Positions 1 to 64,000 of a stretch of DNA of 64,000 nucleotides are shown one piece after another. The notes beneath the pieces were generated by a model that searched no databases, was not told the DNA's origin, and saw only the letters and a program-made list of their open reading frames with translations. How positions within the stretch are numbered: the first letter of the stretch is position 1; each line of letters begins with the position of its first letter. Position numbers and translations under genes: made by a program. Source of the DNA: Bacteroidota bacterium (GTDB lineage Bacteria; Bacteroidota; Bacteroidia; Bacteroidales; B39-G9); assembly GCA_015222055.1 (NCBI GenBank), contig JADFUR010000113.1, forward strand, positions 41 through 64,040. Direction: 5' to 3'.

Positions 1-362
1 TAAAAAAGACATATTTCATTCCCGGCAACACCATTCTCAAAAACCAAATAGATGTTGTTATGACGTATAGTAATGATATTGCTTTAATATTATTTTTTAA
101 TAAACTTTTGTTTATCATTGTTCAAATTTCTTATCAAATATAGTCAAAGAGTTTTGCTATATAAATGGTTTTTTTATATCAATAGCCTTTACAAAAATAT
201 ATAAAAAAAGAATATCAATTATAAAGAAAGCTATACTATATTCTGGAAATTTAATACAAAGATAAACGAATATTAAGCCAACAACATTTAACAGTATTCA
301 ATATTTTATAGAGTTGCATATTTTTTTCATCTGATTAATAATTAATTATGAAGTTCGAAATA

Positions 363-2246
363 TCAGTTAGTTAATACTTCATTCTTACTTTTTACTAAAG
401 ACCTTGTAAAGAAAGGAATTATTGATAAAATTGTAAAAATTGGTACTGAAAAATGTGAATTTCCACTTACAAAAACAAAGAAAAATGCAACTATATACAA
501 AATAAAAAAAATTCCATGATATTTTCTGTATTTCCAATAATACCAAAAAGTAAGTATTAAAAAATATATATAGAAAAGACCTCCAATAATTCCGGAATAA
601 AGAAATGAAGATAAAATCGGACTATGAGGATAGTCTACAGATTGTTTATCTTTTATTTCTTTTAATGTTAAATTTCGATGCTTAAATTTTTTGTCAAATA
701 GATACATATAATCAAAACCGTTGCCAAATAATTTTTGTGTAAGGGTATAATTTTTGAATAACTCAAAAGCATATTGCCAACGGAAAGTGCGAAGTGAAGT
801 TAAATTATTATTTCCTTTATTAAATTCAAATGTTTTTATTTGATCAATATACCTTCGCCTTTTTAAAGTATCATTACATGTTAATTCCACATTAGCAAAA
901 TCTATTGTTGTGTTTGGTTTCTGTGAATTCAAAAACATTGGAGGATTCTCAATATGATCTTCTTTAAATGTATATGAACAGATACATTCGTTCCACTCAT
1001 CATTTATTTTATTTATTTTTTTCGGAAGGTTATTTAAATACTTACCGTTTTCCTTTATCCACCAGCCAATATAAAATGGAGTTCCTTTACCTTTTGCTAT
1101 TCTATATTTAAATCTAAATTTATAATTTACATCTTTATAATAATGAATTTTTCGACCTTCATATGCTAAAGACCACCAACTATAACCATTATATCTATGT
1201 ATTCGAATTGCATTTCCATATTTTGTAGCAATAATTTTATGAGAAATTGAGTCTTTTCCAATTTTCTTCCAAAATTTAAGACCATATTCAAAATTTCCAT
1301 TATACAATAAATTTATAGAATCTTTATGATATTTTGAATAATCGTTCCAAAGTTTAGAATATAATGATTGATGAGAAATGTTTGGGAAAAAAAAAGTAGT
1401 GTATTTATAAATATCATTAGTGATATTTATTTGATTTTCTTTTTCACTAATTATGTTAGAGCGGAAAGGAAATAAAAATAGAATAACTAAAAATAAAAAA
1501 TAAAATATTGAGCTGTTAATAATCAAATTCTTACAGAATATATTTTTCTTTTTTTTCATATTTATAAAAAGAAAAATAGTTCCTACAATAAGCATTATAC
1601 ATAGAACAAAAACCCCCCGGCGGGATTGTGATAATAAAACATTTGTAAAGAAAACGGCTATTATTAATTGACTAATTATTAAATTAGGTTTTAATTTATG
1701 TTTTTTTAAAGCATAGTAAAATAACAATATTGATATTACAAAATGTAATGCATAAAAATTATAATCAGAAACTAATGATATTCCAAAAGAGTTGAAAGAT
1801 TTAAAAATACTCAAGTTCCACTGAAAAGTAAAATTCGACCATTTAATTATAGCAAATATTCCAATAAAAAATGTTAATAATACCCATGTCTTTAAAAAGC
1901 ATCTGAAATATTTATGATTATAAAATCTAAAAAAGACATACCCCAAAGACGCAATTATTGTAAAATTAATTACATCTTTTATTGGAAATAAAACTAGTTC
2001 TTTCGAAAATATTATTCCTATTATTATAAAAAAAATAAGTATAACAAACTCCTTAATTGTTAAAAGATAAAGGGGAAATTGTTTTTTTTCTTTACTTTTC
2101 CATAAATAATAAAGGCTAACTAATATTAAAAATCCAAATGAAACAATGAATAAATATTTAATAGGCTCAAATATTGATCTGAAAATATATAATATTAATG
2201 TTAAACTCAAAAAAGCAGATATAAACTTATCATTTAATATTCTCAC
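363..2246 (-). CDS. O-antigen ligase/polymerase-like (Wzy_C-type) polytopic membrane protein with enlarged soluble loop
   Basis: 627-aa ORF. About 9 hydrophobic helices in aa 1-260, including an 'LLSQSRRGVFVL' motif, and 2-3 more after aa 540. 'DYPHSPILSSFLYSGIIGG' resembles the conserved His loop of O-antigen ligase family proteins. Aa 262-540 is hydrophilic. Last gene of the co-directional glycan locus. Confidence 0.6.
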   Translation of the reverse strand: MRILNDKFISAFLSLTLILYIFRSIFEPIKYLFIVSFGFLILVSLYYLWKSKEKKQFPLYLLTIKEFVILIFFIIIGIIFSKELVLFPIKDVINFTIIASLGYVFFRFYNHKYFRCFLKTWVLLTFFIGIFAIIKWSNFTFQWNLSIFKSFNSFGISLVSDYNFYALHFVISILLFYYALKKHKLKPNLIISQLIIAVFFTNVLLSQSRRGVFVLCIMLIVGTIFLFINMKKKKNIFCKNLIINSSIFYFLFLVILFLFPFRSNIISEKENQINITNDIYKYTTFFFPNISHQSLYSKLWNDYSKYHKDSINLLYNGNFEYGLKFWKKIGKDSISHKIIATKYGNAIRIHRYNGYSWWSLAYEGRKIHYYKDVNYKFRFKYRIAKGKGTPFYIGWWIKENGKYLNNLPKKINKINDEWNECICSYTFKEDHIENPPMFLNSQKPNTTIDFANVELTCNDTLKRRRYIDQIKTFEFNKGNNNLTSLRTFRWQYAFELFKNYTLTQKLFGNGFDYMYLFDKKFKHRNLTLKEIKDKQSVDYPHSPILSSFLYSGIIGGLFYIYFLILTFWYYWKYRKYHGIFFILYIVAFFFVFVSGNSHFSVPIFTILSIIPFFTRSLVKSKNEVLTN

Positions 2247-2386
2247 GGATACATTTTTATTAATTAATTCAATTTATATACACTTAATAAGATACTAAAC
2301 ATTTCAGCAATAGCAACTTCAACAGGACTTAATTTTATTAAATTTTGAAATAAAAAAATAGTTATTATCGTCATTGTCCCCAATAA

Positions 2387-3535
2387 TTAATATTTTCGAT
2401 ATACCATTTTATTAATTACTTCAGTATAACTTTGTATAAGTTTCACCACCTTAGTAGAAACATTCTCATCAACATAATTAGGGACATTCAATGGAAAATC
2501 TCCATTCTCTTGCATAGACACAGCAGTATCAACAGCCTGCAAAACTTGATTTTTAGTAATGCCTGCTAAAATAAACACACCTTTATCTAAAGCCTCCGGA
2601 CGTTCAGTAGATGTACGAATACATACAGCTGGAATAGGCATACCCTTAGAATTAAAAAATGCACTCTCCTCAGGAAGAGTTCCACTATCAGAAACAACAC
2701 AAAAAGCGTTAAGTTGTAAATTATTATAATCATGGAAACCAAGAGGCTGATGTTGAATCACTCTCTTATCAAACTCAAAACCACGTTTCTCAATAAATTT
2801 TTTTGAACGGGGATGACAAGAATACAAAATAGGCATATCGTATTTTTCTGCCATAGCATTTACAGCATTCATTAGATTAAAGAAATTCTTTTCAGTATCA
2901 ATATTTTCTTCCCTATGAGCAGAAAGTAAAATATATTTACTCTTCTCTAAACCAAGCTTCTTAAGTATATCACTAGCTTTGATTTGTTCCAAATTTGAAG
3001 ACAACACTTCCGCCATAGGAGATCCCGTAACATAAGTACGTTCACGTGCTGTTCCCTCAAAATTCAGATAACGACGAGCATGCTCACTATAGCACATATT
3101 AAGATCAGAAATATGATCAACAATACGACGGTTAGTCTCTTCAGGAAGATTCTCATCAAAACAACGATTACCTGCTTCCATGTGGAAAGTAGGAATATGT
3201 AAACGCTTGGCTGAAATAACAGAAAGACATGAATTCGTATCACCTAACACCATTACAGCATCAGGTTTCTCTTTAACCATTAAATCATAAGACTTAGCTA
3301 GCACATTCCCCATAGTCTCACCTAAATCTTTTCCCACTACATTTAAGTAAAAGTCAGGTTCACGTAATCCCAAATCTTCAAAGAATACTTGATTGAGAGA
3401 ATAATCATAATTTTGACCTGTATGCACAAGTAACTGATCAAAATATTTATCACATTTTTTAATAACAGAAGACAAGCGAATTATTTCAGGTCTTGTCCCT
3501 ATTATTGTCATTATTTTTAATTTACTCATCGTCAT
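2387..3535 (-). CDS. wecB: UDP-N-acetylglucosamine 2-epimerase, non-hydrolysing (FnlC/WbjD/Cap5G type)
   Basis: 382-aa ORF with epimerase_2 hallmarks: 'IMTIIGTRPEIIRLS', 'HTGQNYD', 'VLGDTNS', 'HMEAGNRCFD', 'SDSGTLPEE'. Lies directly after the FnlA- and FnlB-like genes. Confidence 0.9.
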   Translation of the reverse strand: MTMSKLKIMTIIGTRPEIIRLSSVIKKCDKYFDQLLVHTGQNYDYSLNQVFFEDLGLREPDFYLNVVGKDLGETMGNVLAKSYDLMVKEKPDAVMVLGDTNSCLSVISAKRLHIPTFHMEAGNRCFDENLPEETNRRIVDHISDLNMCYSEHARRYLNFEGTARERTYVTGSPMAEVLSSNLEQIKASDILKKLGLEKSKYILLSAHREENIDTEKNFFNLMNAVNAMAEKYDMPILYSCHPRSKKFIEKRGFEFDKRVIQHQPLGFHDYNNLQLNAFCVVSDSGTLPEESAFFNSKGMPIPAVCIRTSTERPEALDKGVFILAGITKNQVLQAVDTAVSMQENGDFPLNVPNYVDENVSTKVVKLIQSYTEVINKMVYRKY

Positions 3536-3543
3536 ATTATCTT

Positions 3544-4743
3544 TTATTTTTTTATAGGCTCAAAAAAAGTATCTGGTTTCTCTGGATTAAAACACTCATT
3601 ACACCACATTACAGTAACCATATCATTATCCCCTAAGTTCTCAATATTATGCGTATAACCAGTAGGAATATCTATTACCTCTAACTTATCTCCAGAAACA
3701 TAATACTCAATAACATTACCAATAATCTTTACGTTTGATGGCAAAATTTCTGGTACAGTAGGCATAGTACTTTCATTCATAGGTCTAAATCGAATTACAC
3801 CTTTTCCAGAAACAACTAAAAACTTCTCGTTTTTAGTATGATGCCAATGTTCCCCCTTTATAATATTAGGATGAGATACATTTATAGAAATTTGACCTCT
3901 ATCCTTAGACTTTAAGAATTCTGTAAAAGAGCCTCTGTTATCAATGTGACTAATTAAAGGATAAGAAAATTTATCCAAAGGTAAATAACTCAAATAAGTT
4001 GAATAAAGTTTTTTACTAAAGCCATCAGACATATCAGAAACGAAAAATGTTTCACGAGACTCCTTAAACGAATATAACAAATCTACAATTTCTCCTAATG
4101 TTGTATGATATTCGACTGGAACCTTACAATAATTTGCTAATTTATTCTCATTACCTTCGGCAGCATGAATAAGTTCAGTAAGCACATCATCAATATAAAC
4201 AAGATCCATAGGATGTTTACGATCATTCACTTGAATAGAAAGACCATTCGCGATATTATTACAAAAAGTAGCAACAGCACTATTATAATTTGGGCGACAC
4301 CATTTACCAAAAATATTAGGGAAACGGTAAATAAGAACCTTTGCTCCAGTTTCTTTAGAATATTCAAGCATCAAATCTTCACCTGCTTTCTTAGACTTAC
4401 CATAAGGATTATCAATGGCAGCTTGTATAGAAGAAGAAATCATCACTGGACAATTATTCTTGTGTTTTTTTAAGGTATTAAGTAATGTTGTAGCAAAACC
4501 AAAATTACCTTTCATGAAGTCCTCTTGATCCTTAGGACGATTAACACCAGCTAAATTAAATACAAAATCTGCCTTCTTACAATAATTATCTAATAAAGCA
4601 GGATCTGTATCTATATCGTAAGAAAAGATTTCTACATTAGAATCTAATTTAAATGTTTTATCTTTTCCTTCTTTTATATTATTTAATTCAGCCACAAGAT
4701 TGCTTCCCACAAATCCTTTAGCACCTGTTACTAATATTTTCAT
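3544..4743 (-). CDS. fnlB: FnlB/CapF/WbjC-like reductase of the UDP-L-FucNAc pathway (SDR domain + C-terminal cupin)
   Basis: 399 aa. N-terminal Rossmann motif 'MKILVTGAKGFVGSNL'. The C-terminal ~110 aa are cupin-like ('GEHWHHTKNEKFLVVSGKG'), the two-domain layout of CapF/FnlB. Flanked by FnlA- and FnlC-like genes. Confidence 0.8.
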   Translation of the reverse strand: MKILVTGAKGFVGSNLVAELNNIKEGKDKTFKLDSNVEIFSYDIDTDPALLDNYCKKADFVFNLAGVNRPKDQEDFMKGNFGFATTLLNTLKKHKNNCPVMISSSIQAAIDNPYGKSKKAGEDLMLEYSKETGAKVLIYRFPNIFGKWCRPNYNSAVATFCNNIANGLSIQVNDRKHPMDLVYIDDVLTELIHAAEGNENKLANYCKVPVEYHTTLGEIVDLLYSFKESRETFFVSDMSDGFSKKLYSTYLSYLPLDKFSYPLISHIDNRGSFTEFLKSKDRGQISINVSHPNIIKGEHWHHTKNEKFLVVSGKGVIRFRPMNESTMPTVPEILPSNVKIIGNVIEYYVSGDKLEVIDIPTGYTHNIENLGDNDMVTVMWCNECFNPEKPDTFFEPIKK

Positions 4744-4754
4744 ACTATTTATTT

Positions 4755-5771
4755 TTATCCTAAATCTTCTTTAATCATAGAAAGCTTAAAAAGAAGTTCT
4801 TTCATACCTTCAATATCTAAAGCCTTGGTATTATGAGAATGATAATCTTCAATTTTTGAAGTTTTTTCATCCCCTTCAATAAAATATTTATCATAATTCA
4901 AATCACGACTATCACATGGAATACGGAAATAATCACCCATATCTATAGCTTTTGCCATTTCTTCACGAGTTACAAGAGTCTCATAAAGTTTTTCACCATG
5001 ACGTGTACCTATAACTTTCACCTCTGTATCTGCTTGATAAAGTTCTTTTAAAGATTTAGCTAAAACATCAAGTGTAGCAGCCGGAGCTTTCTGTACAAAT
5101 AAATCCCCATTACTTCCATGTTCAAAAGCATATATTACTAAATCCACAGCATCATCAAGAGTCATCATAAATCGACTCATATTAGGATCTGTAATAGTTA
5201 AGATTTCATGTTTCTTTATTTGTTCAATCCATAAAGGAATAACAGAACCACGACTACCCATTACATTACCATAACGAGTACTGCAAATTGTAGTTTTAGC
5301 ATCTTTACCTAAGGCACGACCTTTAGCTGTAGCTACTTTTTCCATCATAGCCTTACTTATACCCATAGCATTAATAGGATATGCTGCTTTATCTGTAGAG
5401 AGTACCACAACATTTTTTACTCCATGGGCAATCGCAGAATCAAGAACATTATTAGTTCCCTCTACATTAGTACGAACAGCCTCCATTGGGAAAAATTCGC
5501 AAGAAGGAACTTGTTTCAAAGCAGCAGCAGAAAATATATAATCTACACCTGCCATAACACCATCAACACTTGAACGGTCACGTACATTTCCAATATAGAA
5601 TTTCACTTTAGAATTTTGAAGCATATGACGCATGTCATCTTGTTTTTTTTCATCACGACTAAAAATTCTAATTTCTTTAATATCTGAATCTAAAAAACGG
5701 TGCAATACTGCGTTTCCAAACGATCCTGTTCCTCCTGTTATTAGAAGCGTTTTATTTTTAAAAATACTCAT
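4755..5771 (-). CDS. fnlA: UDP-N-acetylglucosamine 4,6-dehydratase/5-epimerase (FnlA/CapE/WbjB type)
   Basis: 338 aa. 'LLITGGTGSFGNAVLHRF', 'IRIFSRDEKKQDDM', 'LSTDKAAYPINAMGISKAMMEK' and 'TRYGNVMGSRGSVIPL' closely follow remembered CapE/WbjB sequences. Confidence 0.9.
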   Translation of the reverse strand: MSIFKNKTLLITGGTGSFGNAVLHRFLDSDIKEIRIFSRDEKKQDDMRHMLQNSKVKFYIGNVRDRSSVDGVMAGVDYIFSAAALKQVPSCEFFPMEAVRTNVEGTNNVLDSAIAHGVKNVVVLSTDKAAYPINAMGISKAMMEKVATAKGRALGKDAKTTICSTRYGNVMGSRGSVIPLWIEQIKKHEILTITDPNMSRFMMTLDDAVDLVIYAFEHGSNGDLFVQKAPAATLDVLAKSLKELYQADTEVKVIGTRHGEKLYETLVTREEMAKAIDMGDYFRIPCDSRDLNYDKYFIEGDEKTSKIEDYHSHNTKALDIEGMKELLFKLSMIKEDLG

Positions 5772-5777
5772 TATTTT

Positions 5778-6368
5778 TTAATTTTTAATTATAACTTTTA
5801 ATGTTTTAAATATCAATTTCAAATCAAAGCAAAAAGAAGATTTTTCTATATATTCTTTATTAATTGCCAATTTGTCTTGCATTACAACTTCACGATAAAA
5901 TGTTTCTGGATCATTTGACTTTTCAAGTAATTCATTCTCATTTCGATAACATATAGAAGCCATATCTGTTATTCCTGGTCTCACATCTAAAACATGTAAT
6001 TGCTCTTTAGAATATAAATCAACATATTTACGCACCTCGGGGCGAGGTCCAACAATACTCATATCACCTTTTAAAACATTTATCAATTGAGGCAATTCGT
6101 CTAATTTAAATTTACGAATATAATATCCAGATCTTGTAATACGAGAATCATGTCCTCCTATAGTTATCAGACTCTTTTTATCTGAGCCTATAGCCATTGA
6201 ACGAAATTTATACAATTCAAAATCTTTATTAAATCTCCCTACTCTTATTTGTTTATATAAAACAGAGCCTTTCGAATCTAACTTAATACAAATAAATAAT
6301 ATAAGGAAAAAAGGACTTAATAAAATGATTCCCAGTCCACTTGCTACTATATCAAATATTCTTTTCAT
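5778..6368 (-). CDS. small initiating sugar-phosphate transferase (PglC/WcfS-like bacterial sugar transferase)
   Basis: 196 aa. One N-terminal re-entrant helix ('GIILLSPFFLILFICIKL'), then 'YKFRSM' and 'DELPQLINVLKGDMSIVGPRP', the bacterial sugar transferase signature. Overlaps the upstream aminotransferase gene by 17 nt. Confidence 0.9.
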   Translation of the reverse strand: MKRIFDIVASGLGIILLSPFFLILFICIKLDSKGSVLYKQIRVGRFNKDFELYKFRSMAIGSDKKSLITIGGHDSRITRSGYYIRKFKLDELPQLINVLKGDMSIVGPRPEVRKYVDLYSKEQLHVLDVRPGITDMASICYRNENELLEKSNDPETFYREVVMQDKLAINKEYIEKSSFCFDLKLIFKTLKVIIKN

Positions 6369-7566
6369 CTAAAAGACTTACTACTTCAATAAAATTATCG
6401 ATAATAAAATCAACATTTTCATCTGTTAAACAAGTATGCAAAGGAATAGTAATTTCATTATGAAACATATCATAAGCATTTGGAAAATTCTTAATATCCA
6501 TACCTAAATCTTTATAGGCAGTCATCATTGGAAGAGGTTTATAATGTACATTACAAGCTACCTCTCTTTTAGCCATTTCTATAATCGCTTGATTTCTAAA
6601 TTCTATTGAACGTCCCAACAAACGTAAAATATATAAATGACCACTAGATTGGCTTATTTTTGTCCTATGAGGAAGTACTTGAACATTTAAAGGCTCATAA
6701 GCTTTATCATAACGAGCTATAATTTCTTGGCGACGTTTTAACATTTCAGGATAACGTTTAAACTGAACTAATCCTATTGCAGCCATAATATCTGTCATAT
6801 TATTTTTGTATGCTGGATAAATAATATCATATTCCCATGAACCCAACTTAGTTTTAGCCAAAGCATCCTTGTTTTGTCCATGAAGCGATAATAGTTGAAA
6901 TTTATTATAAAGCCATTCATCATCAATCTTGGCATTTGGTTTCCATGTTATAGCTCCTCCTTCTCCAGTTGTGAAATTTTTAACAGCATGGAAAGAAAAA
7001 CTTGTAAAATCAGCAACTTCCCCACACATTTTTTCTTTTCTTATAGCACCAAGTGCATGAGCCCCATCTGAACTAATTATAACTCTATTAAATAATTTTT
7101 GAATATCATTGGAAGCATGAAATAATTTTTTCTTTTTTTCAACAATTTCATAAATACGATCATAATCACACATAACACCCGCTAAATCCACAGGGATAAT
7201 AACTTTAGTATGTTCGTTAATAAGAGATTCTACCTGATTGTAATCCATTTCCAAAGTATTAGGAGCACAATCAACCATTACAACTTTAGCTCCCACATGA
7301 CAAATTACACTTGCGGAAGATGTATATGTATAGGCTGATACAATAACTTCATCACCAGGTCCAACACCTAAAATACGTAAAATCATTTCCATTGCCGATG
7401 TCGCAGAATTCGTACATACTACTTTTTTAGTATTCACAAAGCCTGCTAATAAATTTTCTAATTTTTTAGTACGTGGACCAGTTGTTATCCAACCAGATCT
7501 TAACGCTTCAGAAACTTCTTTTATTTCTTGCTCACCTACATCAGGTGGAGAAAAAGATATTTTCAT
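6352..7566 (-). CDS. DegT/DnrJ/EryC1/StrS-family sugar aminotransferase (WcfR/PglE-like)
   Basis: 404 aa. 'NSATSAMEMILRILGVGPGDEVI' and the PLP-lysine context 'FSFHAVKNFTTGEGG'. ATGA start/stop overlap with the upstream GNAT gene. Confidence 0.85.
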   Translation of the reverse strand: MKISFSPPDVGEQEIKEVSEALRSGWITTGPRTKKLENLLAGFVNTKKVVCTNSATSAMEMILRILGVGPGDEVIVSAYTYTSSASVICHVGAKVVMVDCAPNTLEMDYNQVESLINEHTKVIIPVDLAGVMCDYDRIYEIVEKKKKLFHASNDIQKLFNRVIISSDGAHALGAIRKEKMCGEVADFTSFSFHAVKNFTTGEGGAITWKPNAKIDDEWLYNKFQLLSLHGQNKDALAKTKLGSWEYDIIYPAYKNNMTDIMAAIGLVQFKRYPEMLKRRQEIIARYDKAYEPLNVQVLPHRTKISQSSGHLYILRLLGRSIEFRNQAIIEMAKREVACNVHYKPLPMMTAYKDLGMDIKNFPNAYDMFHNEITIPLHTCLTDENVDFIIDNFIEVVSLLDEKNI

Positions 7567-8183
7567 AATTTGTTTTTATTTTTATCCAATGTTTTTATCA
7601 ATCGATACATTTTTCTTTTGGGATATGCCATAAAATTTGATAATACATAAAATCCCATTTGTTCATAAAATTTGATTGTCTTATAATTATTATAATAATC
7701 AGTAGTTAATGATAAACAATCAATATCATTTTTTCTTTTAAGAAAATTCTCTGTTTCCAAAATTAGGGTTTTACCATATCCTTTTCCTTGAACTTTTGGA
7801 TTAGTTGCAATAGATAATACCTCTGCATAATTTCCATCATCTTTAGAAGAAGACGATTTTTTTGAAAAATTCTCAAACAAACGAATCAAAGACAATGGTT
7901 TCGTAAATAGTAATAATAAAGCTATACCTGAAAATTTACTAAAATTTTTTTTTACAAGAGATGAATTAAATCCTTTTGATTTATATGCTGTAGCACAAAA
8001 TCCAACAATTTCATTATCCTCATAAATCCCAATTAGCACCCCTTTTTTTGAATTCATAACACAATAATAGTATAAATAAAGAAATCTACTTCCTAATGTT
8101 GTTAAAAAAAAATCTTTAAAAGCTAATTTATGAATTGATACAACCTGCTTCAATTCTTCTTTTTTTATTTTTTTACATATCAT
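7563..8183 (-). CDS. GNAT-family N-acetyltransferase
   Basis: 206 aa. Acetyl-CoA binding motif 'VLSIATNPKVQGKGYGKTLI' and a GNAT-like C-terminal 'FYEQMGF'. Confidence 0.75.
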   Translation of the reverse strand: MICKKIKKEELKQVVSIHKLAFKDFFLTTLGSRFLYLYYYCVMNSKKGVLIGIYEDNEIVGFCATAYKSKGFNSSLVKKNFSKFSGIALLLLFTKPLSLIRLFENFSKKSSSSKDDGNYAEVLSIATNPKVQGKGYGKTLILETENFLKRKNDIDCLSLTTDYYNNYKTIKFYEQMGFYVLSNFMAYPKRKMYRLIKTLDKNKNKL

Positions 8184-8191
8184 ATTTTGAA

Positions 8192-9421
8192 TTATTTAAA
8201 TAAAGCAACTAACTTTTGTGTTAATTTTTTATAATCAAAAAATTCAGCAGTTTTAATATTATTATCTTTAATTGTTTGATATTCATCACTTGTTAATGAA
8301 AGAAGATGAAAAATAGCGTCAGAATATTCCTTCGAAGATTTAAATTCTTTAGCTATTCCTAAATTATATTTATTAATAGGACAATACATCATGCGAATAT
8401 TACAACAAATGGGTTTTCCACTAGCCATATATTGAAACATTTTACTTTGACTACCACCATAATGACCAAAACCTTGTGGTTTATAATTTAATATATTTAC
8501 AGAACTTTGACTTAATATATAAGGGATATATTGAGGATCTACCCACTTTTGACGAAAAGAAACATTCTCTATATTATTTTTTTTACAATAAATCTCTAAT
8601 TTTTCCCTTTCCGAACCATCACCATATATTAAAAATTTTATATTCCTATGCTCTTTAAGATTTTCAGCAGCATCAATTAACATTTTTACATTATTAGCTA
8701 AACGAATAGAGCCAACATAAATAACCCTTTTTATATTAGGTTCTTTTAATACATTATCTTCTAAAATCCATTTAGACTTGTGAAAATTAAAATCTTTTAA
8801 ATCAACTCCATTATTTAAGTAACAAATTTTGGATAAATCAATTCCTTTTTTATCCCATCCTTTATCAATAATATATTGTTTTCCACCTTCCATAGAAAAT
8901 ACTAAATTATCCGCTTTTTTATATAACCATCTTTCCAAAAAGTATGCAATTTTCATAATGGGATTGTTTCTATTCAACATTCCAACTTCAGCAAAAGATT
9001 CTGGCCATAAATCTAACACTTCAACAATATACTGACTTTTCTTTTTTTTAGCTAAATAATAAAGAATATTCCCAAAAGGGACTGTTGCCGTTTGAATAAT
9101 AATATCAGGATTACTAATTTTTTTTGATATTTTCAATAAATTAAAAGAAAAATAGAAAGAACTATAAATCCTTTTTATCTTACTTTCCCCGTAAGATGGA
9201 GCATAAACATGAACAAATTTTAAATCATCATATACTTTTTCTACAAAATTACTTTTATCTTCAATTATATTTTTATTAAAATTATGCATTACACTAGAGG
9301 CAAAAATGGTAACATCATACCCAGCCATATTAAGATAATGTGCAAATTTAATAGTTCTTAATCTCGATTCATATTTAGGTGGTAATGCATATTGATTGAT
9401 TAACCAAACTCTTTTCTTCAT
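8192..9421 (-). CDS. glycosyltransferase family 4, WbuB-like (candidate L-FucNAc transferase)
   Basis: 409 aa. N-terminus 'VWLINQYALPP', typical of WbuB-type GT4 enzymes, and a C-terminal GT-B nucleotide-sugar half ('SKMFQYMASGKPI'). FnlABC genes lie in the same locus. Confidence 0.75.
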   Translation of the reverse strand: MKKRVWLINQYALPPKYESRLRTIKFAHYLNMAGYDVTIFASSVMHNFNKNIIEDKSNFVEKVYDDLKFVHVYAPSYGESKIKRIYSSFYFSFNLLKISKKISNPDIIIQTATVPFGNILYYLAKKKKSQYIVEVLDLWPESFAEVGMLNRNNPIMKIAYFLERWLYKKADNLVFSMEGGKQYIIDKGWDKKGIDLSKICYLNNGVDLKDFNFHKSKWILEDNVLKEPNIKRVIYVGSIRLANNVKMLIDAAENLKEHRNIKFLIYGDGSEREKLEIYCKKNNIENVSFRQKWVDPQYIPYILSQSSVNILNYKPQGFGHYGGSQSKMFQYMASGKPICCNIRMMYCPINKYNLGIAKEFKSSKEYSDAIFHLLSLTSDEYQTIKDNNIKTAEFFDYKKLTQKLVALFK

Positions 9422-9431
9422 TATGTAGCTA

Positions 9432-10532
9432 TTATTTCCAAGAATTTAATAAATATATAACCCTATCAATATCTGCTTTAGACATAACTTGACTAATAGG
9501 AATACTTAATATTTCATTGTGAATTTTTTCTGTTATAGGAAAAGATAACTTATTCATTTCTTTGTAACACTTTTGCTTATGAGGAGGAATAGGATAATGA
9601 ATTATAGTTTGAACCTCATTATCTTCCAAATATTCTTTTAATCTATTTCTATCTATACATCTAATAGGAAATAAATGAAATGCGTGAGATTTCCAATCTT
9701 TTATTTTTGGTAGAATTATTCTATTATTTTTTATCTCTTTTACATATATCTTTGCAACTTCTTGACGAATAGAAACATCCTCATCTAAATATTTTAATTT
9801 TACATCAAGAACAGCAGCTTGGATTTCGTCCATACGGCTATTTTTCCCGATATAATCAAATACATATTTTTTAGAAGAACCATAATTAGCTAAAGAACGT
9901 ATAGTTTTAATTAATGATTCATCGTTAGATGTAACAGCACCAGAGTCACCTAAAGCTCCCAGATTTTTACCAGGATAAAAAGAATGACCAGCAGCATCAC
10001 CTAATGACCCGGTCTTTTTCCCTTTGTATTGACAACCATGAGCTTGAGCATTATCTTCAATTAATTTAAGATCGTATTTTTCACACAAATTCATAATTTT
10101 TTGGGTATATGCACATTGCCCATACAAATGAACTACTAATATAGCTTTAGTCTTATTTGTAATTGCACTCTCTATCTTTGAATCATCTATTTGATAATCA
10201 TCTATATTCGGTTCTACAAGAACAGGTTTTAAACCATTTTCTGATATAGCTAAAATTGAAGCCACAAATGTATTAGCTGGCACAATAACTTCATCTCCTG
10301 GTTTCATTATACCTAATTCGATATAAGCCCTAAAAATTAAAATCAAAGAATCTAATCCATTTGCACATCCTACAGCATATTTGCTTCCAATGTATTTAGC
10401 ATAATTTTTCTCAAATATTTCGTTTTCTTTTCCTTGAAGATACCAACCAGAATCCACAACTCTATGTACTGCATTATGTATCTCTTCAGAATACTTTTGA
10501 GTAATTTTTTGTAAGTCTAAAAATTTAATCAT
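9432..10532 (-). CDS. DegT-family aminotransferase, FdtB/QdtB-like (dTDP-3-amino-3,6-dideoxyhexose synthesis)
   Basis: 366 aa. '[13 protein letters not shown]', '[11 protein letters not shown]' and the PLP-lysine context '[18 protein letters not shown]'. Translationally coupled (4-nt overlap) to FdtC- and FdtA-like genes. Confidence 0.85.
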
Positions 10533-11047
10533 TTTTTATATATAAAGCCTTTTTTATCTTTTTTATTCATATCTAAAAGCAAACCCTCATCAGTAATATA
10601 TCCTTGGAGTTTAGCAGGATTTCCATACCATACAGTATTATTAGGAATATCTTTAGTTACTACACTTCCCGCACCAATAAATGCATGTTTTCCTATATTA
10701 TTTCCAGCTATAATGGTAGAATTAGCTCCAATAGACGCACCTTCGCCTATATTAGTTTCATATTGAACAAAAGATTGCTTAGAACGAGGAATTAAATCGT
10801 TCGTAAAAGTCACATTAGGACCTATAAAAACTTTATTTTCTACAGTTACACCGTCCCAAATCTGTACACCAGATTTTACAGTGACATCATCTCCTATTAT
10901 AACTTTATTTTCGATTAGCACATTAGCACAAATATTACAATTCTTACCTATTTTTGCATAAGAAAAAATAACACAAAATTGCCAAATTTTTGTACCATCA
11001 CCAATATTTGATGTTTTTACATCTGCAAGTTCATGGATTTTAATCAT
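10529..11047 (-). CDS. left-handed beta-helix (hexapeptide) N-acetyltransferase, FdtC/QdtC-like
   Basis: 172 aa with obvious hexapeptide periodicity ('[49 protein letters not shown]'). Lies between the FdtA-like and FdtB-like genes. Confidence 0.8.
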
Positions 11048-11462
11048 GATTTTTAAATTTTAAAAATTTATCATAGTCCCTTATATAATCACCAGCATAA
11101 TACTTTGCTGAAGCAAGAACCATACAGACAGAACCCGATGAAAAATCATCCAATTCACGCCAAATTCCCGGTACTACATATAAACCTTGATATGGTCTAT
11201 TTAAAGTAAATGTCCTTTTAACATTTCCGTCATCAAGTGTGACGCTAAAAGATCCACTTGCTGCCACTATTAACTGATTTAATTCTTTATGTGCATGAGA
11301 ACCTCTAGATTCTCCTCCAGGCACATCATATAAGTAATAAACACGCTTTACATCAAATGGTATCGTTTTTTTGTTTTCAACAACAGAAATATTTCCTTTT
11401 CTATCACTATGATGTTTATCTAATTCTATTATAGAACAATCATAGACACTACTATTATTCAT
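11040..11462 (-). CDS. FdtA/WxcM-like dTDP-4-keto-6-deoxyhexose 3,4-ketoisomerase (cupin), paralog 1
   Basis: 140 aa. 'IPFDVKRVYYLYDVPGGESRGSHAHKEL' and 'DFSSGSVCMVLASAKYYAGDYIRDYDKF' align closely with remembered FdtA. The HAH catalytic pair is present. Confidence 0.8.
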   Translation of the reverse strand: MNNSSVYDCSIIELDKHHSDRKGNISVVENKKTIPFDVKRVYYLYDVPGGESRGSHAHKELNQLIVAASGSFSVTLDDGNVKRTFTLNRPYQGLYVVPGIWRELDDFSSGSVCMVLASAKYYAGDYIRDYDKFLKFKNHD

Positions 11463-11866
11463 AAAATATTCATTTTTAAAAAATCATCATAACTACGTAT
11501 ATAATCTAACTCATCGTACTTCATAGAAGAAAGAATCAGTGCCAGAGAATTAGTTGAAAAATTATTCATAGTTCTCCATAATCCATTAGGAACATAAAGT
11601 CCTTTATATGATCTATTTAGCGAATAGGTTTTTTTTTCTTTACCATCATCAAGAACAATATCAAAACTACCAGAAAGAGCTATAATAAACTCACAATTAT
11701 CCTTGTATGCATGCCCTCCTCTTTCTTCTCCTCCAGGAACATCATATAACCAATAACATCTTTCTATGTTAAAAGGGATATGATTTTTTTCTTCAACAAA
11801 AGATAAATTTCCTCTTTCATCAAGAAATTTAGGAAGATTTATAATTTTAACATCATTTAATTTCAT
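11459..11866 (-). CDS. FdtA/WxcM-like sugar 3,4-ketoisomerase (cupin), paralog 2 with HAY in place of HAH
   Basis: 135 aa. 'IPFNIERCYWLYDVPGGEERGGHAYKD' and 'KYDELDYIRSYDDFLKM'. Same fold signature as the neighbouring paralog but clearly diverged. Confidence 0.7.
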   Translation of the reverse strand: MKLNDVKIINLPKFLDERGNLSFVEEKNHIPFNIERCYWLYDVPGGEERGGHAYKDNCEFIIALSGSFDIVLDDGKEKKTYSLNRSYKGLYVPNGLWRTMNNFSTNSLALILSSMKYDELDYIRSYDDFLKMNIL

Positions 11867-11867
11867 A

Positions 11868-13115
11868 CTATACCTTTTTTGTTTTCCTTACATTTTCAAG
11901 ATTATTAACATAGGAAATCGCCACTTTTTTGTCAGTTAAATTTTTAGCTGTATTTATTGAATTATATCTTAACTCTTTTCTATCTTCCAAAGATAATGAC
12001 ATTACCCTCTTTAAGGTAAATTTTATATCTTTCAAATTATTAGGATCACATAAAAAACCATTATTTCCATCATTAATAATTCCATCAATACCTTCTCCTT
12101 TTGATCCTATAGTTATGCATCCTTGTCCCATAGCTTCTAGATAAACCAAGCCAAAAACTTCGTTTACACTCAACATAATAAAACAATCAGAAGATCTCAT
12201 TAGTGAAGTAACATCTTCCCTACTTTTTCTTCCCAAAAAATGAACCTGATCAGTTAATTCAAATTTATTAACCAATTTTTTTAGTTTTTTTTCACATTGA
12301 CCTCTTCCAACAATAGAAAACTCAAAATCTTTTTTTGGAAAAGATTCGTTTAAAGCTTTTATTATTGTATCAACTCTTTTACGTTCAATTAAACTACCTA
12401 CATAACAAAACTTTTTAATTTTGTCATTTTTAGTAATTAAATTTGTGTCTACATAATCAGATGGAATTCCTGAATAACAAAGAAAATCATTATCTTGTTT
12501 TCCGTAAATATTTTCAAAAGAATTCTTAATAGTTTTTGAACGAAACCCCCAAATATCAATTTTAGACATCAAAGAATCATAATTAGAAGAATAGATTTTT
12601 TTTATCTCAGAACCATTACTATGTAATACAATACAACTTACTGGTTTATTATTATAAATTTCTTTTAAATAATCTACCATTTCTAACATCGGGTTTGTAA
12701 AATGTCCAATTATATAATCAGGAACAAAATTTTGTTCTGCATTTTTTTTTATTACATTATTTAATGTTCGCTTTATATGTTTTTTTGAAAATTTTCCATG
12801 TGGCACATATTTTAATAAAGGAATTCTTTCTATCTCTACTCCATCATAATTTCCTATAAATATATCTTTTTCTCTTTTTTTATAAACAATACCACCAGTT
12901 TTTGCTTCAATAAAACCACGTGCCAATTTAGCAAATAAATAAAAAAAATGTGGATATACAGCCTGAGTATGAATAACTTTTACATTATAACCTAGTTTTA
13001 CCCATTCTTTTGCAAAATAATGACAAACTGGTGTGCCAAAACTAACAAATTTATCGAATAATGGATATATATTTGTTAATAATAATATATTTTTGGATTT
13101 ATTATTATTCTTCAT
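11868..13115 (-). CDS. glycosyltransferase family 4 (GT-B)
   Basis: 415 aa. C-terminal 'SDCFIMLSVNEVFGLVYLEAMGQGCITIGSKGEGIDGII' carries the E-x7-E type GT4 motif. Confidence 0.8.
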   Translation of the reverse strand: MKNNNKSKNILLLTNIYPLFDKFVSFGTPVCHYFAKEWVKLGYNVKVIHTQAVYPHFFYLFAKLARGFIEAKTGGIVYKKREKDIFIGNYDGVEIERIPLLKYVPHGKFSKKHIKRTLNNVIKKNAEQNFVPDYIIGHFTNPMLEMVDYLKEIYNNKPVSCIVLHSNGSEIKKIYSSNYDSLMSKIDIWGFRSKTIKNSFENIYGKQDNDFLCYSGIPSDYVDTNLITKNDKIKKFCYVGSLIERKRVDTIIKALNESFPKKDFEFSIVGRGQCEKKLKKLVNKFELTDQVHFLGRKSREDVTSLMRSSDCFIMLSVNEVFGLVYLEAMGQGCITIGSKGEGIDGIINDGNNGFLCDPNNLKDIKFTLKRVMSLSLEDRKELRYNSINTAKNLTDKKVAISYVNNLENVRKTKKV

Positions 13116-13218
13116 TTATTAAGTGTTTTAATTTTGTCAATTTTATAAAAGAAATATTTTTTAACAAAGATCTTTCATTTTTTTTGTAGAATATAAGCAT
13201 AATATTTCACATGCTTTT

Positions 13219-14397
13219 TTATTCGTTTCTATTTATAAAATCAATAATTTTTTTCATTTGAATTACATTATTTTTCTTTTGTAAAACAAATTCTTTAGCT
13301 AGTAATCCTCTCATTATAACATCTTTTTCAGGAAGATTTAAGATACGCTCAAAAGTATTTTTTAATCCATCCTCGGTCTCATCCTCTATTAAATAAACAT
13401 ATTTTTTATATTTTTCTGGCATACCAGAAAGATTTGTTGTTAATACTGGCGTACCAGAAACCATATATTCCATATTTTTAGAAGGGAATGAATATCTTGT
13501 AAGTTTTTCTGAAGTAAAGCGAGGATTAATTAACAAAAAAGCTTTCAATTCTGCCTGCACAACTTCTTTATTTGGAACTACACCATGATAACGTATATTT
13601 TTATGTTCTTGCGATTTTTTCTGTATATAATTAACTAAATCACCCTTCCCATACAAATGAAGCTCTGTGGTATTATTCTTAAGTTTTATAAACGCATCAA
13701 TCAACATTTTAACGCCATACTTTTCATAAAGTCCTCCTGCATAAATAAATTCTTTTTTTTCTGATTTTATTATTCTTTCTCCAGAAATCATTTCACTGTC
13801 TACTAAACCCTCCATAATAATATACGACCTTTTCTTTTTATTTATCAATTCATTCATTTCTTCTGTCAAGAGTATATATTTATCGAATGAATTTATGTAT
13901 AACATCATAACTTTTGAAACAATAGAAGAAGCACCTTTATTAACACTATAACCAGGCATATCAGTAACTACTCCTACACATATTCTATTTGCAATTTTAG
14001 TGGCTAATAAAGAACCTATGCAAGTTGAGACTTGTAAAACATCACAGATAACGACTCCTTTTTTATTCTTAACACACCAAAATAAAGTAAAGAAAAAAGA
14101 ATATAAGAATACACAGAGATTTTTAATTAATGGCACATTTATAGAAAAAGCATAATGATACTCAATATGATCTTCAAATTCAGCTTTTACATTAAAAACT
14201 AAACGTTTTATAGATTTTCGAGTAAAAGGAACAGAACTTATAGTTGAAACTTTAGAACCATTTTTGATTAAACCAACTGCTATTAATCTACAAAATTTTT
14301 GTACTGAATAAGAAGGTTTTATTTGAGCCTTTTCTTGTAAATAAGAAAGCATTCTTTTTGAGCATAGTACAGAAGAAAACAAAAAATTCATATACAA
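13219..14397 (-). CDS. glycosyltransferase (GT-B, GT1/GT4-like)
   Basis: 392 aa. C-terminal half 'GGLYEKYGVKMLIDAF...NMEYMVSGTPVLTTNLSGMPE' resembles the GT-B donor-binding domain. Confidence 0.65.
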   Translation of the reverse strand: MYMNFLFSSVLCSKRMLSYLQEKAQIKPSYSVQKFCRLIAVGLIKNGSKVSTISSVPFTRKSIKRLVFNVKAEFEDHIEYHYAFSINVPLIKNLCVFLYSFFFTLFWCVKNKKGVVICDVLQVSTCIGSLLATKIANRICVGVVTDMPGYSVNKGASSIVSKVMMLYINSFDKYILLTEEMNELINKKKRSYIIMEGLVDSEMISGERIIKSEKKEFIYAGGLYEKYGVKMLIDAFIKLKNNTTELHLYGKGDLVNYIQKKSQEHKNIRYHGVVPNKEVVQAELKAFLLINPRFTSEKLTRYSFPSKNMEYMVSGTPVLTTNLSGMPEKYKKYVYLIEDETEDGLKNTFERILNLPEKDVIMRGLLAKEFVLQKKNNVIQMKKIIDFINRNE

Positions 14398-14491
14398 ATA
14401 TATTTTTAGTTAATAATTGGTTTTTAAATCCACAAGTGATTTATCACTTCTATTTTATGGAAATTTTTTGATTTAACACTGCTAATTCAAT

Positions 14492-15598
14492 TTACATCCA
14501 GTGATGTGCCCCGAAAATAGTCTTATATATTAAAAAATCATTATACCAAATCTCTGAATAAAAGAAGTCAAAGAATCCTTTTATATTAACTAGTATTATT
14601 CCTAAAAGCAAGCCATTTTTATAATATTTATTTTTAATACTCTGAATCAAAGATGGATAACAAACAATAGTTAATAATCCAAAATAATATCCAATCCTAC
14701 CCACCAAGGGAGCAATAGTTTGTAATGGAACAATCAGAAAACTTATAATACTTAAAATAAACAACAATCTAATTTTAGCTGATTGCACAGATAATTTATA
14801 TAAGAGAGTAATAAGAACTACATTATTAAAAAGGAAACCTAGGCCTATATTTTCTAAGCCTGTTAATTTAGCTGGTACATAGTACTCATATGCGTGAAAT
14901 AATGGTAAACTCAATATATTTGACAAAATATTAGAAAAGAAGGAAGGTGCATAAAAAAACCATATCACATATAATAGAGTTAATGTTACTAATGTTTTTT
15001 TGTTTATTTTAATATTAATAAGATATCTCAAAAAATAAGTAGGTAAAAGTATTAGAGCACTTAAATGCATAGTTGATGCTAATAAAATAATTAGTATAAA
15101 AGGTATGAATTTCTTTGAATAAATAAAATCAATAGCAATTAAATACAATGTCATAGCCAAGTATTGCCTCATCATTGATAATCCTATTAACATGTGACTA
15201 GGGCCAAAAATATATAAAAGAAGAGCTAGCCAATACCATTTTATAGGAACATGCTTTTTTATAAATTTATAAATTACAAATTGTTCAAAAATAGTCAATA
15301 CTGCCACCATAGCAAAGAAACCAAAAGGTTTAAACAGTATATTTAAAAAAGCCCAGCCAAATTCCCCATTACTATAATAATCCTTCAAAGAAGACCAATC
15401 AAATAAATTTAAACCACTAGAACCTATTTCTTTAAAGATTAAAAGATAATCATGATAATCATTTCCCCAATCATATCGTATCGCTAGAAAGCATGTCAAC
15501 AGAATGAAAGCACATTCAAAACTGTATTTATTGTTTCTATTTTTAGAAAAGTAAGCTAAAAAGACACATATCAGTCCTATTATTAATGTTTGAATCAT
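14492..15598 (-). CDS. EpsG-family polytopic membrane protein (candidate Wzy-type repeat-unit polymerase)
   Basis: 368 aa, about 10 hydrophobic helices. 'RYDWGNDYHDY' near the N-terminus and 'MRQYLAMTLYLIA' are typical of EpsG-family proteins. Sits inside the glycan locus. Confidence 0.7.
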   Translation of the reverse strand: MIQTLIIGLICVFLAYFSKNRNNKYSFECAFILLTCFLAIRYDWGNDYHDYLLIFKEIGSSGLNLFDWSSLKDYYSNGEFGWAFLNILFKPFGFFAMVAVLTIFEQFVIYKFIKKHVPIKWYWLALLLYIFGPSHMLIGLSMMRQYLAMTLYLIAIDFIYSKKFIPFILIILLASTMHLSALILLPTYFLRYLINIKINKKTLVTLTLLYVIWFFYAPSFFSNILSNILSLPLFHAYEYYVPAKLTGLENIGLGFLFNNVVLITLLYKLSVQSAKIRLLFILSIISFLIVPLQTIAPLVGRIGYYFGLLTIVCYPSLIQSIKNKYYKNGLLLGIILVNIKGFFDFFYSEIWYNDFLIYKTIFGAHHWM

Positions 15599-15610
15599 TT
15601 TAATAAACTG

Positions 15611-15991
15611 TTATATAGTTAATAATCGTATTGGATTTTGTTTTTTATCATGCTTCATTAAAGCTTGTTTTTTTAAATACTCTGTATCAACATTCTCTTC
15701 TAATCTAAAACTTTCACAAACTTTATCGGCTAACATTTCAATTTCTTCAAAACGATACATGTTTTTTTCTTTACCTTTCATCATATCTGGAACACCATCA
15801 ATATATGAAGCAAAACATGGTACTCCTAACAACTGAGCTTCTCCTAAAGAATTTGGACTATTTTCTATGGATGAAGGACAGATAAAAAGATTTGCTTTTA
15901 AATAATAATCACAAATTTGATCTTCATTCAAAAAACTAGAAAAAACAACCTTATTCTTTAAAATCAATCTATTTTTAAGATATAATTTCAT
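15611..15991 (-). pseudogene. C-terminal fragment of a GT4 glycosyltransferase (gene remnant)
   Basis: 126-aa ORF holding only the donor-binding end of a GT-B enzyme ('LFICPSSIENSPNSLGEAQLLGVPCFAS'). The ~250-aa N-terminal half is missing. It starts 17 nt inside the end of a complete GT4 gene. Confidence 0.5.
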
Positions 15992-17195
15992 TATATATTC
16001 GAATTTGATTCATAACAATTTTGTCAGCATTGTTATGAATCCCTTTAAATTTAACAGCGGAATTAGATAATTTTAAAGCGATTTCTTTATTAAAAAGAGC
16101 TTTTTCTATTTGCGAAGCACAACTTATAACATCTCCAGGAGGAAAATATAACAAGGTTTCTTTTTCAAAAGAGAACTCTGGCATTGCACCAGCAAAAGAA
16201 GCTACACAAGGCACCCCCAATGACAATGCTTCGGCTATAGTCATACTATATGATTCAACAAAAGATGGATTCACAAAAACCGAAGAATTAAATAAGCCTT
16301 CCACTAATCCTTCAGCGTCCATGGTATGTAGCCATTCTATAGAGCAATTCAATTTTTCTTTCTTCACTAATCTCCGTATAAAATTATCATAAGAACTTTT
16401 TCTTATCCCTTTCTTCATTAAATCAACAATTTTCAGTTTTAAATTAGGATGCTTTTTTTTCAATAAAGCAAAAGCTTTTATCAATATGTGTCCACCTTTT
16501 AGGGGATAGTCGCAACTTGAGACTGCAAATATAATTTTCTCAGAGACTTTCTCCTTAAAAAACCATTTGGGAGATCTATAAAATTCTTCTCGAAGCATTA
16601 CCTCTGTTCGGAAAATTTTACAATTTGAATTATTAAAACGAACATAATTTTTCACCCATTCAGATTGAACAGAAATATAATTCATTTTTTTAATAATATT
16701 TTGTTCGCCATTTTCTGTCTTTGCCAGTGTATGTTTTTTTGTAAGCAATGAAGAGCGAAATCTTAATATATCTTTCAACGCTATATTTTTCAACAAACTT
16801 AAAAAAGAAAGATCACCAAAGTACCATTTGCGAACAGAAAAAATCAATCCTTGCATATCAAGCAAAACTTTCCTCTGTGCTTGATAATCAATGAGATAAT
16901 TTCCATAATTGTTTTCTGTACCCCAAAGGTGAATTAAATCTGGATTAATATCGTCTATTAGTTTATTTAGATTGTTAATATTATCCTTGGTTATTTTTTT
17001 ATAGAAAGGTATATTATATTGTTTAATACTCCCAATATACGATTCGTGAAAATTCCCTTTAGCAGACACTGCTAAATTGATTATTTCAATATTAGTTTCA
17101 TCGTTAAGCTTTTGTGCTAATGGAAATAACCATGTTCCTGTCTGTTTAAATTTTTGTAGAGAAAAACAAACATTCGAAATCCATAGAATTTTCAT
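15975..17195 (-). CDS. glycosyltransferase family 4 (GT-B)
   Basis: 406 aa of full GT4 length. 'VNPSFVESYSMTIAEALSLGVPCVASFAGAMPEF'. Confidence 0.8.
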   Translation of the reverse strand: MKILWISNVCFSLQKFKQTGTWLFPLAQKLNDETNIEIINLAVSAKGNFHESYIGSIKQYNIPFYKKITKDNINNLNKLIDDINPDLIHLWGTENNYGNYLIDYQAQRKVLLDMQGLIFSVRKWYFGDLSFLSLLKNIALKDILRFRSSLLTKKHTLAKTENGEQNIIKKMNYISVQSEWVKNYVRFNNSNCKIFRTEVMLREEFYRSPKWFFKEKVSEKIIFAVSSCDYPLKGGHILIKAFALLKKKHPNLKLKIVDLMKKGIRKSSYDNFIRRLVKKEKLNCSIEWLHTMDAEGLVEGLFNSSVFVNPSFVESYSMTIAEALSLGVPCVASFAGAMPEFSFEKETLLYFPPGDVISCASQIEKALFNKEIALKLSNSAVKFKGIHNNADKIVMNQIRIYNEIIS

Positions 17196-17265
17196 ACTTA
17201 TTATTTTTTATTAAAACCAGATTTAATTCTTGTTTTTTGAAATAATGACACTTTAGGATACATCT

Positions 17266-18360
17266 TTACTTCAAACTTGATGTAAGGAAATTAAAGCCTT
17301 CTTTACGGTAATCAGAAATTTTATCATTTACTACTGCCCAATCAATAGGGAGCATTATTACATCCTTCAAGGAAGTTATATTCTTTTCTGATATTATTCG
17401 ATCTAATAATCCCAATTTTTTTAATATTGTAAAGAACCTGTCGTTCATTTGTGAATTCTCTATTTTTTCTAATACAACGGCGAAAGGTTTATTAAAGATA
17501 AGTGCTAACATCAAACCATGAAAGGAATTTGTCACTACGTATTTTGAAAAATAAACAGTGGATATCCATTCCTCTAATGAAAGAACTGAACTTGAATAGA
17601 AATGAACTTTAAAATCGTCACAAAACTTTTTATTCAGAAAAGAATTAATCCTCTTTCTTCCGTGAAGTATATATGAATAAAGATATGGGACATGTTCTCT
17701 GGACTCGTTAGAATGTATAGTATGATCCAACAGGTGGATATAATCATTTTTAGATAACAATAGGGTTGGGTCAGGAACTAAATTTGCCTTACACCCAAGT
17801 TCATTACAGATATCAACGCCTGTTTCTTCTCGACAACTTATGAAATCAAATTTTGATAAAGGCATTTTGATTACTTTTTTCAAATCGGCAGGGTACACAG
17901 TACAACCAAAACTAACAGCATATGAAATTCTTTTTTTTGTACTACTAACAAAAGGCAAAAAGTATGTGATTGCAGGATATTTATCTCCTGCTCTTACAAA
18001 TGAGGGATTAAATATCTGATCGCTCCCTGAAATATAAAAATCAAATTCCGGAGGATTCTCAACAAGTTGTTTAAGTGAAAAATACCGATCTGTCAAGTCT
18101 AAATTGTTTGAACGAAACCGACCAAGTTCATTCTCTTTTCTAAATTGAAAGATAAAGGACTTTAACCTAAAAAATTCGCGAGATCTAAAAAATTTATATA
18201 CAGAGAAATCGAATTTAGAGGGTTTATAATTGATTATTTTCACTTCATACCCTAAATTTAACAAAACATTAGATAAAGCATAAGCCTGAAGTACAGCTCC
18301 ATAATTTGTTGCCCAATGAAAAGTTAATATACCTATTTTTGTTTTTTTTGTTGACATCAT
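17266..18360 (-). CDS. polysaccharide pyruvyl transferase family protein
   Basis: 364 aa. 'KIGILTFHWATNYGAVLQAYAL' at the N-terminus and 'VVTNSFHGLMLALIFNKPF' near the C-terminus are typical of this family. Paired with the Fe-S protein as in Bacteroides capsule loci. Confidence 0.8.
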   Translation of the reverse strand: MMSTKKTKIGILTFHWATNYGAVLQAYALSNVLLNLGYEVKIINYKPSKFDFSVYKFFRSREFFRLKSFIFQFRKENELGRFRSNNLDLTDRYFSLKQLVENPPEFDFYISGSDQIFNPSFVRAGDKYPAITYFLPFVSSTKKRISYAVSFGCTVYPADLKKVIKMPLSKFDFISCREETGVDICNELGCKANLVPDPTLLLSKNDYIHLLDHTIHSNESREHVPYLYSYILHGRKRINSFLNKKFCDDFKVHFYSSSVLSLEEWISTVYFSKYVVTNSFHGLMLALIFNKPFAVVLEKIENSQMNDRFFTILKKLGLLDRIISEKNITSLKDVIMLPIDWAVVNDKISDYRKEGFNFLTSSLK

Positions 18361-18435
18361 TTTTTTGCTTTTTTTATTAGAATAGATCTCAGAAGCAACA
18401 TATAGTTACTCAAGGTTGAGTTAATATGAAAATTT

Positions 18436-19641
18436 TCATCTTTTTAATAATTTAATGGCTATATTTTTTATTATTCTATAAATAGGATAAGCTATTTTGA
18501 ATAAATATCTCTTAATTCTACTTTGCCATATTTCCTTCGTATATTTTTTTATTTTAGGAATAACATAGTCAAGATTGTCATCATAAAATCTATCTCTATT
18601 TTTGGATACATTTACAGACACTTCCATCGGAGGATTTCCAGATAATGCGACTTTATAGGAAGTTTTAACTGAAGTTAAGGCTAAATTAGAATAAAGCACT
18701 TCGCCCTTAATCGTATTAACTGCCACAAGGCTAGTTCCTCTATCATCATTCATTTTAGGAAGAGTGTTTTCAATTCCCCAAAAATCTCCTAAGGTTATAT
18801 CGCTTCCACTCTTAAATTTTTTAGCTGGACATTTATGACAACTAGGCCTAAGATACAAATTTTGCAGAAAGCCTTTCGTGAAGACATTCTGACTAAATGG
18901 CTGATTTATGCCTATCTTTTTATTCCCAGAAAGTCCATTTAATACAAATCTAAATGATTTCCAACCTTTATCTTTGTTTCTGAAATTAATATCATTGATA
19001 TTAGCACATGATGTTTTTTTACCTTGGTCTAGACTAAGAAGGCTCTCAGCTAGGTATTTTCTCCAAACTAAGGGACTTGGAACTCCATGACATACAATAT
19101 CTATTGTTAAAAGGTTTTCATATTCCTTTCTAAGAAACAATTTCAATCCTGCTATTTGGCAAGGTGTCCCAGTAAATAAGACTTTTCGTCCTTCTTTTAA
19201 GAAAGCAAGAACTTTATTGAAGGAATTACCAATGATGCTTTGTACATATTTAGATTTTCTAAAAGCAACGAGTCCTTCAATAGTCTCACTATAGTCATGA
19301 ACTACCGCCCAACTGTCATTGAATTTGGCACCAAAAACAACTCCTCCTTGATTTATTATAGATTGTGCTATAATAGTAAAAAGACCACCAGAAGAACTAT
19401 CTAAGCGAATTTGTTCATTTGTATTTTTAGCTGCATAAACTCCCAATGGTTTTCTTGGATGATTCTGATTGATAACTGGGCAAACTTTTTCACATAATCC
19501 ACAATCAATGCATTCAGTAAGATCTACATGAGGATAAAGAAAACCTTCTTTATCTTCAATCATATTTATACATTGCTTTGGACATACTTGAGTGCAAGCA
19601 TTACAACCACAACAGTCACTTTTTTCCTTTATAGTTATCAT
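18436..19641 (-). CDS. coenzyme F420 hydrogenase/dehydrogenase beta-subunit-like Fe-S protein (partner of the pyruvyl transferase)
   Basis: 401 aa. Two 4Fe-4S motifs, 'CCGCNACTQVCP' and 'CIDCGLCEKVCP', then a FrhB/FdhB-like body. Confidence 0.75.
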   Translation of the reverse strand: MITIKEKSDCCGCNACTQVCPKQCINMIEDKEGFLYPHVDLTECIDCGLCEKVCPVINQNHPRKPLGVYAAKNTNEQIRLDSSSGGLFTIIAQSIINQGGVVFGAKFNDSWAVVHDYSETIEGLVAFRKSKYVQSIIGNSFNKVLAFLKEGRKVLFTGTPCQIAGLKLFLRKEYENLLTIDIVCHGVPSPLVWRKYLAESLLSLDQGKKTSCANINDINFRNKDKGWKSFRFVLNGLSGNKKIGINQPFSQNVFTKGFLQNLYLRPSCHKCPAKKFKSGSDITLGDFWGIENTLPKMNDDRGTSLVAVNTIKGEVLYSNLALTSVKTSYKVALSGNPPMEVSVNVSKNRDRFYDDNLDYVIPKIKKYTKEIWQSRIKRYLFKIAYPIYRIIKNIAIKLLKR

Positions 19642-19750
19642 CTCAATCTATAATAAATTTTTAATATTGGTCTTAATATTAAATTTTTCTCATACTTTTT
19701 CATACTAACGGTTATTGTAACTCCTCAATAGACAATAGAAAATATTGATA

Positions 19751-19855
19751 TTAATAAATTGCGACCAATAATTTATTAATATATATGTTTTTAGGACATA
19801 TTATGGCACACCCCCCACAACCGTAACGATCTTTTATATTAGAAATATTATTCAT
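19751..19855 (-). pseudogene. 34-codon remnant resembling the ferredoxin-like N-terminus of a second Fe-S (FrhB-like) gene
   Basis: Hand translation of the minus strand gives MNNISNIKDRYGCGGCAIICPKNIYINKLLVAIY-stop. Its ATG overlaps the wzx TGA (ATGA). 'CGGCAIICP' is a truncated CxxCxxCxxxCP motif. It sits in the 210-bp gap before the intact Fe-S gene. Confidence 0.35.
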
Positions 19856-21369
19856 CGTTTTATTATTTTATGAATACTATTAATTATTAATTGTTTTTCT
19901 GTTTTTTGAAGACCAAAAAAATAATAAACAAAAATAGAAATAATAATTGAAGAAAGGATTGTAATTAAATCACCCCTCAAATCTGCCATATGAAAATGTA
20001 TAAATAAAGGAATTGGAATTATTAAAAAGGAAACTAAAAAACATTTAATCATTACTTCTTTTATATAACGAAAAGCTGGAAAATCAATATGCTTTTTAAG
20101 ATAAAATAATCTAGTTATATGTGTTATGAAATTAATGATAATACGAATGACTAAAGCGGATTCTGGGGGATAGCCTAATTTAAAACATAAATAAATAATA
20201 GGCAGATTCAATGCTATCTCACTAGAAATAATCAATTGATAATTTTTTATTTTCCCGGTTGCTTGAACCGAAATCCATAAAGGAGCAGACAGGGCATCTA
20301 TTAATAAAAATATTAAAAATAATTGGACAAAATTTGCAGAATGCAAAGGTACTTCTTTCAACCATATACCTAGAATAGATTGACAACACAAAATCACAGG
20401 TAATGCTATTATAAATAATAAAAAATAAGAAAATCTAGATGCTCGAAATACCAATGATTCATAATTTTGTTTATCGTTTGCAGCATAAGATTTAACTATC
20501 TGAGGATTAAATGCTGTTTGAAAATTAGAGACGAACATATAAATCGCTGAACGAACTTGATTAGCAATTCCAAAAGCTGCGTTCATTGTTACACCAAAAA
20601 ATATATTTATTATTATACTAACTCCCTGATTAGCACCCGCATTAGCCATACTCCCAAACATACTCCATCCAGAAAATGAAATCAACTTAAAAAATAGCTT
20701 TTTATCTGTGAAATACTTATAGTGGCAAGATGAAAATTTCTTAGTACAATAAATTATGTAACAAATATTTATTAAAATAGTAACTATAAAGACCAAAATA
20801 GAATAAGCAATTAACTTATCCATATTTATAACCAATAAACTATAAACTATTCCCAACTTTAATATAACCTCTACGATGCTAATATAAGCATAGAAAGACA
20901 TTTTTTCATAAGAAATTATACTCGCTTGATAAGGAACTCTTAACATGCTTACACAACAACTTAATACAGAAAATTGATATACCCATCTGGCAGCTGGCAT
21001 TCTATCAATAGGTATATTTATTTTAGAATTAAAAAACCAAAGTCCAAAAGATTCAAGTATTATAAATAATAAGATAGAAAGTAAAATATGAGTAGTCAAA
21101 CTCATACTAAAAACGCGCTTAACTTCAGCCTTATTATTCTTCCCCATCTCATAATTCAAGAACCTTTGAGTAGCCGAGGTCATAGCAGAATTTACAAAAG
21201 CAAATAATGCAATAAAACCTCCAACAATATTATATATACCAAAATCTGAAACACCTAATGTTTGTAAAATAATTCTAGAAGTATATAATGATACCAACAT
21301 TATTAATAATGTCCGTATATATAGCATCATAGTATTTTTAGCTATTCTTTTGTTATTCTCGTTCGGCAT
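19852..21369 (-). CDS. wzx: Wzx-type oligosaccharide flippase (MOP superfamily)
   Basis: 505 aa, about 12-14 hydrophobic helices. N-terminus 'KRIAKNTMMLYIRTLLIMLVSLYTSRIILQTLGVSDFGIYNIVGG' is typical of polysaccharide flippases. First biosynthetic gene of the locus. Confidence 0.8.
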   Translation of the reverse strand: MPNENNKRIAKNTMMLYIRTLLIMLVSLYTSRIILQTLGVSDFGIYNIVGGFIALFAFVNSAMTSATQRFLNYEMGKNNKAEVKRVFSMSLTTHILLSILLFIILESFGLWFFNSKINIPIDRMPAARWVYQFSVLSCCVSMLRVPYQASIISYEKMSFYAYISIVEVILKLGIVYSLLVINMDKLIAYSILVFIVTILINICYIIYCTKKFSSCHYKYFTDKKLFFKLISFSGWSMFGSMANAGANQGVSIIINIFFGVTMNAAFGIANQVRSAIYMFVSNFQTAFNPQIVKSYAANDKQNYESLVFRASRFSYFLLFIIALPVILCCQSILGIWLKEVPLHSANFVQLFLIFLLIDALSAPLWISVQATGKIKNYQLIISSEIALNLPIIYLCFKLGYPPESALVIRIIINFITHITRLFYLKKHIDFPAFRYIKEVMIKCFLVSFLIIPIPLFIHFHMADLRGDLITILSSIIISIFVYYFFGLQKTEKQLIINSIHKIIKR

Positions 21370-21444
21370 TTAATTCATGTATATATTGAGTGTTTTTTTG
21401 TAAGTATATATTACCCTATTGATTGACATTTTAATTAATTGATT

Positions 21445-21975
21445 TCACAATTTTTCCCAAATCAGCAGCGAAGGACTTTCAGTTTCAAAATATTTTTTTT
21501 CTTCTGCCGGGGAAATAATGTTTGTCTTTATAATTTTTTTGATTATTTTTTCTGCTTTTCCCTTAAGATTTTTCAAATAATCGGCATCAATATTTTCACC
21601 GATTAAAACTATTTCAATAGTATGGCTATCGTGTCCAGTCGCCATATCGCCTATTAACCAAGCCCGTGCTACATTTCCCAGTTTTTTAACTACATCGTTG
21701 ATGATTTTGTCAATGCCTGTATGTTTCATAAGTATATTGTGAATATCCTTATATAGCGGATACATAACGTTAGCCTTAAAGAGCTTTTTGTTGCCTTCGT
21801 GACTGGATTTGATAAGTCCTGCCTTTTCAAAACGGTTTAATTCCAGACGGATAGCATTAGTGGATTCACCAAACTCACTGGACAGTCCACGCAGATAGGC
21901 TGTCTGGTTACTGTTAAGGAAGAATTTCATTAACAGCCTGATACGAGTTTTGGAAGTGATTAATGATTCTAACAA
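21445..21975 (-). CDS. winged-helix (ArsR-like) transcriptional regulator with a C-terminal nucleotidyltransferase-like domain
   Basis: 176 aa. 'SKTRIRLLMKFFLNSNQTAYLRGLSSEFGESTNAIRLELNRFEKAGLI' is a wHTH. Sits at the head of the co-directional glycan locus. Confidence 0.6.
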   Translation of the reverse strand: MLESLITSKTRIRLLMKFFLNSNQTAYLRGLSSEFGESTNAIRLELNRFEKAGLIKSSHEGNKKLFKANVMYPLYKDIHNILMKHTGIDKIINDVVKKLGNVARAWLIGDMATGHDSHTIEIVLIGENIDADYLKNLKGKAEKIIKKIIKTNIISPAEEKKYFETESPSLLIWEKL

Positions 21976-22589
21976 GGCTTAAAATTAAAATATATTGATT
22001 CTATTTTAAAGAAGCACAAGGCTGGAGACTTGTGCCATGTGAATGATTAGGTTTTTTACAGCTTCGCCCTCTCAGTCCCATAAGGGATGAGCAGGTAACT
22101 GAATTCAACGAGCAAATATAATGAATAAAATTATTACTCAAAATATAAAGAGTCTGTTTTTTATTGAAATAAAAAATTAATTTGGATAAAAGCGAATAAT
22201 GTATTCTCGTAAAAAAAATTTAAATAGAAATGCTATTCCCCTCTTTGAAAACGAGTGGATGAAAGATAAAATAGCTATTATTCTATATTAAAATATTCAC
22301 ATGCTACTATATAACACACATGTTGATCATTAAATGCAGGTTTACCTAAACTTGTTGCGTCTTCTTGTATACTTCAGCTATTGGTAAAAATTATATACAT
22401 CCCCTAAGCCCATCATTCCAAAGCGAGAATACTGATTTTGCATATTATTATTTTTATCAATTTTTTAATTTTTCAAATGCAGAATTATTAAATATAATTA
22501 CCAGTTAATAATTTATAAAGACCTAAATTATTGACTGTAAAATTTAAAAATTGGAAGCTTATGAAATTGTATCAAGTATATAAGTAGAC

Positions 22590-23456
22590 TTACTTTTCAT
22601 GAAAAACCAACAAAGGAATCTCAGTATGTAACAACATTTTTTTAGTAAAACTGGGGGTTAATAATTTTATGAAAAAATTTCTTTTTTGTTTAGCGATAGA
22701 GATAATATCAATTCTATTTTTTTGCATATATTCATCGAATCCGTCTAAAACATTTTCACTTTCAACAATGTCGAAAGCCATTTTAGTCTCTTTATATTTC
22801 TTTACATAATTACGAATAGTGATCATATTTCTATAATCAACTCTGAATTTTGCACCAAAGCAAACATAAACAAAAAATATTTTAGGATTAAAGGAACCTT
22901 TAAATTTCATTAGTTTATCTATTGCAACAAAATCTGCATCGTCAAATCGTATTGCATACACAATATTTTTGATGGTTTTATATTTAGCCTCTAAAGGTAC
23001 TGCAATTACCGGAAATTCCGCATGGTCGATAACTGATTGCGTTACTCCTCCAAATAAATTTTCAAATAATCCACTCTCTCCTTTTATTCCCATAACTATG
23101 ACATCCGGGTTGTAAACAAGTGAGTAACTAAGTATTTCATCTTCAGCTATACCTGCATTAAATTGGTAATCGGAAAGAATTACATTTTTTATGTTCTGTT
23201 TTTTTATCTGTGCTTTTATTTTGGAATGAAAACGAATTATTCTTTCTTCTTCGTGTTGTTTGTTTGTTTCAAATAGTTCGTTGCTAAAATCATCGAGTCC
23301 TACAAAATCGAACATTGAGCCGGGGTTGCTGTATGTAGGGATTATATATGAATAAAAAAGTTTTATTTCTGCTTTAAATTCTGATGCTAATCTTAATGCA
23401 TACTGACAAGCATTATAAGAACATTCGGAAAAATCTACTGGGACTAATATTTTCAT
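22590..23456 (-). CDS. universal stress protein (tandem Usp domains)
   Basis: 288 aa. 'MKILVPVDFSECSYNACQYAL' and a second half ending 'IPLLVFH' repeat the UspA pattern twice. Confidence 0.75.
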   Translation of the reverse strand: MKILVPVDFSECSYNACQYALRLASEFKAEIKLFYSYIIPTYSNPGSMFDFVGLDDFSNELFETNKQHEEERIIRFHSKIKAQIKKQNIKNVILSDYQFNAGIAEDEILSYSLVYNPDVIVMGIKGESGLFENLFGGVTQSVIDHAEFPVIAVPLEAKYKTIKNIVYAIRFDDADFVAIDKLMKFKGSFNPKIFFVYVCFGAKFRVDYRNMITIRNYVKKYKETKMAFDIVESENVLDGFDEYMQKNRIDIISIAKQKRNFFIKLLTPSFTKKMLLHTEIPLLVFHEK

Positions 23457-23548
23457 AAAAAAAAGTTTGACAGTTAAAAGTTCAAAAAGTATTCAAGTTT
23501 ATCTATCTAAACTAACTAATCCAAAGTTAATATTTTTTCAGATGAAAA

Positions 23549-26500
23549 TCAAACCTCTACAACATTGTTTTGATTTACATACCAGATATATCCTTTCACG
23601 TTCTCATACCCCATCTTTAATAAATAACTCACATAATTTGATACTTGTGAAACATATTCTGGTTTTTCTTCGTTAACAAACTTATAATCAATCACAATCG
23701 CCTCATTATCTCCAATCAACACACGATCGGGTCGTTTTACTTTTCCATCGTTAAGCAAAATGTCCGTTTCATTTTTAACTTGCCATTCGGGGCTAAACCA
23801 ACTTTTTATTTTATCGTCTTTTAATAATTGCTTAATCTGTGTGGTGATTTCTTGTTTTTCTTTATCATCAATTTTTCCTTCAAAATAAACTTGGTTAACA
23901 GCTTTTTCAATATCTTTCTCAGTATAAATATATTCAAATATCTGATGCATAATTGTTCCTTTATTGATATGCGATTTGCTGTCAATGTTGACTTCAGAAA
24001 AGAATTCGTTGCTATGAAATTTCAATCGCAGTCGATTCTTATCTGTATTAGATAAGTACTTATTAAAACAAAAATCATTTGTGTCTTTTTTTGTAATATT
24101 TGTTTCAATAGTGCTAAGGCTACCCATAGAAAACACTTTTGTTTCGTCATTCCAATAATCGGCAATATTAACTCCTTCATGTTCTTGTGTTGTTTCTATG
24201 TCAGATTTATTATTGAAACATTTAAAAATCACATCGCCAACATTTTTCACTTCATCTTTTTCCTTTAAAGGTGAAAAGGCAAATAATGATTCTTCAGCAC
24301 GAGTAAATGCTACATACAAAAGATTAAGATTATCGACAAACGCTTGTAGTTTTTCGTTAAAATAATCTTTATAAAAAATGGTGTCAACAAGTTTTTGTGA
24401 ATACTTAACGGGTACTAAATCTAACTTATTAAAAGGTTCGGAATTTGGTTTACACCAAATGTTTTTTTTATGAGTAGTATCGTTATCTATTAGCCAATTG
24501 CAATAAGGCACAATAACAGCCTTAAACTGTAGTCCTTTCGATTTGTGAATTGTTAAAATACGAATGGCTTTTTGCTCGTCTGAAGATTTAATTGTTTCTT
24601 TTATCCCGAACTCATCCCACCATTTTAAAAACAAACTTAAATCGGCAGAATCATTATTCACAAAATTAAAAACAATATTTTGGAAAGCCTGCAAAAAGGA
24701 TATTTCAACATCAAAATTATTTAATTTAAAAATGCTGATAATATTTTCGACTAATTCATATAATGTAAGTTGCTTTAATTTATTTATGTTTTGCGTAAAT
24801 TCATTTGGAAGAAACTTATCAAATACATCCTTTTGATTTTCGGATATTTGAAGAAAAATATCATTAAACTTATCATTGTCAAATTCATTATTTGAGATAT
24901 AATTAATTTTTTGATAAACAATATTTGCATTGTTAATATCATCATTCGGATTAACAAAATATTTCAAAACTAATAATATGAAAGCAACAACAAACGAATT
25001 TGAAATATAAAGTGATTCGTTTGAAATAACATCGTATTTATATTTTGAATTAATTTTCTCATTCTTATATTTCAATAAGAAACTGGATATTTTGCCTGCT
25101 TCTTTTTTTGTTCTGACTAATATTGCAATATCATTTAGTTGATAATTATTGTCTTGTAATTGCTCAATAACTTTTGGCAATTCTTTTTCAATATTGTCAT
25201 CAAATTTATTTTCTTTTGTATTTTCAAGAAACGAGACGTTTATGTAGCCTCCTTGCTTTGTCTTTGGTATATTTTGAAACACATCTTTATAGGCATCTAC
25301 AATTTCTGTTTTCAGGCTCTCATCAACTTCCACTTCAGGAATATCTTGATTGTAAAAATTTTGCAAAAAACCGGCAGCATAATTAAAAAACGAATTATTA
25401 AAATCAATAACATTTTTCTTGCTTCTCCAGTTTGTTTTTAGAGGATTGCTGTCGTCAATTCCTTGATTTTGGAAGTCTTTATTTATTTGTTGTGAAAGAA
25501 GTTTCCAGTCACCGTTTCTCCATCTATATATCGATTGTTTAACATCTCCAACAACGAGGCTGGTGTTGTTATCTGCCAGACTATTGTCTATTAACGGCTT
25601 AAAATTATTCCATTGTAATTTTGAAGTATCCTGAAACTCATCAATCATAAAATGCTGATAGTAATTTCCAATTTTTTCATAAATAAAAGGGGTGTCGCTA
25701 CCGTCAATAATTTTGTTAAGCAAAACAGCCGAATTACTAATCAAAAAAATGTTATTCTCTTTGCAATAATTTTTTATTTTTTTCGAAACATCGGACAAAA
25801 TACCGAGTGTGAAAAATTGCTGATATATCTCTTTTGCAGTATTATATTTTTCTTTATTTGAACAGTAATATTGAACGGCTTCGACTAATAAATTGTTTAA
25901 TCCAGAATCATAAACAGTTGTGATTTCGGCTATTTTAGTCGAATTTTTTTTATACCATTTTTCAACTACGTTTTGAGCATCTAAAACTCGTTTACCCGGG
26001 ATAAAATCACTTTTATTATATAATTTATTGAAATAATTTGCGAAACCACTTTTACCATATGTAAAATCATCAACAGATAAGCCATTATCACTAATAATTT
26101 TTATGCCCTTCTTCCCTATTTCTTGTAAATCATTTTTAAAGTTCTTTTGAATATCCTTAATAGATAAGAGGTAATTATTTAAAAAATCCTTATCGCTCAA
26201 TTTATTAACCAGCTCATCGCCCAACAATTGAAAATCTTCTTTAAATATTTCTGATTTAGATAAATTAAAAACATCATCATAAATTTTCCAGCTTTTACCA
26301 TCTTTAATCTTATCATTAATAAATTCTAATAACCAATTTCTTAAATCCTTATCATCATCAATATCTAAAAATAAATTATTAACAGCTTCCGACAACACTT
26401 TGTCAATATCCAAATCAATATTAAAGCCATATTGAAGACCAATTTCGCGAACAAAAGCACGGATAACTTTTTGAAAAAAGCTATCTATTGTGCCTACTGA

Positions 26501-26815
26501 AAATCGAGAATAATCATGTAAAATACGAGCAAGAATAGTCGCTGATTTTTGCTTTATCTCTTTATCGTTTAAATTAAATTCTTTTTTAAATTCATTATAA
26601 TAATCAACTTTAATGAACTTATCGGCATTACTCAATTTATAAAGAGCTTCTATAATTCGAGTTTTCATTTCGTCGGTAGCTTTGTGAGTAAAAGTTACAG
26701 AGAGGATGTTTTTATAACTCATATTGTTTTTAAACAACAAACGAAGATATTCCTCAGTCAAACGATAAGTCTTTCCTGAACCGGCAGATGCTCTATATAC
26801 ATTTAATTTTGACAT
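23549..26815 (-). CDS. UvrD/Rep-family helicase with C-terminal PD-(D/E)XK nuclease (AddA-like)
   Basis: 1088 aa. Walker A 'ASAGSGKTYRLT', motif II 'MIDEFQDTS', 'LTIHKSKGLQF', and C-terminal nuclease motifs 'RPDRV...VIDYKF'. Confidence 0.85.
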   Translation of the reverse strand: MSKLNVYRASAGSGKTYRLTEEYLRLLFKNNMSYKNILSVTFTHKATDEMKTRIIEALYKLSNADKFIKVDYYNEFKKEFNLNDKEIKQKSATILARILHDYSRFSVGTIDSFFQKVIRAFVREIGLQYGFNIDLDIDKVLSEAVNNLFLDIDDDKDLRNWLLEFINDKIKDGKSWKIYDDVFNLSKSEIFKEDFQLLGDELVNKLSDKDFLNNYLLSIKDIQKNFKNDLQEIGKKGIKIISDNGLSVDDFTYGKSGFANYFNKLYNKSDFIPGKRVLDAQNVVEKWYKKNSTKIAEITTVYDSGLNNLLVEAVQYYCSNKEKYNTAKEIYQQFFTLGILSDVSKKIKNYCKENNIFLISNSAVLLNKIIDGSDTPFIYEKIGNYYQHFMIDEFQDTSKLQWNNFKPLIDNSLADNNTSLVVGDVKQSIYRWRNGDWKLLSQQINKDFQNQGIDDSNPLKTNWRSKKNVIDFNNSFFNYAAGFLQNFYNQDIPEVEVDESLKTEIVDAYKDVFQNIPKTKQGGYINVSFLENTKENKFDDNIEKELPKVIEQLQDNNYQLNDIAILVRTKKEAGKISSFLLKYKNEKINSKYKYDVISNESLYISNSFVVAFILLVLKYFVNPNDDINNANIVYQKINYISNNEFDNDKFNDIFLQISENQKDVFDKFLPNEFTQNINKLKQLTLYELVENIISIFKLNNFDVEISFLQAFQNIVFNFVNNDSADLSLFLKWWDEFGIKETIKSSDEQKAIRILTIHKSKGLQFKAVIVPYCNWLIDNDTTHKKNIWCKPNSEPFNKLDLVPVKYSQKLVDTIFYKDYFNEKLQAFVDNLNLLYVAFTRAEESLFAFSPLKEKDEVKNVGDVIFKCFNNKSDIETTQEHEGVNIADYWNDETKVFSMGSLSTIETNITKKDTNDFCFNKYLSNTDKNRLRLKFHSNEFFSEVNIDSKSHINKGTIMHQIFEYIYTEKDIEKAVNQVYFEGKIDDKEKQEITTQIKQLLKDDKIKSWFSPEWQVKNETDILLNDGKVKRPDRVLIGDNEAIVIDYKFVNEEKPEYVSQVSNYVSYLLKMGYENVKGYIWYVNQNNVVEV

Positions 26816-26932
26816 TGATGGTGTTTTTTATGAAGTTGTGAAGTCGTGAGTATTCACCTTTCATCATTCAACTCTTCTTCAACTTTATACTTTCTATTTT
26901 ATGAACTTTAAAAACTTTCAACTAAGAAGCAA

Positions 26933-26966
26933 CTAAGCGGCTATAAATTGATAAATTAAATTTTCG
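26933..26966. repeat. 34-nt dispersed repeat, copy 1 (CTAAGCGGCTATAAATTGATAAATTAAATTTTCG)
   Basis: Matches 57611-57644 (GCTAAGCGGTTATAAGTTGATAAATTAATTTTCG) apart from 2 substitutions and 1 indel. Both copies are intergenic. Confidence 0.75.
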
Positions 26967-27056
26967 TAAAAGCAATCCTTACATATTGGATAACAACAGA
27001 TTGCTTCTGGCTTCGCCCTCGCAATGACGTCTATTAAATCATTTCACAGTGAATTT

Positions 27057-28061
27057 CTAATGCATAATTTTAAAAATCAATTCTTTTAAAAGTTCACCAG
27101 GGTCTGCCGATACATTATCAACGCCCTTCGATTTCATGTCATATTCGCGCAAAAGAGAAATTACATGAACTGTTTTTTTTGCGTTATAGTTGCGAGCTGC
27201 AAGCGAATAATCTTTAACAAAATAAGGAGAAACTCCAATAGTCACTGCTACATTACGCTGACTTTTATCTTTAACAAAATGGTATTGCAAAATTTTAGTA
27301 AAAAAATTAAACAAAGCTGAGATTGTTGGAATAATATTATGTTGTTTCTGATTTTTTGCAAAATAATTTATAATCCTGTTTGCCTTTAACACATCATTAC
27401 TTGCAATTGCTTTTTGTAACTCAAACACATTAAAGTCTTTGCTTATTCCAATATTTTTTTCAATATGTTCAGCATTAATTTTTGTGTTTTTTGGTAAAAC
27501 AATGGTAAGTTTTTCGAGTTCATTAACAATTTTACTCAAATCGTTCCCTAAGTATTCAGACAATAACATAGTTGATTTAGGGTCAATTGAATATCCTTTT
27601 TTTTGTAGAAAAGATTCTATCCATTTCGGTATTTGAGAATCATACAATTTTTTTGATTCAAAAATCACCACGTCTTCATTCTTATTTATAGATTTATAAA
27701 GTATTTTTCTTTTGTCAAGGGTTTTGTATTTGTAATTTACAACTAAGATTGTTGATTTTAAAGGTTTCTTAATATAATAATTCAGAATATCAATATTTTT
27801 TATTTCCTGAGCTTCTTTTAATATTACGAGATGATAATTACACATCATAGGAAACCTACATGCAAGATTATTAACATCTTTAATATCACTATCTTTACCA
27901 TAAACAACAGAAAGATTAAATGCTTTTTCAGCCTCAGTTAAAACATTTTCCTGAATATAATTAGTTATTTTATCGATAAAAAAAGGCTCCTCTCCCATCA
28001 AAAAGTAAACAGGCTTATATATCTTGTTTTTTAAATCAGAAAGAATTTGTTCAAATGTCAT
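27057..28061 (-). CDS. holA: DNA polymerase III delta subunit
   Basis: 334 aa. 'YKPVYFLMGEEPFFID' and the overall length and pattern match HolA of Bacteroidota. Confidence 0.85.
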   Translation of the reverse strand: MTFEQILSDLKNKIYKPVYFLMGEEPFFIDKITNYIQENVLTEAEKAFNLSVVYGKDSDIKDVNNLACRFPMMCNYHLVILKEAQEIKNIDILNYYIKKPLKSTILVVNYKYKTLDKRKILYKSINKNEDVVIFESKKLYDSQIPKWIESFLQKKGYSIDPKSTMLLSEYLGNDLSKIVNELEKLTIVLPKNTKINAEHIEKNIGISKDFNVFELQKAIASNDVLKANRIINYFAKNQKQHNIIPTISALFNFFTKILQYHFVKDKSQRNVAVTIGVSPYFVKDYSLAARNYNAKKTVHVISLLREYDMKSKGVDNVSADPGELLKELIFKIMH

Positions 28062-28072
28062 AATTAAAAAAA

Positions 28073-28843
28073 TTAAAATCTTAAATGTTTAACAGAATCT
28101 CCACTGTTAAGTATCTCTTTTAACGCATCAATTCCTATTTGTAAGTGTGTCTCAACAAAATTATCTGTCACAACTTTATCACTTTCTTTTGTTTTTATAC
28201 CTGAAGATATCATTGGCTGGTCAGAGACAAGAAGTAAAGCACCCGTTGTAATTTGATTTGCAAAGCCGACTGCAAAAATTGTAGCTGTCTCCATATCAAT
28301 TGCCATTGAGCGTGTTTTTCGAAGATATTCTTTAAATTCATCATCGTGTTCCCACACCCTTCTATTTGTTGTAACAACTGTTCCTGTCCAATAATCATGT
28401 TTTTGTTTAATAATAACCTCGGAAACAGCACGTTGCAAATTAAAAGCGGGTAATGCAGGTACTTCAGGCGGAAAATAATCGTTAGACGTTCCTTCGCGTC
28501 GAATAGCTGCAATAGGTAAAATCAAATCACCAAGTTTATTTTTTTTCTTCAAACCACCACATTTACCTAGAAACAAAACCGCTTTAGGTTTTATTGCTCC
28601 TAACAAATCCATTACTGTTGCGGCATTAGGACTACCCATTCCAAAATCGATTATTGTTATTCCGTTGGCAGTAGCATTTGGCATAGGATATTTCTCGCCT
28701 ATTACAGGAACATTATTCCATTCGGCAAATAATTTTACATAATGAATAAAATTCGTGAGAAGAATATATTCACCAAACTTATTAAGGGGCTGATTTGTAT
28801 AGCGGGGCAACCAATTTTTTATTATTTCATCTTTTGTTTGCAT
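28073..28843 (-). CDS. amn: AMP nucleosidase (short form, PNP/UDP phosphorylase fold)
   Basis: 256 aa. 'NWLPRYTNQPLNKFGEYILLTNF' and 'MAIDMETATIFAVGF' match remembered short Bacteroidota AMP nucleosidases. Confidence 0.75.
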   Translation of the reverse strand: MQTKDEIIKNWLPRYTNQPLNKFGEYILLTNFIHYVKLFAEWNNVPVIGEKYPMPNATANGITIIDFGMGSPNAATVMDLLGAIKPKAVLFLGKCGGLKKKNKLGDLILPIAAIRREGTSNDYFPPEVPALPAFNLQRAVSEVIIKQKHDYWTGTVVTTNRRVWEHDDEFKEYLRKTRSMAIDMETATIFAVGFANQITTGALLLVSDQPMISSGIKTKESDKVVTDNFVETHLQIGIDALKEILNSGDSVKHLRF

Positions 28844-29117
28844 AATGTTTTAATATTTTTTGTAAAATTAATCAAATCTATTTTTATACGTGCTTAAAGT
28901 TATTACTATTTTGCATTTGAAAAAAAATTTTTTATTATTTCCCTGAAAGGGAAAAATATGAATAAATCCGTATGAAACAAGCCGGAATAGGCTTGAATAA
29001 ATATAGTAAATATTCGATAAAAATTAAAATAAATTGATAATTTAAAAACATTGCCACAATAAAAAATGTAATTTTACCAGAAATAATAGGCATCCTATTT
29101 TAAAAATTTTATTTTTT

Positions 29118-29594
29118 TTGCAATATTTAAAAATCATGCAACAACTAAATTTACCAATTTATCAACATAGAACTAAAATTGAAGAAGACAAAAAATTAAT
29201 CTTTGATAGTATAAGGAAAAAATATGTTGCTTTAACACCCGAAGAATGGGTAAGGCAAAATTTTATTCAATATCTGATTAATGAAAAAAATTATCCTGCT
29301 CCGTTAATTGCCGTTGAAATGGCTTTAAAAGTTAACACTGTTACCCGACGATGTGATATTGCATTATATAATAAAAAAGGCAAACCTATTGTTATTGTTG
29401 AATGTAAAGCAGCAGATGTTAAAATCAATCAAAAAACCTTTGAGCAAATAGCTGGTTATAACATTGAATTACAGGTTGATTATTTGATAGTTACAAATGG
29501 CATTAATCATTATTGCTGTAAAATTGATTATGAATTGAGCAGTTTCAGTTTTTTGAAAGATATACCTGATTACAAAGAAATTTCAAATAAATAA
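29118..29594 (+). CDS. stand-alone type I restriction enzyme HsdR N-terminal (PD-(D/E)XK-like) domain protein
   Basis: 158 aa in the track from a TTG start; the ATG at 29136 ('MQQLNLPIY') is more plausible. 'RCDIALYNKKGKPIVIVECK' is the D...E-x-K core. No hsdM, hsdS or helicase part nearby. Confidence 0.7.
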   Translation: MQYLKIMQQLNLPIYQHRTKIEEDKKLIFDSIRKKYVALTPEEWVRQNFIQYLINEKNYPAPLIAVEMALKVNTVTRRCDIALYNKKGKPIVIVECKAADVKINQKTFEQIAGYNIELQVDYLIVTNGINHYCCKIDYELSSFSFLKDIPDYKEISNK

Positions 29595-29598
29595 AAAA

Positions 29599-29628
29599 AT
29601 CTTACTTGAAAAAAGCAGTGAGATTTTT
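29599..29628 (+). terminator. probable terminator after the HsdR_N-domain gene
   Basis: AATCTTACT / AGTGAGATT (9 bp, one G-U) with a 9-nt loop, then TTT, starting 5 nt after the stop. Confidence 0.5.
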
Positions 29629-29778
29629 CTCATAATTAAAAGATAAATTATTTTACAAATTTTAAATTCCAGATTATCCGGATTTCTCCAAAGCTTAACT
29701 TTTTTCCATAATCTGTTTTAAAACATAAAAATAAACAAATAATGCCTAAATTACTATTTGCAAAATTCAATAAGTTAT

Positions 29779-29786
29779 TATCTTTG
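29779..29786 (+). promoter_or_regulatory. candidate -7 promoter element for citF
   Basis: TATCTTTG fits TAnnTTTG, 31 nt before the ATG. Confidence 0.3.
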
Positions 29787-29816
29787 TTAATATAAAAAAC
29801 CAATAAAGCTATTACC

Positions 29817-31373
29817 ATGTCAAATAAACTAGTAAAAAATGCTGTAGGCAGGATGGTTCCTGTAGAAATTAATGGAGAACCTGTAATACCATTTAAAGGC
29901 GTAAATAAACATAGACCGTCGGGAAGAAAATATGCACCACCAATATCGTGTTCAGCAGATTATCCTGCAGATGGAAATAAAGTTGTTCCATCGTTAAAAG
30001 AAGCATTAAAAAATTGTGGTTTAAAAGATGGAATGACAATATCAACCCACCACCATTTACGTAATGGTGATTTGGTGAATAACACAATTTTCGATATTGC
30101 TCACGAAGAAGGAGTTAAAGATTTGGTTTGGTATCCATCAGCCTCATTTCCTTGTAATGAGCCTTTAATAAAATATTTAGAAGACGGCACAATAAACCGT
30201 ATTGAAGGCAGTATGAACGGACCTCTTGGTAAATTTTGCTCGCAAGGTAAGATGAAAGGTACAGCAGTATTGCGTTCACATGGTGGCAGATATCAAGCTG
30301 TTCAAGATGGTGAAGTGAAAATTGATATTGCAGTTATTGCAGCACCAACTGCCGACCCTTTTGGTAATGCAAATGCATTATCAGGACCTTCGGCTTGTGG
30401 TGTTTTAGGTTATGCTTTAGCTGACTATCAATATGCAGACAAGGTAATTATTATTACAGATAATTTAATTGAATTCCCATGTATGCCAATGCAAATTGAA
30501 GGAAATTATGTTGATTATGTAGTTGTTGTTGATAAAATTGGTATTCCTGAAAAAATTATTTCAGGTTCTACACAAATAACAAAGAGCCCCGACAGATTAA
30601 TCATTGCGGACTTAACAACAAAATTTTGCGTAGAGGCCGGCTTGCTTCAAAACAGATGTTGTTTCCAATCAGGTGCAGGCGGAACGTCTTTGGCAATTTC
30701 AAATAATTTTCATCAGATATTAAAAGAAAATAATTGGAAAGCTAGATTTGCCTTTGGCGGAAGCACAAAATACATGGTTGAGATGTTAGAAGATGGAACA
30801 CTCGATTATATTTTAGATGCACAGGCATTTGATTTAGAAGCTGTTAAATCTATTAAAGAGAATAAAAATCATCACGAAGTGTCAATTTTCCATTCATATG
30901 ATTATAATTCAAAAGGGAATTACACTACAATGATGGATATTATGATTCTTGGTGCTACAGAAATTGACGTTAATTTTAACGGAAATGTTGTTACACATTC
31001 GGATGGTTACATACAACATGGTGTAGGTGGCTGGCAAAACTGCTTAAATGCAAAATGTACAATTATTCCTGTTCCTTTGTTTAGAAACAGAATGCCAATT
31101 ATAAAAGATGAAGTTACTACATTGTGCGGACCGGGCGAACTAATTGATGTTGTTGTTACTGAAAGAGGTATAGCAATTAATCCGCTAAGAAAAGACTTAA
31201 TTGAAAAATTAAAAAATTCGAAATTACCAATTAAAACAATAGAGGAGCTTAAGGCTGAAGCAGATGCTATTTGCGGAATACCTGAAAAACCAAAATTTAG
31301 CGATGAAGTTGTTGGAGTTGTTAAATGGATTGACGGAACAGTTATTGACTCTCTTTATAGGGTTATTGAGTAG
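29817..31373 (+). CDS. citF: citrate lyase alpha subunit / citrate CoA-transferase family protein
   Basis: 518 aa. 'SLKEALKNCGLKDGMTISTHHHLRNGD' and length match CitF. Followed by a clean terminator. Confidence 0.85.
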   Translation: MSNKLVKNAVGRMVPVEINGEPVIPFKGVNKHRPSGRKYAPPISCSADYPADGNKVVPSLKEALKNCGLKDGMTISTHHHLRNGDLVNNTIFDIAHEEGVKDLVWYPSASFPCNEPLIKYLEDGTINRIEGSMNGPLGKFCSQGKMKGTAVLRSHGGRYQAVQDGEVKIDIAVIAAPTADPFGNANALSGPSACGVLGYALADYQYADKVIIITDNLIEFPCMPMQIEGNYVDYVVVVDKIGIPEKIISGSTQITKSPDRLIIADLTTKFCVEAGLLQNRCCFQSGAGGTSLAISNNFHQILKENNWKARFAFGGSTKYMVEMLEDGTLDYILDAQAFDLEAVKSIKENKNHHEVSIFHSYDYNSKGNYTTMMDIMILGATEIDVNFNGNVVTHSDGYIQHGVGGWQNCLNAKCTIIPVPLFRNRMPIIKDEVTTLCGPGELIDVVVTERGIAINPLRKDLIEKLKNSKLPIKTIEELKAEADAICGIPEKPKFSDEVVGVVKWIDGTVIDSLYRVIE

Positions 31374-31460
31374 ATTTTATGAATTGCTAAATTGTTATAT
31401 GGCTAAATTGTTGATTTATAGTAATATTTTGACAAATTAGTTTATTTTTAAAAAAAATCT

Positions 31461-31483
31461 TGGGGCGAAAGCCCCATTTTTTT
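31461..31483 (+). terminator. intrinsic terminator after citF
   Basis: TGGGGC-GAAA-GCCCCA followed by T7. An A-run a few nt upstream could make it bidirectional. Confidence 0.8.
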
Positions 31484-31688
31484 ATACAAAAAAATTCTCA
31501 CTTTATTAATAATAAGTACATCAATAGAATTATGTTTTCATCATCGCAAACAGCCTGTCCCGAAAATCAGGAATAGTGAAGCAATCTCAACCTTATGAAT
31601 TGCAATATATAGATTACTTTGTTCCTCTCAATGACTTAACTTTTAGGAGTGGAATTATAAATAAACATCCTCAGATATATTATTTTTT

Positions 31689-32375
31689 TTATCCCAAAAC
31701 TTTATTAAATTCATTCCATATAACATCGTCGGGAGTTGGGGCAATAACTGTGAGTAAGTCCTTTTTAACAGGATGAATAAATGATATTTTTCTTGCATGC
31801 AAACTAATACCTGCATTTTTATTTGAGCGATTAAAGCCATACTTTAAATCACCTTTTATGGGACAATTAATTTTTGCAAGTTGGCAACGAATTTGATGAT
31901 GTCGTCCTGTTTTTAGCTCAACTTCTAATAAATAATAATTATCTATACTTGCAATAGTCTTATAATCTAATATTGCAATTTTTGAATTTGCGACTTCCTT
32001 TTCGTAAGCAAACGATTTATTAATTTTTGTGTTTCGAGCAATATAATGAGTTAAAGTTCCCGAAGTGATTTGTGGTTTATTTTTAACAACAGCCCAATAA
32101 AATTTATGAACATCTTTCTCTGCAAACATTTTATTTAAACGGGTTAAGGCTTTGCTTGTCTTAGCAAAAACGACAGCACCGCTCACAGGTCTATCTAATC
32201 GGTGAGCAACACCAACAAATACATTCCCGGGTTTATTATATTTAACTTTTATGTAATCAGCAACGTCGTCCTTTAAGGTAACATCCCCTGTTTTGTCACC
32301 TTGAACAATATCAGAAACTCTTTTATTTACTATTATTATATGATTATCTTCATATAATACTTGAATATTGGGCAT
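31689..32375 (-). CDS. RluA-family RNA pseudouridine synthase
   Basis: 228 aa. Catalytic motif 'HRLDRPVSGAVVFAKT', and 'GRHHQIR'. Confidence 0.85.
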   Translation of the reverse strand: MPNIQVLYEDNHIIIVNKRVSDIVQGDKTGDVTLKDDVADYIKVKYNKPGNVFVGVAHRLDRPVSGAVVFAKTSKALTRLNKMFAEKDVHKFYWAVVKNKPQITSGTLTHYIARNTKINKSFAYEKEVANSKIAILDYKTIASIDNYYLLEVELKTGRHHQIRCQLAKINCPIKGDLKYGFNRSNKNAGISLHARKISFIHPVKKDLLTVIAPTPDDVIWNEFNKVLG

Positions 32376-32661
32376 ATTTTATCTATTCAGATTAAAAAAA
32401 ATTAACAATGAATATTCAATAAATTCTAATTATTTGAAAATAAGCTTATTGCAATCGTATCTATTTTATTTCCTAAAAATTAGAATAAAACCTTTAAATG
32501 TGAAAAAATTTTAATTGTAGTTTAAAAAAAAAGTCACATTATTCTGCAAGGGAATAAATCTTGTGTTTTATTCAGCAAATTTTTCCCTGCGGTTATCTTG
32601 TTTATTATGAATACCCCCGAATAAAATCGAGGGCTAATTTTATTTCATTTTTGAATAAAAT

Positions 32662-33477
32662 CTAATACTGTTCTTTATCATTAGGGAAATCAACTTTTTT
32701 GACATCAGTAATATAATTTTTCACAGCACCTAAAATCTCTTCAGAAAGGTTATGATATCGGCGTAAAAAACGTGGTGAAAATTCTTGAGTGATACCAAGC
32801 ATGTCGTGAAGCACAAGAACTTGTCCATCTACATCGTGACCTGCACCAATGCCAATTACCGGAATTTTAACTTCTTTGGCAACACGAGCAGCTAATTTTG
32901 CAGGTATTTTTTCAAGCACAATTGAAAAGCAACCTGCATCTTCTAATATATGTGCATCTTTAACAAGTTTTTCAGCTTCTTCGTCTTCTCGAGCACGAAC
33001 AACATACGTTCCAAATTTATGAATTGACTGAGGTGTTAAACCCAGATGTCCCATTACAGGAATACCAGCCGAAAGAATTCTCATTACAGATTCTTTTACT
33101 TCTTCACCACCTTCTAGCTTAACAGCATGAGCACCAGTTTCTTTCATAATTCGTATAGCCGATGCTAAAGCTTCTTTTGAATTTCCCTGATAAGTTCCGA
33201 AAGGCAAATCAACAACAACCAAAGCTCTTTCAACTGCACGCACTACAGATAAAGCATGATATATCATCTGATTTAAGGTGATTGGTAAAGTTGATTGATT
33301 ACCCGCCATAACATTTGAAGCGGAATCTCCTACTAATATCACATCAATACCAGCTTGGTCAATAATACGAGCCATTGAATAATCATAGGCTGTCAACATT
33401 GAAATTTTTTCACCTCTAAGCTTCATCTCATTTAATACATGAGTTGTAACCACTTTTATATTTCTATTTAATAACAT
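32662..33477 (-). CDS. panB: 3-methyl-2-oxobutanoate hydroxymethyltransferase
   Basis: 271 aa. '[26 protein letters not shown]' and 'VKLEGG' are strongly PanB. Confidence 0.95.
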
Positions 33478-33535
33478 TTTTTTTTATTATTAGTTTCAAG
33501 TTTCATTAATTAACACAAAATTTTAAATCTAAATT

Positions 33536-34888
33536 CTAATTCTTTAATTGCAACTTGAGTTGTTTTATTGTTTTTTCTTTATCGTTAATAATTTTATATG
33601 CTTGCTTTTTCTTTTTATGTTGCAAACATAATATTATTACAAATATTATTATAATAATTAGAACAATTACTCCTGAATAAATAATAATATTTTGTTTTTC
33701 AATTTTTAATAAAAATAATTCTTTTTCTTTGGTTAATAATTTTACTTCATTTTCACTTTGAAGCAATTTACTTTTTGTTAAATCTTTAATGGAAATTTTA
33801 GATTTTTGAATACTGAAGACAGAATCTTTTATTACTACATATTTTTGATAATACCCTAAAGCCTTCTTCGGATTATCAGTAATATAATAAATATCATACA
33901 AAGATTTATAATTATCTAACATGGTGATTTGCATATTTGTTTCTTTTGCAACATTAAGACTTCTTTGAAAATATTCTGTTGCCTTTTTATATTTTTTCAT
34001 CTCTTTATATACATTTCCCATACTATGCAGAGATATAGCAAATTCAATTTTATCACTAAATTTTTGTTGAATTACAAAAGCTTTTTTGTAATAAATTAGC
34101 GACTTTTTTAATTCTCCTTTTAATTTATATACTTCTCCTTTTTGATTAAGTATTTTAATCAATTCCTGATTATCTTCTAATTCTTTGTATTTTTTAAAAG
34201 AATCATCAAAATATTGAATAGCCTTGTCATACTTTTTAATTGCTTGATAAACTTTACCAATTCGGAAAAAAGAATTAGCAATTTCAGATTTATTATCAAG
34301 TTTTTTAAATCCGGTTAGAGCTTTATTGTAAAAATTATTTGCTTGATTATAATTCTCCCAAGAAAAATGAATATCAGCAATATTATTTAATATATGTGCC
34401 TGTTTATTTTCATAGCCTAATTTTTTATAAATATTTAAAGTTTGTTGAAAATATAAAAGAGATTTTTTTAAATCATTTAGCTTATAGTAAACGATACCAA
34501 TTTTCTGCATTAAGTTCGCAATATCTCTTTTAACTCCTAATTTTAGAGTTTGTTTAAGTGACTTTTGATAATAATTTAAAGCTTTTTCATCATCATTTTT
34601 ATTATAAAATGCAATACCTAGGTAATTTAATGCATTTGCCTGCTCTTTTATATTATTATATTTACGAGCAAATTTTAAAGCTGTAAATGCATATTTGATT
34701 GTTGAATCTGGCGAAACCGAAAGGTTCTTATAAGCAATATCATTAAAATATTCAGCTCTAATAGTATCCACCACTAAATTAACTTTACTATTTGTTTTAT
34801 AATTACTATTGCTTGCAAACGAGAAATTGCTAAAAATAAAAGCAATGAATGTAACGCATAAAATTTTTGAGATATTCATGTCTGACAT
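33536..34888 (-). CDS. TPR-repeat protein with signal peptide and a single C-terminal TM helix, no output domain
   Basis: 450 aa. Repeated 'A..YY.K.L.I..K.G' TPR units and a TM helix 'IIIYSGVIVLIIIIIFVIILCL' near the end. Paralogous to the N-terminal halves of the next sensors. Confidence 0.7.
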   Translation of the reverse strand: MSDMNISKILCVTFIAFIFSNFSFASNSNYKTNSKVNLVVDTIRAEYFNDIAYKNLSVSPDSTIKYAFTALKFARKYNNIKEQANALNYLGIAFYNKNDDEKALNYYQKSLKQTLKLGVKRDIANLMQKIGIVYYKLNDLKKSLLYFQQTLNIYKKLGYENKQAHILNNIADIHFSWENYNQANNFYNKALTGFKKLDNKSEIANSFFRIGKVYQAIKKYDKAIQYFDDSFKKYKELEDNQELIKILNQKGEVYKLKGELKKSLIYYKKAFVIQQKFSDKIEFAISLHSMGNVYKEMKKYKKATEYFQRSLNVAKETNMQITMLDNYKSLYDIYYITDNPKKALGYYQKYVVIKDSVFSIQKSKISIKDLTKSKLLQSENEVKLLTKEKELFLLKIEKQNIIIYSGVIVLIIIIIFVIILCLQHKKKKQAYKIINDKEKTIKQLKLQLKN

Positions 34889-34952
34889 TTTTCTAAATTT
34901 TTATTAAATACAAAATTACATTTGAATTTTAATATTATCAAGAATAAAATAA

Positions 34953-37850
34953 TTAATATTTATTTAGCGAAAAAATAAATTTTGTACCTTTATTCAATTC
35001 GCTCTCTACCCATATTTCGCCACCTGATTTTTTAATAAATTCTTTACATAAATAGAGACCTAATTTGGAACTTTTTTCATTTGTTGTTCCAATTTTAGAA
35101 ATTTGTTGCTCTATATTAAAAAGATCATGAATCTCATAATCGCTCATTCCAATTCCGTCGTCTGCTATTTCAATTTCCAATTTAGCACCTAAATCTTTCG
35201 CACTTACTTTTACATTTCCTTCTTCATTAGTAAATTTAATTGCATTTGAAAGCAAATTTCTAACTATAGTAGAAACTACATCTTTGTCGGCAAAGACAAA
35301 GGTATTTGGCTTAATTGAGGATGTTAAACAAATCTTTTTTATCTGAGCATTAACTCTGAACAGCTCTAAACAATTATCAATAATATCGAACAAATCGTTT
35401 TTTTTAGGATCTTGAGTTAATCCGCCTATTTGAGTTTTCGACCAATTAAGCAAATTTTCTAAAAAAACATATAATTGATTCGATGATCGATTTAGTACTT
35501 GAATAAAATTTAACAACTTATCTTTTTCAAGTGCATCATAATTATCATTCATATATTCACTAACCGAAATCAAAGCAGACAAAGGGTTTCTAATATCGTG
35601 AGCCACAATTGAAAGAAATCTATCTTTGAAAATATTGTCTTCTTTTAAGGCATTTTCTGAACTTTTAAGTTCTGTATTTTTTTGTTCTAATTTTTTATTA
35701 TGATTACTTAACAACTCATTACGTTTTTGTTTTAATTTGTAACGTTTATAAAGTTGAAACAAAATAAAAACAATAAATACAACACAAATTATTAAAAAAT
35801 TTCTAAGATTACGCTGGGATTTTAATTCTAGTTCTTTAATTTGTTTTTCTTGTTTTAAAACGTCTATCTCTTTTTCTTTTTTTTCTGTTTCGTAACGAAT
35901 TTGTAACTCGGCAATTTTCTTTGTGTTTTCTTGATTAAAAATGCTGTCTTTATGGTTTGAAAAACGTTCGAAATATTGAAGAGATTTTTTATAATCACCT
36001 ATATGTGAATACAAAACATAAAAGTCATAACAAATATTCTTAAGTAACTCTTGTTCTTTTATTTCATTTGCAATTAAAATTGATTTTTTTAAATATGGCA
36101 GTGCTTTTGAAAATTTTTTATTTTCGATATATAATTCGGCAATATTTTTTGATGTGTTTGCTATACCACTTTTGTCATTTATTTCATTTCTAATTTTAAG
36201 TGATTTTTTATAATAATCTATTGCCATTGAAAAAATTTTCAAATCGTGATAATAATTACCAATATTGTTTAAAATTTCAGCATAACCTTTATTATCACCT
36301 ATATCAGAATATATTTTCAATGATTTTTGGTAATATTTCAATGATTTTGGGTATTCATTGAAATCACGATATATTAATGCAATATTATTTAATGACTTTG
36401 CTATATATTTTTTATCGCCAACCTGCTCTCTAATTTCTAAAGATTGCATATAAAAACTTAATGCATTATTATAATTTTCTGAATTCCAATAAACACTTCC
36501 AATATTATTTAATGAAGTTGCAATAAAAATTTTATCGCCTATCTCATTATAAATATTCAAGGCTTTTCTATAATAATCAATTGATTTTTTATAATTTGTT
36601 AAGTCTTTAAAAACAGTTGCAATATTATTAAAAGAAGCTGCAATATTCTTTTTATCACCTATTTGCTCTCTAATATAAAGAGCTTTCATATAATAATCTA
36701 AGGCTAAATCGTATTTATTAATTTTCCAGTAAACACTCCCAATATTATTTAGGGTTAATGCTATTGCTTGTTTATTTCCAATATTATTTTTTATAATTAA
36801 CGATTGTTTATAATAATCAATTGCATTATCATAATTATTAAGGTTTTTATAAACCATTCCAATATTATTAAGAGAGTTTGCTACTCCAATATCGTCGCCT
36901 ATTTTTTTTCTTATTGCCAAAGATTGCAAATAGTATTCAAGAGCCTTTTTGTTATTGTTAAGTTTCCAATAAACACTTCCAATATTATTTAATGAATATG
37001 CTATATCTTTTTTATTACCAATTTGTTTTTTTATTGCTAATGATTTAATATGATATTCTAAAGATTTTTTATAATTACTTAAATCTTTATAAACTATTCC
37101 GAGATTATTTAATGACTTTGCTATTCCTTTCATATCATCAATTTCTTGGCGATATTTTAATGATTTTTGATAGTTCTCAATTGCTTTATCATAATCGCCT
37201 AATTTCCAATAAACACCGGCAACATTGTTTAATGAGTAAGCAAGAGATTTTTTGTCATTAATTTTTGAATTAATTTTTGATGCTTGCAAATAATAACTCA
37301 AAGCTTTTTTATAATTATTCAAATCACGATAAACAATACCTATATTGTTTAATGAGTTGGCTATTTGTTTTTCATCATCAATTTTCCTTCTAATTTCTAA
37401 TGCTTGTTGGTAGTAATCTAAGGCTTTTTCATAGTCATTGGTTTTCCAATAAACATTTCCTATATAATTTAATGAAGTAGCAATACCTGATTTATTTCTT
37501 TTCTTTTTACTAATATCAATAGACTTATAATAATGTTTTATTGCTTTATCAAATTGATTCGAAAAATAATAGGCAGTACCAATATTGTTTAGTGCATTTG
37601 CTTTTTCTGTTTTATTATTTGATCTGATTGCAGCTGATAAACCTTTATTGCCATATTTTAGAGATTTTTCGGGGGAAATGTTAAAATATTCTGTTGATAA
37701 AGCATTTAATAAGAGAGTACGCTCGTCACCAACAGCATTTTTTAATTTATTTTCAAGACTATCAATTTTATTTTGATTGATTGCTGCCGACAAATTAATA
37801 ATAAAAATAACTAGTAATGAAAATACTATTACAATCCTTTTTTTATACAT
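34953..37850 (-). CDS. sensor histidine kinase with a large extracytoplasmic TPR array
   Basis: 965 aa. About 14 TPR units of ~40 aa, TM helix 'FLIICVVFIVFILFQLY', H-box 'FLSIVAHDIRNPLSAL', and HATPase_c ending 'GGEIWVESELNKGTKFIFSL'. Confidence 0.85.
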   Translation of the reverse strand: MYKKRIVIVFSLLVIFIINLSAAINQNKIDSLENKLKNAVGDERTLLLNALSTEYFNISPEKSLKYGNKGLSAAIRSNNKTEKANALNNIGTAYYFSNQFDKAIKHYYKSIDISKKKRNKSGIATSLNYIGNVYWKTNDYEKALDYYQQALEIRRKIDDEKQIANSLNNIGIVYRDLNNYKKALSYYLQASKINSKINDKKSLAYSLNNVAGVYWKLGDYDKAIENYQKSLKYRQEIDDMKGIAKSLNNLGIVYKDLSNYKKSLEYHIKSLAIKKQIGNKKDIAYSLNNIGSVYWKLNNNKKALEYYLQSLAIRKKIGDDIGVANSLNNIGMVYKNLNNYDNAIDYYKQSLIIKNNIGNKQAIALTLNNIGSVYWKINKYDLALDYYMKALYIREQIGDKKNIAASFNNIATVFKDLTNYKKSIDYYRKALNIYNEIGDKIFIATSLNNIGSVYWNSENYNNALSFYMQSLEIREQVGDKKYIAKSLNNIALIYRDFNEYPKSLKYYQKSLKIYSDIGDNKGYAEILNNIGNYYHDLKIFSMAIDYYKKSLKIRNEINDKSGIANTSKNIAELYIENKKFSKALPYLKKSILIANEIKEQELLKNICYDFYVLYSHIGDYKKSLQYFERFSNHKDSIFNQENTKKIAELQIRYETEKKEKEIDVLKQEKQIKELELKSQRNLRNFLIICVVFIVFILFQLYKRYKLKQKRNELLSNHNKKLEQKNTELKSSENALKEDNIFKDRFLSIVAHDIRNPLSALISVSEYMNDNYDALEKDKLLNFIQVLNRSSNQLYVFLENLLNWSKTQIGGLTQDPKKNDLFDIIDNCLELFRVNAQIKKICLTSSIKPNTFVFADKDVVSTIVRNLLSNAIKFTNEEGNVKVSAKDLGAKLEIEIADDGIGMSDYEIHDLFNIEQQISKIGTTNEKSSKLGLYLCKEFIKKSGGEIWVESELNKGTKFIFSLNKY

Positions 37851-37912
37851 AAATTAAAAATTATGATTTTTTATTTATTATTAAATATAGAACTTCCAAA
37901 TTTTAAATCAGA

Positions 37913-40900
37913 TCATACTTTTAGTCCAACAACTAAAACATCGTCAACTTGTTCTCCTTCACCTTTCCATTCTTCAAAATTCTTATGTAAAATAATCTTT
38001 TGTTCACTTAATTCTTTATTATGAATTTTCAATAATAATTTTTTCAGATTCTTTAGTTTAAACCTATTGTCTTTTTCTCCCCCAAATTGGTCTGCATAAC
38101 CATCTGAAAACATATATATTACATCGTTTTTTTGCACTTTCATTTCATTATGTGTAAATGAAGGTTCTATATCTAAATAAATACCTATAGGCACGCGATC
38201 TGGAAGTATTTTTAGCAACTCATTGTTTCTTATTATATAAAGAGGTATTAAAGCACCCGAATACTCCAAAATATTAGAAGTCAAGTCAATCGTAATTACT
38301 GCGATATCCATTCCATCACTAGTTTCGCCTGATTTGCCTGTTTGCTTTAACGATGAGATAACATTATGTCTCAATCTTTCTAAAATACTTTTTGGTTTTA
38401 TAATATTTCTTTCTTTAATAATTTTATTTAGAAAAGAAATTCCAAGCATACTCATAAATGCACCAGGAACACCATGTCCTGTGCAGTCAGCCACAGCGAC
38501 AATTATTTTTTTGCCTTTTTTAGAAAACCAATAAAAATCACCGCTTACTATATCTTTTGGCCTTAACAAAATAAAATTCTCAATATACTTTTCTAATTCA
38601 TTTACGGGCGTCATAATTGATTGCTGAATACGTTTGGCATATGACAGACTATCAGTAATATCAATATTTTTTTGCATTATTTGCTCGTCTGCCTCTTTAA
38701 GTTTAGTAATGTCAGTATCAATAGCAATTAATTTTAAAATATTATTATTATTATCGAGAATTGGTGTAAGAGTTGTTTGTGCCCACATTTCTTTACCGTC
38801 GCGTGTTTTATTTAATGCTTCGTAAACAATGGGTTTTTTATCTCCATACCAAATATTAATTAAATCTTGAATTTGTAAATTTGAACTAGCTCCTACAAAA
38901 TTTCTATCTTTTTCTTTAACTAATTGCTCCAAATTATACCCATACATTCGAACGAATCCATCGTTTACCCATTCAAAATTACCCTTTGAATCCATAATAA
39001 CTATTGCGTTATCTGTTTTGCTTGCAACGATTGATAATTTTTCTAACTCTTTATTCGCATGTTCGAGATACTCAGCCTGTGCTTCAATTTCTTCATTTTT
39101 CTGACGTAATTCAGATGTTCTTTCTTTAACATTTTTTTCTAATTCTTTTTTGTCGCTTATTAATTTTTTTTCTCTAATCTTATTATATAAAATAATTATT
39201 AGAATTAAAGTAATAAGTTCTAGAGCATAGAACCATGGCTTTTTCCACAAAGGTGGTTTAATAATAATTTTTACTGAAATTCCTGTTTCATTCCAAACTC
39301 CATCACTATTTGAACCTTTAACAACAAAATTATAATTACCTGGGTCAAGATTTGTATATGTTACTTCATTTTTATCTGTATAAACCCATTTTTCATCAAA
39401 GCCTTGCAACTTATATTTATAGCGATTTTTTTGAGTAACAGTATAATCTAAAGATGAAAAGACAAAAGAAAAAACATAATCTTTATATGACAATTCAATT
39501 TCTTTATTTTCAATAATATTTCGTTTTAATTCTCTTTTATTATCGGACCAATACGAATCATTAAATATCTTAAAATCTGTTATTTGAATTTGAGGTATAT
39601 ACTCATTATCATGAACCTCATCAAATACAAAATAAGACAAGCCGGAAATACATCCGAAAAACATTTCTCCATTATTATTTTTTATGCATGCTCCTCTGCT
39701 AAAACCATTACTTAATAAACCATCAAAAATAGTATAGTTCTTAATTTCTTTTGTTTCAATATTAAATTTTAACAAGCCATTGCTTGTTCCCATCCACAAA
39801 TATTTAAAGTCATCATATAAAATACTAAGAATAACATTACTTGAGTATTCATTATCTATGCAATATTGCTTTATCTGTTTTTCCTTAGGGTCATATTCAA
39901 ATATTCCTCCTCCTTCAGAACCAATCCATAAAACTCCATTATTATCTTCGGTAATTGCTTCAACCCTAAAACTTGACTGCAATTTAGAATCAATATTTAT
40001 TGTTTGAAAGGCTTCTGTTTTATAATCGAACTTATTTAAACCTCCAACGTAAGTACCAATCCATAAATTTTTTAATTTATCTTGATATATTTCGCTAATA
40101 TAATCATCGCGAAGTGATTTTGGATTATTTTTTTGATGTCTAAAATGCTTAAAAATTACTTTAGAAGAATCTTTTGAATAAATAATTTTATTCAGTCCTG
40201 ATTTTGTTCCTACCCAAATTGTTCCTCTATCATCTTGAAATATTACATTTATTTGATTTCCGCTAATACTGTTAGAATCATTTATATCGTGTTTATATCT
40301 AATAAACTCATATTTCCCATTTTTTAAAATCATCTTATTAAGTCCCTCGCTATATGTACCTGCCCACAAGCTGCCCGATTTATCAATGCAAATTGACCAT
40401 ATTCTACTTTGGCTAATACTGGTAGAGATATGCGACTTATGTTTGAAATTAGTATATCTGTTATTTTTTCTGTCAATTTTTGTTAAGCCTCCACCATCGG
40501 TACCAACCCAGAGATATCCTTCTTTATCTTGAGTAATTGACAATACATTAGGGTGAGGTAAGCTATTCTTTTTTTTCGGATTATAAGCTATACCATTAAA
40601 TTTTTTTGGTTTCAAATCAAGCTTGTTTATTCCTCCACCACGAGTTGCAATCCATAAATTATGTGATTTATCTTCACAAATATATTCAACTCTGTTATGA
40701 CTTAAGCTATAAATATTTCCAATATCATATTGGTAATTATAAAATCTATTTGTTTTTATATCAAAACGACACAGTCCACCAAAATAAGTACCAATCCAAA
40801 AATTACCAAAAGAATCTTTAAATAGGAACTCAACTCTATCTTCTTGTATTGAATATTTATTTTTGGGATCATGTTTATAAAAAACAATTTTATTTGTTTC

Positions 40901-41659
40901 AAGATTATACCTCCCTAATCCACCACCACGAGTAGATATCCACATTATTTTTCCATCAACAAAAAGATATTCAACTTTATTGGCTTCTGAAGTCTCTTTT
41001 TTATCTAACTTTATTCGTGTAAATTTTTTTGTTTTCCCATCAAATTTATTTAAACCTTTATATGTGCCTATCCATATTGTACCTGAAGAATCTTCACAAA
41101 TACATTTAGCACGATTGTCGCTTAAAGTGTTATCATCGTTTGGATTGTATAGATATTTAGTAAAAATTTTTGTATCTCTATTATATACATTTACTCCACC
41201 TTCACTTGTTCCAACCCATAATTGGTTTTTAGTATCTTCAAAAATAAATCGAATTTTATCATTGCTAATTGAAGTGGAATCTATATCGCTATGTTTATGA
41301 TGAACAAAAAGGTTTGAATGAGGATCAAATTCGTCTAAACCACCACCATAAGTACCGCACCAAATTTTCCCAGACTTATCTTGATATATTTTTCCAAAAT
41401 TACTTGATGATAAAGAGTTTGCATTAATTGGATTATGACGAAAAACTTCAAAACTATAGCCATCATATCTATTTAAGCCGTCTTGGGTGGCAAACCACAT
41501 AAAACCATCGTTATCTTGAATTATTCCATAAACATTATTATGGGAAAGTCCTTGTTCAACAGTAAGATGATTAAATTTTAAATCTATTTCTTGTGCAAAG
41601 CTACAGTTGACATAAGCTAATAATAATATTATTATATTTACGCGTCTTAATAAATTCAT
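37913..41659 (-). CDS. two-component-regulator propeller (Reg_prop/Y_Y_Y) - TM - PAS - SpoIIE/PP2C phosphatase sensor
   Basis: 1248 aa. Repeated 'D..G..W.GT..GGL' blades, Y_Y_Y-like 'YKYKLQGFDEKWVY', a TM helix, a PAS-like segment, and C-terminal 'DIVSGDFYW...AVADCTGHGVPGAFMSMLG...DGYADQFGG...DDVLVVGLK'. Confidence 0.85.
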   Translation of the reverse strand: MNLLRRVNIIILLLAYVNCSFAQEIDLKFNHLTVEQGLSHNNVYGIIQDNDGFMWFATQDGLNRYDGYSFEVFRHNPINANSLSSSNFGKIYQDKSGKIWCGTYGGGLDEFDPHSNLFVHHKHSDIDSTSISNDKIRFIFEDTKNQLWVGTSEGGVNVYNRDTKIFTKYLYNPNDDNTLSDNRAKCICEDSSGTIWIGTYKGLNKFDGKTKKFTRIKLDKKETSEANKVEYLFVDGKIMWISTRGGGLGRYNLETNKIVFYKHDPKNKYSIQEDRVEFLFKDSFGNFWIGTYFGGLCRFDIKTNRFYNYQYDIGNIYSLSHNRVEYICEDKSHNLWIATRGGGINKLDLKPKKFNGIAYNPKKKNSLPHPNVLSITQDKEGYLWVGTDGGGLTKIDRKNNRYTNFKHKSHISTSISQSRIWSICIDKSGSLWAGTYSEGLNKMILKNGKYEFIRYKHDINDSNSISGNQINVIFQDDRGTIWVGTKSGLNKIIYSKDSSKVIFKHFRHQKNNPKSLRDDYISEIYQDKLKNLWIGTYVGGLNKFDYKTEAFQTINIDSKLQSSFRVEAITEDNNGVLWIGSEGGGIFEYDPKEKQIKQYCIDNEYSSNVILSILYDDFKYLWMGTSNGLLKFNIETKEIKNYTIFDGLLSNGFSRGACIKNNNGEMFFGCISGLSYFVFDEVHDNEYIPQIQITDFKIFNDSYWSDNKRELKRNIIENKEIELSYKDYVFSFVFSSLDYTVTQKNRYKYKLQGFDEKWVYTDKNEVTYTNLDPGNYNFVVKGSNSDGVWNETGISVKIIIKPPLWKKPWFYALELITLILIIILYNKIREKKLISDKKELEKNVKERTSELRQKNEEIEAQAEYLEHANKELEKLSIVASKTDNAIVIMDSKGNFEWVNDGFVRMYGYNLEQLVKEKDRNFVGASSNLQIQDLINIWYGDKKPIVYEALNKTRDGKEMWAQTTLTPILDNNNNILKLIAIDTDITKLKEADEQIMQKNIDITDSLSYAKRIQQSIMTPVNELEKYIENFILLRPKDIVSGDFYWFSKKGKKIIVAVADCTGHGVPGAFMSMLGISFLNKIIKERNIIKPKSILERLRHNVISSLKQTGKSGETSDGMDIAVITIDLTSNILEYSGALIPLYIIRNNELLKILPDRVPIGIYLDIEPSFTHNEMKVQKNDVIYMFSDGYADQFGGEKDNRFKLKNLKKLLLKIHNKELSEQKIILHKNFEEWKGEGEQVDDVLVVGLKV

Positions 41660-41685
41660 AATTTTCGGTAATAAAACGATAACTA

Positions 41686-44385
41686 CTAAAATTTTAGTCC
41701 AATTACTAACACATCGTCAATTTGTCTATTTTTCCCTTGCCATTGATTGAAGGTGTTCACCAAAATTTCTTTTTGTTTCTCCATAGATTGTTTATGATTA
41801 TCTATAATAAGTTGCTTGAAATTTCTTGATAAAAATTTTCGATCATTTTCCCCTCCAAACTGATCTACATAGCCATCGGAAAAGATATAAACGATGTCAT
41901 CTTTTTTTAATTGAATTTCATTATTAGTAAATGGCTGTTCTTTAAAGACAGTGATTCCAATTGGCATTTTATCTGCTTCTATTTCCGATAGTTGTCCATC
42001 TCTAATTAAATACAACGGATTATGTGCTCCGGCATATTGCAATTGATTTGTTTCATTATCGATAATACACAAGGCTATATCCATTCCATCGGCAGGCTCA
42101 TCAAAACTGCCCGTTTGATGAAGTGATGTTTTTACATTTTCTCTCAAAAGGTTTAAAATTTCGTTGGCTCTTGTCAATTCATTTTTATTAACAATTTCAT
42201 TTAAGAAAGAAATTCCGAGCATACTCATGAATGCACCAGGCACACCATGACCGGTACAATCAGCTGCCACAACAACTGTTTTGGTACCTATACTGTCTTT
42301 ATTTAAAATTTGTGTTATCCAATAAAAATCGCCACTTACAATATCTCTTGGCTTAAAAAATATAAAATGTTCGGGTAAAATTTCATCAATATATTTTACT
42401 GGAGGCAACACTGCATTTTGAATTCTACTAGCATACTCAATGCTGTCGGTTATTTTTCGCTTTTGTACTGTTATTTGATCACGTTGTTGTGTTGCTAAAT
42501 CACGTTGTGCTTCAATTTCATGATTTTGTTCTTCAATTGCATCACGCTGTGCTTGTATTTCTTCTTTTTGAAGCAATATTTCTTTATTCTTTAATTCTAA
42601 AAGTTCATAAGCTTTCTTAATTCGAGTCTTTTGTTTGAATAGAATAAATGAAAAAATTAAAATTACTATCAAAACGGAAACAACCGAATAAATGAATATT
42701 CTTTGTCTCTTTATTTCTTCATGATTCTTAGCTAATTCTAATTCTTTTAATTTTTTATCTTTGTTTAATAATTGAATTTCTTTTTCTTTCTTCTCTGTCT
42801 CATACCTAATTTGCATATCGGCAATTTTCTTTATACTCTCACGATTTAGTATACTGTCTTTTTCATTTGAATATGCCTGATAATTTTCATACGCTTTTTT
42901 GTAATTGCCTTTTTGTGCATATAGTTTTGAGAAAATAAAATATGTATCTTTTATTAAATTCTTATTCTTTAACTCTTTAGCGTATTTTAATGATTTGTTT
43001 AAATATTTTAATGCTTCGTTATAATTTTTCTTTATAAGATAAATTTCACCAATATCTTTTGATGTAATAGCAATGCCAGTATTATCATTAATATCTGTTC
43101 TTATTTTTAACGATTTTTTAAAATAATCAAGAGAAGTGAATACGTCTCCTGTTTTTTTATACAAATTCCCGACATTATTTAATATTAATGCGGAATTTTT
43201 TAAGTCACCAATATGTTGGTATATATTTAAAGCTCTCTGATAATGCAAAACAGATTGCTTTATGTTGTTCAAATTTTTATAAATAAGTCCAATATTATTT
43301 AATGAGCGTGCAATTAAAATCTTATCGCCTATCTTCTGCCTTAAATCAAGTGCATGTTTATAATATTCTAATGCTTTTTCAAAATCTTTGCTTTTCCAAT
43401 AAATGCTCCCAATAAAATTATACGAGTTTGCTATTAGAGTATTGTCTCCAATTTCCTGATATTTTGTTAATGCTTTGTTGTAATATTCCAGAGCTTTCTC
43501 AAAGTTATTCAAATCTTTGTATATAAGTCCTATATTGTTTAGCGAAGCCGCAATAAGAACTTCATTTCCAATTTTTTCACGAATATCAAGTGATTTTAAA
43601 TAATTCTCAAGTGCTAATTTGTAACTACTCAATTTCCAATAAACACTTCCAATATTATTATACGAAGAAGCTATCCCTTGTATGTTATCAATTGATTTTC
43701 TTATATCTAATGATTTTCTGTAATAATATAATGATTTATCATAATCATTCAAATTTTTATATACTGTTCCAATATTATTTAATGAATTTGCAATATCCAT
43801 TTTATCATCTATCTGTACTCTAATATCAAGAGATTTCTGATAATAATTTAAAGCATTTATATAATTATTCAATTTTAAATAAACACTTCCAATATTATTA
43901 TATGCAGATGCAATTTTCTTTTTATTGCCTAATTTTTGCTTAATCAGTAGCGATTTTTTATAAAATTCCAATGCCTTCTCATAACTGCTTAAACCTTTAT
44001 AAACCATACCAATATTATTAAGCGAAGCAGAAATATTAACACTATCTTTTAACTCAATGCGAATATCTAACGATTGTTTATAATATTCTAAAGCTTTAAG
44101 ATAATTACTCAATTTCCAGTAAACGCTCCCAATATTGTTCAAAGATGAAGCTATTCCAGACTTATTATCAATTTCTTTATTTATGATTAACGATTGTTGA
44201 TGATAGTTCATAGCATTTTCAAAATCATTTAAATTTTTGTAAGCAAAACCTATTTGACTTAATGTAATAGCAACAACTTTTTTATTGTCTGAAGTGCTGG
44301 CTATGTTTTTTAAACTATCTATGTTTATTGCAAGTGATGATATACTTATAAGAGAGGCTGTTAGAAAAAATAATAATCTATTCAT
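41686..44385 (-). CDS. TPR array - TM - coiled coil - SpoIIE/PP2C phosphatase sensor
   Basis: 899 aa. TPR units as in the kinase paralog, TM helix 'IFIYSVVSVLIVILIFSFILF', coiled coil 'EIQAQRDAIEEQNHEIEAQRD', and SpoIIE motifs 'DIVSGDFYW', 'AADCTGHGVPGAFMSMLG', 'DDVLVIGLK'. Confidence 0.85.
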   Translation of the reverse strand: MNRLLFFLTASLISISSLAINIDSLKNIASTSDNKKVVAITLSQIGFAYKNLNDFENAMNYHQQSLIINKEIDNKSGIASSLNNIGSVYWKLSNYLKALEYYKQSLDIRIELKDSVNISASLNNIGMVYKGLSSYEKALEFYKKSLLIKQKLGNKKKIASAYNNIGSVYLKLNNYINALNYYQKSLDIRVQIDDKMDIANSLNNIGTVYKNLNDYDKSLYYYRKSLDIRKSIDNIQGIASSYNNIGSVYWKLSSYKLALENYLKSLDIREKIGNEVLIAASLNNIGLIYKDLNNFEKALEYYNKALTKYQEIGDNTLIANSYNFIGSIYWKSKDFEKALEYYKHALDLRQKIGDKILIARSLNNIGLIYKNLNNIKQSVLHYQRALNIYQHIGDLKNSALILNNVGNLYKKTGDVFTSLDYFKKSLKIRTDINDNTGIAITSKDIGEIYLIKKNYNEALKYLNKSLKYAKELKNKNLIKDTYFIFSKLYAQKGNYKKAYENYQAYSNEKDSILNRESIKKIADMQIRYETEKKEKEIQLLNKDKKLKELELAKNHEEIKRQRIFIYSVVSVLIVILIFSFILFKQKTRIKKAYELLELKNKEILLQKEEIQAQRDAIEEQNHEIEAQRDLATQQRDQITVQKRKITDSIEYASRIQNAVLPPVKYIDEILPEHFIFFKPRDIVSGDFYWITQILNKDSIGTKTVVVAADCTGHGVPGAFMSMLGISFLNEIVNKNELTRANEILNLLRENVKTSLHQTGSFDEPADGMDIALCIIDNETNQLQYAGAHNPLYLIRDGQLSEIEADKMPIGITVFKEQPFTNNEIQLKKDDIVYIFSDGYVDQFGGENDRKFLSRNFKQLIIDNHKQSMEKQKEILVNTFNQWQGKNRQIDDVLVIGLKF

Positions 44386-44468
44386 AGATGTTATTATTGA
44401 TAAAATGTTGTTTTTTATAGTTATTTTTTATAAAAATACTTTTTTTCTCAGGATTTTCATATAAAAAT

Positions 44469-45848
44469 TTACTTTTTTAAGTCTGTAATTTTGCTCTTTG
44501 CTTGACCTTCATAAAATATTGTTGTTAGTTCATCTTCATTAGAAAGCTGCTTTGTAGATTTTATCAACTCTCCGTCTTTATAAGTTATTGAATATCCTTT
44601 TTTTAGAATATGAACAGGATCTGAATGATCAACAGTATTTTTAAAAATTTTAAGTTTTTGTTCTTCATTTAAGAGGTATTTGTTAACACTATTGTTAACG
44701 TTCTTAATCAAGAGAGATATGTTATGATTTTTATCAGAAATACAATTATTCATCTTATAATGAATATTGGTAGTATTTTGTTTTAAGCTTGTTTCTTTAT
44801 TCTCAAAATAATTCTTTGTCGAATTTTTAAGTTTATTGGTGTATAAAAATAAATTATTCTGATTCAATTGTATAATTTGTTTAACAAGAGGTGAAAATGT
44901 GTATTTCAAATAATCTAATTCTGTTTGTTTTTCATTAATGAAATCACTCACATTATTAACAAAATTATCTTTAAGGTCAAATAAATACTCATCGAAACTC
45001 TCAATGCGTGAGATTAAAAATTCAGCTACGGCAGTTGGTGTTTTAACTTTTACGTTTGCAACAATATCTACAATAGTATCGTCACGTTCATGACCAATAC
45101 CTGAAATAATTGGTAAGGGAAATTGTGTAATATTATATGCTAACCAATAATTATCGAAACAACTTAAATCGGATTTTGAACCTCCTCCCCTAATAATAAC
45201 AACAAGGTCGAAAAAATCCTCATATTTATAAATTTTATCTAAGGCATTAATAATTGACTCTTCGGCTTTATCGCCTTGCATTAATGCAGGGAAAAGTTTA
45301 TAATAAAATTTATATCCATTATTATTATTATCCAATTGATTTACAAAATCGCCATAACCAGCAGCTGTTTCTGACGAAATGACAGCAATTTTTTGAGCAA
45401 CAAGGGGAATTTCCAATTCCTTATTCATGGTAATAACCCCCTCATCTTCAAGTTTTTTAATAATTTTGAGGCGTTTTTTTGCTAAATCACCAATGGTATA
45501 GGTAGGTTCAATATCAATAATATTTAAACTCATGCCATATATTTCGTGAAATTCAACCTTAACATTAACCATAATTTTTAATCCGTCTGACAGTTCTCTA
45601 CCGGTTGAAGTTTCAAAATATGGTTTTATCATACGAAAAGTATATGCCCAAATTGTTGCTCGTGATTTTGCAATTATTTTTTCAGATATTTCGTCTTTTT
45701 CAATAAGCTCTATATAGCAATGACCAGTTCGATTAATATTAATCTCACTAATCTCTGCAATTATCCAATACGAAGCATTAAAAGCAATTTTAACAGCTTT
45801 TTTTATGTTTTTGTTTAATTCGGTTAATGAGAGAGCGTTATTGTTCAT
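44469..45848 (-). CDS. xseA: exodeoxyribonuclease VII large subunit
   Basis: 459 aa. 'LSLTELNKNIKKAV...YWIIAEISEININRTGHCYIELIEKD' (OB fold) and 'VVIIRGGGSKSDLSCFD'. Confidence 0.9.
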   Translation of the reverse strand: MNNNALSLTELNKNIKKAVKIAFNASYWIIAEISEININRTGHCYIELIEKDEISEKIIAKSRATIWAYTFRMIKPYFETSTGRELSDGLKIMVNVKVEFHEIYGMSLNIIDIEPTYTIGDLAKKRLKIIKKLEDEGVITMNKELEIPLVAQKIAVISSETAAGYGDFVNQLDNNNNGYKFYYKLFPALMQGDKAEESIINALDKIYKYEDFFDLVVIIRGGGSKSDLSCFDNYWLAYNITQFPLPIISGIGHERDDTIVDIVANVKVKTPTAVAEFLISRIESFDEYLFDLKDNFVNNVSDFINEKQTELDYLKYTFSPLVKQIIQLNQNNLFLYTNKLKNSTKNYFENKETSLKQNTTNIHYKMNNCISDKNHNISLLIKNVNNSVNKYLLNEEQKLKIFKNTVDHSDPVHILKKGYSITYKDGELIKSTKQLSNEDELTTIFYEGQAKSKITDLKK

Positions 45849-45903
45849 ACTAACTTTATATTAAAGAATCAAAGCTAATAAAAAATAATAGAGACACAAA
45901 GAA

Positions 45904-46043
45904 TTAGGAAGTAAGAATTATGAAGTAAAAAGTAGGAAGTAGAAAGTAGGAAATAGAAAGTAGGAAATAGAAAGTAGGAAATAGAAAGTAGAAAGTAGGA
46001 AGTAAGAAGTAGGAAGTAGGAAGTAGGAAGTAGGAAGTATAAC
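45904..46043. repeat. about 20 tandem heptamers, consensus (G/A)TAG(G/A)AA
   Basis: Hand parsing gives TTAGGAA GTAAGAA TTATGAA GTAAAAA GTAGGAA GTAGAAA (GTAGGAA ATAGAAA)x3 GTAGAAA GTAGGAA GTAAGAA GTAGGAAx4 GTATAAC. There is no C on the + strand across about 150 nt. Confidence 0.9.
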
Positions 46044-46308
46044 TTTAAGCTGACTTGTAATATTAATCAACTATAAATAATTTTTTTTTGCGTTCTGTAA
46101 AAAAAAATCCTAAAGGAAAAAAAACAGAATCGCCTACAGAGCAATTTAAAATATTCAAAGAATCAAATTTTACAAATATGCTCTATTTACTGAACTCCTA
46201 TAATTAATTGGTATTAAACAGATTGTTAAATTTTAAATCCAGAAGTATCGGCATCTAGCTGTTGCTCAACTTTCAACTTTATGAACTTTAAACTTTATGA
46301 ACTATATG

Positions 46309-47976
46309 TTATTGTTTAATGACTTTTTTTGTAAAAAATTTATCTTTAGATGCCACTCGCAAAAAATAAATTCCGTTTTCTAACCCGCTAAAATTAATTT
46401 GAATTTTATTATAATTAGTAAAAGCTAAATTATGCTTGTCAAATGATATTTTTTGTCCTAAAATATTGTATAATTCTATTTCAATATTATTATTATCAGT
46501 AGAATAAAAATCAAAATTTAAAACATCTTTAAAAGGGTTTGGGTAAACACTTATAATATTTTCATTTCCGGAATCCTGATAGTCAAGCAAGAGGTTTGCG
46601 TTATCAAAATTAGGTATTCCATATCCAGTAATATTATAGGGATTATTGTAATGATTTGAACTTTGAACAATTGCATTAAAAATTTGCATATTATTAGCTT
46701 TTGGATGAGCTTGCCACAAACAAGCAGCTAAACCTGCAATTATTGGTGTTGAAAAAGATGTGCCGTTACCCTCGTAAAATTCACCGTTTGTGCCTTGATA
46801 AACAGTGTTTTCACCTTGCGAAACAATATTTGGTTTAGTTCTACCGTCATAAGTTGGACCGATTGAGCTAAACGATGCGTATTCACCTTTTTCATTAACA
46901 GCACCAATGCACAAAACACTATCAGCGTCGGAAGGGGCAGAAATATATTTCCAAGGTTTGTTTCCTTCGTTGCCAGCACTATTTACAACTAATATTCCTT
47001 TGCTTGCAGCAATATTTGCAGCTCTTGAAATTCGTGTTGTTTTGCCATCCATATCAGCATAAGTATGACTTTGAGAAGCATCGTCGAAAGTAGAATACCC
47101 TAACGAACTGGAAATAACATCAGCACCAACGCTATCGGCAAACTCAGCGGCTGAAGCCCAATTTTCTTCCTCAATTAAACTTTCAGAAGAAGCATCTTCG
47201 CTACGAAGCAACCAGTATTTTGCTTGTGGAGCTGTACCAATAAAAGTATAGGGTATATTTCCTGCAAGAATAGATAAAACAGACATCCCATGAGAATGAT
47301 CTTCATAAACACTATTATCTCCTTGAACAAAATCTTTTGTACCAAGTATTTGGTTATTAATTCGTAAACTATCGAAAGCAGGTAATGAATTAACATGATA
47401 AAACCCTGCATCAATCACAGCTATTTGCATTTTTTGCCCTTGATAGCCTTGATTATGTAGAATTTGACCATTTAACATCTCTATTTGATTTGTGGATAAA
47501 CCATAATCAAGAATACCAATTTTCTTGTCAATAGAATTATATTCTACTTTACTAACCTGATTAAAAAACTTATGGTAATTGGAATTCTTTTTATGTATTG
47601 ATGCTGACTTTGTTAAATTCTTAATAAATGATATATTTTCAATTGTGTCTAACAATAATGAATCTTCCGAAAATATTGTAAGCGAATTAAACCATTTTGA
47701 TTTATTTAAAATTGTCAGTCCCAAATTTTTCAAACTATCAACATAAGCAGAAGTAATAGGCAAATCATTCTCAACAATATTTATGTCTTGTTTAATTCGT
47801 CTATCAATTGCTCTTTGAGAAAGAAATTCATTTGGATTGTTTACAGAATATTGGTTATTATTTTTATCGGTAAATGATATAACATACTTATTTGGAGAAA
47901 CTTGTGCATAAAGATTGATGTTGCACAAGAAAATAATTATTAAAACAATTTTATGGAATTTATTATTTATTGCCAT
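46309..47976 (-). CDS. S8 (subtilisin-family) serine peptidase with T9SS C-terminal sorting domain
   Basis: 555 aa. Catalytic D/H/S contexts 'IAVIDAGF', 'HGMSVLS', 'GTSFSTPIIAG'. C-terminus 'ISVYPNPFKDVLNF...GIYFLRV' is the Por/T9SS CTD pattern. Confidence 0.9.
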   Translation of the reverse strand: MAINNKFHKIVLIIIFLCNINLYAQVSPNKYVISFTDKNNNQYSVNNPNEFLSQRAIDRRIKQDINIVENDLPITSAYVDSLKNLGLTILNKSKWFNSLTIFSEDSLLLDTIENISFIKNLTKSASIHKKNSNYHKFFNQVSKVEYNSIDKKIGILDYGLSTNQIEMLNGQILHNQGYQGQKMQIAVIDAGFYHVNSLPAFDSLRINNQILGTKDFVQGDNSVYEDHSHGMSVLSILAGNIPYTFIGTAPQAKYWLLRSEDASSESLIEEENWASAAEFADSVGADVISSSLGYSTFDDASQSHTYADMDGKTTRISRAANIAASKGILVVNSAGNEGNKPWKYISAPSDADSVLCIGAVNEKGEYASFSSIGPTYDGRTKPNIVSQGENTVYQGTNGEFYEGNGTSFSTPIIAGLAACLWQAHPKANNMQIFNAIVQSSNHYNNPYNITGYGIPNFDNANLLLDYQDSGNENIISVYPNPFKDVLNFDFYSTDNNNIEIELYNILGQKISFDKHNLAFTNYNKIQINFSGLENGIYFLRVASKDKFFTKKVIKQ

Positions 47977-48691
47977 AATCTGATATTTGCAAAGTAAAAA
48001 TTGTTCCTGTTTTTATTCGTTGTTCAATTGGCACGGAAGGGTCAAAACCTGATTGGTTTGATAAAATTTTAATTTCTTTTTTATATACTAAACCAATATT
48101 TTTGGCATATTTTTCAAAACTGTAATTTTTATGAATTAGACTCGTATCAACTACTTGTGTAACCATTAAAACAGAATCGAAACTAATATTATTAATCACA
48201 TCATTAATATCAAGTTGAGTAATTTCATATTTAAATTCATTTAATGTATTGAGCATATTATACAAATTTCCATTCCATGTTTTGTTAATTATTAATGGAA
48301 ACGATAATTTTACATATCTAATATTTTCTTCAACTCTTTGTGCAGCATTATTTATTAGCTGAGCAGTCCAAACATCTTTAATCTCCCAAGAGCTAGAAGC
48401 GTCTTGCCTAATATATCGGTTAATACGATAGGCTTCACTTTGTGTTTCATCAGTAAAAGAGAAATCTACGAATTCTTTTATTTGATAATAGCTTGTGTCA
48501 AAAACCTCCGAAGGTTCATCAATATTTATGTCTTCAACATCATAAATAATCCAACTGCCTACGTTTAATGGGAAATACTTATAATCATTTGCTAAACTAT
48601 TATCAACTTTTACGTTATTTTCTTCACAAGATGACAACAAAAAAGCTGATATAATAATTATAATGAGATTATATGTTGTTTTACGAATCAT
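47963..48691 (-). CDS. hypothetical lipoprotein
   Basis: 242 aa. Lipobox 'AFLLSSC'. 14-nt overlap with the peptidase gene. No family recognised. Confidence 0.5.
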   Translation of the reverse strand: MIRKTTYNLIIIIISAFLLSSCEENNVKVDNSLANDYKYFPLNVGSWIIYDVEDINIDEPSEVFDTSYYQIKEFVDFSFTDETQSEAYRINRYIRQDASSSWEIKDVWTAQLINNAAQRVEENIRYVKLSFPLIINKTWNGNLYNMLNTLNEFKYEITQLDINDVINNISFDSVLMVTQVVDTSLIHKNYSFEKYAKNIGLVYKKEIKILSNQSGFDPSVPIEQRIKTGTIFTLQISDYGNK

Positions 48692-48697
48692 GAAAGA

Positions 48698-49504
48698 TTA
48701 ATTATCATACATTTTATCTAATTCTTCTGAAGGTTCTTTAAATTTCCCTTTGTTTTTTTCAAAAGAGTTTAATTCGATTGTCTCATTGTTGATTAATTCT
48801 TCTTGTTTATCAGCAATTCCTTTTTCATAATTGACTTCTTCTTTAAATTTTCCTTTTTCATCATAAAAAACCCACTTGCCTTCTCTGTAGTCATTTTTAT
48901 ATTCACCCTGAATTATTTTAATTCCAGCATCATTGTAAGAAGCAAATTCCCCTTCACTTATTCCGTTTTTGTATTCTTTTTGCATTCTCAACTTACCATT
49001 TAAAAAATACTGTTTATTTTCACCATTTTTAATTCCATCTTTCCAATTTGCTATTTCACACACATTTCCATTCTGAAAATAGCATGTAGTTAAGCCGTTC
49101 TTTTGCCCTTTTATAAAATTTTCCTGTAATATTAACACACTATCTTTCTCATAATAACTCCAAACACTATCTTTCTCTTTATTATAGAAAAAACCCGTAG
49201 ATTCTACTTTCCCAAATTTATCATAAAAGGTAACAGATGATTGTTTATTCTTTTCTAAAAAAGTTTGAATCGAAATTAATTCTCCTTTATCATTATATCT
49301 TTTAAGTTCTCCAACAGGCTTGTTATTCTTAAAAGCACCTTCGTATTTAAGTTTACCGTTATAATGTTTTTTTTGCCAGAAACCTTGTTTGTCACCATTA
49401 ATATCGACATAATTTTTAATCACTCCGCCTTTTTGTCCAACATTTTGTGCTTCTATACTTATTGAAAAAATTATTGATAGTATAATAAGTAGTAAATTTT
49501 TCAT
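48698..49504 (-). CDS. MORN-repeat-variant (YwqK-like) secreted protein
   Basis: 268 aa. Signal peptide, then repeated 'G..K.Y..NGKL..E...KNG...GE' units. Confidence 0.7.
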   Translation of the reverse strand: MKNLLLIILSIIFSISIEAQNVGQKGGVIKNYVDINGDKQGFWQKKHYNGKLKYEGAFKNNKPVGELKRYNDKGELISIQTFLEKNKQSSVTFYDKFGKVESTGFFYNKEKDSVWSYYEKDSVLILQENFIKGQKNGLTTCYFQNGNVCEIANWKDGIKNGENKQYFLNGKLRMQKEYKNGISEGEFASYNDAGIKIIQGEYKNDYREGKWVFYDEKGKFKEEVNYEKGIADKQEELINNETIELNSFEKNKGKFKEPSEELDKMYDN

Positions 49505-49678
49505 TTGTCTAAAAATTTTATTTAAGTTATTCTGTTTAGTTTAACATCTGCAAAAAAAATTCTGTAGTGAATTAAGTTTCTAAGTATGTTTAATAAAAAT
49601 TCAATTAAATAATAAAAAGTAAAGATAATAATTTAATAATAAAACAATAAAAGAATAAAACTAATGTGAGTAAAAATG

Positions 49679-49712
49679 AAAAAAAAACCGTCCAATAAAA
49701 ATAAAGGACGGT
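49679..49712 (-). terminator. intrinsic terminator after dnaK
   Basis: On the minus strand: ACCGTCC - 12-nt loop - GGACGGT followed by T8, 23 nt after the dnaK stop. Confidence 0.75.
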
Positions 49713-49734
49713 TCGTGTTAATTAGTTAATCATT

Positions 49735-51654
49735 TTACTTAACTTCTTCAAAATCGACATCAGTCACTTCATCATCTTTCTTTTTTTCAGATCCTTGTTG
49801 TGCTTCTGCATTTTGAGCATTTTGAGCATTTTTAGCATCGCCTTGTTGTGCTTGGCCTGCATTATACATTTCTTGAGAAGCAGCTTGAAAAACTGTATTT
49901 AATTCAGCAGTAGCTTTATCAATAGCTTCAATATCTTGAGCTTTATGAGCTTCTTTTAGTTTATCAAGAGCTTTTTGAATTGGTTCTTTTTTGTCAGCAG
50001 GTAGTTTATCCCCAAACTCTTTAAGTTGTTTTTCTGTTTGGAAAATCATACTGTCAGCTCCATTAATCTTATCAATTTTTTCTTTTTCTTTCTTATCTTT
50101 CTCAGCATTAACCTCTGCTTCTTGTCTCATTTTTTTTATTTCCTCATCGGTTAAACCAGAAGAAGCTTCAATTCTTATGCTTTGAGATTTTCCTGTACCT
50201 TTATCTTTTGCAGAAACATTTAGTATACCATTGGCATCAATATCAAATGTTACTTCAATTTGTGGTACTCCACGAGAAGCAGGAGGAAGACTATCTAAAT
50301 GGAAACGACCAATAGTTTTATTGTCCTTAGCCATTGAACGTTCACCTTGCAAAACATGAATTTCAACAGAAGGTTGATTATCAACAGCAGTTGAAAATGT
50401 TTCAGATTTTTTCGTTGGAATAGTAGTATTAGCCTCAATTAATTTAGTAGTAACACTTCCAAGAGTTTCAATACCAAGAGAAAGAGGAGTAACATCTAAT
50501 AATAAAACATCTTTAACTTCACCGGTTAAAACACCACCTTGAATAGCAGCACCAACAGCAACAACTTCATCAGCGTTTACACCTTTAGATGGAGCTTTAC
50601 CAAAAAAATCGGCAACTATTTTTTGAATAGAAGGAATACGAGTTGAACCACCAACTAAAATCACTTCGTTAATATCAGATTTTGAATATCCAGAATCTTG
50701 AAGAGCTTTTCTACAAGGTTCAATTGTATCATTAATTAATTTGTCGGCTAATTGTTCAAATTTGGCACGTGTAAGAGTTTTAACTAAGTGTTTTGGCACT
50801 CCATCAACCGGCATAATATAAGGTAAATTAATTTCGGTAGAGCTAGCACTCGAGAGTTCAATTTTAGCTTTTTCAGCGGCTTCTTTTAAACGTTGTAAAG
50901 CCATTGGATCTTTTTTAAGGTCAATGTTCTCGTCTTTTTGAAATTCATCAGCCAGCCAATTAATAATAACTTGGTCAAAATCATCACCACCAAGGTGAGT
51001 ATCTCCATTAGTTGATTTTACTTCAAAAACGCCATCACCTAATTCAAGAATAGAAATATCGAAAGTACCACCACCTAGGTCAAATACAGCAATTTTAATA
51101 TCTTGATTTTTTTTATCCAGTCCGTAAGCTAAAGCTGCAGCAGTTGGTTCATTAATAATTCTTTTAACGGCTAATCCTGCAATTTCCCCAGCTTCTTTAG
51201 TAGCCTGACGTTGCGAATCGCTAAAATAAGCAGGTACAGTAATAACAGCTTCAGAAATTTCTTGTCCTAAATAATCTTCAGCAGTTTTTTTCATTTTTTG
51301 TAATACCATTGCTGATATTTCTTGAGGTGAAAATTGGCGTTCGTCAATTTTTACTCGAGGTGTATTATTTTGTCCTTTAACTACTGTATATGAAGCATTC
51401 TTAATTTCTTTAAGAACTTTATCATAACCTTCGCCCATAAAACGTTTGATTGACGAAACAGTTTTTTGAGGATTCGTTATTGCTTGACGTTTTGCAGGGT
51501 CTCCTACTTTACGTTCGCCATTTCCAACAAAAGCAACTACTGATGGTGTTGTTCTTTTACCTTCACTATTTGGTATTACTACAGGTTCGTTACCTTCCAT
51601 TACAGAAACGCAAGAATTCGTTGTTCCGAGGTCAATTCCTATTATTTTACCCAT
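49735..51654 (-). CDS. dnaK: molecular chaperone DnaK (Hsp70)
   Basis: 639 aa. '[13 protein letters not shown]', '[12 protein letters not shown]', '[14 protein letters not shown]'. Confidence 0.98.
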
Positions 51655-51681
51655 TTTTTTATAATTATTTTAAGTTTATTA

Positions 51682-51689
51682 CAAATTTA
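51682..51689 (-). promoter_or_regulatory. candidate -7 promoter element for dnaK
   Basis: The minus strand reads TAAATTTG (TAnnTTTG), 27 nt before the dnaK ATG. Confidence 0.3.
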
Positions 51690-51911
51690 TTACATCATCT
51701 TTTTTACAATGATTGTGCCATATAATTTATTACTAATTTTTATGAAATATTGACACTAAATAAGTAAAACAGAGAAAAATTTGGCGTTATGAATGACAAA
51801 AAGACATAAAATTTGAAATAGAATGTTATTTTGTTTTTTGACATTTGAATAAATGTCATTACAAGAATAAAATCTGAATAGATGTGCCTGATGATATTAT
51901 TTCAAAACAGA

Positions 51912-52949
51912 TTAAAATCCGCCACTATGGTTAAGAAAATTTAATCTGTGTGTATAACTGCCATAAGCTAAACTATCAATTGCTTGTGGTGATAATTTTT
52001 TGTCAGTAATGGTTTTATTGTATCTACAAGAAAATATACCTATTCCATTATTAATATTTGTATATTCGGGTTTTGATTCAGAAATACTGTTTGATGGTTT
52101 ACTAATTTGAATATAAGTAGATAGTTCTTCGCCACCAACTTCGAAAACAAAATCAATATTTTGGGCAACTCGCATCACATTAATATTTTCATCTATATTA
52201 TGAGCAACGAATTCAAAAAAGGATTCTCCACGAAAAGATTGAGTCATTTTATCTGCAACATCATTTACTCCTCTTAAATTTTTTGATATCTGTGAAGGAA
52301 AAATCCAATCAATTGCTTTTTCAGTAGTGTCATTATTTTCAATTTCAAGATAATGAAATCTTATTTTAAGCCTATATAATCTACCGTTAACTGCAGAATT
52401 CCATTCCACAAATAATTTATTATCATAATTTTCGAAACTTATAAACCTTTGCTGAACAGTTGGATTAAAATTACTTATTAACTCTGTTGAAGATGTTACA
52501 AGCTCTTCTTTTTTTGGGATTTTAACAACTAACTTATATTTGCTATCACCATAAAGTTGTTCTGTAGTTTTATAAATAATATTATTTTCTGTTGCAAAAG
52601 TGCCGGTATTTCCATAAATATTTAAAGAATCTTTAATAATATCGGTCGTTTTTTCAAGATAAATAATTTGCGATGCAAAATTTTCATCCATTTTCCACCT
52701 TTCAAGAGTTACGCTAAGATCAGAATTATATCTAGTAGAATCGCTTTGTGAAGCCATGTCATAAGCATCTTGATTACCAAGAAACGCTTTGTTAACTTTT
52801 ACATAATTAACGGTATCATTTTGATTCAATAAAGAATATACAATTGAAATATCCTTCCAGTCTGCATTAACATCAAAATCAGTACTGCATGAATATAACA
52901 ATAGTAATATTATAAATGACGAAAATATTTTTTTCATATTAATTAACAT
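51912..52949 (-). CDS. hypothetical lipoprotein
   Basis: 345 aa. Lipobox 'LLLYSCSTDF' (real start probably 'MKKIF'). No family recognised. Confidence 0.5.
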   Translation of the reverse strand: MLINMKKIFSSFIILLLLYSCSTDFDVNADWKDISIVYSLLNQNDTVNYVKVNKAFLGNQDAYDMASQSDSTRYNSDLSVTLERWKMDENFASQIIYLEKTTDIIKDSLNIYGNTGTFATENNIIYKTTEQLYGDSKYKLVVKIPKKEELVTSSTELISNFNPTVQQRFISFENYDNKLFVEWNSAVNGRLYRLKIRFHYLEIENNDTTEKAIDWIFPSQISKNLRGVNDVADKMTQSFRGESFFEFVAHNIDENINVMRVAQNIDFVFEVGGEELSTYIQISKPSNSISESKPEYTNINNGIGIFSCRYNKTITDKKLSPQAIDSLAYGSYTHRLNFLNHSGGF

Positions 52950-53189
52950 TTAAAACAATTAAGGTCAAAAGTATAAAAATTTAGTGCGATTATTTGTCAT
53001 TATAGAAATTTTTTTTGTAGTTAATTTTTAAAAGAAAAAAATTTTTGCAGATATATTTTTAAGAATCTAAAAAAAGTTTAGAAGAAACAGAACCAACTTA
53101 AAATTAATGCAACACAAAAAAAAAATTATACTTAATAACATGATTAATCAAAAATTGTATTTTTTAAATGCTTGTTAAAAAAATACTCT

Positions 53190-53197
53190 TAACTTTG
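53190..53197 (+). promoter_or_regulatory. candidate -7 promoter element for queE
   Basis: TAACTTTG fits TAnnTTTG, 29 nt before the annotated start. Confidence 0.3.
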
Positions 53198-53225
53198 TTC
53201 CCATTTATTTTTAATATAAAATATT

Positions 53226-53858
53226 TTGAAAAACATTAACGATAAAATTTTTGAAAACGGAAAAAAACTTCCTTTAATGGAAGAATTTTATACCCTTCAA
53301 GGCGAAGGTTTTCACACGGGTAAAGCTGCTTATTTCATACGTGTTGGAGGTTGTGATATTGGTTGTTCGTGGTGTGACACTAAACTCTCGTGGGATCCTG
53401 ATATTCATAAATTAGCTAATGTAATAGATATTGTTAATAATGCAAAAAAACAAACGGCTAAAGCTGTTGTAGTTACTGGTGGAGAACCATCGCTGTACAA
53501 TCTTGACTATTTATGTTCGGAATTGAAGAAAAATAAAATCGAAACTTTTATCGAAACATCAGGTGCTCATAAATTAACCGGACAATGGGATTGGATTTGC
53601 CTTTCACCAAAAAAACAAAAACCACCAACAGTTGAAATTTACGAAAAAGCAAACGAGCTGAAAGTTATTATTTTTGACGAATCTGATTTTTTGTGGGCAG
53701 AAGAATGTGCAAAAAAAGTAGATAAATCTTGCAAGCTTTATCTTCAACCAGAATGGAGTCAACATAAAAAATTTATTCCTCTTATTGTTGAATATATCAA
53801 AAAAGACCCAAAATGGCTTATCTCACTACAAGCACATAAATTTATGTGCATACCTTAA
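53226..53858 (+). CDS. queE: 7-carboxy-7-deazaguanine synthase (radical SAM)
   Basis: 210 aa (TTG start in the track). 'EEFYTLQGEGFHTGKAAYFIRVGGCDIGCSWCDTK' contains the CxxxCxxC cluster in the QueE context. Confidence 0.9.
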   Translation: MKNINDKIFENGKKLPLMEEFYTLQGEGFHTGKAAYFIRVGGCDIGCSWCDTKLSWDPDIHKLANVIDIVNNAKKQTAKAVVVTGGEPSLYNLDYLCSELKKNKIETFIETSGAHKLTGQWDWICLSPKKQKPPTVEIYEKANELKVIIFDESDFLWAEECAKKVDKSCKLYLQPEWSQHKKFIPLIVEYIKKDPKWLISLQAHKFMCIP

Positions 53859-53913
53859 GCATTTAGGATTAATTAAAATTTTATTTCTTTTTCATAAATA
53901 AAATCTTAATTTT

Positions 53914-55878
53914 ATGATCGTCTTTAATCATAAAATTATAAGCCTTAATATGCTAAAAAAAAATATATTTATAATATTATCAATTCTTTTTGCTTCAATA
54001 ATTAATGCTCAAAATTTTTCAACAAAATCAAAAAAAGCAATAAAATATTACAAATCTGCTATTGCAAATTACGATAATAACAAAACAGATATTGCTATTA
54101 ATGATTTGAAACGTGCCATAAAAAAAGATAATAATTTTATTGAAGCCTATCTTTTAAAGGGCGACATTTATAAAATTCGTAAAGAGTATAAAAATGAAAT
54201 AAATACATATTTCGAGGTAATTAATATAGACGAAAACTTTTTCCCATATATTTATTACAATCTGGCATCTACCGAATTGTTAATTGGAGAATACGAAGCA
54301 GCAAAATCTCACTTTAAACAATTTTTAGAAAAAAAATATGTAAGAAAAGACATAATAGACATTGCTGAGCAGAAACTCAAACAATGTGATTTTGCCATTG
54401 AGCAAATGAAAAATCCCGTTAAATTTAACCCAGTAGATTTAGGTCCAAATATAAATTCTATTTACGATGATTACTGGCCAGCATTAACTGTAGATGGAAA
54501 GACACTAATAACAACAGTATTGATACCCAAAGAAGAGGCTTATAAAACACAATATGATTCTACTCAAGAAGATTTTTATGTTAGTTATTTAAAAAACAAA
54601 AAATGGACAAAGGCAGTTAAATTATCATCAATAATAAACACACCCTTTAACGAAGGAGCTTTATCTATTTCATCAGATGGCGGCTATTGTTTTTTTACTG
54701 CTTGTGGCAGAAGCAATGGTTACGGACTTTGCGATATTTACATGGCAAAAAATGAAAATGGCAAATGGACACGTCCTGTTAATGTTGGTAGACCTGTTAA
54801 TTCAAAATATTCTGAAAAACAACCGTCAATATCTTCCGATGGCAAAACACTCTATTTCTCAAGCAACCGACCGGGCGGGAAAGGTAGCATGGATTTATGG
54901 GTTAGTACTTATGAAAACGCAAGATGGAGCGAACCAAAAAACTTGGGAGACTCAATAAACACATTTAATTCAGAGATATCTCCTTTCATTCATCATGATA
55001 ATCAAACATTATATTTTGCCTCAAACGGACATTTAGGAATGGGTGGTTATGATATGTTTCTTTCAAGAAAAAATAGTGTTGAAAATTGGTCGAGACCTGA
55101 AAATTTGGGATATCCTATCAACACTTTTGGTGAAGAATTTGGAATGATTATCAACTCAGACGCAAACAGAGCTCTTTTTTCATCCGACAGGAAAAAAACA
55201 ACTGGTAGAGATATTTACGAATTTACACTTCCTGAAAAGATAAAACCTGTTTCGGTAAATTATGTAAATGGTTTTGTTTATGATGCTAAAACAAATATTA
55301 AGCTCGAAGCTAAAATTGAACTAGTAGATATTGAAACAAATAAAATAATTACGAAAAAAACTTCTGACAAAACAAGCGGTAAATATCTTGTTTGCTTACC
55401 AACAAACAAAAACTACGCACTCGAAGTTGATAAAAAAGGCTACTTGTTTTTTTCTGAGAATTTCTCTTTAAAAAATAATAACGATTCACTAAATCCTTAT
55501 CTGATAAACATCCCTCTTTATCCTATCAATATTGGCGAAAAAATAATATTAAAAAATATTTTCTTTACACTAAATTCCTTCGAATTAAAAAAGGAATCAT
55601 ACTTTGAGCTATCAAAAATTATCCAATTAATGAATAATAACCCTGATATGAAAGCCGAAATTGCCGGGCACACAGATTCTATTGGTACTAACGAATATAA
55701 TATTGAGCTTTCTCAAAATCGTGCTAAATCGGTTTATAATTATCTTATTCAAAATTCTAATTTAAAAAGCAGACTTTCATACAAAGGATACGGCTCTTCT
55801 ATGCCAATTGCAACCAACAATACTATTTTGGGCAGGTCTAAAAACAGAAGAACTGAGTTTATTATAATCACAAAATAA
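53914..55878 (+). CDS. OmpA-family protein with TPR, TolB-like PD40 repeats and a C-terminal OmpA peptidoglycan-binding domain
   Basis: 654 aa (the signal peptide fits a start at 53950, 'MLKKNIFIILSILFASIINAQ'). Repeated 'E..PSIS.DGKTLYF.S.R.GG.G..D' units. C-terminus 'GHTDSIGTNEYNIELSQNRA...NRRTEF'. Confidence 0.8.
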   Translation: MIVFNHKIISLNMLKKNIFIILSILFASIINAQNFSTKSKKAIKYYKSAIANYDNNKTDIAINDLKRAIKKDNNFIEAYLLKGDIYKIRKEYKNEINTYFEVINIDENFFPYIYYNLASTELLIGEYEAAKSHFKQFLEKKYVRKDIIDIAEQKLKQCDFAIEQMKNPVKFNPVDLGPNINSIYDDYWPALTVDGKTLITTVLIPKEEAYKTQYDSTQEDFYVSYLKNKKWTKAVKLSSIINTPFNEGALSISSDGGYCFFTACGRSNGYGLCDIYMAKNENGKWTRPVNVGRPVNSKYSEKQPSISSDGKTLYFSSNRPGGKGSMDLWVSTYENARWSEPKNLGDSINTFNSEISPFIHHDNQTLYFASNGHLGMGGYDMFLSRKNSVENWSRPENLGYPINTFGEEFGMIINSDANRALFSSDRKKTTGRDIYEFTLPEKIKPVSVNYVNGFVYDAKTNIKLEAKIELVDIETNKIITKKTSDKTSGKYLVCLPTNKNYALEVDKKGYLFFSENFSLKNNNDSLNPYLINIPLYPINIGEKIILKNIFFTLNSFELKKESYFELSKIIQLMNNNPDMKAEIAGHTDSIGTNEYNIELSQNRAKSVYNYLIQNSNLKSRLSYKGYGSSMPIATNNTILGRSKNRRTEFIIITK

Positions 55879-55950
55879 TTGACCTCAAAGCAATAATTTA
55901 GTATATTTACAATATAAATTAATTATTGAAAACTTATCTTATTCTGAATC

Positions 55951-57498
55951 ATGAAACGAAGTATAACAATCATTAGATTAATAACAATTCTTTTTTTTAT
56001 TTTAACAAAGATTAGTTTTGGTCAAATTGCCAAAAGCGATACTAACTTTAATCAACTAAATAAATACCTCGAAAAAACGAGAAAAGAATGGAAAGTTCCG
56101 GGTATGTCAATAGCCATTGTAAAAAACGATTCAACAGTTTTTGTTAAAGGATATGGTGTTCGCAATATTAATAAAAAAGACAAAGTTGATGGCAATACAA
56201 TGTTTGGAATTGCTTCAAACACTAAAGCTTTTACTGCGGCGGCTCTGGGTATTTTGGTCGACCAAGGAAAAATAAGCTGGGATGATAAGGTAATAAAACA
56301 CCTTCCTTATTTTCAATTATACAATAACTATGTAACTCAAGAAATGACAATTCGCGATTTATTAAGTCATCGTTGCGGATTAAAAACATTTAGTGGCGAT
56401 TTAATATGGTATGCAAGTTCTCATAGCAGGAAAGAAATAATAAAACGTGCAAAATATTTAGAACCGGCTTATGGTTTCAGAACACATTTTGGTTATTCAA
56501 ACATTATGTATCTCACAGCTGGTGAGATTGTTCACGAAGTTACAGGCAAGTCATGGGACGATTTTATTAAAGAAAATTTCTTCTCCCCTCTTGGCATGAA
56601 ACTTTCAAACACATCGATGAATGTTAATAATCTTATCGAAAACCGTGCAACACCACACACCGATTTTGAATCTGTTAAAACACCAATTAAAACAATAAAC
56701 TGGGATAATATGGGGCCAGCAGGTTCTATAAATTCAAACGCCGCAGAAATGAGCAAGTGGATTAAAATGCAGTTAAACAAAGGCTCTCTGAATGGAAAAA
56801 AATATTTCAGCAAAAAAATTAGTGATGAGATGTGGTCTCCACAGACTATAATGAAATTAGGTGGTTTCGAAAAATATTATTTTCCATCAATGCATTTTAA
56901 AGCCTATGGCTTTGGTTGGAATATGTTTGATTATCATGGAAAAAAAATCGTAACTCATAATGGTGGTCTAGATGGAATGATTTCTCAAGTTGTTCTGGTT
57001 CCCGAAGAAAATCTTGGTTTTGTTATTCTTACAAACTGCTCAACTTCTTTAACATACCCTTTAATGTATAAAATGCTCGATTACTTTTTAAATGTTAAAA
57101 ATTACGACTGGTGTCCTTTGCTTTTAGATCTTATTAATCAAAACGATAATAAAGAAGAAGAAGCTTTGGAAAACAAAAAACGAGTGCTTAACACAAATCC
57201 ATCACTTAATCTTAAAAATTACTCTGGCACTTACGGAGGTGAAATGTATGGAGATGCAACTATTTCTTATGAGAATAAGAAACTAAACATTCAGTTTGTC
57301 CCAACTAAAATATTAAACGGAACACTATCTCACTGGAATTATGATACCTTTAAAATAAAATGGAACGACTATCCATCATTACCTGACGGAACGGTACAAT
57401 TCATTATAGGGACTAATGGTGAGGTTGAAGAAATGCGTATTGATGTTCCAAATCCTGATTTTGATTTTACAGAACTTGAATTCTTAAAAAAAGAATAA
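55951..57498 (+). CDS. serine hydrolase of the beta-lactamase/PBP4* family (class C-like)
   Basis: 515 aa. Signal peptide, SxxK 'ASNTKAF', and YxN 'GYSNIMY'. Confidence 0.85.
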   Translation: MKRSITIIRLITILFFILTKISFGQIAKSDTNFNQLNKYLEKTRKEWKVPGMSIAIVKNDSTVFVKGYGVRNINKKDKVDGNTMFGIASNTKAFTAAALGILVDQGKISWDDKVIKHLPYFQLYNNYVTQEMTIRDLLSHRCGLKTFSGDLIWYASSHSRKEIIKRAKYLEPAYGFRTHFGYSNIMYLTAGEIVHEVTGKSWDDFIKENFFSPLGMKLSNTSMNVNNLIENRATPHTDFESVKTPIKTINWDNMGPAGSINSNAAEMSKWIKMQLNKGSLNGKKYFSKKISDEMWSPQTIMKLGGFEKYYFPSMHFKAYGFGWNMFDYHGKKIVTHNGGLDGMISQVVLVPEENLGFVILTNCSTSLTYPLMYKMLDYFLNVKNYDWCPLLLDLINQNDNKEEEALENKKRVLNTNPSLNLKNYSGTYGGEMYGDATISYENKKLNIQFVPTKILNGTLSHWNYDTFKIKWNDYPSLPDGTVQFIIGTNGEVEEMRIDVPNPDFDFTELEFLKKE

Positions 57499-57610
57499 TG
57501 CATTGATGGTTTGAATATATAACTATGAGTCCACTCAAAGAAACCGCTAAGCGGTTAAATTAAAAAAGGGCTGAAAGCTATGAAACTGTACGTCAACTTA
57601 TTATAAATCC

Positions 57611-57644
57611 GCTAAGCGGTTATAAGTTGATAAATTAATTTTCG
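57611..57644. repeat. 34-nt dispersed repeat, copy 2
   Basis: See 26933-26966. Contains the CCGC-TAA-GCGG hairpin, which also occurs at 57542-57556. Confidence 0.75.
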
Positions 57645-57745
57645 GAGAAGTCTCTTGGTTCAATCTATAAGTATTTTTAAAAAAGCAATTAGTAATAAAA
57701 AGCAAATTTAGATACTACTTATTACTATCTAAAATATTAATTGAG

Positions 57746-57753
57746 TACTTTTG
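57746..57753 (+). promoter_or_regulatory. candidate Bacteroidota -7 promoter element for pyk
   Basis: TACTTTTG fits TAnnTTTG, 24 nt before the ATG. No convincing -33 TTTG seen. Confidence 0.3.
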
Positions 57754-57776
57754 CAAAAATTTTATAAAGAATAATT

Positions 57777-59204
57777 ATGACAAAAAAACTCACCAAAATA
57801 GTAGCTACAATTTCAGATAAAAATTGTGATGTTGACTTCCTTAAAAAGCTATACAACGCAGGCATGAATGTTGTAAGATTAAACACTGCCCACCAAAACT
57901 ACGACGATACTCTAAAAGTAATAAACAATGTAAGAAAAGTATCTGATAAAATTGCCTTGCTTGTCGACACTAAAGGTCCTGAAATAAGAACCACAAATGC
58001 AGATGTTGATATTCCCGTTAAAAACGGCGATAGAATATTTATTAAAGGCGATCCTGATACAAATACCAATAAAGAATTAATTTGCGTTTCATACAGTAAT
58101 TTTGTTAATGATGTTCCTGTTGGATGTAAAATACTAATTGACGATGGAGAGGTTGAATTATCTGTTATTGAAAAAGATGATAGCCAACTGCTTTGCGAGG
58201 TTCAAAACGATGGAGTTATTCAAGGCAGAAAAAGCGTAAACATACCATCAGTCCACATAAAACTGCCTTCTTTAAGCGAAAAAGACAAAGGTTATATCAA
58301 CTTTGCAATTGAAAACAATATTGATTTCATAGCACACTCTTTTGTACGTAGAAAAGAAGATATATTTGCAATAAAAGATATCTTAAAAGCAAAAAATTCC
58401 AACATCAAGATAATTTCAAAAATTGAAAACCAAGAAGGTGTTGATAATATTGATGAGATAATTGACCACTCAGCAGGAATAATGATTGCCAGAGGTGACC
58501 TTGCCATTGAAATTCCACGTGAGAGAATTCCAATAGTTCAAAAAATAATTATTAATAAATGTATTGCTAAGCGTAAACAGGTTATTACGGCTACTCAAAT
58601 GCTTCATACAATGATTAAGAATCCACGCCCTACACGTGCCGAAGTTAGTGATGTTGCCAATGCAATTTATGATGGGACAGATGCAATAATGCTTAGCGGA
58701 GAAACGGCTTATGGGAAATACCCCTTAGAGTCTGTTCAAACCATGTCGAAAATTGCTTATGAAATTGAAAAAAGCAATGCTCCTTTTAAAGAAATTCAAA
58801 CAAAAATTCTTAATACCGAAGTATCTGCTTATCTAGCAAAATCTGCTGTTAAAGCTTCAATTAGACTTTCGTCTGAAGCTATTGTTGCCGACACTTTTTC
58901 TGGTCTCACTATTGAAAACATTACAGGATTTAGGGGGAACAAACCTATTTATGCCTTATGTTACAGCAAAAAAACTGTTCGCAAGCTTGCTCTATCTTAT
59001 GGCGTTTATGCTTATTATATGGAGCCTCGAAATACAGCCGATGACTTCTTGCAACACGCTTTGCCAAAATTAATTGAAAACAAATGTTTAACTAAAGACA
59101 GCCTAATTGTTGTAGTTGCAGGTAACTTTGGTCGTAGTCAAGGAGCTACTTTTATCGAAATAAGCACGGTTGAACATTTACTTACTCGAAACACAAATAT
59201 TTAA
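57777..59204 (+). CDS. pyk: pyruvate kinase
   Basis: 475 aa. 'TKIVATISDKN', 'GMNVVRLNTAHQ', 'LVDTKGPEIRT', 'MIARGDLAIEIP', 'ATQMLHTM'. Confidence 0.95.
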   Translation: MTKKLTKIVATISDKNCDVDFLKKLYNAGMNVVRLNTAHQNYDDTLKVINNVRKVSDKIALLVDTKGPEIRTTNADVDIPVKNGDRIFIKGDPDTNTNKELICVSYSNFVNDVPVGCKILIDDGEVELSVIEKDDSQLLCEVQNDGVIQGRKSVNIPSVHIKLPSLSEKDKGYINFAIENNIDFIAHSFVRRKEDIFAIKDILKAKNSNIKIISKIENQEGVDNIDEIIDHSAGIMIARGDLAIEIPRERIPIVQKIIINKCIAKRKQVITATQMLHTMIKNPRPTRAEVSDVANAIYDGTDAIMLSGETAYGKYPLESVQTMSKIAYEIEKSNAPFKEIQTKILNTEVSAYLAKSAVKASIRLSSEAIVADTFSGLTIENITGFRGNKPIYALCYSKKTVRKLALSYGVYAYYMEPRNTADDFLQHALPKLIENKCLTKDSLIVVVAGNFGRSQGATFIEISTVEHLLTRNTNI

Positions 59205-59450
59205 AAAATTTCAAATCTAATACTATCTAAATATTGAAATAGTATTAAAATTTATCGTGAAACAATAATTATCTTATTATAATTCACCATATTTTTTCTA
59301 TTAACCCCTCTCACTGTCAGGTTTCTACTCACAAATATATTTATATTATTTTGTGTTCGTGAGATTCGCTTCGCTACGGTTCCCCTGAAACAGGGGAGAT
59401 GGCTTTGAATAAAATTTATTTTAGAATATTAAAATTTTCAGTTCTGTTTT

Positions 59451-59600
59451 TTAATGCTTCTTTCCCTTTTTAAGGGAAAGTGGCGACAGCCGATAGGGTT
59501 ATATTAATAAATTTTGTTAAGCTTTTTTAATTTTACTTTTGGCTTGAACCAAAAGTAACAAAAGTTCAAGACTGCAAAGCAATTTCTTGTTTTCTACACT
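59451..59600 (+). repeat. copy A of a 150-nt bipartite structured element (candidate ncRNA)
   Basis: Near-identical to 59817-59966 in two blocks. Contains an 11-bp stem (59455-59483) and a perfect 10-bp stem (59532-59557). The G-T wobble favours the + strand. Confidence 0.6.
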
Positions 59601-59707
59601 CCACAACGCTAAAATAAAAGAACTCACTCCCTGCGGTCGTTCAAACAGCTTTTATTTTTTAACGCTTAGTTGCGTTTGAAAACTACAAAATTTCTTTGAG
59701 GTCGGAA

Positions 59708-59736
59708 TCGGAACTTGCAAGTTTCGTGTTTTTTTT
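59708..59736 (+). terminator. intrinsic terminator inside the non-coding island
   Basis: CGGAACT-TGCA-AGTTTCG (7 bp including one G-U) followed by TGTTTTTTTT. There is no upstream ORF, so it would end a non-coding + strand transcript. Confidence 0.55.
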
Positions 59737-59816
59737 AATGCAATTTTCAAAATATTAATAATTTGGAAAATTTAAAAGATTTATTACAAAATATTTAAGT
59801 TTCCTGTTCCGTTTAT

Positions 59817-59966
59817 TTAATGCTTCTTTCCCTTTTTTAGGGAAAGTGGCGACAGCCGATAGGGTTTATATTAAAAATTTCTGAAAACCTCTTTTCATTT
59901 ACTTTTGGTTTGAACCAAAAGTAACAAAAGCTCAAGACTGCAAAGTAATTTCTTGTTTTCTACACT
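59817..59966 (+). repeat. copy B of the 150-nt bipartite structured element (candidate ncRNA)
   Basis: Block 1 is 48/49 and block 2 is 67/70 identical to copy A. The 31-nt linker is only about half identical. Confidence 0.6.
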
Positions 59967-60511
59967 CTAATTTAGACACAAAAACAAACCACGTAGTGGT
60001 AATATGTTTATAGAACAGAAGCTATAAACATATTTTAAAGTGCCGTAGGTACGTCCTATTTTAAAATTTATTGTATAATAATTATTATTTTATTATAAGC
60101 CACCCTAATTTTAAATTGACACAATAGTCCGAAGGACTAAGACATCTTAACTTGGGACATCGTCCCAAGAAATACAGTAAAAAGTATTTCATCAGTCTGT
60201 AAGACTGAGACAAAGTTTAATAGAAAATAAAATATGATGAGAATTATTTTGGAATAATTTCTATCACCCATTTAGAGTTATTTAAAAACAATTATTTTTA
60301 TACTTGGGGCGTTGCCCCAAGTTAGATTATTATAGCCTTACAGGCTATTAATGTTTAGATTGAAAATAACTGAAGTTGAAAATTTAGATGCTCTTACATT
60401 ACTAAATTATTAGCGAATCCATTCGTTAAACGACTATCCTTATAGAAATATTAAAACTTTATAAATGCTAAGCATTCACACATTTATTAAAATCACAAAT
60501 TTATAGCTTGT

Positions 60512-60562
60512 GAAATTCCCTTATATTGTTTAAGTTGCAGATTAAAACAATGTAAGGGAATT
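60512..60562 (+). other. long 19-bp stem-loop (one U-G wobble, 13-nt loop)
   Basis: AAATTCCCTTATATTGTTT / AAACAATGTAAGGGAATTT. The single non-Watson-Crick position (60523/60551) is T-G on the + strand and would be A-C on the - strand. Confidence 0.6.
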
Positions 60563-61073
60563 TATTTTAACAATTAAACCTCTCAGCTATTGATTCGTTT
60601 CACCACATCTTTTTCTGATTTATAATATGATGCTTTTTATAATTTTTTTTGTTTGGATTTCGGATTGTAAATTAGAATTAAAAATAGAGGGGAAAAGAGC
60701 AGAGAACATCAGACTAGCACCATGCTTTAGCTTGGTGACTGATTAGCAAGTAGATTTCACAGTCCGCTTTAGCGGACTTCTAATAATATAAAAAATGCAA
60801 CACACACATTCACGTATATGGGTTTATATTATTTAGGCAACAATCTGAAAAAATTATAATTTCCTGATAATAAATTCCATTCTTTATACATACTCTTATC
60901 GCTATAAATCAAACAACATCTCCGTGATTTAATAAACAAATCAACAATTCTACATATAAACATATTTATAAATATTAAATTATTATTCTAAATAAAAAAT
61001 AAAATTATTATATTTATATTCTAAATCTTTTTTTAATTTTAGTAACACCTTATTTTCACATATTTAAATAATT

Positions 61074-61598
61074 ATGAGAATAAAAAGAACTAATACTTCA
61101 AAAAATAAAACTAAAAATCACCTTAAGGTTGATTTAAAATTAATTGACCCCATAATTTCAAAATATAAAAACAAAAAAGGTAATTTAATTCCAATATTGC
61201 AAGGCGTGCAAACTACTTATGGATTTATTCCACATGAAGCATTTATAAAGCTCTCAGATGAAATCGGTTTAAAATTAAATGACTTGTATGGGGTAGCTAC
61301 CTTTTATGCTCAATTTCGTCTTCATCCAGGTGGGAAACACATAATTAAGGTTTGTCATGGAACTGCTTGCCACGTTCAAAACTCTGATGGTATTACCGAT
61401 GCTTTAAAAGAAGAGCTTAAAATTAACGATGGCGAGACTACCAAAGATAATTTATTTACCCTAGAATCTGTTGCTTGCCTTGGTTGCTGCTCCCTCGCTC
61501 CTGTTATGATGATTGATGGAGAAACTTATGGCAAACTCGATAATGCAAAAGCTGTTAAAATAATTAGAGAAATAAAAAAAACAGAGTTTAGAGTTTAA
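61074..61598 (+). CDS. nuoE: NuoE/HydC-like thioredoxin-fold [2Fe-2S] subunit
   Basis: 174 aa. 'NLIPILQGVQ', 'VATFYAQF' and the Cys pattern 'VCHGTACH...ACLGCCSLAP'. Confidence 0.85.
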   Translation: MRIKRTNTSKNKTKNHLKVDLKLIDPIISKYKNKKGNLIPILQGVQTTYGFIPHEAFIKLSDEIGLKLNDLYGVATFYAQFRLHPGGKHIIKVCHGTACHVQNSDGITDALKEELKINDGETTKDNLFTLESVACLGCCSLAPVMMIDGETYGKLDNAKAVKIIREIKKTEFRV

Positions 61599-61630
61599 TG
61601 TTTAACAATTTAACAATCTTTGTTTTTAAT

Positions 61631-61695
61631 AATTAGTGATAATTCGTGAAATTAGTGTCTAAAAATATAATTAGTGTGAATTAGTGTAATTTGTG
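61631..61695. repeat. six AATT(A/C/T)GTG octamer words between the nuoE-like and nuoF-like genes
   Basis: Words at 61631, 61641, 61650, 61669, 61679 and 61688, preceded by TTAACAAT x2 at 61602-61617. Confidence 0.8.
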
Positions 61696-63510
61696 TCTCC
61701 TAATATGGAAAATATAAAAGTAATAGTAGGTCTTGGCAGCTGTGGAATAGCAACTGGAGCCAACAAAGTTTACAATCTAATTAAAGATATTAAACAAAGA
61801 GACAAGTTAAATATTGATTTGGGGAAAACCAGTTGTGTTGGTATGTGCTACAACGAACCTTTAGTTGAAATTTTTGACAAAACAGGTTATTATTTATATG
61901 GCAATATTGACGAAACAACGGTAAACGATATTATTGAGAATCATATAAAAAACAATAATCCTGTTAATGATTATCTTATCTCATATAAACTCATTTCTGA
62001 CAACAATAAAATCAAATTCTTTAAAGAAGAAGATAAAACATTTTCACTTAGTCAGCATAAAATAGTTTTGAGAAACTGCGGATATATTAACCCAGAATCT
62101 ATTGCTGATTATGAATCAAGACAAGGCTATCAATCAATAAAAAAGATAGCACACGAAAAAATCAGTTCCGCAAGCGTTGTTAAAACAATAATGGATTCCG
62201 GTCTAAGGGGAAGAGGTGGCGGTGGTTTCCCAACTGGTTTAAAATGGAAATTTGCTGCTAATAAGAAATCCGACGAGAAATATATTATATGTAATGCCGA
62301 CGAAGGTGATCCCGGGGCTTTTATGGACAGGTCAGTGCTTGAAGGCGATCCTCATTCTGTTATTGAAGGAATGATAATTGGAGCTTATGCTATTGAAGCT
62401 ACACATGGTGTTATTTATTGTCGTGCTGAATATCCGCTTGCAATTAAACGCTTAAACATTGCTCTCACACAGGCAAGAAAAAAAGCATATCTTGGGAAAA
62501 ATATTATAAGCATTAAGGGTTTCAATTTCGATATTATAGTTAAAGAAGGAGCCGGTGCTTTTGTGTGCGGCGAAGAAACAGCCTTAATAGCATCTGTTGA
62601 AGGTAAACGCGGGATGCCTCGCAAAAGACCTCCATTTCCTGCCGAAGCAGGATTATGGAACAAACCCACAAATATCAATAATGTAGAAACATTTGCTAAT
62701 GTGCCATGGATTATTCTAAATGGTTCTGAAGAATTTACAAAATTTGGCACCGAAAAAAGTAAAGGAACAAAAGTTTTTGCCTTGGCAGGAAAAGTTAAGC
62801 ACTCCGGTCTGGTAGAAGTTCCAATGGGTATCACTTTACGTGATATAATTTTCAAAATTGGCGGTGGAATAAAAGACGGGAAAAAGTTTAAAGCAGTTCA
62901 GTTAGGCGGACCTTCAGGTGGTTGCATACCCGAACATTTGCTCGATACAATTGTAGATTACGATTCAATTAATTCAACAGGTGCAATAATGGGTTCGGGT
63001 GGTATGATTGTTATGGATGAAACAACTTGTATGGTTGACCTTGCTCGTTTCTTTCTCGACTTTGTGCAAAAAGAATCTTGTGGAAAATGTACTTTCTGTC
63101 GTATTGGAACAAAACGAATGCTCGAAATTTTAACTCGTATTACCCAAGGTGAAGGTGAAGAAGGCGATATTGAAAAACTCGAAGAATTATCTTACCAGAT
63201 AAAAGATAATTCGCTTTGTGGTTTAGGACAAACCGCACCTAATCCTGTGTTGACAACAATAAAATATTTTAGAGACGAATATGAAGCACATATCAAAAAA
63301 AAACGTTGTCCTGCAAAAAGTTGCAAAAAATTAATCACTTATGAAGTCGACCCTGAAAAATGTACCGGTTGCACTGTTTGTGCAATTAATTGCCCTGTTG
63401 ACGCTATATCAGGCGAGAGGAAAAAACCGCATCTCATTGACCAAAACAATTGCATAAAATGCGGTGTATGCTATTCTAAATGTAAATTTAATGCTATAAA
63501 ATTATATTAG
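61693..63510 (+). CDS. nuoF: NuoF/HydB-like NADH-binding FMN flavoprotein with N-terminal 2Fe-2S and two C-terminal 4Fe-4S motifs
   Basis: 605 aa in the track from a GTG that lies inside a repeat word; the ATG at 61705 ('MENIKVIVGLGSCG') is more plausible. 'GLRGRGGGGFPTGLKW', 'ICNADEGDPGAFMDR', 'ESCGKCTFCR', 'CTGCTVCAINCP', 'CIKCGVCYSKC'. Confidence 0.9.
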   Translation: MSPNMENIKVIVGLGSCGIATGANKVYNLIKDIKQRDKLNIDLGKTSCVGMCYNEPLVEIFDKTGYYLYGNIDETTVNDIIENHIKNNNPVNDYLISYKLISDNNKIKFFKEEDKTFSLSQHKIVLRNCGYINPESIADYESRQGYQSIKKIAHEKISSASVVKTIMDSGLRGRGGGGFPTGLKWKFAANKKSDEKYIICNADEGDPGAFMDRSVLEGDPHSVIEGMIIGAYAIEATHGVIYCRAEYPLAIKRLNIALTQARKKAYLGKNIISIKGFNFDIIVKEGAGAFVCGEETALIASVEGKRGMPRKRPPFPAEAGLWNKPTNINNVETFANVPWIILNGSEEFTKFGTEKSKGTKVFALAGKVKHSGLVEVPMGITLRDIIFKIGGGIKDGKKFKAVQLGGPSGGCIPEHLLDTIVDYDSINSTGAIMGSGGMIVMDETTCMVDLARFFLDFVQKESCGKCTFCRIGTKRMLEILTRITQGEGEEGDIEKLEELSYQIKDNSLCGLGQTAPNPVLTTIKYFRDEYEAHIKKKRCPAKSCKKLITYEVDPEKCTGCTVCAINCPVDAISGERKKPHLIDQNNCIKCGVCYSKCKFNAIKLY

Positions 63511-63543
63511 AATTAAATTTTTGACTTAAACTCATTAATTACA

Positions 63544-64000
63544 ATGAACGATATAAATTTAACACTTAACGGAAAAAAAGTTAAAGGTAAAAAAGGAGAA
63601 ACAATTTTACAGCTTGCTCGCAGAAATGGAATTGAAATTCCTACTCTCTGCAACGACGCTCGTTTAGAGCCTTATTCTTCATGTTTTGTTTGTGTTGTTG
63701 AAGTTAAAGGTATGAGAGGCATGCAACCTTCATGTTCTACCAAAATTAGTGAAGGAATGGAAGTTGAAACCAATAATAATAAAGTTTTTAAAGCCAGAAA
63801 AACTGCTTTAGAATTATTAATCAGCAATCATTATGCCGACTGCTTATCGCCATGCACTCAAGCTTGTCCGGCGGGTGTTGATATTCAAGGTTATGTAGCT
63901 TTAATTGAAAAGCGAATGTATAACGAGGCTATTGCCTTAATAAAAGAGACAAACCCACTACCTTCTATTTGTGGTAGAGTTTGCGTAAGACCTTGCGAGG
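63544..64000 (+). CDS. partial (5' part only): [2Fe-2S] ferredoxin domain fused to a GltD/NfnB-like oxidoreductase
   Basis: Hand translation from the ATG at 63544: 'MNDINLTLNGKKVKGKKGETILQLARRNGIEIPTLCND...SCFVCVVEV' (plant-type 2Fe-2S as in NuoG/HydA N-termini). It continues 'CPAGVDIQGYVALIEKRMYNEAIALIKETNPLPSICGRVCVRPCE', the N-terminal signature of the glutamate synthase small-subunit family. The ORF runs off the window. Confidence 0.7.
   Translation, partial: MNDINLTLNGKKVKGKKGETILQLARRNGIEIPTLCNDARLEPYSSCFVCVVEVKGMRGMQPSCSTKISEGMEVETNNNKVFKARKTALELLISNHYADCLSPCTQACPAGVDIQGYVALIEKRMYNEAIALIKETNPLPSICGRVCVRPCE

Follow-up and report, generated by a model that had tools for sequence, protein, structure and literature searches.

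Look-alike non-coding stretches in a Bacteroidales contig belong to an undescribed family of small hairpin elements

The two look-alike stretches at 59404-59601 (copy A) and 59768-59967 (copy B) of the window, the whole 64-kb stretch of DNA that was analysed, are real and are members of an undescribed family of small non-coding hairpin elements. The block-wise identity of the two copies is a true signal of constraint, but the initial annotation, which had proposed a conserved 150-nt bipartite element, drew the functional unit in the wrong place. Block 1 and the linker of that element are confined to the window's lineage, and family-wide conservation starts at a hairpin in block 2, termed the core. 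We favour, tentatively and as something short of probable, the reading that these elements represent a new dispersed family of non-coding hairpin repeats, similar to REP/REPIN elements or MITEs.

Two copies with block-wise identity

Copies A and B lie on the same strand and are direct repeats at the 366-bp offset first reported (segment D1, 59447-59601 and 59813-59967). Beyond these two copies, neither block sequence recurs in the 64-kb window, and none turned up in 100 shuffles; an unfiltered covariance-model scan of the 64 kb found no third core. The window has just one long gene-free gap (1,869 bp), and both copies lie in it. This host region is rearranged: relatives carry two genes there, and the window keeps only a 15-codon remnant. 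Synteny with the closest relatives (L003-L005) was considered and rejected, as their intergenic DNA is unrelated and they have genes where the window has none. Copy A (plus strand) consists of a 5' part, block 1, a linker, the core and 27 nt more, and its left border is the point at which the window departs from the close, colinear relative L048. Copy B (plus strand, 200 nt) has a 5' part, block 1 (59822-59866), a linker, the core (59899-59940) and 27 nt more; it is absent from L048 and is without hp2, a second hairpin that lies in the flank of copy A.

At the borders originally drawn, block 1 is indeed identical at 48/49 positions, and the near-identity of block 2 also held, with the reported 67/70 becoming 66/70 on recount. 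The linker, described as about half identical, is so in an ungapped comparison (16/31) but reaches 25/34 (74%) in a gapped alignment, and it holds compensating 1-nt indels. The similarity extends ~47 nt farther upstream, to 59404 and 59768, at 73% identity. With small indels allowed, the blocks are 95-98% identical between the copies and the 5' part plus linker ~74%; the uneven divergence that had been noted is genuine, with 4 of 114 columns differing in the blocks versus 24 of 89 in the 5' part and linker (Fisher p = 1.8e-6). Downstream of the two copies the flanks are unrelated, as claimed (34/100 ungapped, 47% gapped), but that of copy A contains the conserved hp2. A local segmental duplication followed by neutral decay, with a block pattern due to chance or gene conversion and with no function, would accord with the presence of just two copies in the window and with their mosaic relations, which fit recombination among copies: block 1 of copy A is close to that of copy B, its linker is partly close to that of L048, and its block 2 equals that of L048. 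Nevertheless, this explanation is very improbable given the heterogeneity of divergence and the stem covariation described below, and for the core it is contradicted by near-invariance in dozens of unrelated loci from two phyla.

Block 1 of copy A (59456-59500, plus strand) folds into a hairpin GCTTCTTTCCC/GGGAAAGTGGC (59456-59484) followed by GACAGCCGATAGGGTT, is 98% identical to that of copy B, and has the predicted stem of 11 pairs with one U-U and one U-G. In L048 and L022 a different hairpin takes the place of block 1, with just a diverged AGCCGAAATAG behind it. A search of 185,579 species genomes with the core of block 1 gave no true match and two chance ones, one of them within a 748-aa ORF in a genome of 59% GC; a block-1 16-mer gave 12 matches in viral contigs, all by chance. 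Upstream of copy A lies a hairpin module, CCCCTCTCACTGTCAGGTTTCTAC ... GGGGAGATGGC (59303-59403, plus strand), which is common to L048 in a colinear alignment covering 59290-60062 of the window, apart from ~50 extra nt in the window (about 59337-59387). Coding candidates were also considered. A small conserved ORF or type I toxin was rejected, the block-1 ATG frame being stopped in copy B, and so was a hydrophobic minus-strand frame (…LLCSLELLLLLVQ…), which lacks a conserved start and has a stop ahead of it in copy B. No smalltalk-like peptide was found in the repeat.

An almost invariant core hairpin

The core corresponds to the first 42 nt of block 2 and comprises 10-bp arms around CTTGAA, followed by AAC(C)AAAAG-TTCAAG-(G/A)CTG. 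In copy A (59533-59574, plus strand), the arms TTACTTTTGG (59533-59542) and CCAAAAGTAA (59549-59558) enclose CTTGAA, and the tail C-AAAAG-TTCAAG-ACTG occupies 59560-59574. Our covariance model R1 scores this core at 71.8 bits (E = 3e-16) and that of copy B at 67.4 bits. Across the family the core ranges from 42 to 48 nt, as a 10+6+10 palindrome with a short tail. It is almost invariant in 29 metagenomic loci (GC 29-57%), Parabacteroides distasonis, a Pedobacter contig and a Saccharimonadia contig; the Bacteroidales carriers are the window, P. distasonis and L043, which has a Bacteroidales SRP RNA. The conservation has a sharp 5' edge: it begins at the hairpin and continues downstream, and the sequence upstream of the core is unrelated among loci. 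No match was found in the phage collection, nor in viral contigs for block 2 and both core subtypes, and the plasmid collection gave the P. distasonis lead. A literature search for the core sequence found no relevant paper.

The perfect 10-pair stem assigned to block 2 is present, and the proposed selection on it is evident from a core that is nearly unchanged across very different genomes and from diverged copies that keep the stem. Diverged cores display the two-sided changes that the initial annotation had suggested looking for, from GG/CC to GC/GC, GT/AC or CT/AG, and one copy lengthens both arms together; the tally is 350 Watson-Crick and 0 G·T, with no wobble pair in 358 stem cells over all variants. 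A DNA hairpin or palindrome would be expected to change in just this strictly Watson-Crick, two-sided way. Complementarity between the loop CTTGAA and TTCAAG, 16 nt downstream, is present as had been pointed out. The pseudoknot proposed from it gains from three Watson-Crick variants (A-T, C-G and T-A) and two independent compensations, but five single-sided breaks, copy B among them, leave the loop/tail pairing weakly supported.

Dispersal, insertion and recombination

Family elements are small, multi-copy and without an ORF. They occur as single units, as convergent inverted pairs that enclose 0.07-0.65 kb of non-coding DNA, or, rarely and as in the window, in tandem. Ten loci have convergent inverted core pairs 70-650 nt apart with the hairpins outermost, and one further locus is tandem; most convergent pairs have spacers of 200-650 nt, L043 is a tight doublet with a 16-nt spacer, and the pair in the window is direct. 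At least 9 contigs of one metagenome carry the element, P. distasonis has 3-4 copies and the window has two. All copies are intergenic; their neighbours are unrelated housekeeping genes, none of which is a constant partner. In 19 of 23 loci the gene downstream runs on the opposite strand, and upstream genes are divided 12:12 between the strands. Several cores start 6-30 nt past a stop codon, and one overlaps a stop codon. Units of more than 90% identity are found at different, non-syntenic places in the window, in L048 (by an IS1380-type transposase gene) and in L022 (by rbfA). The transposase genes near L048 and L051 (the latter of ISL3 type) are not bounded by cores.

Comparison with L048 revealed an insertion signature around copy B. 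It is flanked by the direct repeats TAATTTGGA (59759-59767) and TAATTTAGA (59968-59976), which are identical at 8/9 positions, and the equivalent site in L048 holds just one TAATTTGGA. For random 9-mers drawn from this region, a match in at least 8 of 9 positions has P ~8e-4. The initial annotation had held that a target-site duplication together with terminal inverted repeats would make the element a MITE. The 9-bp direct repeat and the empty L048 site agree with that, but copy B has no terminal inverted repeat, its ends AAATTTAAAAG... and ...TTTTCTACACTC being unrelated. Beyond the right repeat, the ancestral non-coding unit continues (59977-60062, plus strand) with the hairpins ACCACGTAGTGGT, the 13-bp AT stem that had been reported downstream of copy B (here at 60001-60034), and GTGCCGTAGGTAC. 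This continuation is 89% identical to L048 1907-2014, which directly adjoins the equivalent of copy A's flank in L048. To judge from this comparison, copy B looks like a later insertion, which makes mobile repeat DNA more probable than a purpose-built pair of RNA genes; a similar signature could result from tandem duplication with a subsequent internal deletion. No target duplication is recognisable around the inverted-pair units, and at the L030 (Fic-gene) locus all 10 of 10 contigs are occupied, so that no strain-level empty site was found there.

The family also marks a recombination joint. Locus L055 joins two otherwise unrelated loci exactly across the core plus tail (98.9% and 94.3% identity), and between strains DNA exchange runs to ~9 nt from the hairpin. 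The core might be a DNA site left or used by a larger mobile element, either a site-specific recombination site of the loxP, dif or pdif kind or a single-strand initiation or origin signal for the primase-helicase module of Parabacteroides. Inverted pairs would then bound invertible or exchangeable cassettes and direct pairs excisable ones. This joint, the 10+6+10 geometry of a perfect palindrome with an asymmetric centre, the all-Watson-Crick stem and the small cassettes enclosed by convergent pairs, one of which holds a smalltalk ORF (P. distasonis L020), are all consistent with such a site. In P. distasonis, all copies stand at one fixed position, between an HU gene and smalltalk/amidase genes and beside capsule loci, directly downstream of a module of a BT4734-type primase, a DUF3987 helicase and the HU gene, with five ATTCATA heptamers in tandem after them; the primase-helicase module is known as a component of mobile elements (PMC11724360, PMC5862659). 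We nonetheless consider a DNA site of this kind unlikely. The other ~25 loci have neither a recombinase nor a primase gene nearby, the contigs offer no case of one cassette found in both orientations between the same flanks, and hp2 would be left unexplained. Moreover, exchange by tyrosine recombinases needs identical spacers, and those of pair partners differ (CTTGAA versus CTTGAT).

In the preferred reading, a dispersed repeat family, the core would form the outer end of each unit. The core of copy A would lie in an older resident unit, common to L048 and made up of the core, hp2 and a terminator-like hairpin, and copy B would be a 200-nt family member inserted later, 170 nt downstream, with a 9-bp target duplication. 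The near-identity of the blocks would then reflect constraint, acting on the core family-wide and on block 1 only in this lineage, with the 5' part and linker drifting. We propose that the palindrome folds out as a hairpin when the DNA is single-stranded or supercoiled, and that a hypothetical trans-acting enzyme with its gene elsewhere, such as a transposase or recombinase, may recognise it and copy or recombine the units. Read-through transcripts would carry the same hairpins, with possible side effects on RNA. In favour of this reading we count the sharp 5' edge of the near-invariant core, the inverted pairs, the Watson-Crick stem covariation, the intergenic and non-syntenic positions, the multiple copies, the L055 joint, the insertion signature of copy B, the rearranged host region and the primase-helicase module in P. 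distasonis, with the structures reported around Bacteroidetes RAYT genes (PMC6006769) as a precedent. Against this reading we count the absence of an inverted repeat of copy B's own, of an empty site at L030 and of an adjoining enzyme gene: inspection of translated ORFs by eye at ~25 loci found no transposase, RAYT or recombinase gene next to any copy, and no RAYT (HUH/Y1) motif was found in the 439 kb of sequence examined. The low copy number for a REP family, the conservation of hp2 and the plus-strand terminators after the core also weigh against it.

A second hairpin, terminators and a possible RNA

Hairpin hp2 in the flank of copy A (59611-59658, plus strand) has the stem AAAATAAAAG/CTTTTATTTT around the loop AACTCACTCCCTGCGGTCGTTCAAACAG, of which the loop and the position are conserved. 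The loop ends (AACTC...TCA(A/G)ACA) stand 86-89 nt downstream of the core in three lineages from two phyla, namely the window, P. distasonis and Saccharimonadia L035, and the three stems are unrelated: GCATCCC/GGGATGC in P. distasonis and AGCCGACG/TGTCGGCT in L035. The chance of such a stem is ~1e-2 per lineage. The stem has been rewritten to the base composition of each host while the loop and position were kept, which points to long residence under selection on the folded structure. Such a pattern is not required of a DNA repeat that is purely selfish, and a functional RNA explains it better. A long-range closing helix and a lower hp2 stem, both present in MFE folds and partly in RNAalifold, were dropped as no better than in shuffles; the consensus fold of full units across lineages is uninformative because MAFFT misaligns hp2.

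The terminator placed after copy A was also recovered. It is the best such site of the region, a hairpin CGGAACTTGCAAGTTTCG followed by TGTTTTTTTT (59709-59736, plus strand; 59709-59726, then T8), and is absent from L048; the region has five terminator-like sites versus 0.7 expected in shuffles. This hairpin may be the 3' end of a putative copy-A transcript. Plus-strand hairpins of terminator type follow the core within 30-200 nt in several lineages. A terminator signal at the 3' end is present for copy A, the L023 group and L034, with short core-plus-terminator units in L023/32/45 and L034. In P. distasonis and L048 this signal is weak or absent.

These features raise a possible, though rather doubtful, alternative, namely a multi-copy family of small-RNA genes, whose bodies vary between paralogues and whose RNA ends at an intrinsic terminator. 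The core could be a conserved, protective 5' hairpin module, perhaps pseudoknotted with the tail, or a built-in promoter, with the -7 box TAnnTTTG in the arm TTACTTTTGG and transcription starting in the loop. In that case the RNA of copy A (about 59535/59547 to 59736) would measure ~190-205 nt, and copy B would be a truncated or differently terminated paralogue. Besides hp2 and the same-strand terminators, this alternative draws on the promoter motifs: just 1 of 28 loci has a canonical Bacteroidota -7 box upstream of the core, whereas most have a perfect TAnnTTTG inside the core arm, on both strands. In L030 and L034, upstream units have terminators that end ~10 nt ahead of the core, so that only an internal promoter would fit. 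The few non-Watson-Crick pairs of the elements (in block 1, in the innermost hp2 pair of L035 and in the loop/tail pairing of copy B) are G·U on the plus strand, and the fixed position of the P. distasonis copies would likewise suit a gene. Multi-copy sRNA families are also known in Bacteroides, for example FopS (PMC11697453).

Several findings speak against an sRNA family. A promoter in the arm would leave the hairpin untranscribed and its covariation without an RNA explanation. The -7 box is lost in GTCACTTTTGG variants, including those of P. distasonis, and the -33 box is absent or at a 17-nt spacing, where 19-21 nt is expected. The core stem has no G·T pair, and the folds of full units reach z-scores of only -1.7 and -2.6, with long-range helices no better than in shuffled sequence. 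Ordinary sRNA genes are not expected to show convergent inverted pairs, a recombinant joint at the core or a 9-bp flanking repeat, and near-identity of a 42-mer across phyla is unusual for them.

Calling the strand by folding energy was rejected, both strands being equal. Rfam 15 gave no match in the window at the gathering threshold and nothing credible at E <= 10 in 59150-61150; the P. distasonis loci gave none at E <= 0.1, and 13 metagenomic loci gave only SRP RNA and tRNAs, located elsewhere. ARAGORN found nothing.

A bolder proposal, which we regard as improbable, is that the core, tail and hp2 together make up an undescribed cross-phylum module of structured RNA or single-stranded DNA that is functional in its own right. 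Such a module would have a 5' hairpin whose loop pairs with the tail, then a second hairpin with an invariant 18-19-nt loop, and it would have been maintained for long in both Bacteroidota and Saccharimonadia. Conceivable roles include those of a ribozyme, of a guide-like or self-mobilising RNA, or of a recognition RNA for a widespread protein.

If the family is as described here, it is a repeat or ncRNA family absent from Rfam, with a core that is the same almost base for base in Bacteroidales, Sphingobacteriia and a Patescibacteria genome. It would mark breakpoints of genome rearrangement, of which one recombinant joint is seen, and could confound the assembly and annotation of intergenic regions. 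The culturable P. distasonis would offer a tractable model to distinguish selfish DNA from regulatory RNA, or from both at once.

Among known systems, the REP/REPIN elements share with this family a short extragenic palindrome, compensatory stem change, the occurrence of singlets and inverted doublets (L043 is REPIN-like), and intergenic positions, often just past stop codons or between convergent genes; here too the enzyme would act in trans. RAYT genes of Bacteroidetes reportedly have flanking secondary structures that are atypical and are also found elsewhere in the genome (PMC6006769). At their 5' foot, REP palindromes carry a conserved tetranucleotide, GTAG or CGTC (PMC3733652), and this tag is absent here on both strands, the core beginning with (T)T/C-ACTTTTGG. 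The present family further differs in its low copy number, in pairs up to 650 nt apart with structured cargo (hp2), in the lack of a linked RAYT gene, and in a core that is near-identical across phyla, whereas REPs are usually lineage-specific. MITEs such as the Correia elements of Neisseria and the ERIC/IRU elements of enterobacteria are also multi-copy, intergenic, non-coding units of 0.1-0.65 kb with long terminal inverted repeats and possibly large transcript hairpins. Terminal inverted repeats of this kind are present in the 10 paired units elsewhere but not in copy B, which instead has the flanking direct repeat; a consistent target duplication is lacking at other copies, and no parent insertion sequence with these ends is known.

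The loxP, dif and pdif sites resemble the core in having inverted arms, here TTACTTTTGG-CTTGAA-CCAAAAGTAA, around a 6-bp asymmetric spacer, in inverted pairs that bound modules and in a joint at the site itself, but the present sites are chromosomal, with unequal partner spacers, no recombinase nearby and non-coding cargo. FopS, GibS and other paralogous sRNAs of Bacteroides (PMC11697453, PMC7366714) are likewise multi-copy and intergenic, with a 5' part that is conserved, a remainder that varies and a terminator, and may also have been spread by mobile elements. However, FopS is in Rfam, which gives no match here, and is without inverted pairing; it has a single-stranded 5' seed and canonical upstream promoters, in place of the perfect 5' hairpin and missing upstream promoter box of this family. 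Finally, the 77-bp inverted-repeat element of the Porphyromonas gingivalis capsule locus, with its asSuGR RNA (PMC3969353, PMC8757827), offers an analogy by description rather than by sequence. Its arms are 77 bp with 8 mismatches; it is non-coding, with long inverted repeats, lies by HU and capsule genes as the P. distasonis copies do, and is transcribed in both directions to yield a regulatory RNA.

The duplicated segment and its surroundings

Genes are tightly packed in the window (GC 28.7%), with the sole exception of a 1,869-bp gene-free gap (59205-61073) flanked by a pyruvate kinase gene on one side and NuoE/NuoF-like genes on the other. Within this gap a segment is duplicated on the same strand at the annotated offset of 366 bp, which confirms the repeat observation as such; the copy number within 64 kb is two, even in an unfiltered model scan. 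Each copy comprises a 5' part, block 1, a linker and block 2. The initial annotation placed the borders too narrowly, as similarity extends ~47 nt farther upstream, to 59404 and 59768, at 73% identity (copy A, 59404-59601; copy B, 59768-59967). With the original borders, block 1 is indeed identical at 48/49 positions; block 2 was remeasured at 66/70 instead of 67/70, and the linker, described as about half identical, is so when ungapped (16/31) but reaches 74% when compensating 1-nt indels are gapped. The uneven, block-wise divergence is borne out (4/114 vs 24/89 differing columns, p = 1.8e-6), and the proposed stems of both blocks, the terminator-like site after copy A (59709-59726 followed by T8) and the AT stem after copy B (60001-60034) are all present. 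No Rfam family matched the window or any related locus, no tRNA was found, and no small ORF is kept in both copies. As the stems are palindromic, neither strand has a better fold energy than the other.

Pyruvate kinase homologues put the window in the Bacteroidales/Marinilabiliales neighbourhood of Bacteroidota. Where the window has non-coding DNA, its nearest relatives (83-88% identity) carry a cysteine-rich gene of ~140 aa with CPxC motifs, intact in the related loci L003-L005; L004 has an additional DUF2279 gene at the same place, which is absent altogether from the window. A remnant of the ~140-aa gene, its last 15 codons and stop (IHSLNDYPYRNIKTL*), survives at 60417-60464. The intergenic DNA of these relatives is also unrelated to that of the window, and the region has therefore been rebuilt. 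The close relative L048 is colinear with 59290-60062 but has a single copy, and the window differs from it by three extra segments, the biggest at 59707-59960. Copy B is bracketed by TAATTTGGA and TAATTTAGA, where L048 has one TAATTTGGA; the chance of such a flanking repeat is ~8e-4 per pair of positions.

Other repeats occur nearby. An AT-rich 52-nt direct repeat of 81% identity (59245-59296 and 60061-60112, 816-bp spacing) brackets the whole region of both copies; it may mark the two ends of a larger insertion, or be fortuitous given the AT-rich composition. In AT-rich surroundings at 60115-60360, several short hairpins with GC stems follow one another, each with a loop of 3 nt (TAGTCC-GAA-GGACTA, CTTGGGAC-ATC-GTCCCAAG, CAGTCT-GTA-AGACTG, CTTGGGGC-GTT-GCCCCAAG and ATAGCC-TTA-CAGGCTAT); the DNA-fold z-scores here are -5.3 and -6.2. 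These may be another small-palindrome family, and similar hairpins lie at 59988-60000 and 60040-60052. A further repeat at 57521-57654 (also 26933-26966), between a beta-lactamase-fold gene and the pyruvate kinase gene, holds two AACCGC-TAA-GCGGTT hairpins and is 81% identical, inverted, to L048 2015-2150, the DNA directly after the L048 unit.

Relatives and structure of the core

A sensitive search of plasmid records matched block 2 three times in a fragmented Parabacteroides distasonis genome. Every match begins 6-30 nt past an HU-family gene and lies ahead of a "smalltalk" ORF of 20 aa and an amidase gene. A metagenome scan with the hairpin as pattern yielded 29 loci (GC 29-57%), in all of which (T)(T/C)ACTTTTGG-CTTGAA-CCAAAAGT-AAC(C)AAAAG-(T)TCAAG-(G/A)C(T)G is near-invariant. 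This core corresponds to the first 42 nt of block 2. The DNA upstream of it is unrelated between loci and frequently T-rich, that downstream is group-specific, and block 1 and the linker occur only in the window, plus a diverged form in the loci L022 and L048. Such a wider family contradicts a neutral local duplication as the origin of the two copies, which is thus very improbable.

Among the carriers, L025 is Pedobacter and the contig of L043 has a Bacteroidales-type SRP RNA. L035 and L038 share one contig (Ga0164242_10000171) that encodes a sortase; the named relatives of its PEGA-domain and ClpC proteins belong to Candidatus Saccharimonadia. The core is therefore present in at least two phyla; none was found in viral contigs. 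On the Saccharimonadia (Patescibacteria) contig there are two pairs of convergent cores, ~3 kb apart and beside the sortase and PEGA-domain genes. In P. distasonis (L018 3190-3245; L020 2973-3047 and 3515-3563), five ATTCATA heptamers in tandem come after the unit, immediately ahead of the smalltalk ORF; one copy has a duplicated half-core and also an inverted core beyond the smalltalk ORF, so that a core pair encloses the ORF. Some copies from one metagenome (L027, L028, L033 and L041) have a perfect 16-nt palindrome, CCCGATAGCTATCGGG, directly after the tail (~+38 nt from the core start), where sister copies have GGCTGCAC; it looks like a mini-palindrome nested within the element.

A covariance model of the core, run on the loci, recovered diverged copies. 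In a set of 36 distinct cores, both arms of the stem change together (GG/CC to GC/GC, GT/AC or CT/AG; AC…GT to TC…GA), and L033 has both arms lengthened. The stems comprise 350 Watson-Crick, no G·T and eight A·C pairs, the last only at the outermost position, and 95% of stem cells are paired, compared to 23-62% with the partner strand slid. The annotated pairing between loop and tail has one variable pair in three Watson-Crick versions (A-T 11, T-A 4, C-G 1) but also five breaks, and is weakly supported.

There is also an unanticipated second hairpin. Its loop, AACTC…TCA(A/G)ACA, is positioned 86-89 nt from the start of the core. In the window this hairpin spans 59611-59658, inside the downstream flank of copy A that had been considered unrelated. 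Its carriers represent three lineages, namely the window with L048, P. distasonis and the Saccharimonadia locus L035, and their stems are mutually unrelated (AAAATAAAAG/CTTTTATTTT, GCATCCC/GGGATGC and AGCCGACG/TGTCGGCT; chance ~1e-2 per stem). Further long-range helices suggested by MFE folds were unremarkable in a shuffle control, and so are not claimed. A loop that is kept while its stems are rewritten across two phyla points to long-term selection on a folded molecule, as in the main rival reading, a multi-copy sRNA gene family. Several units are also trailed by plus-strand terminators, and the Bacteroidota -7 box TAnnTTTG occurs within the core arm, with a canonical box upstream of the core in just 1 of 28 loci. 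However, the core stem has zero wobble pairs, fold z-scores reach modest values only, and an ordinary sRNA gene would not behave in this way at the DNA level, so that this reading is rather unlikely.

Arrangement and DNA-level behaviour of the copies

The copies are intergenic without exception; on visual inspection of the translated ORFs, their neighbours are housekeeping genes unrelated to one another. The downstream gene is on the opposite strand in 19/23 loci, and the upstream gene strands are split 12:12. Ten loci have a convergent inverted second core 70-650 nt downstream, with the hairpins outermost, and L024 has a tandem core pair like that of the window. The 10+6+10 geometry would suit a recombinase site or an origin signal, but the spacers are unequal within pairs and no recombinase was seen by eye among the neighbours of ~25 loci, making such a role improbable.

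Units >90% identical to copy A in L048 and L022 sit in different contexts (IS1380-type transposase, rbfA). The P. distasonis copies lie downstream of a BT4734 primase and DUF3987 helicase module, which is attributed to mobile elements in the literature (PMC11724360, PMC5862659). In ten strain-level contigs with a common Fic gene, the core is kept in 10/10, and the DNA 5' of it is swapped up to ~9 nt from the hairpin. One of them, L055, is a hybrid with another core-bearing locus, joining a Fic/RNR side to a Tex side exactly across the 61 nt of core and tail (2539-2599); the contig may record a genuine rearrangement, or the repeat may have led to a chimeric assembly. The upstream ORF in the Pedobacter locus L025 (oriented 6605-7288, core at 7276) encodes a SIR2-family deacylase and terminates at a TGA within the loop of the core; its stop codon thus comes from the element.

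In its behaviour the core resembles the terminus of a repeat element: its outer boundary is sharp, cores pair in inverted orientation, copies are scattered between genes at non-syntenic positions, and there are a recombinant joint, an insertion with flanking duplication and strictly Watson-Crick stem evolution. On this basis we favour a non-autonomous element of the REP/REPIN or MITE kind over the other readings, a tentative choice of slightly less than even probability. In such an element an enzyme encoded elsewhere would recognise the hairpin; we infer both this enzyme and the mechanism of mobility. The block-wise identity of the two copies would then reflect both constraint on parts of the element and a mosaic history (block 1 of copy A resembles copy B, the linker partly resembles L048, and block 2 equals that of L048). 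The initial annotation was thus right about genuine constraint and a genuine hairpin family, but it misplaced the conserved unit, and the data point somewhat more to mobile repeat DNA than to a bipartite sRNA. The mobile-element and sRNA readings are not mutually exclusive, and Correia and ERIC elements offer precedents.

Comparison with known repeat families

The family is noteworthy for a non-coding 42-mer near-identical across phyla, for a conserved second hairpin, and for an experimentally tractable host. It differs from REP sequences in lacking a REP tag (neither GTAG nor CGTC), from REP and MITE families in having no known RAYT or parent insertion sequence, and it matches neither FopS nor any other Rfam family. 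The 77-bp inverted-repeat/asSuGR element of P. gingivalis (PMC3969353, PMC8757827) offers an analogy only. Overall, we file the family among the dispersed structured intergenic repeats.
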